The notes beneath the pieces are model-generated. The model was given only the letters and a program-made list of their open reading frames with translations, had not been told where the DNA came from and did not search any database. DNA of 64,000 nucleotides from positions 1,832,880 to 1,896,879 of the forward strand of contig CM074810.1 of the NCBI GenBank assembly GCA_037447605.1, written 5' to 3'. The stretch's first letter is position 1, and each line of letters opens with the position of its first letter. Positions 1 through 64,000 of this stretch are shown here, piece by piece. Both the position numbers and the translations under genes were made by a program. The stretch comes from Zygnema circumcarinatum SAG 698-1b. Its lineage: Eukaryota > Plantae > Zygnematophyceae.

Positions 1-784
1 TTGTGGGAAACGGTTGAGATTACATGGAACAGCGTGGAATTTTGATGTACTGTAAAGTTGAATCTTGCTAAAGTAAAAAAAAAATCGGAGCTGGCACTGA
101 TGGTGCCACGTGACATTCCATGATTGGACGGTCAGCGGACACAGCAGCAACGGACAGAACCGGCGGGCACCGTCGGTTCAGTCGGTGCCAGATTCTCGTA
201 CATTGGCGGGGGGCCTTTTGGACGACTTTCAAGACTGTGTGGGCCAATGAGGGCATGCCATGTCAACAGCCAGCGTTTCCTTGTTTCTGACACGTGTCAT
301 GACGACAACGAATCTTATGTCGCCAGGCACGCCCTTGAGATTTCTCGAGATTTTGCAGCAAATGCACGCTCAACACGTGGTGCTGACATTCGGCAGTCTG
401 CTCAACTGACTTGAAAACCGGCCAGCTGCATGCCACGTGGACGATTTTTTAACACGTGGCGAAAGGGCATTGGCCGGTTCCTGAAAATCGCACTGCCCTT
501 CCTTTAGGGCCACGTCCTTTTTGAGGGTTCAGGGCTTATGAGAACCCTAAAGCCCTAACAACCATTAAAAAAGTGAATTTGCAAAACAAAACAAAATAAA
601 AAAATAGAAATAATTTCTATGCATGTCTATGTAAGAAATATATGTTTTTCGTATATTCGACTTTCTTGAATTTATATAAATTCCTTCTTCAAGCCGCCCC
701 TCCTCTCACAGGTACTAGTAACTCCTAAGAGCAATTAAATCTGAAGGAAATAAAAAAAATCGATTGCGAAGCCCCATTTGCAAC

Positions 785-9316
<8,532 letters not shown>

Positions 9317-10371
9317 GGCTGCCCGCTCCGTGCTGCCTCCTCCTCGCTCCTCTGCCAACGGCTCCTTCCTGCTGCTCCTGACGAAAAAGCTTCAAAGTTC
9401 CATGTCAGGTTCAAGGTTCCGTGCCAGAGTTCCAGTTAGACAGGCAGTAAAACGGCGACTCTAAATTTGAGACAAAAACTTTAACTGGACGATCATAGAA
9501 CTGGGAAATCCGTCAGTACCGTACCGCATTTCTGAAGAGGGAACTTCCGTCACTTGAGTCCAAAACGAGTACTCTGCGACAATAGCGCTCCTTTTATAAA
9601 AGAGTTAATTCTAAATTAATCCCAAGAAAGAAAGTGGCATGGATCTCACGATGGCGATGATGCCATCAAGTGTACATGGCCAACATCAGCATGGGGAACC
9701 ACGAGGAACTAATTTGTCGCAAAGGACCTGAGCACAAAAGACAAAAGCTTGGAGCGGAAAGCAAGGTCTGTGTTTGAGCACCATCCAATAGAAATGCGAA
9801 AAATCAAAAGATGGTGAAAATACACCACGAATGCCAATAGAATAATTTGAAGAAGGTCCATCGCCCTCGAGCCAACGCATGACGCGACGCATAGCGATGG
9901 CAAGATTTTTTAAAGACATAGAAACTACATTTTTAGAAATTTTTAAATCCAACAAACAAGTTTGGCACAAGAAGTGGAAAAAAGAACAATTGGTAAAAGA
10001 TCAAAAATTTGTGGGTGCGACACCGGGATTTCCCGGTAGGTACCCAGTACTATTCCGGCCCACAGGCGCTTTGCTGCGGAGTTCTGATGGGATCCGGCGT
10101 AATAGCCTAGGTATGATCGCACCACGTTTGTTAAAGTAGATAATACAATAATATATATTTTCAATAAGGCAATTTAAGAAACTGACCAATCACACCTTGC
10201 CACGTCAGACAGAATTCAAACGTGGCAATCTCTGATTGGCTCCCGCCTGACAGCCGTGCCCCAATGCAGACGCAACCCACGTTTCCTGTCACACCACCTT
10301 TTAGGGCTCCGAAGGGTTTGCAGCGGTGGTGAATTAGGGTTAAGAAATTAGGGCTTGTTCTGCCGGGCGGA
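9317..10371. promoter_or_regulatory. Shared divergent promoter of SMT1 and NIP7, with paired CCAAT-N9-CCACG motifs and telo-boxes
   Basis: CCAAT-N9-CCACG at 10186-10204 (+) and 10221-10239 (-). TTAGGG(TT) at ~10301, 10334-10341 and ~10348, just upstream of the NIP7 ATG; telo-boxes are typical of plant ribosome-biogenesis genes. Confidence 0.6.
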
Positions 10372-11742
10372 ATGAGGCCCCTCGACGAGCAGGAGACGCA
10401 GCAGGTCTTCGAGAAGCTTTACAAGTACGTGGGGAAGAACCTCAAGCTGCTCATCGAGCGCCAAGTGGACGGCCCAGATGGCACGCCCACCTCCTTCTGC
10501 CTGCGCCTGCAAAAGAACCGCATCTACTACGTCAGTGAGGTGCGGGTTCGCCGTCATTTTTTTCAGGGTTTTATTTTCAAAACGAGTATTTGAGGGTTTG
10601 CGGTTATTGAGGTTAGAAAAAGAATATTCGAGTGTTTTCGGCAAAATTGGTGATCAGGGTTTGAGAGTTTCTTTCGTGAATTTAGAGTTTTACGTTTAAA
10701 AGGAACCTTTTGTTAATTTGGGATGTGAATTTCCGTATTATTTGGTTCAGTCACGCGGCGAATTCAGAGACTCTCTCCCTCTCTCCCACATACTGCCCCT
10801 CCATCCCTCTCTTCCACACCCTGCCCTTCCACTCCCCTTCCCTCCCTCCCACACCCTGCCTCCTCCCTCCCCCCCCCTCTCTCCCGCTTACTGCACTTTC
10901 CTCCCCCTCTCCGACAAGCTGCTCGTCCTCCTCTCTCTCCTCACAGACTATCCACATTCGTTTCTCTGTCCACTTCTCCTCCCTTTCACTTTCCCTCTTC
11001 AATTTCCACTCCCACTCCTCCCGCTCGCTATCTCTTTTCCTCCCTCTACTTCTCCAGCACTCTCTCCCCTCCCTGCCAGCTGTCTCTCTTTTGGGGTCTT
11101 CGTCGCATCTGCACTCATTTCGTTTCAGCACTGTTTCTCTATTTCTCCTCCCTGCCTCCCTTCCTCCTACCTCCGCCTCCCCTTCCTCCCCACCTGCTGG
11201 CCTCCCTCCTTTTCCCCCTCCGTCCCTCCCTCCCTCCCTCCCCTTCTCCCGCCTTTCCCCCGCCGCCCCTCCCCCCTCTCTCCTTCCCCCCTTCCCTCCC
11301 GCTCGCCCTCCCCCTCCCCCTCCCCCCTTCTCAAACCTTTCCTTCCATCTATTCTTTCATTCAAATCCCGTTCCCATCCATCCCACCTTTCTAAACATCA
11401 CAAGAAAAATCTCTTTGTGATTTTCAACAGGCCCTCGTGCGACGAGCCACGAACATTGGCCGAGAGCACTTGTGCGCTCTCGGAGTGTGCCTCGGAAAGT
11501 TCACTCACAGCGGAAAGTTTATACTGACTGTCACTTCTCTGGACGTGTTGGCGTCATATGCGAAGTATAAGGTGTGGTTGAAACCTTCGTCAGAAATGTC
11601 CTTCCTTTATGGAAACCACGTGTTGAAAAGTGGACTCGGGAGGATAACAGAGAACACGGAAAAGTACCAGGTAAGCTCATTTCTATGTCAGTTCAGTCAG
11701 GATTTCAGTAATTTCTAACAAGAGGCATGGGGTGTTCTTGGC

Positions 11743-11808
<66 letters not shown>

Positions 11809-12417
11809 CGCTTTGCTTCTGTGGGTGTGTGTTGTGTGATCGGAGCGGATTGTCGTTTATGTCATGGGGCATAGTCTTCGTTACATTGGAGCAATAACTA
11901 GAATGACAACGTGAAATCCTTTTCCTCCTTTTTACTGCTCGCTCCTCCGTCCATCCTCCCCTCCCTCCCCCTCCCTCCCTCCCTCCCTCCCTCCCTCCCT
12001 CCCGCCCTCCCTCCCTCCCGTCTTTCTCTCCTTCTCTCCTCTCGCTCCCCATGCCGTGCTTAGTTGAAGCTAAAGGAAGTAAAGCTTGTATGAGGGATGC
12101 AGGGAGTGGTAGTGTTCTCCATGTCAGATGTTCCCCTCGGATTCGGAACAGCCTCATATTCAACTCAAGACTGCCGAAAATTGGACCCTAATGCTATTGT
12201 GGTGTTCCATCAAGCAGACGTGGGTGAGTCATAATGATCTTTCTCCACTTGATGAGAGCAAGTTTGTATGGGGATGTAAATAGCAACAACTGAAAAAGCT
12301 GCGTGGAGAAGAAGAGATAATTATTCTCACAATGTGAAACTCCTCAAGGCTAAGTGAGGGGATGTGCTTACGTGGCGCTTTGCAGGGGAATACTTGAGAA
12401 TGGAGGACGAGCTATGA
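10372..12417 (+). CDS. NIP7: 60S ribosome subunit biogenesis protein NIP7 homolog, 4 exons, ~186 aa
   Basis: Exons 10372-10539, 11431-11670, 12103-12223, 12386-12417 with GT-AG introns. Protein [21 protein letters not shown]...[13 protein letters not shown]...[33 protein letters not shown]...[15 protein letters not shown]...[15 protein letters not shown] has the NIP7 N-domain plus PUA domain. Confidence 0.96.
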
Positions 12418-12589
12418 TCAACGAAGAAGAGTCGTCTATGCACTCACAAAAAAAAATAAAAAATGTACTCCAGTATCCGCATTATAATGAAGCAAAAAGT
12501 CGGTTGGACTTAAGTTGTTGAGCGTGCGCGTTGGAGCCTTCAGGGCCCACTGTCTTCGTGGAATGCAAACAGAAAGCGATCGAGGTGAT

Positions 12590-12860
12590 GATGCGCATGC
12601 ATGCATGCATGCATGGATGCATGGATGCATGGATGGCGAAAGTCAGTGTCATGCGGATGTCATGTCATCGTCATCATCATCAGGACCATCATCATGATCA
12701 TGCTGATGGTATGATGATGAGACATCGAAGGAGTCGAGGAGGATACTATGCATGATGATGATGATGATTATGATGATGATGATGATGATAATGATGATGA
12801 TGATGGGGATGGGGATGGGGATGGGGATGGGGATGGGGATGGGGATGACGATGGGGATGA
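12590..12860. repeat. Compound microsatellite (GCAT)n / (CAT)n / (ATG)n / (GGGGAT)n downstream of NIP7
   Basis: Direct reading. Confidence 0.85.
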
Positions 12861-12945
12861 TACATGCCTCGTTCTTGTGACGGCCATGGAACAATGGTGA
12901 TGTTGGCGGTGGCGCTGATGGTGATGACGGCCTAATGTTTAATGA

Positions 12946-13136
12946 GGCTGCGTTTCCATGGTCCAACTTCATTCAACTTTCCTGGCGTGGTTCAACTTCG
13001 CTGATGCAATTTTACATATGCAGATCGAACTGGTTGGAAGAAGTTAAACATTGTTTCCGAGGTTTAAGAACTCCGCCTCAGTTTGCAACTCCTCCATTCA
13101 ACCAGTTGAACGAAGTTGAACCATTGAAATGCACCA
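12946..13136. mobile_element. Small (~190 bp) Tourist/PIF-like MITE candidate
   Basis: ~30-bp imperfect terminal inverted repeats GGCTGCGTTTCCATGGTCCAACTTCATTCAACT ... AGTTGAACGAAGTTGAACCATTGAAATGCACC; TSD not clean. Confidence 0.5.
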
Positions 13137-13146
13137 TTAGGGGTTA

Positions 13147-13410
13147 GCCCTACGCTCTGAGGGGTCTACCGGTACTCTACCCTCCGGCCTATGACCCCAC
13201 TACTGTAGGCCCTATGCTCTATACCCTAGGCCCTATGCCATAGGCCCTATGTCATAGGCCATATGTCCTATGCCCTATGCTCTAGGCCCTATGCTCTAGG
13301 CGCTATATAGGCCCTGGGCCCTAGGCCCTATGCTGTATGCCCTATACCCTAGGCCCTAGGCCCTTTGCCCTAAGGCCCTATTCCCTAGGTCCTATGCACT
13401 AGGCCCTAGA
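13147..13410. repeat. Degenerate 7-bp tandem repeat (GCCCTAT/GCCCTAG), telomere-repeat-like
   Basis: 7-bp periodicity with a CCCTA core. Confidence 0.8.
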
Positions 13411-14288
13411 CTCTCCTTTTGAATTGCCGTACCCCAAAGGCTTAGTTCTGATTGGTGCCGCGAATTTTGGAAGCCCATTTTCGTGTTCCCGTTGCTCAAC
13501 AACCGCCAGCTCACATAGAACCAGTTCGGCGTCGAAAAATTGACCGTTGGGCCCAGCCCGGGCGGCACGTTTGATTGGACGGTCGAGATTTCGTTTTGAG
13601 CATCGGACGGCGACGAGTGACCCAATATCTAAGCCGTGGATTCAAGATTCAGAAAATATCGACGGCCAGGAGGTTGTTTCTGTAGTGGACATTCACAAAT
13701 GTTTCATTTTTGTAATATATTTTGAATTTATACTACTCCTGCCGTACTGTAAAATATTATTCACTTTTTTGAAAACTGGTTTGCGCCTCTCCCTCTCTCC
13801 CTCTCCCTCTCCCCCTCTCCCTCTCTCTCAATCCTCCCTCCTCGCTCTCTTGCCTCTCCCTCTCCCTCTTCTCTCTCGCCCTCTCTCTCGCTTCTCTCCA
13901 TCAGCTCAGTCATTCAACCCTAACTTTCGCTGCTTATCATTCCGATTGATAGAACTCTCCGTGCAAAACTCGTGCTCCAATGGAATATTGAACTGAAGTT
14001 GAACTGAAAAGAGGCGGCTGGAGTTTGGACCTTGCAGCAGCAGGATGGAGATTCCTCCGAAACAGGCTGCGCATTAGAGTGTAGTAACTTGCTGGAATCA
14101 AACCTGCAGAAAACCTGCACGCGGAAAATTTGACAGGTCACAGGAAGGAAGAAAACTCACAGAACCTTTGAAGATCAAGAAGAAGCTGCAAGAAACTCAA
14201 CCAAATTTGAACCACGGTTGGACCAAGGTTGAACGAAGGTTGAATCCGATAGGAGAAGAAGGATAAGACGTGCGTCAGAGCTTCAGCC

Positions 14289-19919
<5,631 letters not shown>

Positions 19920-21493
19920 AGCCCTCCGTTTCGGAATGTTTTCCAGCGCCACTCTACCTCGTGAGTTAAACTGAAATCCCTCCTCCCTCTCCCTCTCCTC
20001 TCCCTCTCTCCCTCTTTCTCTCCCTCTCCCTCTCTGTTTCTCGCCCTCACCTTTCTATCTCTTTTTCCATCTCCCTATCCCTCCCTTCTCTCTCCCTCTC
20101 ACTCTTTCTGGCCCTATCCTCACCCTGCCCGTCTCCCTCCCTTCCCACCTCCTGCACCTTCCCCCTTACTATCCCTCTCCCTTTCCTCTCCCCTCCCTCT
20201 GTCCCTCCCTTTATCACTCTCTAATAGAAAATGAGCTCCTCTCTAACCTTCACTTCCTGCAGTCGTAATGGAGCCATCAGTGCCATCGTCTCTGCTTCCG
20301 TTCCTCTGCGCACTTCATCCACTAAACTCAAACCCGGTTTCTGCCTGTCTGCCTGTGCAGGTCGACAACACATTGTCATGAGAAGTGAACGGTGCCCTTG
20401 GACACGGTCTCCTTCTACTTCTCCCTCTCACATTCCCCCTCTCCCTATCGATCCCTCTCCTCCTCCCGTTCCCTTCCCTTATACTTCATCTCGATCTCCC
20501 TCTCCCTCTCCCGCTCGCTCTCCCGCTCCATCTTCGCTTCCCCCTTCCTCTCCCTCTCCCTCTCCCCCTCCTACTCCCTCCTCTCTACTTCTCTCGCTCC
20601 TTGTTCCTTCTCTTGCCTCGCGTTTTGTAGATACGTGCTGTGGAGCCATTACCTTGCATCCTCGACCTCTACTGTGGCTGTAGCTGCCCTGCCTAGCTTG
20701 TCGCCTGTAGCGTTTAGTTGTAGCGCCACGTGGCTATGCGCAATGATGATCATCTGATCATCATCATTATGATGGCCATGTGCCTCCTCACATGCATGCC
20801 AACATGCGGACCCATTTTCTGGCTCGTAGTCACTTTGTCCATTTGGCAATTGCTTGATTTTTTTAAGCGGTTTTTGTGCTGGAAATTGAAGCATCTATGT
20901 GAAATGAAATTTACGGTTTGGCTCGTTTTGGTTTTCGACTTAAAACCAGTTTTTTTTCGTTTGTTTGTTCTGTCTTTTTTCACTGTAGTCTCACATTTTA
21001 AAAGAGAAGAACTGAAATTCTCAAGAAAACGTTGTAAGCCTCCGCAGCTGCATGGCCCAAAGCGAAAAATAAAATGTAGGAGTCGAAGGGGGAATGGGAC
21101 GGGGAGGAGGAGGGGAGATGAAGGGGGAAGGGGAGATGGAGGGGAGTGGGGTGGCAGGGGAGGGGAGGCGTGGGGGTGGGGAGAGAGCGGGGGAAGAGAG
21201 TGGAAAGGAAGACGCAGGGGAAGGAAAGGCGAGGGGAGAGGGGAGGGCGGGGAGAGGAAGGGGAGTGGAAAGAGAGGAGAGGAAGGGATGAAAGAGGAAA
21301 AGGTGTGGAGAGAGAGGCGGCAGCTAGAGGGAGGAGAGCGGGATGGGAGAGGGAGATAAGGGAGAGGGAGTTGCAGGAGGGAAGATGAAGGGCAGAGGTG
21401 AGTGGAGGGGGGGGGGGTGAAGTTTATTGACGAATGACCTCTCGTATCAACTTATTTACGCTACTTAACCTCCTTTATTTGCAGGGAAGAATA

Positions 21494-23542
21494 CTACGAC
21501 AAAACCGAAACCTTTGTCACGAAGTTTATCAACAATCTGTGGAACGTAGCGGGGTCGTCTATGTAGCACGCGTGCCCTGTATTTGGAATCACCACCTGCA
21601 GCGAAGAAAAGGAAAAGAGAAAAAAAATAATAACATCAACCCCTCAGTTACCACACTTTCTTAGGGTTGATATATTCCACAAAGAAAACAATAGGCTAAA
21701 AATAAAAGAACAAAAATCTCTTGCAACTTTCTTGCAAGAATTACCTACTCTGCAAACGCTTTTCAATAGCTTTGTAGAAAACAAATCAGTGTATTTTGTT
21801 TTCGATGGCTTTACCGCTTCTCCGTCTTCGAAGAGAGCTGCGAGTTCCGCCGCTCGCTGCGGAAAGTCCCTCTCTCCCCTCACCACCAGAGCTGCAACTT
21901 TCACCTGCACCTCCTTTCATTCACATCACTAAAAGACAAACGAGAAAAAAACCTTGACGTTTTCCTCTCTCCCTTCCCGCCCTTCCCTCCCTTCCCTCCC
22001 TCCCGCTCTCCTCCCGCTCCCCCCTCCCCCCATCCCCTCCCCTCACCTCCCCCCATCCCCTCCCCTCACCTCCCTCCGTNNNNNNNNNNCTTCCCTCTCC
22101 TCCCCCTCGTCACCCCCCCCTCTTCCTCTTAAAGCGCACCTTCCTCCCGCGAAGCTCCCCCTTGAGTCTCTCTTCGCCCACGGGGGCGATGGGGACAAAG
22201 CCCGCAAGAAGCTCTGGGCGTGACGCGACAAACGGAAGACTGAAGCGGCCGGAGAGGGAGGGAGAGACCAACACTTTGGGAGGGGAGGCGCCCAGGGCCT
22301 CCCATAGCTGGAGGGAGGGCGAGAGAAAGAGAGAGAGAGAGAGGGGGGGAGGGGAGGGGGGGAGGGAGGAAGGGAGGGGAGGTAGGAGAGGGAGGGAATG
22401 GGAGGGAAAGGGAGGGAGGTAGGAGAAGGAGGGGAGGGAGGGGACGGGACGGGACGGGAGGGGAGGGAGGGTGGGAGGGAGGGGACACCAAAAAAAAAAA
22501 AAAAAACGGCAGAAACAGTAGAATCTCAGTTTTATAGATTTGATCATATTCACGAGCAGATTCCATTCGTGGGCCGTCTCAGAATAGGCTCGGTTCTTAC
22601 CGAAGGCAAAAAGGCGTCCACATTCTCTGCACGTTGAAGGTCCCCTTTCGTTTTTCCTTTGCCGCCTACATGCACCAGATTCCTTCTGCCGCGGTTCAAC
22701 ATAATAATAATAATAATAATAAGAAAAAAGATTAAAAAACCTCATACAAGCTAGGATTTCGCAAGATTTTAGGGGTTTATGGTTTGGGGTAGAGAATGTA
22801 AGGTTTTGATTATCAGGTTTTCGGATTTAAACTTCTTTCTATGCTCCTTAATTTGGGGTTTCGAATCTCAAAGTTTTAATTTATACTGTGCGTTTAGGGT
22901 TTAGGGTTTTAGAATGGGCAAGTAATACGGACCGGGAAGGTCGACGGCAAGAGCATAGAAACCGGCGGCCGCCAACTCATCCAGTGTCCCTGCATGCATG
23001 CATGCATGGCCATACATGAGACTTTCCAGGAACCTTCTGGATCCTTCGCCTAACATCATTCTGAAATCATCTGGACCCTTTTGGTAAAAAAAAAAATGGA
23101 GGAGAAATTTCTTGTTCACAAATTATAAAAATTGATGGCATTTAAATGTGTGGGTTTCTATAAATGAAAGAGAATTGTGCCGATTCTCCCTCTCCCTCTC
23201 TGTCTCTTTCACTTTCATAGCCCACAACTTCCCCCCCATAGAAAAAGTTTTAACTTACTCACCCAGCAGCCGCCACGTGTCCGCCTCAAATGCCCTCCCA
23301 TGCAGCAGTATCACGTGTCCCCTGCTCCTACCTTTCACTCCCGCTGCCAAGTACCGCACCTCCACACTCTCCCCTCCCACATTTACTTCCACAAACGCCT
23401 CTCTCACTCCTCCCTCTCTCCCTCCCTCTCCCTCCCCCTCCCTCTGCCCCCCCTCAGTCTCCCTCTCCCTCTCCATCTCCCCCTCTCGCAACCCCTCGCC
23501 TTCCCCTCCTCTCCCTCTCCCTCCCTCTCCCTCCCCCTCCAT
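21494..23542 (-). CDS. ABHD14-like alpha/beta hydrolase, 6 exons, ~230-253 aa
   Basis: Exons 23263-23542 (alternative ATG 23476), 22933-22989, 22601-22665, 22140-22307, 21815-21904, 21494-21595. Motifs VILLHGRAFEADTWRLLGTLDELAAAGFYALAVDLPG, VSPSLSG (SxS nucleophile elbow), GFVPIAPVG, RGERD and GHACY match ABHD14B, with an intact Ser-Asp-His triad. The start is uncertain because it abuts an N gap. Confidence 0.88.
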
Positions 23543-23885
23543 CTCCTTTCTGNNNNNNNNNNNNNNNNNNNNNNNNNNNNNNNNNNNNNNNNNNNNNNNN
23601 NNNNNNNNNNNNNNNNNNNNNNNNNNNNNNNNNNNNNNNNNNNNNNNNNNNNATAAAAAATACTCAAAGAAGGGAGCGAGACAGAGAGAGAGAGAGAGAG
23701 GGAGAGCAAGACAGGGGGGAGTAAACAGAGGGAGAGAGAGAGAGGGGAGAGAAAGAGACGGGCGAGAGAGAGGGGAGATAGTGCCACATGCATATGAGGG
23801 TGAGAAACACGGAACAAAAGAAAACCACGCATATATGGAAGAATGGGAAAAGTCCAATTCTTTTTTTTTTAAATCTGAATAATAC

Positions 23886-24968
23886 CGTGGCCAATAATAA
23901 GCTCCTCCGGTTGGCTTTCCTGCCACGTGTCTCCAATTTTGCTAAGAGGGGCGGCGGTCCATGCGCGGTAATGCACTGCAGTGAACAAAATTTGAATTAG
24001 AATTCGGTGCAGGGAAAGAGAAGATTGCAAACATATCCTGGAAAATAGGGAACAGGGAGAGAGGGAGAGGTACGAAGAGAGACGGGGGCAGAAGGCAAGG
24101 GAGAGGGACGGATGCAGAGGGAGGGAGAGGGGGGAGGGGGGGATGTGGGGAGGGAGAGGGAGAGGGAGAGGGAGAGGGAGAGGGAGGAGAGGGAGAGGGA
24201 GAGGGAGAGGAGAGGGAGAGGGAGAGGGAGAGGGAGAGGGAGAGGGAGAGGAGGAGGGAGAGGGAGAGGGAGAGGGAGAGGAGAGGGAGAGGGAGAGGGA
24301 GAGGGAGAGGGAGAAGGGCAGGTGGAGAGAGAGGGTTACCGAAACAGGTGGAGTGCTTCTTCGGAGTTGCCTCCCCCTTCCCCTCCGTGATGAGCTGCTT
24401 CCTCACTCCCTCTCTGACCTCTACCTCCTCCGTTTCCACCTTTGGGGGCCCCTCCTCTGTCCCCTCTCCATGCTCGCCTTCCCTTGACTCCTCCGTTGTG
24501 GCCGACGGATTTCGGCCTTCAACTGGCTCTATGTCTGCAAGCGATGGGAGGAATGTAGACATGTGTGAATAGCGCAAATATCGAGTTTCAGGAATGCATG
24601 TGTCCATGTATGCATGCATTCATGCATGTGGACTGTGCATGTATGCATGGACTATGCATGTATGCATGGACTGTGCATGTAAGCATGGACTGTGCATGTA
24701 TGCCTACATGCATGCATGTATGTATGTGCGATGTACGCCTGGGGGTATGTATGTGCGTATGTATGGGTACATGCCCTAAACCCTAAACCCTAAAACTTTA
24801 TAATTTCAGATGGCTAGAGAGCAAATCGACTCCGATATCGCTGAATGCCTTGAAACCTAAACCCTGAAAAAGGCCCTAAGTTCTCTAAAACCCTGAATTC
24901 CTGACTTTCAAGAAACCAAGAAACTACCAGTTCTAAAATAAATTAAATTAAAATAACGAAATGTGTAT

Positions 24969-25000
<32 letters not shown>

Positions 25001-25085
25001 TCACACATTTACCTTCTTCTTCGCCGCCTGTCGCTCCTTTTCCCAAAAAAGGAGCGCTTTCCTCTTCTTCAATTATCTCCACCAT
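23886..25085 (-). CDS. FKBP42: FKBP42/TWISTED DWARF1-like immunophilin, 5' partial (remaining exons lost at the N100 gap 23553-23652)
   Basis: Exons 25013-25085, 24340-24534, 23886-23975. GPPKVETEEVEVREGVRKQLITEGKGEATPKKHSTCF|VHYRAWTAAPLSKIGDTWQESQPEELIIGH matches the FKBP42 signature (PPKV...KQIIKEGHG...STCFLHYRAWT...DTW.EQQP.EL.LG). Confidence 0.85.
24593..24794. repeat. (GCAT/GTAT)n array followed by three CCCTAAA telomeric repeats, FKBP42 intron 1
   Basis: CCCTAAACCCTAAACCCTAAA at ~24774-24794. Confidence 0.8.
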
Positions 25086-25734
25086 AGCTCCACAGAACAG
25101 GCAGGGGAGCCCGATATGTAGTATATATTTCGATATCAAAATTTATGAAAAAGAAAATATTACAGCATTTGGAGTGCTGGTTTTCGCTCAAAGGTGGCCC
25201 TGAACCCCCGAGGGTGCTTTCCTTTCTGCAAACTAGGGTCCGCCAAAAGGCGGTCGTCGGTTCGAACCGCGAGTCGGGATGATAGTAATCTTAGACTAGA
25301 TCAAGTAGAATCCTTACAGATTTACTTTCGATTTCTATAGGATCAAAAAAGATATTATGGCCAATTGTATTGCTCTCTTTGGATATGAGGAGATCGTAAG
25401 GATCTCAAAACAAATCGAAATGTGCGGATACCAGGACAATTCAGATATGATGAAATCTCACGATTCGAAGATCTGATTGGTTTCATGATCTGATCGGAAT
25501 ATCTGATATGATTCTGTAAATCCTTGAGCGGATCTATTTGATTCGCTGCGCAAGTAAATTCATCGATGTCTGTCAGTATGTATCGATATATCGGAAAAAT
25601 ATCGGACCAGAGTAATACCCCCTGTCAACGTACAGAATCGATACTCTCTCTTCTCTAAATTATCACTTATTTCCAATTTGCGAAATATTGTTTCTTTTTA
25701 GTGTTCATTTGCTTTGTACGATTTACGGCGCGAT

Positions 25735-28256
25735 GGAGACTATGTGACGCGGCAAGCGACTCACGGATCGAAAAAGTAAAAATGTTGGCAATTTGGCTCA
25801 TGGCTAGTTTATAGTTCCCCATGCGAACCGTTGGCAGTGGCCGAGAGAATTTCCTGCAGGCTTAGCCAACCGTTGGTAATGATTTGGAACCATGGCTGCC
25901 ATTGCTGACAACCATTGGCAATCGTGTTTCTTTCTCTCTCTGATAGTGCCCCAACCTACAACCACTGATACAACAAAAGCTTCCAAAAATAGAATGAGAC
26001 GCTCTCCTTTTGGCGCCCACTGATAAAACCAAAAAACGAGCAAAAAGTTCGCAATGCTTCATCGCGGCCTAGTTACAAAGTACAACGTCATCTACGCAAA
26101 AATCAAACCGAATTTTTTTGGTCAGAGAGGAAGTGGGAGTGGGAGAGCATTGATTATGGCTGCATTAACCCCTCTCCCCCCCCCTCCCCCTCCCTGTAGC
26201 GGTTGCTACACCACCCACCATGGTGCTCCGCGCACCATGTGCCCAGCCGTACGGTCGTACTGTACAGCAAGCCAGCCATACAGTACGGTCCGTTTATCTC
26301 CGTACACGTGTACGGCTAGCGTCTGTCAGAACTGGCGGACGAGCAACAACCTCAGACGCGCGTCAGAGGCGATCCCATGCCACGTGGCGCCCCGCCAGTG
26401 GCTGGCCCTGCTCCCGGTCCCTTAGGATTCGACGGGGGGGGGGAGCGGAGAGGCATTGGCGAGCTCTTAATATTAGAGTTCGCTGGAAACGAGCATCACA
26501 TGAGAGTCAAAGAGAGAGCGCTAGAACAAGAGGCAAGGGGCCTCTTGCTACTCCGTTAACTCGTTCTCCTTCACACTGCAAGCTTTCCTCGACTTCCTCT
26601 CATAAGCCTCTCCTTTCGAAGTGCTTCCCTTGTAATTTTTACGGGATCTTGGAGATTGCAAAATTCTTGCAAAAATAGTTAATCGAGTTTCATCCCTAAA
26701 GAAGTGAAAGTGATCGTTTGACCATTAGGCTTTCTTGCCTTTCCGCTGATAACAGCAAAGAGGAATCTGCAAGGGTAAGAGAGTACTTCGAGGTGATTCT
26801 ATGCACACCAAGTTTGTCGTTTTTTCAAGCATGCATATGCTAGCCTTTAATGCTAATTCCTCAACATTTAATAAGTCTTTTTGAAGGAATTTTCTTTGCT
26901 ATCATAAATGATATAAAACAATGATTATGAGCTTTATTTGATGAATGCAGAGTAACAAAGGTGTGAATCTATTGAGAGGAAAAGCGGCATGTCTTTTGAA
27001 GGTATGGATGTCTTCTTTATGTTTTTTGATCTCATATTCTTTTAAAAACTCACACAAATATTCAAGTATTTATTCCCTTATATTTTTCTCTTTAAGGCTT
27101 TTTTTTTTCCTCTCTTTAAGATTGGCTTAGGCTTTTCGTTTTCGTGATTCATGAAGGCTTGAAAGGAGGTACAAAGTCTGCTTGTAAGCTAAATGATGTA
27201 ATCTAAAGTAAGGGAAGGCTTGAAATGTTGGATGCGAAAGACTTTAAACTGCCCTAAAAAAAGGAGAATATAGTAAAGTTAACTCCTGTTTGCGCTTTAG
27301 TCCTATCTACATTGTTGCATCTTTCTTTAATGTACAACGTAAATTCAAGATTAGGTTAGGGTTCAGAGTGAGGGTTTAGGTTTAAGAGCTAGCATATGGA
27401 TGCTTAAAGAAACGATAAACTTGATGTGCATAAAATCACCTCAAAGTGTTCTTGTGCCTTTACAGATTCTTCTTTGTTGTTATCAACAGAAAGGCAAGAA
27501 TGCCTAATAGTCAAACGATCACCTTCTCCGGGGATGAAGCTCAGTTAGTTACTTTTGTAGCAACTTTGTAACCTTCCAACATAACAAATGCAATAAAAAT
27601 TGCAAGAGATGCGCTCTAAAGGGAGAAGGGAGGGGCTTATGAGAGAAAGTCGAGGAAGGTTTGCAGTGGGAAAGAGAACGAGTTAACGCTGACCAGGTGA
27701 GTGAAGAATTGCATCTTTGTTGACTTTTCAGCAGTTGGGGAAGGGAGGGGGGGAGGGGGAGGGGGAGGGGGAGGAGGAGGAGGAGGAGGAGGAGGAGGGG
27801 GAGGGGGAGGGAAGGGGAGGGGTTAATGCAGCCATAATCAATACTCTCCCACTCCCACTTCCTCTCTGACCAAAAAAATTCGGTTTGTTTTTTGCGCAGA
27901 TAACGTTGTACTTTGTAACAAGGCCGCGATGAAGCATTGCGAACTTTTTGCTCGTTTTTTGGTTTTATCAGTGGGCGCCAAAAGGAGAGCGTCTCATTCT
28001 ATTTTTGGAAGCTTTTGTTGTATCAGTGGTTGTAGGTTGGGGCACTATTAGAGAGAGAAAAAAACACGATTGCCAATGGTTGTCAAAAATGGCAGCCATG
28101 GTTCCAAACCATTACCAACAGTTAGCTAAGCTTGTAGGAACTTCTCTCGGCCACTGCTAACGTTTTGCATAGGAAACTGAAAACTAGCCATGAACCAAAT
28201 TGGCAACTTTTTTTCTTTTTTGGCCCGTGTCTCGCTTGCCCCATAGAGTAGTTTCC
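25735..28256. repeat. Large nested inverted repeat (fold-back): outer arms ~25735-26190 / ~27800-28256, inner arms ~26545-26850 / ~27380-27690
   Basis: Outer arms are near-identical reverse complements (the same pseudo-ORFs appear on opposite strands in the ORF track). Inner arms are recognisable but more diverged. Confidence 0.85.
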
Positions 28257-29020
28257 GTGTGACCCATACCAAGTCTTCCGTTGCGCATGAACTCGGATCC
28301 ACTTCCATGGTATCCACCTTATTGTCGGACACTTGATCTCATTCTACACCTGTGATGTTGATCCTGATTTTACCACTGCTCCTAAGCGGCGGCTGAATCG
28401 CGCCAACACTTGTTTCGAATTGGTGTTACGAGGTCATGTCATGAAGTCATGGCTATGTGACCCAGGGTCATGACCACGAACAAAAGGGTCATGACCATTT
28501 TCATCAGTTTGTCAAACCAAAAGCCAGTTTGTGAGTCGAGTTTTGAACCTAAACTCGACCTCCACACAACTTTTTCTCAAACAGAGCTTGCAAGGGGATG
28601 AAGGGCTTAAGCAAAACACGACATTATGAGTATAATTCTAACATGAAGAAGACTAACAAGAAGGGTACGGCCCATGCGCCTGCTAGTTTCAGTGAGGAAA
28701 TCCCTTAAATGAACAATAAAAAACTAAAAAGTGAATGAATGACTGCGCCATAGCCACCCCTCGATTCTAAAGGCTTGCTTAACCTGTGATAAAAAATCCG
28801 CAACACTTTCTCTGCCGCCTTGCCCTGCTCTGCTCTGCTCTGATACTCTACGGCTACTCTTAGAATGAATCAAAGAAAAAATTCCTCCACATCGTGGTGG
28901 CCTCTTTTTGAAGTGCTCGGAGGGCAACTTGGTCAGCGGAAACGCATGCGGAGCCTATGGGCATGCATGGGGCGCCATGCCATGCGGCCATGCATGCATG
29001 CATGGTGCGGCATGCATGCG

Positions 29021-32000
29021 TCAGCGCCACATGCATGCCTTGCGGAGGAACCTTGTGAGGGCCATGTTCCTGCGGCTCGTGCATATGACATTGGACCAGT
29101 CGTGAAACTCGTACGCGGAATGCCAACACCCTGTGAGACATATAACTTTGTCTCGGGTGGGGTCATCTGCATGCAGGAGGGTGGTAGAGGGAGAGGAGAG
29201 AGGGAGAGGGAGAGGGAGAGGGAGAGGGAGGGGAAGGAGAGGAGAGGAGAGGGCAAAGACAAAAAATGAGAGGGGGAGGGAGTAGGGGGGGAGCAGGAGA
29301 TGGGGAGGGGGAGGGAGGGGGTGGGGGAAGAGACAAAGAGAGAGTGAGTGGAGTGGGATGAAGGAGAGGGGGAGGGATAGGGGGAAGCAGGAGATGGGGA
29401 GGGGGAGGGAGGGGGTTGGGGGAGAGAGAAAGAGAGAGTGAGGAGGGAGGGATGAATACACTTCGTGGTAAGGGGAGCAGATCCAACTGGGGTTTAGGGT
29501 TTAGTGTTTTCCATTCCCCACCTTTCCAAAGCGCGAGGAAGCAGTCGTAGCCAAAGGAGTCAAACTTGTGCACTACGTCCTCCAAATTCGTCGATTTCCA
29601 TGCTCCCAATTTGTGGTAACCGAACTCGACCAGCTCAACTCTATGACTTTGGAAAGTCTTCATCGCCCCACTTAACACTAATGGGTTTTGCCTGCATGCA
29701 TAGGTTGCCCCATTTTCTTCTTAGAAAAGAACAGGCTAAGAAAAAGAATACGAAAAGAGAAGCGGAAAACGAAGGGAAGGAGGGCGAGGGGAGAACGTGA
29801 AAGAGGCAAGCCTCCTTCATTTTCACCATGCTTACTCTCTTTCTTTTTTGGATTGTATTGGACCAAGTTAAAGATGAGGACAAACTTCAAGGGTGTTGAT
29901 GGGTTTTGCAGAAAGTTTTTGGTCTCAAAATGTATCAAGTTTCATGGATGGTTTGCATAGAGTTCAAGCTTATACCCCTCCGTGTAAATTTTGAGGTAAT
30001 TGATGTGATCGATTCTATACTCCTCTACGAATTCATCCACTGTAAGCACACGAACATCAGCAGCTGCAGATGTCGATGTCTCCCCCAAAACCCTGGATAC
30101 CCATCCCACCAAAAAACATCAAACAGAAAGTTCCCAGAATTCAATCACTTCATACGCACATGAAGTAAGTGCTGCCATACAGTCGAGCATCCAAAATTTC
30201 CTCCAATAGGATGATTTCACATCACTATTTCAGTTAACCCCTCCCTTTCCTTTTCCTTGTTCTGAACTTAACCATACGGTGGAAAATGAATGGTAGCATG
30301 CTGACGCATCAACACTTATCACAGACACTGACCCTACATTTGCTCCCTTCACCACCCTCCTGAGTCTCTCCCTCTGACTCCCTCTGTTCTCTCTCCCACC
30401 TTACTCCTTATCTTGTTCTCTCCCTTCCCCTCTTCTTCCCTTTCTCTCAGAGATCGTGTAGAGCACACCTGATACCCTCATGATCTCTCCCCACTTTTCC
30501 ATCCCATCCTCCTTATCTTCCTCACTGCCAAGATACAAAATGAAACTGAAAACCCAACCCCTGTCTCCCCGGTCCCCTCTTTATAGCTAGCCCTCCCCAC
30601 CTCTCCTCTCGCTCTCCTTTTCGCCCTCTCTCTCCCACTCTCTCCCTCTCTCCCTCTCTCTCCCTCTTCCGCCCTCTCTCTCTCTCCCTCTCTCTCCCTT
30701 TCTCTCCCTTTCTCTCCCTCTCTCTCCCCTCTCTCTCCCTCTCTCTCCCTCTCTCTCCCTCTCTCCCCCTCTCTCCCCCTCTCTCCCCTCTCTCTCCCTC
30801 TCTCTCCCACTCTCTCCCCTCTCTCCCCCTCTCTCCCTNNNNNNNNNNCTCCCTCTCTCTCCCCCTCTCCCTCTCTCTCCCTCTCTCTCCCTCTCTCTCC
30901 CTCTCTCTCCCTCTTTCTCCCTCTCTCTCCCTCTCTCCCTCTCTCTCTCCCTCTCTCTGTCAGTTTAAGAGTGCGGATCTGAGACGTACGATGTAATAGG
31001 GAACATTGACATTCCACTGTGGTTGCTTGCGGCTGCAAGAAGCAGGGCCATCTTTTCATATCCTGTCCATTCCTGTCACAGAAATTCCTCTAATCTCAGC
31101 CTTTGCTTCACACAAGGGGGGAAATTTCTTAATGCTCCTTTTTAAAACAATTACAAAGCGTTTTTTTTTATGTGTAATTATTGCAAATCTGCCACGTATG
31201 GCCCAAAGTGCATCAAGCTCCAAATTTCCTTCAAGGACACATGACCTGCGAATGAGGGTGTGGTAAATGAAAAAAAATAAAAATAAAAAAATAATCTTTC
31301 CTACTCTCAGTCACCCCCTTTCTGCGGCACAGAGTGAGAGAAAAGACTTTGAGAGAACGAAGGCAAAGGGAGAGTAAGAGAAGCCTTTCTCTCCTTCTCT
31401 CACTGCAGCCTCTCTCTCTCTGTCTCTCTCTCTGTCTCTCTCTTTCTCTCCCCCCTTACCATAAAGGCAGCCTCTAAAGCAATATGCCAAAGAAAGGAGA
31501 AGGGAGAGAAACATCTCTCTCCTCTCCCTCGCAACTACTGTGGAAGACTAACTAACGAAACTAGCTAAACTAAAGTACAAATTTCAGCAGGCCAATAGCT
31601 GCTTTGTTCGGTCGTAATAAGCTGCTAATAAAGAGCCCTAATGGCTTATAAACTCACTCTGTGGTGATGAAAATTTGTAATGATAAGGAGAAAGAGAGTG
31701 GGGTTTACCTTCATTCCAACAAGCAGCTTAAAGTGAGCAATGCTCGGCTCGAGTCCGTACATGTGCACTCCTCGATCAGGGCCGTACTCTACTGCAGGCT
31801 CTGCAAAGAATAAAAAAAAAAAAAGAGAAAAAAAAAATACAAGGTTCCTCTATCAAAAGTAAAAAAGAAAAAACTTGCAATTGAAGAACCACGAGCAATG
31901 AGCAGCCAGCTTCGTTTCCGCGAAAAAAAAAAAAAAACAGAGATTCAATAGCCTTTAAAATGTCAAATTCCAGATTGCAAAATCATGTTTTCTATTCACA

Positions 32001-33313
32001 CGAGCAGTTTCTATTAATACTAAACGTTTGGATAAAAAAAAGTGAACAAACATGTGATAAAATGTGCAGCACCTTCAATTTCTATTGGCGGGTTGCAGTT
32101 TCCGCAAGTCCCGCAAATTTTCCATTCTTCTCCTTTTGCCGGCTTATACTTTTGAATGAGAATTTCGTTCCAATCTGCAGATGTTTTCCCTTCAACGAGT
32201 TTCCACAGCTGCATCCATTGAAGGAGGGTGTAACCTTGCGGGAAACAAAACAAATTGGTTCAGCACGACTTTATTTCAACAAGGGGGAAGCATGCATGCA
32301 TGCAGGGGAGAAGGAAGAAGCAGTCCAAGTTGACGGACTCATCTGCAAACGGAAAATACTTTTGTTTGATTTTATAGCTTATATAAATCAGACTTATCTT
32401 ATTTTTATATCTTTATATCTTCTTGGAAATATTTGAGTGAGAAATAGCAGCTGCGATCAGCTCATAACTACTGCCTCTGAGCAGCAAACAAAGGACCAAT
32501 CTTAAGCTCAGCAAATTCGCGATCTGCAATCACTCGGGGGGTTCAATTCAGACATAGAAAAACGATCACAGTTTTTGCATTCCCGCGGAAAAGGTGGTAA
32601 CAGTGAAACCTAAAGTAGTCCATTTTTTTCAAAGTCTGAAACCCCAAACTAAAGATAAAACTATGACTTTTTTGTGCAGGATCTTAAGAGTCTGCTAATC
32701 TTGTAAACATCAGCAATGAATACAACGACCCAAGGTCAAGCCAAGACGCAACCTCTCCCTCTCTCTCACTCTCTCTCTCACTCTCTCTCTCTCTCTTTCT
32801 CTCTCTCTCACACCTTACTAGAAAGTTCAAGCATTGCTGATCTTGCATCAGCAACGAAACCAAGGAGCAAGTTCAGCAACCTTCAGTACTTCCTTAAAAC
32901 CCTAAAACCTCACCGTTTGCTTCTCATAAACGATCAATTCAACAACTGTAATCTGACAATTGGCATTCTAAAAACCAAATGATCAAATTCCAAGCTTCCC
33001 ATGTTTATCACCTTTGTTCGCCCCAACATTGACCATAGTGACGAGCTGCTCTTTGGGATTCCACAACTTCTTAAGAAAGGGGTCCAAGTCGTCCAACATT
33101 CCGCAGCCAAGCCGAGATTGCGCATTGCCTCTGTACTCGAGAAATTCGCTCGCCTGCTGCTCGTGCTCTTTGTCAGAGCAGCCATTGCTTGCAAGGGACT
33201 CGCCTGCTCTCATTACAAGAAGGAGAAGAACGGAGAGAACAGGGGAAAGGAAGATCAGAGGGAAGGGAGGGAGGAAGAGAGAGAGATAGAGCGAGAGAGA
33301 GAGAGAGAGAGAG

Positions 33314-33364
<51 letters not shown>

Positions 33365-34011
33365 GGAGGAGGAGCCTTTACTGAGGGTTAGTTTATAGAT
33401 CCAGAGGATTCGACAGGAAATAAGAGTAAGTACGGACAGGAAATGGAAGAGAGAGTGTCAGTGAGATGCTGAAAGGTGTGAAACTATGCAGTTGCAAGAA
33501 AATTCACGATCCAGATTGGTCAAATTCCTTATCATAAGAACAGAGTTTGATGGCATCAGAGTTAACTTCAAGCAGTTCTTTGCTCCTTCTGTTGCCGCGC
33601 ACAACCTCAGCACTTTAAACCTTCAGCACTTTCAACCTTTAGCTGATCCCATCCTTTGGCATTCATCAACGCACCCATGTACTCATCCCATCTCATCCTG
33701 CTACACACATTTATATAATATCAATACATATATCAGATATATGTATCTGTATATATATCTGTTGATCTGTGCTTATCTCATCCTATCTGCATCCATGCAT
33801 CCATGCATGCATGCATGCGCGCACCAATATACTCGCGATGCTGCATCCGCTGCATGTCGCGGCTCCTTGCGCACTTGGCGGCCGCGGCCTGCAGGGAGTC
33901 CGCGAAGGCGCCCGCCTGCTGCTGCAGGAGGAGCGCGAAGTACCCCGCGACCGCCAGGAGGGCCAAGAGCACGCCCAGCAGCCGCAGCCCGGGGACGACG
34001 CTGAGCGCCAT
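29021..34011 (-). CDS. Membrane-anchored FkbM-family SAM-dependent methyltransferase, paralog A (8 exons, ~382 aa; conserved acidic residues altered)
   Basis: Exons 33825-34011, 33012-33203, 32073-32234, 31709-31800, 30990-31072, 29976-30092, 29522-29691, 29021-29166. N-terminal TM helix (LRLLGVLLALLAVAGYFALLL), VNVGANKG, YGLEPS, AAASN, VLTVDEF, YLKIYTEG, FGYDCF. Confidence 0.8.
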
Positions 34012-34288
34012 GGGGAGAGGGAGAGGGGGAGGGGNNNNNNNNNNGGAGGGGGAAAGGGAGGTGGGGGAGAGGGCGAGGGAGTGGGAGACGGAGAGGGAGA
34101 GGGCGAGGGAGTGGGGTAGGCGAGGGAGAGTGTGTGACCAACTGACAGGCAGATCCTGTGGGAGCCCGTCCTCGAACATGCAAAAATCGAACGGGCTCTT
34201 TATTACCTGTTCGGTTTCACGGTAGAACTGGAATTAGTTTAGTTTAGTATCGGTACTCTGTCAAATGAATAGCACCACCTATTTAGAA

Positions 34289-35196
34289 GGGTAGTGATAT
34301 TTCCACCCCTTTTTTGGATCCAAACACCCCTTCCCGGCCGGGCAGATTTCAAAAGGGATCAAAAACAGAAAATGCTTTTTGCACACCTTTTTGGAATCGA
34401 TACCACCCTCCATCGGCAGATTTTATTTCTGCGAAACAAGGAAAATGATAACCCGTCACCCCATTTGAATATCCCGCCTACCTGAATTTTTTTTCACGCG
34501 TGCGGTCAATCGCAGCCGTCGATTCCCTCGCAGATCGAAACACGGCAGATCACTATTTGATCGGCAGCCGGGCTCGGTCTCAGCGCATGGCACGTGCCCA
34601 CGTATCCCGCCAATTCCTCTCAAGGAACCCAAAATTTCGTATATTCAGATCTTAGACCAATCAAAAATTTCCACGTCAAAAATGTAACACGTGGCAAATG
34701 ATGATTGGCTGAGAGCAAACAAATGACGAGATCTCGGGCAGAGAGACAAGCGCACTCGCACGTGCTATTTGGCTTTGACGGGACTCGTGGGCGCTTTCCA
34801 ATCGCTAAGATCGAGCCCGGCTGCAGATCGAACGGTGATCTGCAGTGGTGTGATCTGCGAGGGAATCGACAGCTGCGATTGACACACACGTGTGAAGGAC
34901 GGACACCCGCGAACGATCTCGTGGCGGACGGATCTTCCGCTACGAGCGGATTCGGGCAGGCAGATATTTCTTTCCCTCGAAAAAAAAATTCAGGGAGGTG
35001 GGATACAGTATTCAAAATGCGGTGACGGGGTATCATTTTCCTTGGTTAGCAAAAATAAAATCAGCCGACGGAAGAAGGTGGGTATCGATTCCAAAAAGGT
35101 GTGCAAAAAGCATTTTCTGTTTTTGATCCCTTTTGAAATCTGCCCGGCCGGGAAGGGGTGTTTGGATCCAAAAAAGGGGTGGAAATATCACTACCC
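34289..35196. mobile_element. 908-bp non-autonomous TIR element (MULE-like MITE) with 8-bp TSD
   Basis: TIRs GGGTAGTGATATTTCCACCCCTTTTTTGGATCC... of >110 bp are near-perfect and ~200 bp in total. TSD ATTTAGAA at 34281-34288 and 35197-35204. Inserted ~280 bp upstream of the paralog A ATG. Confidence 0.88.
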
Positions 35197-35696
35197 ATTT
35201 AGAATACTTGTTTCGAAATTAAGATCGTTGGTCGGTAGGTTCAAGTAGAACGGCCACAGTTCCACATGGAGCATTCCTGTGTCGGCGCGTCGCGACAACC
35301 GTCAAGATCGCCGAAAATCTCCAAAGAAAAGTAAATCCCGCGATCCGCGCCGTGATATCTGGAGGTCAGAGCGGTGTAGGTGTTACGTGGTCAGAGTCCT
35401 TTCTGTGGCCACACGTGGCATGTGCTCATTGGCCACTGTCGGATAAAAGTTTAATAGCATTGAAATTTTTTGACTTCATTATCAACCAATGAGAGGTCGC
35501 CACGCTCGCAAAAAAAATTCTGCTGAAGCAAACTATTTGTGCGTTTCCAAAACAGTATCTCGCAAAACGGCTGAACATGAAAATATAGCAATGATAGTTC
35601 TGATTTGTGATCGAGCCCCTGGCCGATCGCGTGACGTGGCGTGATGTTGCGGCTACGCAAATTTACACTGTGCCGCGTCGAATTCCGGACTGAAAT

Positions 35697-36822
35697 CATT
35701 GGAAAGTTCTATTTACAGACCTTTTTTCTGAAAACAGTCACTTTTTCGCCGGGCAGCTTTTACAAAGGATTTTTTGGCGAAAAATGCTGTTTCATACTTT
35801 TTTAGAATAGATACAGGCCTTTTTTCGGGCAGCATTCAGGCAGCAGAAGGAGAGCGGGATCAAGTGAACAGGATGTTGGACATATGAAATGACAGAATTT
35901 TCTTGAAGCGTACCCCAGCCATGGTGTGGCTGGGGATTTCTCTATATCAAAAAGTCTCCTTATAGGGGGAAATGAATCGCATTGAACTCACGATGGCGAG
36001 GCCATCAAATGTACATGCTCCTTAGAGGCGAGGGACGTTCGCACTCGCACGTGCGATCCGGCTTTGAACGAGACTCGTGGGCGCTTTCACATTCGCTAAG
36101 ATCGAGCCCGGCTGCAGATCGAACGGTGATCTGCAGTGGTGCTGATCGACAGCTGCGATTGACACACACGTGTGAAGGACGGACACCCGCGAGCGATCTC
36201 GTGGCGGACGGATCTTCCACTCCGAGCGGATTCGGGCAGGCAGATATTTACTTTCCATCAAAAAAAAAATTCAGGGAGGCGGGATACAGTATTCAAAATG
36301 CGGTGACGGGGTATCATTTTCCTTGGTTAGCAAAAATAAAATCAGCCGACGGAAGAATATCGATTCCAAAAAGGTGTGAAAAAATCATTTTCCGTTTTTA
36401 ATCCCTTTTGAAATCTGCCCCGCCGGGAAGGGGTGTTTGGATCCAAAAAAGGGGTGGAAATGTCACTACCCTTTTAAAGTCTGTCAGTTTTTTTTCCTGC
36501 CATTTCCGACTGCCGTCGGAGTCGTCGGACTCCACTTTTTTCGCGTTTCGTTTCGTCTCGTCACGGTCCCAAACATACTTGTCACGTCATATGTTGCCGC
36601 GACTAATCATGTCGCTCCACGTGTTGCGCCCTTATACTTCGTAGACGCGCGCGCTTCGTACATTCAAATCACCATTCGTACACCCGACAAAAAAAGGGCT
36701 GTATCTATTCTACAAAAGTATGAAACAGCATTTTTCGCTAAAAAATCCTTTGTAAAAGCTGCCCGGCGAGAAAGTGATTGTTTTCAGAAAAAAAAGTGAC
36801 TGTAAATAGTACTTTCCAAATC
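35697..36822. repeat. ~130-bp inverted-repeat pair (35697-35830 / 36682-36822), probably the ends of an older TIR element
   Basis: GGAAAGTTCTATTTACAG..GCCGGGCAGCTTTTACAAAGGATTTTTTGGCGAAAAATGCTGTTTCATAC and its reverse complement. Confidence 0.7.
36040..36471 (+). mobile_element. Truncated second copy (right half) of the 34289-35196 MITE
   Basis: Aligns by eye to ~34750-35196 and ends in GGAAATGTCACTACCC. Confidence 0.85.
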
Positions 36823-37890
36823 ATTTTGTGACACGTGGAGAATTCGTGCTTTTGTCAGGTGTCACTACGGGTCACTTGTCCTCGACCTCCTCGCGGCTCG
36901 AGGAGCCGCTCCCATAGGCCCCACCGACAGGCGGATCCGCTCCACCGACAGGCGGGTCCGCTCCACCGACATTTTCCCTTTGTCCTGGTTCGCAGTTGAA
37001 AAATCTGCCAGAACATCGCGCTCCAATAAAGTTTTGACACGTAGACTCGTCGGAGCGATGTCTGATGTTGCTTTGCTGACACGATGTTTGTACGTCACGT
37101 CACGTCGCACTCTCCGTGATTCGCGCTTAATCAGACAAAATGCGGCCAATCAGACAGCGCCGACACAATCTGGGCTAGGGCCAAAATCCCGCGTCGTCCT
37201 GGCCGACCGGCGCGGCCGTGCAGTAGGTCCTGCCTCCGTATACTGTGCCATGGAGCGCGTTCCGCACACACCCCAAGCAGTACAGTATCGACTTCTTTAG
37301 CTTCCTTAGGATAGAGGCACACCTCTTTTAGTGCCAACAAACAAGGGTATGCTACTTCGAACTTTGAGCTTGGCAAAACTGCCAATGCAACTTGAACATG
37401 GAAACTGGACCGTACAGTTTGCGTACGGATTGGCAACAGTGCACACAGTTCCGTGAGGGCTCCCGTGTCTACGATGGAAGGAAGTTACGTGTCGGCGTTA
37501 AGAGTTATGGAGCAAAGAACAGCGTTGGGTAGAAATGTTGGAAAACAAATCAGAACAAAGAACGTCCGTACAGATATTGTATAGTCATTGTCAGTGGACT
37601 CTAGCTCAGATGCCATGCCATACATACATGGGCATCATCGGGAATTACTTCCCTTAGGGTGCGTTTCCAGGTCTGACTTCGTTCATTTAATGAAATTGGA
37701 ACTTAATTTAAGGGTTCCATACACTGGACATAGAGGTCCCCCTTTGGACCGCGAGGCTTGGGCTTATACTGGCTGCTGGAGATTGAGGAGGACTGAACAT
37801 GGGCCCATGGTCATGTCTCCTGTGGGGCCATGCATGGCATGGGGGGTCATGCCATGCCATGCCATGCGGCCATGCATGCATGGGGGCCCA

Positions 37891-44963
<7,073 letters not shown>

Positions 44964-45510
44964 GGCGGAGCGGGAGTGGGAGAGGGAGTGGGAGAGGAAA
45001 CGGGGGAGGGAGAGGGAGAGGGAGAGGAAGAGGGAGAGAGAGAGGGAGAGGCAGAGGGAGAGGGAGGGGGAGAGAGAGAGGGAGAGGGAGGGGGAAAGGG
45101 GGAAGGAGGGGGCGAGGAAGAGGTAGAGGGAGGGGGAGAGAGAGGGAGGGGGCGAGGTAGAGGGAGAGTTGAGAGAGAGAGAGTGAGAGAAAAAGGATGG
45201 GGAGTGAAGCGACAGCTCTGGCGACCTAGCAGGACCGTATGGATGTGTACGACTAGTACGGTGTACACTGTCGTACATACAGTACTGTATTTGTACAATT
45301 TGTCCGCACGGTTTGGAGGCAGTCCCTTGGCTTTGGAGTTTGACTTTTGGCCGAAAGGCAGAAAACAGAAAAAATTGAATGTCCGTACAACAACCAACGC
45401 CACGTGTGTATCGCGATGGCCATTCGGACGGCTCTCACGTAAAGAAATATGTGACCACTTGAGCCAATGCTATTTGTTCGTGGCAAGTGCAAGCGACGTG
45501 GCATTCTAAT

Positions 45511-45732
45511 TGGGGTTGTCGGACTTCAGAAAAAAAACGTCCGTAATACTAGGGGGTGTCAGACTTAACGAAATCTTACGAACAAAAAAGTTCTGTAAGT
45601 ACTCCGCCGCGCCTGGATTGCGATGTCACCGAAGCACTCGTTCTGGTCTCAAACTTACGAACATTTTTTAAGTCTGACACCCCCTACTGATCACGAAATT
45701 TTCGTAACGTTTTGCTTAGTCCGACAACCCCT
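45511..45732. mobile_element. Small MITE X (TIR (T/A)GGGGTTGTCGGACT, TSD AAT) containing nested MITE Y
   Basis: aat|TGGGGTTGTCGGACT...AGTCCGACAACCCCT|aat. Confidence 0.75.
45551..45685. mobile_element. Small MITE Y (135 bp; TIR AGGGGGTGTCAGACTTA, TSD ACT) nested in X
   Basis: act|AGGGGGTGTCAGACTTAA...TTAAGTCTGACACCCCCT|act. Confidence 0.82.
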
Positions 45733-45735
45733 AAT

Positions 45736-45934
45736 AGGGGGGTCAGACATTGGCCATGGCCTAGATTCCCGAATTTAGTATATTAAAAGTCAAAGTTCCG
45801 TGTACGAATTCCGGATCGGGATCCCCGGCTCCGCCCCCTCCAGCCGTACCAAAATGCGTACCTAGCCAATGCATAAAATTCGCCCGACAAGCTTACTCAA
45901 ATGATTTGGCCATGGTCAATATCTGACCGTCCCT
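45736..45934. mobile_element. Small MITE Z (TIR AGGGGGGTCAGAC..GGCCATGG, TSD AAT)
   Basis: aat|AGGGGGGTCAGACATTGGCCATGGCC...GGCCATGGTCAATATCTGACCGTCCCT|aat; interior is the reverse complement of element W. Confidence 0.75.
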
Positions 45935-46002
45935 AATGCTGAAATTCGATATCCGTAACATTCCGAGTCGATGACAGTAACCCGAACATTCCCTCCCGTC
46001 GT

Positions 46003-46180
46003 CTGTAGTCCGTAGTCCGTAGTCTGTAGTCCGTAGTCCGTAGTCCGTAGTCCGTAGTCCGTAGTCCGTAGTCCGTAGTCCGTAGTCCGTAGTCCGTAGT
46101 CCGTAGTCCGTAGTCCGTAGTCCGTAGTCCGTAGTCCGTAGTCCGTAGTCCGTAGTCCGTAGTTCGCAGTCCGCAGTCCG
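46003..46180. repeat. Heptamer tandem repeat (GTAGTCC)n, >20 copies
   Basis: Direct reading. Confidence 0.95.
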
Positions 46181-46485
46181 TCGCTTTAGCGCGGTCGCTC
46201 CGGTCGCGGGGCCTCGGCGTCTTGCGCGTCACGTCACGTCACGGCACGCGCGGGGGCGAAGCGGCGCCGCGAAGTGATGGCCGCACGCCGTTTGTGGTGC
46301 GGTCAATAATCAATTTACAATATTGACCAATTACGGCTCGCCACGTGGGCAAGAAAGTCCAAAGTTGACGCGATTTCTGCCATGCTGTCGTCGCACGCCC
46401 TTGTCGGCGACTCGTTTGGGTGCGAACAAAATCGTGGGGAACGAGCCCTTTCCAGTAAACCACGCGGGTCAATTTCCGCAACATT

Positions 46486-46687
46486 AGGGGGAGTCAGACC
46501 TTGACCATTGCCAAACCAATTTTGTAAGCCTGTCGGGCGAATTAAGCATTGGCTAGGTACGCGTTTCGGTACGGCTGTGTAAGGCAGGGCCGCGGATCCC
46601 GACCCGGAATTCGTACACGATAGAAGTGACTTTTAGTAAAAGGAATTCGGGAACTCCGTAGGCGATGGTCAAGGTCTGACTCCCCCT
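46486..46687. mobile_element. Small MITE W (202 bp; perfect 23-bp TIR AGGGGGAGTCAGACCTTGACCAT, TSD ATT)
   Basis: att|AGGGGGAGTCAGACCTTGACCAT...ATGGTCAAGGTCTGACTCCCCCT|att. Confidence 0.85.
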
Positions 46688-46881
46688 ATTGACAATCTTG
46701 ATATTTCCCCCTTAACAGCACTCCCCAACATCATTACCCCTCAACATCACCCCCCCCGTACGATCAGTCCCCAGCATCGGCTCTCCCCCTACCCCTCCCC
46801 CTGCCCCTCCCCCTCACCCTCCCCTCCCCCCTCCCTCTCCGTCTCCCTCTCCCTCTCCNNNNNNNNNNCCTCCCTCCCGCC

Positions 46882-47841
46882 ATGGGCAAGCGCAGCGCAG
46901 TGAAGAGAGCCCTCCGCCGCGCGAACCCCCTCTCCCTCCTCTCCCCCCTCCTGCAGTGCTGCATTGCGCCCCCGCCCACCCTCGGGCCGTGCGAGGACGG
47001 AGAGGTCCCCCTCGAGTGCCTCGCCCTCGTCCTCCCCCTCCTCCCTCCCGACCTCCTCCTCTCCCTCTCCCTCGTCTGCAAGACCTGGGCTCGCGCTCTC
47101 CGTTCTCCCGCTGTCCTCCAGGATATCTGTGCCGCCACATTCGACAATGTATTGAACCAAACTGCTCTTCCATGCAGCGTATTTTTTCTCCTCCGAAGAC
47201 CCTTTCTTATTCACACCTCAATCTTGCACGATTTCCAAAAATCATTTCCAAAAGGCTTAATCTTAGAAGGTGGAAAGCAATGCGCTATGATCGATGAATG
47301 TTCTGGAGCCCTTTCCATGTCAATCCTTCCGAAAATCGTTTCACGGAACACGCATATAGTCGCCGTTCCAGAGTCTCTCAGGTTTCAGTCTTCTCCCCCT
47401 CCTCTTGAAGCAGTGCAGGTGTCTGTTCAGAAAGGGAAGCCCCTCCTCCTTCAAAGCTCCTTCACCTGCAAAATACCCCCCGGATATTACTCCATTTTCT
47501 GGCAATTTTCACGGAAATTAATCCTTTCGGACGACGCCATCCCTGTATCGAAAATTTCCGTAAAATTTAAGAGCCGTGTTAGATATAAATTTGACAGCGT
47601 TGTGCACCGAGAAGTGGAGCTGCAGGCGGAGATCGTCCCCTTGGAGGGCTCTCCCCCCTTGGAAGTTGAAGTGGCGCGCATAAAGCTAGAGGGCTGCGAC
47701 TGGTCAAATTTAGGGTTCAAGGAGGGGCCGGAGGCGCTCCATGTGCAGCCAGTTTCCGTTGAACTGTCGGACCATTCCCTGGAGGCGGAGGTGCAGGGGC
47801 TGCTCGTTCACTCCCTGCTGCTCAGATCGGTGGGTTTTTAG
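46882..47841 (+). CDS. Intronless F-box protein with a probable PP2 (phloem protein 2)-like C-terminal domain, 319 aa
   Basis: F-box EVPLECLALVLPLLPPDLLLSLSLVCKTWARALRSP. C-terminal segments GKQCAMI, IPPGYYSIFWQF and QGLLVHSLLLR resemble PP2-A domains (tentative). Confidence 0.72.
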   Translation: MGKRSAVKRALRRANPLSLLSPLLQCCIAPPPTLGPCEDGEVPLECLALVLPLLPPDLLLSLSLVCKTWARALRSPAVLQDICAATFDNVLNQTALPCSVFFLLRRPFLIHTSILHDFQKSFPKGLILEGGKQCAMIDECSGALSMSILPKIVSRNTHIVAVPESLRFQSSPPPLEAVQVSVQKGKPLLLQSSFTCKIPPGYYSIFWQFSRKLILSDDAIPVSKISVKFKSRVRYKFDSVVHREVELQAEIVPLEGSPPLEVEVARIKLEGCDWSNLGFKEGPEALHVQPVSVELSDHSLEAEVQGLLVHSLLLRSVGF

Positions 47842-48510
47842 GGTTCAGGACGAGTCAGGGGTTAGGGTTTGAGGGTGAGGGTTTATGTTTTTAGGGTTTG
47901 GGTATTAAGGTTTTAGGGGTTCAGGGTGAGGGTTAGGATTTTAGGATTTAGGGTTTTAGGGTAAGGGTTGAGGGGTAAGAAGGTTAGGTTTGTAAGGTTA
48001 GCGTTTAGGGTTGTAAATTTCTTGGTCAGGGTCTAGGGTTGAAGGCTTAGAATTGCAGGCTCTGGGGTTAGGGCTGTTGGGTTTGAGATTACGTTTTAGG
48101 GTTAAGGAGTTTGGGTTCTAGAGTTGAGTTGGTTTAGGATTCGGAATTTGAATTTAGGGTGCAGGGTGTAGGGTGTAGGGTTTTAGGGCTTCAGGGTTTG
48201 GGGGTCTTTAGGGCTTTAGAGTTGGAATGTAGTGCTTTGAAGTAGGGTTTAGGGTTGTGGTGCAGGAAGAAGAAGATTATTGCGAAGTAGGGTTTAGGCT
48301 TAGCATTCAGTGGTGGGATATTGTGGGCGAATTTCAGAAACCCTAGAAACGTGTTCACTATAGGAACCCTAAATCTTCAAAACCCTAGAAAATAAGGCTT
48401 TCAGATAGTTTATAAACTCATGAACCCTAGAAGCTGTAAGCATAACCCCTGCCTCGCCCCTGCCTGCCCTGCCTCTTTGTTCAAAACTCATCTTCAAAAG
48501 CCCTAAAAAA
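47836..48510. repeat. Degenerate interstitial telomere-like array: TTTAGGG variants, then CCCTAAA variants
   Basis: Many TAGGGTT variants at 47836-48300, then AAACCCTA variants at 48338-48510. Confidence 0.75.
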
Positions 48511-49931
48511 CACTCAAATCGAATAAGACGGGCCCTATCAGGCAGAGAGAGAGAGTAAATGCAGAAGGAGAGGGAGGGAGAGGAGAGAGAGAGGAAATTA
48601 TAAGAGGGAGAGGAGGTAGCGAGGAGAGAGGGGAGACTGTCAAATAATGTACCTTGAAACTAAGAGCTAGTAAGAAATAAGAGGGCCTCGGGTCATCTAA
48701 CTGTCTCTATGTGGCAAATTCCGTTGAGAGTTTCTAAGGGAGATTTGGTTTGATTTGGATTCGGTTTCTTTTTAGCTTTAAAAAAAATATGTATATATAT
48801 GGTTGAGTGTAAGAGGCCGCCTTAGGATTTAGACTTTTTTTGTAATAATTTTGTAAATGTATATAATTTTTTTATTTGTTTTTCGTCCTTGGCTATTTCC
48901 AGTGGAGCTAGAGCAGCCATGCTCCATGCTGGAATTTTTTTTTATAAAAATCCTTTAAATAGAATAGTTGCTGCGGGACGTGCCATGTTTGAGCTCTGAC
49001 TGTTTCAAAAAAAAAAAAAAATTATTGAATGGGTTTCCATGCTTCGCTTCAATTTCAGTTCAACTGCCGTTACGTTTTGTTGTTCCATTTTTTTCTTCGT
49101 TCCATTTGTGACAGTCACTGTACGGAAGCGGTATCGTCCGTACGTTGCCATGTGGTTAACTATTGTACTGTAGTCACATACAGTACTGGAAAGGTACAGT
49201 AAAAATATTTCCGTACAAAGGCACGTGTCAAAATTGAATGCAGCCACGTGGAAATCATACGGCACTTTTGTTTTCTCATTGCGTGACACGTGGCTGAAAC
49301 AATCCGTCGGAAGATGCCACGTCAGCTCGAAGTCCCTTCCGTGGCGTTTCCTAAGGGCTTCGGGACCGCCACAAGACGACATATGACTTCACCCCCAGAA
49401 AGGAATTAGTACACCACAGTCCTCCTCCCTATGTTAAGTGTGGACGAAACATGCTTCGCTCTGTTTGTTCTTTATTCGCCCACGGGTCAAGCTGCTCTCA
49501 AATGCATCCTGACCGTCGATTGTTTTCATGCCTCAAACCGGACCGTCCACGTGTCCATCGGAGCCCGCAGTCAACGGGCGATTGACCAGTCAGCGTTCGC
49601 TGAGCTGAACATTTGTACGGCCATCGGCTACATCACCTACACTCTCTACATCACTTATCCGCTACATCACTCGATCATGTAACATCACTATATCCCTTCG
49701 TCAGTTTTCGTCCACGTCCTGCATCATCATTCTCCCTTGGAATTCGCTACATCATTTTCACCAACATCACTTATCTCAACACAATTACCAACCAACATAA
49801 CTATAACGGCCGCAGTCGCTATTGTACCGTACGGAAAGTGCAGCGTACGGTATGTAGCGCAGAGCATGACATCATTTGAGGGCCTGCATCAAGTGATGTA
49901 GAGGCAGCTCTACATCATTTTCAAGGACTCT

Positions 49932-49938
49932 TATAAAA
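49932..49938 (+). promoter_or_regulatory. Putative TATA box of GAD, followed by a probable 5'UTR intron (~49976-50664)
   Basis: TATAAAA ~40 nt before a strong donor AAG|GTGAGC; acceptor TTTCAG shortly before the ATG at 50697. Confidence 0.5.
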
Positions 49939-50696
49939 AGGGACCCCCCAGACCTTCGTTTTCGAAATTGAAAAGGTGAGCAGGGCAAGCAGCATACTTT
50001 TCTTCGCTGCTTTAAATTTTTTTCTTCGTTCTAAACTTCTCTCCTCCTCCTACATCGCCCCACTTTTTTTTGCTTTCATATTATCTGCCCGTTCTTTCTT
50101 TATGTAAGCCTCTTTTTTAAATCAATTTATTAACAGATTTCTTCTTTATATAAAAAACCACCCGCTTGTGCCCTCTATTTCCTTTTCTTAGCTTTTTCAT
50201 TTCTTTCCCTCTCTTTCTCGATCCCTTTTTTTTCTTTTTTTTTCCCCAAATATTTCTCTTTTCCGCTCAACTCAACAACTCATATACTCCCCATTCTTCT
50301 CTTCTTGACTTACTTGGAAAAAGGTGCTCCTTACTTTGAGCCTCTCCCTCTGCGCACTCTCTCTCCGTTCCTCTCTATCTCTCTCCCTCCCTCTCTATCT
50401 CCCTTCACTCTCCTTCTCTGCTCTCTCGCTCTCCCTCCCTCTCTCTCCCTCTCCCTCCCTCCCTCCCTATCTCCCTCCCTCCCTCCCTCCCTCCCTCCNN
50501 NNNNNNNNCCTCCCTCCCTCCCTCCCTCCCTCCCTCCCTCCCTCTCTCCCGCTGCACACTCTCTCTGATCTTTCCCTCGTCCCCCTCCCTCTCTCTCTCC
50601 TCCCTCTCCCTCTCTGCTCACACCCACTCCCCCCCTCTCTCTCTATCTCTCTTCTTGATTTCAGATCCCCTTTAACCACTCTCCCGCCCCGCCGCC

Positions 50697-52452
50697 ATGG
50701 TTTTGACCACGAACACTTCCGAGGAGGCGGCGTCACGTCACACGGTCGACACCGTCTTCGCGACGCGCTATGCGTCCACTCCGTTGCCCAAGTACGGCCG
50801 CTCCATGTCACGGAAATCCGTAGAACTGAGCACCGTCAAACCGTCAATGCCTGCCAGGATCACTTCGCAATCTTTTTTTGCTTTGTTCAGTGTGCGTTTT
50901 TATGGTTATCTTTTTATTTCTCCCTTCGACTTACTTAAAGAAATTATTTTCTTTACGGTTCACCTCGTTCGATTATCTCTCCTTCTGCATTTATCTCCCC
51001 TCGTTCCTTCTCCATCGCTCTCCCTCTAACTCTCTTCCCCGCCCTCTCTCCCTCTCTCTGCCTCTCCTCTCTCTCTCCTCTCTCTCTCGCTCTCTCTCAC
51101 TCTCTCTCTCTCTCTCTTTCCCGCTCTCCTACCCNNNNNNNNNNNNNNNNNNNNNNNNNNNNNNNNNNNNNNNNNNNNNNNNNNNNNNNNNNNNNNNNNN
51201 NNNNNNNNNNNNNNNNNNNNNNNNNNNNNNNNNNGAGGAGGGGAGGAGGGGAGGAGGGGAGGAGGGGAGGGGGAGGAGGGAGAGGGAGGAGGGGAGGAGG
51301 GAGGAGGGGAGAGGGAGGAGGGGAGGAGGGGAGGAGGAGGAGGAGGAGGGAGGAGGGGAGGGAGGGAGGGGGGGAAGGGGAAAGGAGAGAGGGGATGGGA
51401 AAGATGAGGTTGGGAGAGAGAAAGGATAGTGGGTTGGAGGTGGTGGTTTTGAACATCGGACCTTTGCTTGCTCTAATTCCGTACGGTGGTGCTGCAGGAG
51501 CAAGTCAGCTGATAGCGCAGTACTATCAGTTCATCCGCCTTGGCTTTGAGGTGAGAACCGAGTCCCTCTCGCTCTCTCGCTCACTCTCTCCTCCCCCCCT
51601 CTCACTCTCTCTCGCTTCCTCTCTCTTCCCCCCCGCTTCCTTTTTCCCTCTCACCCAGTTTCCTCACCTTCTCTCCTTTCCTTGCCGCCATTGTTTTCCC
51701 TCTCCATCCCTTCTCCCGTTTCTCTCTCCCCTTCCTCAATGTTTCTCCCCTCCGCCTCCACTCCCCCCCCCCACTCTCTCCTACACCTCCTTACCTTCCC
51801 CCACCCCTTCCCGTTTCTCTCCGACCTACACTTCCCCTCCATCTCCACTTTCCCTCCTCCCTCAATCTCCTTTTACTCCCCCNNNNNNNNNNCTCAGGGC
51901 TACAAAGGAGTAATGGAGTCATGCGATGCCAACGCGAAATACCTAAAGGAGCGTCTCCTCGCCATGGGCAAGTTCCGAATTCTTTCTAAGGACCAAGGGG
52001 TCCCTTTGGTCGCCTTTTCTCTCATAGACAAAACGAACTATGACGAGTACGAAATTGCGGAACATTTGCGCCATTCGGGATGGATAGTGCCCGCCTACAC
52101 TATGGCACCGGATGCCCAAAAAGTCTCTCTCTTGCGAGTGGTAGTGAGAGAGGATTTTAGCCGAACTTTGGCGGACCGGCTAATGGGAGATATGGAGAAG
52201 GCAATTGCCTATCTTGAAGGGCATCCGCCCAGGGCCATAGTGGAGGCGATGGAGAAGCTGGCGGAGGTGAGGGCAGTGGAGGGAGAGGGAGGGAGGGAGA
52301 GAGGGGAGGGAGAAGAGGCGAAGCATGAAGGGGTGAAGGGGACGAGGAAGTTCCCAATAGACGGACACGCCCTCGACGAGACTCTTTTGAAGTTGAAGAA
52401 TTTTCACTTGTTTAAGAAGAATGCGGTGTCGAAGACAAATGGGGTATGTTGA
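50697..52452 (+). CDS. GAD: Glutamate decarboxylase (plant type); central exons missing at the N100 gap 51135-51234
   Basis: Exon 1 50697-50791 (MVLTT..DTVFATRYASTPLPK), exon 51498-51550 (GASQLIAQYYQFIRLGFE), last exon 51898-52452 (GYKGVM..GVPLVAFSL..GWIVPAYTMAPDAQ..LRVVVREDFSRTLADRL..KTNGVC*). Confidence 0.95.
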
Positions 52453-53474
52453 GAGAGGGAGAGGGAGAGGGAGAAGGAGAGGAAAGGGAGAGGGAGAGGG
52501 AGAGGGAGAGTGGGTGAGGTGGGTGGAGATAGGGGGGGTACGAAGGAAGATAGGAAGGAGGAGGAAGGTGCCATTTGCAAACGTAGTCTTCAAAGGTTTC
52601 TGTATTGTAGTTTGGGCCAGCGTAGATTTTTTTTTTGGACGAATTTGGGCCCACATTTTTGGATTTTCTTTTTTTGTGTTCCGTGTTTACACATTTGCAG
52701 AGCGTTGTCTTTTTCGAGGGAGTTGATTTTGGCACTTTCGGCTTTGTAGACTTGAATATTTTCAGTTCTGTAAAAGAGCTATTAAGCGTGCCATTTTTTC
52801 TATGTAAAAAAGCAAAGGATGTAAACAACAGTGAAGCTTATGAATGTTGTGAAGTTAGCTGCATTCGAGTTTAGGATATGCGCATATCGAAAATTTGTCT
52901 CCTATCTGGGATTCTCTAAACCAATGGTGAAGTAGAAAAATAAGGTATTAGTATAGCTTTTGGACTGAAGTTCCGAGAGGGAGAGGGAGAGGGAGAGGAA
53001 GAGGGAGAGGGAGAGGGGGGAGGGAGAGGGAGAGGAAGGAGAGGGAGAGGAGGGAGAGGGAGAGGGAGAGGGAGAGGGATAGGGAGAGGGAGAAGGAGGG
53101 GAAGATGAGAGTGAGGAGGGAGAGGGAGAGCAGGAAGAGGGAGAGGGAGAGGAGGGAGAGGGAGAGGGAGAACACCACAAGAATGCAAAAGAAACAGTAA
53201 ATGAAACGAGTAAATAAAATGAAGCACAACGCGGGGATTCAGAACCTTCCAGGCATTCCAGAATTTAAGGAAGTGACCTTGGTGAAAACATTTCCCAAAA
53301 TATATTTCATGTTTGGACCCGTGGATAGGTTTGAATCGATTTCATGTAAAAAAGGGAAAGCGCGAACCAACTAACTAACTAACTTTTTTTTAGGGAAAGC
53401 GCGAACCCCATTTACTCTCCATTTAAAGATATACATATTTGAATTTGTCTGTTTCGCGCCGATCAATTTCGAGT

Positions 53475-54108
53475 CTAAGTGTGGTACTCGTGCTCGTGCC
53501 CGTGGCCATTGATGCTGCAAAAAGCGGAAAAAAAGCAAGGGCAAAAATAAGAGGAAAAATTTGACAAATTCGTTTGGCACGCCTGAACATAGATGGGGAT
53601 CGTACAAAGTTTAAAGAAATAAAGATAAGAAAACAATTGAAACGAACAAGAGAAAATTGAGAGGTTGAAAAGGGGAGGATGAGGGCGAGAGAGAGAGAGA
53701 GAGAGAGCGCACTGGCTGACGACGATGAAGACGGCGTAAACGAGGCCCGGAATGTACCCCAAGAGGGTGAGGAGGATGCACAGCTGCACCCACGGGAGGG
53801 AGGGAGAGGGAGGGAGGGAGGGAGGGAGGGAGGGAGGGAGGGAGGGGAGGGCAGGGGGTGGGAAGGGGAAGGAGAGAGAGAGGAGAATTCAATAAAATGA
53901 GGAATTACGTGTTAAGCGGATATAGAGGTGGGCCGTACCTGGGGGAGAGAGACGAGCGATGAAAAGAAGGAAGAGCAGGAAACGAATAGAGACAGAAATA
54001 AATAAAGCAATAGAGGGAGAGTGAGAGAGACCCATTTCTTGGGGCGGTTAACAGATTGATGGGAAAACGCGGAGGTGCGATATCCAGAACACAGAGAACA
54101 AGAGAGAG

Positions 54109-54151
<43 letters not shown>

Positions 54152-54284
54152 AAGAGAAAAGAGAGAGACAGAGAGAGTCCCAGTGCCGTACCAGGAAGGA
54201 GCAGGAGCAGCCGCGCTTCATGAAGACGCCCAGCGGCGGGAGCAGGATGGCCGCCAGAATGGAGCAGCAGTCCCACGTACACAT
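53475..54284 (-). CDS. RCI2/PMP3 (UPF0057) small hydrophobic stress protein, 3 exons, ~67 aa
   Basis: Exons 54192-54284, 53713-53783, 53475-53514 give MCTWDCCSILAAILLPPLGVFMKRGCSCSFLLCILLTLLGYIPGLVYAVFIVVSHINGHGHEHEYHT, with the ILLPPLGVF and LTLLGYIPG signature. The third exon is inferred. Confidence 0.9.
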
Positions 54285-54735
54285 TTTGGCGCGCTCTCCT
54301 CTGCAAGCACGGCGGCGCTTGCACCCGCAGCCGCGCCCTTCAAGCAGCGCCTACCACGGGGGGGAGTGCTGGCCGGGGGCGGTCTCGCTCTGTACTGATA
54401 GGAGGGAGAGGGAGCGGGAGAGGGAGAGGGAGAGGGAGAGGGAGAGGGAGAGGGAGAGGGAGAGGGAGAGGGAGGGTGAGTGGTGGAGGGGGAGGGAGAG
54501 GGGGATGGAGAGGGAGGAAGAGGGAGGGAGAGGGAGTGAGAGGGAAGTAGAGGGTGGAAGTAAAGGGGGGAGACCGAGACCGGGTGTCGTCGCCTCCTGT
54601 CTCCAATGAATATCCGCCAGGTGGACCTTTTGGGCACAAAATGAAAGTATTTCAAAAACAGTATATTTAGTTTGATTGTTGAGGCAGTAGTTCTAAGTTG
54701 TACTGTACGGAATGCTTGTTGTAAAATTTCCGTAT

Positions 54736-55450
54736 TGCCACGTGACATGATGCCATTGGCTGTTTGCAAGTATCAAATTTCAGAAACGGTTGCGGAATGC
54801 GTCATTTCACCGACGGACAATAATGGAAAGGCGACCCTGATGCGATCTTAGCCAATGGGGAGGGCGTCACGTGAACAGATGATTTTCGTGCGATACGGAT
54901 AGCCGTCCGATTTCGTGAGGAAGTAGATCGACGGTGTTCGCTGGTACTGTACGGATAGAGGGAAGGAAGGATTAGGAAGCTGTCGAGAAGATTAAAATAG
55001 GAAGGCTAAAAGAATATGTTTCTTGCAGGCGAATTAGATGGTGCCACAGCAGCTAGAATTGCAGAAATGCGGGCAGCTGAAATGTGTTCAGGTTCATCGG
55101 TTTGTTATATGATCCTCCACTGACGTGGCATGAACTGCTGATGACACGTGTCCCGAGTTGGAGCCTCCTGACGTGGACGGCCTTACGCCAAACTTCATTT
55201 TTGGGGCGAGTTGAGTCAAAAAACGATTGGATGCGTCAATTTTGAGCTCCTCGTTGAACGCAACGGGACTGACGTGTGACCCATGTGACGCCAACTTTTA
55301 TTCGACGTGGCGCCAACGTGGCTTCGTCACGGCAGCCACGTGGCGCTTTGTGGCATTCCTTCCATACGAAGGAGGTACCTACGGGCCTACGTGGTCTAAC
55401 CTTTAGACCCACGTGGAGACTCCGTGGCATAACGACGTGGCACCACGTCA
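54736..55450. promoter_or_regulatory. Dense cluster of ACGT-core G-box/ABRE-like sites upstream of RCI2
   Basis: >=11 ACGTG(G/T) or CACGT sites in 55120-55450, plus CACGTG at ~54739 and ~54868. Confidence 0.5.
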
Positions 55451-57136
55451 GCAATGCCCTTCCCCCCCTCGGAATCGTTGCCGTTGGCCCGCCTCTTTGT
55501 TGAAAAAAAAATATTGCCCAAATCTATGACGTGTACGGTTGTTGAACATATCATCTGTTACATGAAGTACCGCGCAACTGCGACAGTAAAACTAGGGTTG
55601 AAGTGTAGACCGTATAGTTTCAAGAAGCGTGATCCATGCACAGTTACAGTTGTAACGAGCTTTGTAACGGAGTCATCACAAGGAATTGCAAATGACGGCA
55701 CTGTCAGGTCAAGATTCGTCCGAATTCCGTTATTTCCTGCCCGGCAACCCGATAAAAATTACGTGATTTACGGAACTTCTCCTTTTGTCGCCTCTGATTG
55801 GCCAGGTCTCCACAAAGTTAGGAAAAACTCGCCGTCCGTACGGTCATCACTGTTACAATAAATTTTTCCGCTGACGTCAAATCTGCCCGAATCGTCCGGA
55901 ACTTCCTGCGGAAGCCGGACAAAAAGGCGAGTTTGTCAGTTACGAAGCTGCCAATTCTGGAACTGTCGTTCCGAGAACTGCAGTGCCGACAGCAATCATG
56001 GCCGCTGGCAGGTACTGCCAAATGTTGTCCGTACACATTTACAATTGTACGGTTACTGTACAGTAGCCATTTCGTTTGACAGTATATGTACGGTATTTTT
56101 GTCCATTATGTTCCTACAATTTTTGGATTTTTTTATTTTTTATTTTTTGGGAGGGAAAGACAAGACTGGCGCCTATTGGCGGTTCAGGTCAGCCTGCAAT
56201 GACGACACGTGGCACTGGTCCCGAAAATGGTCACGTGGCAGCGTCGGATTGCCGGAATCAGTCTCGCTTCTTGGGACCGCCCCTCGGAGGTTTTCCAGGA
56301 TACGCGGCACGGCACGCGATTGGGCGGCCGTAAACGTCGAAAAAAGCGAGCGCTAGGGACCGCATTGAACGCGTCTTAGCGTTGCCCAACGGCCACGACA
56401 ACTAGCACATGGAACGTCGGCCTCAAGTCAATGCACGGGTAATGGTGATTGGTTGCGCTGCTTCCAATCAAATTCTGACAGGTGCCCTCTAACGGTCAAT
56501 GACATGGGCTAGGTGGGTATGTATGTATGTACTCATGTATGTATGTATATTTGTATACGTATCGTCATGGACATCATTATGGTCACCATCAATTGATCAC
56601 CACCATCATCATCAAGGAGCACAATTCGGAGCTCACTGATCACATTCAGCGACTAGCAGTGCCCATTCACTGGTAAAGTTTTTTCATTTCAGGACGTTGG
56701 AGCTTCTCTTACTTAAGTGGAAACTTTGCACATATATATAACGACGGCATCCTGCCCCCTTTCAAGCCGGAGCAGCTCACATTTTAAAACCCTAATTTTG
56801 GCTGTGCCTACTTCTCAACTTCCGGTTCTAAACCTCAGAACAGGTTCATAATTCTGTTGACCTTTCCAAATTATTTCGGAGTGATCTAATTCACACTATC
56901 CGATTCCAACAGAAAACTTATTATCCTCCCAAGGGCTTCTTGGAAGATAAGCAAAAGAAGTAAAGACCAAGGCGGATAATGTACAAAACCCTACTCCCCC
57001 CTCTTTGGATCCACCGTGGATCCAGCCACGCATGGATTCCACCTGAACTCGAAGCCGACGAGGACAGACCGCAAACTCTCATGTTGATCACCGCTCCATG
57101 TTCACACCATTACCACATGGATGACCCCTGGATGAC

Positions 57137-57172
<36 letters not shown>

Positions 57173-57291
57173 TCTATCTCTCCCTCTCTCGTTTTCCAGT
57201 TTGTCTGCAATCTGTCCTCATCAGCTCCAATCACAATGACCTTCTTTTCAACCCATTTTCATAAGGGTCGGCCCAGAACTCCGGTACTGCT

Positions 57292-59877
57292 TTAACTCGA
57301 TTTTTGCGAATTGTCTCTGAAAAACATCGATCTCGGGTACGAGCTTTCGACCGTCGGCGTTGTGGGCGACTTCGGACCCAACCCAACAAGTCCCATCGGA
57401 CTCAATGCCTTCAAATTCGAACAAGTTTCAATCGATTTTGGAGATAGCGAGTCAGTGCCTAGTGGGAAGAGAGTGTCTCCGGAGAACCCTTGGGATCCAC
57501 TCGCAGTGGAATCAGAGCTTGAACTTTTCTTCACATTTGATGAAATCGTCGCAGCCAATCGGAGCGTCTCGAAGAAAACCGCCCTCGACCCCGACATGGA
57601 TTTTGGGCTGTTCGATTTCATCTTCTGAGGGGGAAGTAGGGAGAGAAGCATTACGTTGTTTTTGCTTGCAAAAGGGACCGGACTTGAAGCCGGAGTGGGC
57701 CGAGGGAAGTCCATTGCCATTCTTCCAGAGGGAGGTGTCGAGGGACCCGATAGAAACCACGAGTGTGACATGATGTCACAGGCTCTCGGCCTCCTCTGCG
57801 GGTCTGCATGCATCATCTTTCGAATCAAGTCCTTCGCCGATTCCGAGACCCAAACCCACGGCCCCACCGACATCTGCAAATCTCCGCGGCGAATTCTCGC
57901 CGCCGTGTCTTGCACTGACGCCCCTTTGAACGGCAAAAAGCCTGCCCAAAAAAACAGAATGAAATCCTCGGTCAGCCAACCTGACCAAACTTCATCCCCC
58001 CTCACTCTCCCTCTCTCTCCCTCTCTCTCTCTCTCTCTTCCCCTCTCCCGCTCCCTTTCTCCCTCTCCCTCTCTTTCGCCCTCTCTCTCTCTCCCTCGCT
58101 CTCCCTCTCTCCCTCTCTCTCCCCCCCTCTCTCTCCCCCCCTCTCTCTCCCCCTCTCCCTCTCTCTCTCCCTCTCCCTCCCTCTCCCCCTCTCTCTCCCT
58201 CTCTCTCCCCCTCTCCCTCTCTCCCTCTCCCTCCCTCCCTCTTTCTCTCGCCCTCTTCTCTCCGACATGCAAAGCAAAAGAGAGACGAGGATTGAAAGGG
58301 CCGCAAGGGACTTACCAGACAGCATGACGTAAAGGAGAGCCCCGAGACTCCATACATCGGAGGCGCGGGAGCACGGCTGGTTCTTCACTACTTCCGGCGC
58401 CATATAGTAAACGGATCCGACCCATTTGCCCGCCTCCCCCTCGGGCCCCACGAGGCGAGCCAACCCAAAATCCGCCACTTTCGGCTCAACCGCGCCGTCC
58501 TCCCCTTGCGTGAGAAGAATGTTTTCAGGCTTCAAATCTCGATGGATGATGTTGTGTTCGTGGCAGAATGCGACCGCCGAAACAACTTTCCTGAACAGAA
58601 GAAAAAAGAGGGAGGAAAGAAAATCAGGGCACGATTCAAGTGAAGTTGTTAATCTTCTTTTCTTTTGCTTTCTTCTTCTTCCTCGTTTTTCTTCTTTTGG
58701 TAGGTTCGGGCAGGCTTTAGGATACGTGTGTTTCCTGACCTGAATATTGACGACGCCAGTTCTTCAGGGAGCCATTTGTGCTTGTCGATGAGGTTGTAGA
58801 GATCTCCGCCCATGCACCGCTCCATAATGATGTGCACGCTCGACTCATCCTCCAAAACCTCCACGTGTCGAACGATGTTTGGATGCCTTGACAACAAACC
58901 CATAAGGCTCGTCTCTGTTCGCACGCCGTCTGTTGCTTCGCCGGGCTGCCCAAAAACAAAAAATAGAAACAAAATTTAATACTAGGAAGCAGGTCGTTCA
59001 TGGCCTCACAGGGGACCCACCCACCGACCCACCGACCGTCTTTGAGAGCATTATGAAGGGGGGGAAGAGGGGAGAAGAATGGGCTTCTTACCGGAAGCTT
59101 CTCCTTGACTATGGTTTTGCATGCATAGGATTGGCCGTCGGTTTGGGAGGCGCATGCCCGGACGACTCCGAATTGGCCTCTCCCCAACTCCTCGAACACG
59201 AAGTACTTCTCCTGGAGGGCGCTCGTCTTACTGTTCACATGCGGCAGTTTCAGTTTCAGTTCCGTTCTGCCCAACGCGGAGGGGACCAGTTCAGCCGTCC
59301 AGCTGGAGGTCTGCTCTTTCCCTGCATTCGCTCAAAGTAAAACGTTGTTACTAAAACGAAATGCATGCGGTCATCCTCGACGGAACAGTGAATGGAAGCA
59401 TAGAGACACGGTTCTGCACTCTCCAAACCCTCGGATACCCCAAAAAAATTCTCCCTCCTCTCCCTCCTCTCCCTCCCTCCCTCCCCCTCCCTCCTCCCTC
59501 CCTCCTCCCTCCCTCCCTCCCTCCCTCCCTCCCTCCCTCCCTCCCCTGACGTCTCAAGATCACGCACCTGGCCAGCGGTCCACCTTCGTCTCCGGAACAT
59601 TCACGCTTTTGATCCACTTCGCCATCTTCTCCAGAGCGCCAAGGCCATGGCTGTCTTGCCTCTCCAGCCGCGGCCGCTTCTCTGGCACCTCCCTCTCTCT
59701 CCTCTCCCTCTCTCCCTCCCTCTCCCTCTCCCTCTCTCCGTCAAAGCTCGGCCCCACCTCCGCCTCAAAGTCTTCAAGCAGCAGCTCCAGCCTTCCAGGC
59801 CGCATCCCTGCCCTCTTCTTCTGGACCCGCGGCCCCCCCAACTGCAGCGCTGGACCCTCCGCCCTAATGCACTCCAT
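57292..59877 (-). CDS. Ser/Thr kinase of the CDPK/SnRK superfamily lacking EF-hands (PEPRK/PEPKR-like), 5 exons, ~556 aa
   Basis: Exons 59568-59877, 59092-59321, 58740-58945, 58316-58590, 57292-57941. LGRGQFGVV, YACKTI, HPNIV, HRDLKPENILL, DFGLA, YYMAPE, DVWSLG, VSESAKDLIRKM, then an S/P-rich tail with no EF-hand. Confidence 0.9.
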
Positions 59878-60732
59878 TCTTCTCCTCTCGTCTCTCTCTC
59901 TCTCACTATCACTCTCTATCACCCTCTCCTCCTTCCCGCTCCCACACTCCCCTCGACTCCTCGTCCCTGTGATAATGCCCCTCTCCCACCGTCGCTCTAC
60001 CCCCCTTGAGTCTGTCCCTCTCCCTCTATCCCTCTCTCCCTCGTTGTCCCGCTCTGTCTATTAAGGCGCCCGGCGAGCAATTTGCGGGCGGGCCGCCAGT
60101 GGGCGGGCGCCAGCTGGCGCGCCCTCAGGCCCCGCCGCGCGGCCGACGTCACGCCGATCAAGCGCGGCTGCCGGCGCCGACCCGTGACGTGACAAATCGT
60201 GACGTGACGCAACATGACATGGGTAGGATGGGACGTACGTATCGCGACCAGATCGAACGTCGTGTGACGTGATAGTACGGCCGGGTGCCAGAGGAGATGA
60301 AGATTCAGGAGCGGGTGACGGGCGGGCGCACCTGGCACGTGCGGGGGAAAACGTTTTGAAACGTGCCCGGAAAGAATTTCGAGGCGTTGATTGGTGGAAA
60401 ATGGCACGGACAGGCGAGTTTGGCCTTCTGGAAAATGTTTCTCCTGACCGGCTTGGCTGTTGTCGGCACCCGTTGTCGTTTTGAGGCTTCAATAATGTTC
60501 GTACGACGATGATTCTTCTGAATCGGCACTTGAAGATCTGATGACAGTTGTCAATTTTGTCTTTTGTTTAGGGCTGATAGTTCTCGTTGGAAATGAGCGA
60601 GCTGGCAGCGACCGGAAGTTCGACTTTCACCACAGGGCTGCCAGCTGGCGATGCGACAAGCGTTGCCTCTGCCGGCCGCTTGCCCTATTATTCGACAGCT
60701 GTCTGTCGCAATTGTTCGTACAGAAAGTCGTA

Positions 60733-63700
60733 CAGTGGGGGGTCCTCGTATTTACCACCCCAAGGAGTGCGCCCTCAATATTTTCGCCCCAATTTTGCCG
60801 AAACCACTTTTTTGTACGGTAACTTGTGTTAGCCGTACTGTCCGTATTGTTCGTACTATCTGTATTAGCCGTTACGAGCTTACGCAAAACGCACCTAATC
60901 TCCCCGCTCGTTCCGCCGTAAGAGGCGCTCGCTCTTCTCCCCGTCTTCTTGACTTCGATACGATACGATGCGATACGATATGTTCAATACGATACGAAAC
61001 TCCCCGATACGGTACTATCCGTACTAGCCGTACGAGCTGTAGTAGCCGTTACGGGTTCGCATTTAAACTCTCCGAATTTTCCCGCCCTTGCCGCCGCGAG
61101 AGGCGCTCGCTCCTCTCCTCTTCTTCTTGGCTTTGGCTTTGTCTTACTGCTGCAAGCTCATCAACACACACACAAACACACACAGTACACACACACACAC
61201 ACAGATCACACAGTACATTCACCATCAAAAGAAGGCGGCACGATCTCTTTTATGCGCTTATACCATGGAGGAGGAAAATCCAACAGTGAAGGAGGCAGCA
61301 CCACCACCACCACCAAGCACCGCCGCGGAGGTGCTGAGGGAGATACGAACGCTCCTGCCACCTGGAAGCGACACTCGATGTCGAACACCTGAGGCTGCGC
61401 TGGTTTACATTCGTAATCTTCTCTCTACTTCATCTCGTCATCGATTTGAAGTGTACAACCCTCCAGGTGATGGTCACTGTGTCCTACGGTGCGTGGTAGC
61501 TTCCCAATTCGGGTTTGAGAGGAGCAAAGACACGGACACTATTTGGGAATTGAGGTCAAAAATCAGCGAAGCTCTTTGTGCCAATGTGGAGTCGTTCCTT
61601 GATGATGGAAGCTTAGACATCATGTTGCTGGAGATAGATCTGTCTTTGGTTATTGATAACTTAGACGCGGACGAGAAGAAAATGTTATGGGGCTTATATT
61701 GTGACGAGTTCAAGGAGCAGTACCCGGACCACCAACCTCTGTATGCAGGCCATGCATCACTTCTTGCCATTAAGGACTTCATTTTCCCAGAGAAGAGGAT
61801 AGTGTTTGTGAGTACACAGATTAAAGGCGGTCAATCAGAAGATTCTTCATATCTTATTGGCTCTACAATGGTAGTGGCAGATGAATCAGAGTTGGCTGAT
61901 GACTGTAATCTAGTACTTTTACTTTATATAGACTCCATTCAGCATGCGTGTCTTATCTATGAGGTGACGACTGACGAGAATGGTGGAGCAGTCGAGCCAC
62001 AAAGCACTTCTCATCAAGAACAAACGAAGACTGTCCCTCAAACTCTTCCAGGCATTTGGTCATATAGTGCGAAGAGCACCTTCTTCAATGGCACCATCAG
62101 ACGTCGGAGAGAAAGGAAGGCGAAGGTGGTGCTTTCACATGAGATGAAGCTGGGCCTTCTTAACGATATCAGCAGATATGGTGTGTCAACTCTCTCTGTC
62201 GCAAAGAAGTACAATGTCACTCGACGCACTGTGCAGAATATGTTGAAGCGTAAAGACAAGATCATCGAAGCAACTCTGAATCCGAGAACGACAAAACGCA
62301 AACACATTCTTGTGAAGCTGAAGTTTCCTGCCCTTGATGCGTTGGTCCAAGCATTTGTCCAGCAACTCCGTGATCAAGGGTTCCCTATCACTTCCCAAAT
62401 TATTAGAGACTTTGCGCTTGTAATGGCTACAAACATGGGGATTAGCGAGGATGAATTCAAAGCTAGTGAGCGATGGGCTAGGAAATTTTCTGAAAGAATG
62501 GGTTTGTGCTCGAGAAATCTTCACGGAGAAGCTGCTTCAGCATTGGTGCACGATGTGTCTGGCCCAATAAAGGATCTAAGGAAACGTTTGGAAGGATATC
62601 CTTTGGAGAATATATACAATATGGACGAAACAGGGTTATTTTACCGGTTGCTTCCCAAGAAAACGTACGTTACAATGCGTGAGGATAGAAAAACTATCAG
62701 AGGAACAAAGCAGATGAGGTCCAAGGATAGGATATCTTTATACTGTGCGACTAATGCGACTGGTACTCACAAAATACCGCTCGGTGTAATCGGCAAATCA
62801 AAGAATCCAACAGTGTTTGGTAAAGGGAAGGAGGCTATCTTACGCGATTTGGGCTTGGCCTATTTTAGCCAGGCAAATGCGTGGTCAGATGGTTCTACTA
62901 TGACAAGGTGGCTTCGAGAGGTCTTCCTTCCGGCTACGAAGACAAAGAAAAAGAGCGGCAGGATAGCACTTTTACTAGACAACTGTGGTCCTCACAATAT
63001 GAAAGCAAAGGGCGAGAAGACCATAACGTCGAGCGATAGCCTGTCGTGTGAAAAGCTCGCCTCCGTGGAGAATGTCGATATTCTTATGCCACCTCCAAAT
63101 GTGACATCCCTTCATCAACCAATGGACCAAGGAGTAATCTCCATGACAAAGAAGAACTATCGATATCGTTTACTGATGGAGTGGAGCAAGCTATTCATGG
63201 ATCGAAAGCTGTTGGCTGCGCTCTCCAAAGGGAAGAAGAAAGGATCCAGGGGCCTTTGTGAAGGTGCTCAGCCTCATTTGCTGGATGCTTTGAGCATTCT
63301 TTCTGCCGTTTGGAGAGATTCTGTTACTACAGAGGCTATTGCTAGGTGTTGGATCAAGGCAGACATCCTTCCAGCTTCCTACAATGCTTCATACAATGAT
63401 GACGGCAACAAGGCAAACCCAGTCGAAGATAGCACAGAGGAGATAGTCAATGAGGTTGAAGAAGTGCAAAACTATGAAGAGGAGAAGGATATCGTGGAGC
63501 AACTGTGTTCAGTCTTTGCGGACATCGACTTGGCCTTCGGTGGATCTACTGTGGACTCGCTTGTGTCTCAGGGTCTTGACGAAGATGTCATTAACTGCAT
63601 GGCGTCCATAAAGTCAGCTGAGTCTATTGAGAAGCTATTGCATTCATGGGTGACGATTGAAGACAACCAAGATGTAAGAGAGGCGATCGTGGAAGACTTT

Positions 63701-64000
63701 GTCGGAGACTTAGAGCGGCAAGCACTCAAGAACTTACCATCGCAGGACCACGAGAATGATGCACAGAATCAAGAGCAACAATCAATGCTCAATGGCAACG
63801 AGGAAGAAGAGGAGGAAGGTGAAGAACTAAACGAAAAAGGAAGCGACCTCCAACATCAAACAGGCTCTTTTATTGCCGCCGCCAATGCCACTGAGCAGCT
63901 TCAACTTCCTGACTTGGAGGAGGCTCTCTCTACCCTGAACGATTTTGATACCATGCTGAACAACATGGGAGGTCACGGGTCGAAGGCAATGCTTCATCTT
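60733..64000 (+). mobile_element. pogo/Tigger-type DNA transposon (left end; runs out of the window)
   Basis: TA|CAGTGGGGGGTCCTCGTATTTACC at 60731-60756 fits the pogo TA target plus CAG(T)..CCTCG terminus. Subterminal repeats and a full transposase ORF follow. Confidence 0.85.
61265..64000 (+). CDS. OTU-like protease - CENP-B-type HTH - DDE_1 (DD48D) pogo transposase fusion, 3' partial (>=912 aa)
   Basis: Hand translation from accATGG at 61265 finds no stop to the window end. OTU-like PPGDGHCVLRCV (C72) and LLYIDSIQH (H227); HTHs VLSHEMKLGLL..SVAKKYNVTRRTVQNMLK and FKASERWARKF..LHGEAAS; catalytic NMDETG (D454), LLLDN (D572), QPMDQGVI (D621); acidic C-terminal tail. Confidence 0.9.
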   Translation, partial: MEEENPTVKEAAPPPPPSTAAEVLREIRTLLPPGSDTRCRTPEAALVYIRNLLSTSSRHRFEVYNPPGDGHCVLRCVVASQFGFERSKDTDTIWELRSKISEALCANVESFLDDGSLDIMLLEIDLSLVIDNLDADEKKMLWGLYCDEFKEQYPDHQPLYAGHASLLAIKDFIFPEKRIVFVSTQIKGGQSEDSSYLIGSTMVVADESELADDCNLVLLLYIDSIQHACLIYEVTTDENGGAVEPQSTSHQEQTKTVPQTLPGIWSYSAKSTFFNGTIRRRRERKAKVVLSHEMKLGLLNDISRYGVSTLSVAKKYNVTRRTVQNMLKRKDKIIEATLNPRTTKRKHILVKLKFPALDALVQAFVQQLRDQGFPITSQIIRDFALVMATNMGISEDEFKASERWARKFSERMGLCSRNLHGEAASALVHDVSGPIKDLRKRLEGYPLENIYNMDETGLFYRLLPKKTYVTMREDRKTIRGTKQMRSKDRISLYCATNATGTHKIPLGVIGKSKNPTVFGKGKEAILRDLGLAYFSQANAWSDGSTMTRWLREVFLPATKTKKKSGRIALLLDNCGPHNMKAKGEKTITSSDSLSCEKLASVENVDILMPPPNVTSLHQPMDQGVISMTKKNYRYRLLMEWSKLFMDRKLLAALSKGKKKGSRGLCEGAQPHLLDALSILSAVWRDSVTTEAIARCWIKADILPASYNASYNDDGNKANPVEDSTEEIVNEVEEVQNYEEEKDIVEQLCSVFADIDLAFGGSTVDSLVSQGLDEDVINCMASIKSAESIEKLLHSWVTIEDNQDVREAIVEDFVGDLERQALKNLPSQDHENDAQNQEQQSMLNGNEEEEEEGEELNEKGSDLQHQTGSFIAAANATEQLQLPDLEEALSTLNDFDTMLNNMGGHGSKAMLHL

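Follow-up and report, generated by a model that had tools for sequence, protein, structure and literature searches.

The end of the window (the whole analysed stretch of 64,000 nucleotides from Zygnema circumcarinatum SAG 698-1b) contains the left part of a pogo-type DNA transposon, whose transposase is preceded in the same reading frame by an OTU-like cysteine protease domain. According to the interpretation preferred here, to which a probability of roughly 0.5 is assigned, this is an intact member of a small and recently amplified pogo family, and its divergent N-terminal OTU domain would serve in cis as an active deubiquitinase with Cys72 and His227 as catalytic residues.

Reading frame and transposase domains

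The protein is encoded by one long reading frame, which had been proposed in the initial annotation and was borne out when the frame was read again. It is absent from the list of open reading frames because the frame runs off the window. The following features belong to the frame as a whole and to its transposase part:

61265-64000, + strand: stop-free open reading frame of at least 912 codons, continuing beyond the window end
62165-62263, + strand: first helix-turn-helix (HTH) motif, CENP-B_N-like, residues ~301-333 (weak Pfam matches)
62324-62515, + strand: second HTH motif, HTH_Tnp_Tc5, residues 354-417 (Pfam; 1-base deletion at 62383 in sibling copies)
62624-63352, + strand: DDD catalytic domain with D454 (62624), D572 (62978) and D621 (63125) (Pfam DDE_1 over residues 487-696)
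63362-64000, + strand: acidic C-terminal region, cut off by the window end (translation of the frame; comparison with the relative P0001)

The ATG at 61265 lies in the context ACC-ATG-G, and the nearest in-frame stop codon upstream of it is found at 61064-61066. Over the N-terminal 295 codons, which precede the HTH motifs, none of 20,000 shuffled sequences was free of stops, and the two remaining frames contain 14 and 20 stops there. Two HTH motifs and a DDE_1 domain with all three aspartates had been claimed from the letters alone, and Pfam matched the domains (DDE_1, E=6.7e-30; HTH_Tnp_Tc5, E=2.7e-12), with CENP-B_N as a weak match (residues 308-333, E=0.039). The relative P0001 possesses 265 amino acids beyond its own DDE_1 domain.

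The assignment to pogo agrees with the presence of DDE_1 in 120 of the 120 matches listed, and in a tree calculated without a non-pogo outgroup the transposase falls inside a clade of 20 rows (support 96/95). The catalytic triad has the spacing DD48D, whereas DD32D was found in the 10 close relatives measured. This spacing had been overlooked at first, as had the ambiguous register of the histidine loop described below.

Identity of the N-terminal domain

The N-terminal part contains the following features:

61325-61429, + strand: N-terminal segment, residues 21-55, outside the canonical OTU core (conserved in the metagenomic protein P0121)
61433-61966, + strand: OTU-like domain, residues ~57-234 (ESM Atlas; own OTU profile)
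61469-61480, + strand: Cys loop D69-G70-H71-C72 (aligned with D-G-x-C of the natural OTU proteins, which were chosen by this motif; kept in P0121)
61940-61951, + strand: His loop Q226-H227-A228-C229, register ambiguous (alignment to natural His loops)

The OTU-like domain comprises, in this order, the DGHC loop, an LR helix, a YAG box, an I-V-F-V strand, an LLY strand and the His loop. D69 (61469), C72 (61478), H227 (61943) and C229 are located exactly where the first reading had placed them. A flexible-looking linker (residues ~236-285) connects the domain with the HTH motifs.

Curated resources did not recognize the domain: neither a Pfam match at E<=1 nor a PDB sequence match was obtained. 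Two other approaches point to OTU. In the ESM Atlas, residues 45-245 led to OTU clusters at 0.93 (23 of 30 matches), and P0121 likewise to OTU clusters at 0.90-0.91 (30 of 30 named matches). For the second approach, natural OTU proteins were gathered by motif from viral and metagenomic contigs and combined to a 25-sequence profile, from which eight isolate loci, probably from animal viruses, were excluded. When ten profile members were compared with Pfam, OTU was the best match above the cut-off for seven, two matched weakly and one gave no match. Against this profile the domain scored 22.8 bits over residues 57-225. Shuffle controls were run because the OTU set had been chosen by motif; the best motif-preserving shuffle reached 14.3 bits, and 0 of 1,000 attained the score of the domain. 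With the motif masked, the domain still exceeded every shuffle (4.5 versus 4.2 for the best; 0 of 1,000), by a thin margin. The hhalign comparison with the same profile gave 90.6% over 156 columns, and conserved OTU columns are occupied by R97 (the arginine of the LR helix), Y160 (the W/Y box) and L219 (the leucine of the last strand), as well as by the strands of the domain. A weak match to the OTU profile in the metagenomic locus L066 was rejected, as it covers a segment of 38 residues without the Cys motif.

The comparison with OTU families that had been proposed as a check thus failed with Pfam and succeeded with the own profile and hhalign. In the same way, the in-frame fusion of an OTU-like domain held as a statement on sequence likeness, but not the geometry of Cys72 and His227: the AlphaFold models, calculated for the sequence alone or with two sequences and no usable alignment, had pLDDT values of 41 and 33, and fold searches with them were uninformative. 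Judged from the sequence, residues ~57-234 very probably adopt an OTU fold. That the domain is no OTU at all, or that the frame is a domesticated single-copy host gene, would suit the missing curated-profile and structural matches. It is hardly to be expected in view of the two independent lines of evidence from ESM Atlas and OTU profile, and the TA-flanked terminus, the several copies and the MITE ends held in common (see below) argue against a host gene.

Candidate catalytic histidine

The Cys loop matches that of natural OTU proteins, but the catalytic histidine is less secure than first supposed. The loop was compared with 16 natural OTU His loops. When the loop is matched without gaps, the His column is taken by Q226 and the aromatic column by H227, and L219 falls on the position -7 that is common in these loops. 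If the His column is excluded from scoring, the register with Q226 is better (0.39 versus -3.5 for H227); if it is included, the H227 register is better (4.5 versus 0.39). MAFFT placed H227 on the aromatic column in two of three modes and left it unaligned in the third. In the H227 register, position +1 is Ala instead of an aromatic residue and position +2 is Cys instead of Asp/Asn; an Asp/Asn at +2 is absent in both registers. The initial annotation had named the Cys at +2 as a caveat, which is correct but incomplete, since His+1 is Ala and Q226 may occupy the His column. For H227 to act as the catalyst, one residue must have been inserted into the loop and both usual followers lost; loop length does vary among the natural OTUs listed.

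Due to this ambiguity, an inactive OTU has to be taken seriously as an alternative to the active enzyme. Such a protein would have kept the fold with Gln226 in place of the catalytic His. It would bind ubiquitin or a partner but leave it uncut, and might in this way anchor the transposase to ubiquitinated chromatin or shield its own ubiquitin chains. The position of Q226, H227 and L219 in the 16 loops and the lack of Asp/Asn at +2 in either register would fit, as would the fact that the domain nonetheless looks conserved. Dead OTUs usually lack the Cys. Here, D-G-H-C is intact and part of the most conserved block in the 48%-identical protein P0121, the H227 register wins once the His column is counted, and a longer loop is compatible with the variable length in the natural OTUs listed. 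A binding function without cleavage is therefore possible but rather doubtful, and a catalytically active OTU domain is slightly favoured.

An active protease might also have a target other than ubiquitin and either cleave its own protein at the linker or strip a ubiquitin-like modifier. Some viral papain-like and OTU proteases cleave themselves and also remove ubiquitin-like modifiers. The flexible-looking linker between the domains and the atypical His loop could be read in this way; however, the nearest clusters consist of ordinary OTU proteins (PF02338) and no cleavage motif was identified, which makes such a target very unlikely.

Relatives of the domain and of the transposase

Among 1.84 billion representatives, P0121 is the only relative of the N-terminal part. 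This metagenomic protein, known as a protein alone, is 48% identical over residues 9-187 and retains DGHC; the most identical block (residues 61-75, 11 of 15) lies over the Cys loop. A length-filtered protein search with residues 50-240 and their alignment revealed no homologue besides P0121, and a search for related loci in metagenome, viral and prokaryote contigs gave no match. P0121 itself had no Pfam match at E<=0.5. Its tail was considered as a match to the His loop and discarded as a chance similarity, because 85% of shuffles score as well. Within the genome, diverged contigs match by at least 85% at the Cys loop, among other places (depth 357 versus ~100 in the read run X4).

The closest relatives of the transposase do not carry the domain. 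None of the 120 best showed PF02338, an N-terminus with D-G-x-C or a score with either of the two profiles used, none of nine related loci inspected has an OTU upstream of the transposase, and P0001-P0006 begin at the HTH. This is in accordance with the earlier statement that canonical pogo transposases consist of HTH and DDD without a protease. Since the domain is absent from the 120 closest transposases, the fusion is lineage-specific and dispensable for pogo transposition generally.

Left end, copies and putative partner elements

The noncoding part upstream of the frame contains the left end of the element:

60731-60732, no strand assigned: TA target site of the left end (start of an X15 contig at 60731; loose ends before it; X1 flank contig)
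60733-60760, + strand: left terminus of pogo type, CAGTGG...CTCG (starts of related elements; rise in depth; the right end lies outside the window)
60733-61160, + strand: left sub-terminal region, apparently common to a very abundant MITE family (read depth)

A pogo-type terminus about 530 bp upstream of the frame had been suggested, and a terminus in which TA is followed by CAGT indeed begins at 60733, 532 bp 5' of the frame, where depth jumps and loose ends occur at 60731. Four public read runs (X1, X4, X7 and X15, the last being RNA by guess only) were compared with positions 60300-64000. The first base of an X15 contig is 60731 and loose ends precede this position; therefore, both the TA at 60731-60732 and the element end at 60733 are genuine. 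In X1, the flank contig stops 25 nt within the element. Starts of the kind TA|CAGTAG and TA|CAGTGG were also detected at the shared boundaries of the metagenomic loci L059/L060 and L064/L065. The sub-terminal region contains two direct repeats of ~120 bp (60835-60955 and 61012-61133; 77% alike).

Read depth, which is a rough guide only, amounted to 17.7 (X1) and 8-13 (X4) in the flank, to thousands to tens of thousands over ~60730-61160, and to 77-102 over the reading frame, which is 4-13 times the flank. These values imply that the coding part is present several times and that the left end belongs to a very large family, whose other members we infer to be MITEs.

The copies are near-identical. 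Collapsed contigs with 6-7 differences cover 61610-62632 (X1, depth 77) and 61610-62743 (X4, depth 102), and because single contigs span the junction between OTU and HTH, the junction is a family trait and not an accident of one copy. Other copies retaining the fusion, a check suggested beforehand, were thus present. One base is missing at 62383 in contigs of X1, X4 and X7, a frameshift that would shorten the protein to 385 residues. Hence several copies keep the OTU-HTH junction and most are frameshifted, while the window copy is intact so far. Four small X15 contigs (depth 2-3) carry the alleles of the window copy at 13 discriminating sites and lack the deletion at 62383, which separately supports the intact allele. 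They also hint that the window copy is transcribed, although X15 is regarded as RNA by guess only.

Among the differences between copies, 19 of 32 listed coding differences are synonymous (~28% expected). In the catalytic domain the count is 10 of 12, and in the OTU core, where weighting of transitions gives p of about 0.02-0.03, it is 5 of 7. The list is small, has been filtered and combines near copies with diverged ones, so that it is suggestive only.

The OTU part might be a mere passenger, i.e. a fragment without any role that was captured in frame and whose source was, for instance, a Helitron or host gene. Close relatives transpose without an OTU, near-identical copies would have it in common anyway, and in Helitrons the OTU domains are regarded as captured and non-essential by the authors of HELIANO. 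Nevertheless, this is unlikely: the 295 codons are free of stops and similar in composition to the transposase, synonymous differences are in excess in the OTU core, diverged contigs of the same genome match over the Cys loop, and the 48%-identical P0121 exists, known as a protein alone. In addition, GC3 is 0.46 in the OTU part and 0.48 in the transposase and the CpG level is also matched, which argues against a recent capture.

The element is almost certainly part of a mobile family. The view that it is autonomous and not domesticated stood with regard to mobility and copy number, given the TA-flanked left end and the copies; an autonomous element is graded as likely only, because the stop codon and the right TIR lie beyond the window end.

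Proposed role of the OTU domain

In pogo elements, the two HTH motifs recognize the TIRs, and excision and insertion at TA are carried out by the DDD domain. Presumably, the transposase of the present lineage acquired a divergent OTU cysteine-protease domain at its N-terminus, which was then retained. The window copy or a twin would be the source of transposase for the frameshifted siblings and for the MITEs that share the left end. In the preferred interpretation, the OTU would be an active Cys72/His227 deubiquitinase with a His loop one residue longer, tethered in cis to the transposase. Its most likely task would be to deubiquitinate either the transposase or transpososome, or else chromatin and proteins of DNA repair where the cuts are made; this would limit degradation or steer repair, the substrate being a guess. 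The initial annotation had offered stabilization of the transposase itself, deubiquitination of histones and self-cleavage as candidate mechanisms.

A more far-reaching version can be offered tentatively. Here, a hitherto undescribed and possibly still active pogo lineage would evade the ubiquitin control of its host by means of a functional deubiquitinase whose His loop is non-canonical. It would also drive a very large MITE family, and the frameshifted siblings, which are commoner, might produce a 385-residue OTU-HTH protein that regulates transposition.

Deubiquitinating or SUMO-removing proteases are found repeatedly in transposons (Ginger1, Mutator and Helitron elements), for which a role has been proposed in the papers cited below, and an independent OTU fusion in pogo would carry this convergence into the IS630-Tc1-mariner group. 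Moreover, pogo is a simple system with a single reading frame for which cell-based transposition assays exist, e.g. for Passer (PMC9976928). Together with close relatives without the domain and an intact-looking copy, this makes the element a good test case for transposon deubiquitinases.

Comparison with known systems

The transposase part resembles pogoR/Tigger-type elements (PMC7386202, Gao et al. 2020) in its CENP-B_N-like and HTH_Tnp_Tc5 motifs, the DDE_1 domain with a DDD triad and the TA target. Published pogo transposases have lengths of 300-977 amino acids and spacings of DD29-59D/E (PMC7386202), and both the length so far and DD48D lie inside these ranges. Unlike the pogoR/Tigger-type, the element described here has ~240 extra N-terminal residues with the OTU-like domain. 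The terms 'OTU' and 'protease' are absent from two pogo papers (PMC7386202, PMC7325037), and in the literature covered, which is incomplete, no report of an OTU fused to pogo or mariner was found.

The OTU of Helitrons and the Ulp1 of MULEs had been named as precedents, which is correct, but the closest precedent, Ginger1, had been omitted. Ginger1 transposases of animal hosts carry an in-frame C-terminal OTU or Ulp1 domain, and it was proposed that removal of ubiquitin or SUMO aids transposition or repair (PMC2836005, Bao et al. 2010). Both systems combine a cut-and-paste transposase with an in-frame OTU, and the proposals on deubiquitination are similar, so that the fusion is less surprising. 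In contrast to the element from Zygnema, Ginger1 has a transposase like the integrase of Gypsy and a C-terminal OTU that is canonical for Pfam, and it occurs in animals; membership in Ginger1 is ruled out by the pogo DDE_1 transposase and the N-terminal OTU. Dada transposons were also considered as OTU carriers, which was not supported by the paper on them.

Helitrons and Helentrons acquired an OTU on more than one occasion, and it lies 5' of their transposase domain (PMC11417382). The 5' position of the OTU is the same; however, these are rolling-circle elements with RepHel and not TIR elements, and their OTU is often fragmented. Mutator elements with Ulp1, as far as they are cited in PMC2836005, are likewise TIR transposons with a cysteine protease that strips off a ubiquitin-like modifier, but in that citation the protease belongs to family C48 and the transposase to another superfamily.

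Extra domains on pogo transposases occur in POGK, POGZ and CENPB (PMC7386202), N-terminally in POGK and POGZ. These are fixed host genes without TIRs that carry KRAB or zinc fingers, whereas the element in the window is mobile and multi-copy and has a domain of protease fold. An OTU on a transposase is thus already known from Ginger1 and Helitrons, and pogo appears to be a new carrier.

The left end of the element and its sibling copies

The left end of the OTU-pogo element is apparently shared with a presumed MITE family whose read depth, a rough guide only, exceeds that of the flank over 1,000-fold. This end comprises the following features:

60733-61160, left end of the element, 428 bp
within 60733-61160, two sub-terminal direct repeats, ~120 bp each

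Six GTAC cores occur in these 428 bp, compared to 2.6 per kb window-wide. In the whole window, CGTAC was counted 101 times, where 22 were expected from shuffles; CG-TA-C is also the setting of the element's TA target.

In read contigs, most sibling copies showed a 1-nt deletion at 62383. Their predicted product has 385 aa and consists of the OTU-like domain, the first HTH and half of the second HTH; it is possible that it acts as a repressor or as a chromatin-tethered OTU. A +1 variant at 63238 was also found in read contigs of the run X7.

Three read contigs (X1 record 3, X4 record 19 and X15 record 12) are ~88-90% alike to the element over 61473-61602 and 61366-61465 only, and these restricted sequence matches suggest that the same OTU-like domain is carried by at least one diverged family.

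Other features of the window

25735-28256, fold-back element, arms of 461 nt, 90% complementary and 1,600 nt apart
4791-8225, near-perfect tandem duplication, 1.7 kb, copies split by a 10-N gap
38663-41370, near-perfect tandem duplication, 1.3 kb, copies split by a 10-N gap

The fold-back element ends with GGAGAC/GGAAAC, and no obvious target duplication was detected at it. Both tandem duplications are probably assembly artefacts. None of the 12 N gaps of the window lies inside the OTU-pogo element.

Comparison with pogo relatives

Seven pogo relatives (P0013, P0015, P0030, P0038, P0041, P0047 and P0054) possess 130-250 extra N-terminal residues, in which neither an OTU nor a clear Pfam domain was identified. 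In the transposase described here, a 16-residue insertion lies between the second and third catalytic Asp (62978-63127), and collapsed contigs of the element's family cover this insertion gap-free. The catalytic spacing is DD48D, against DD32D in the ten close pogo relatives that were measured.
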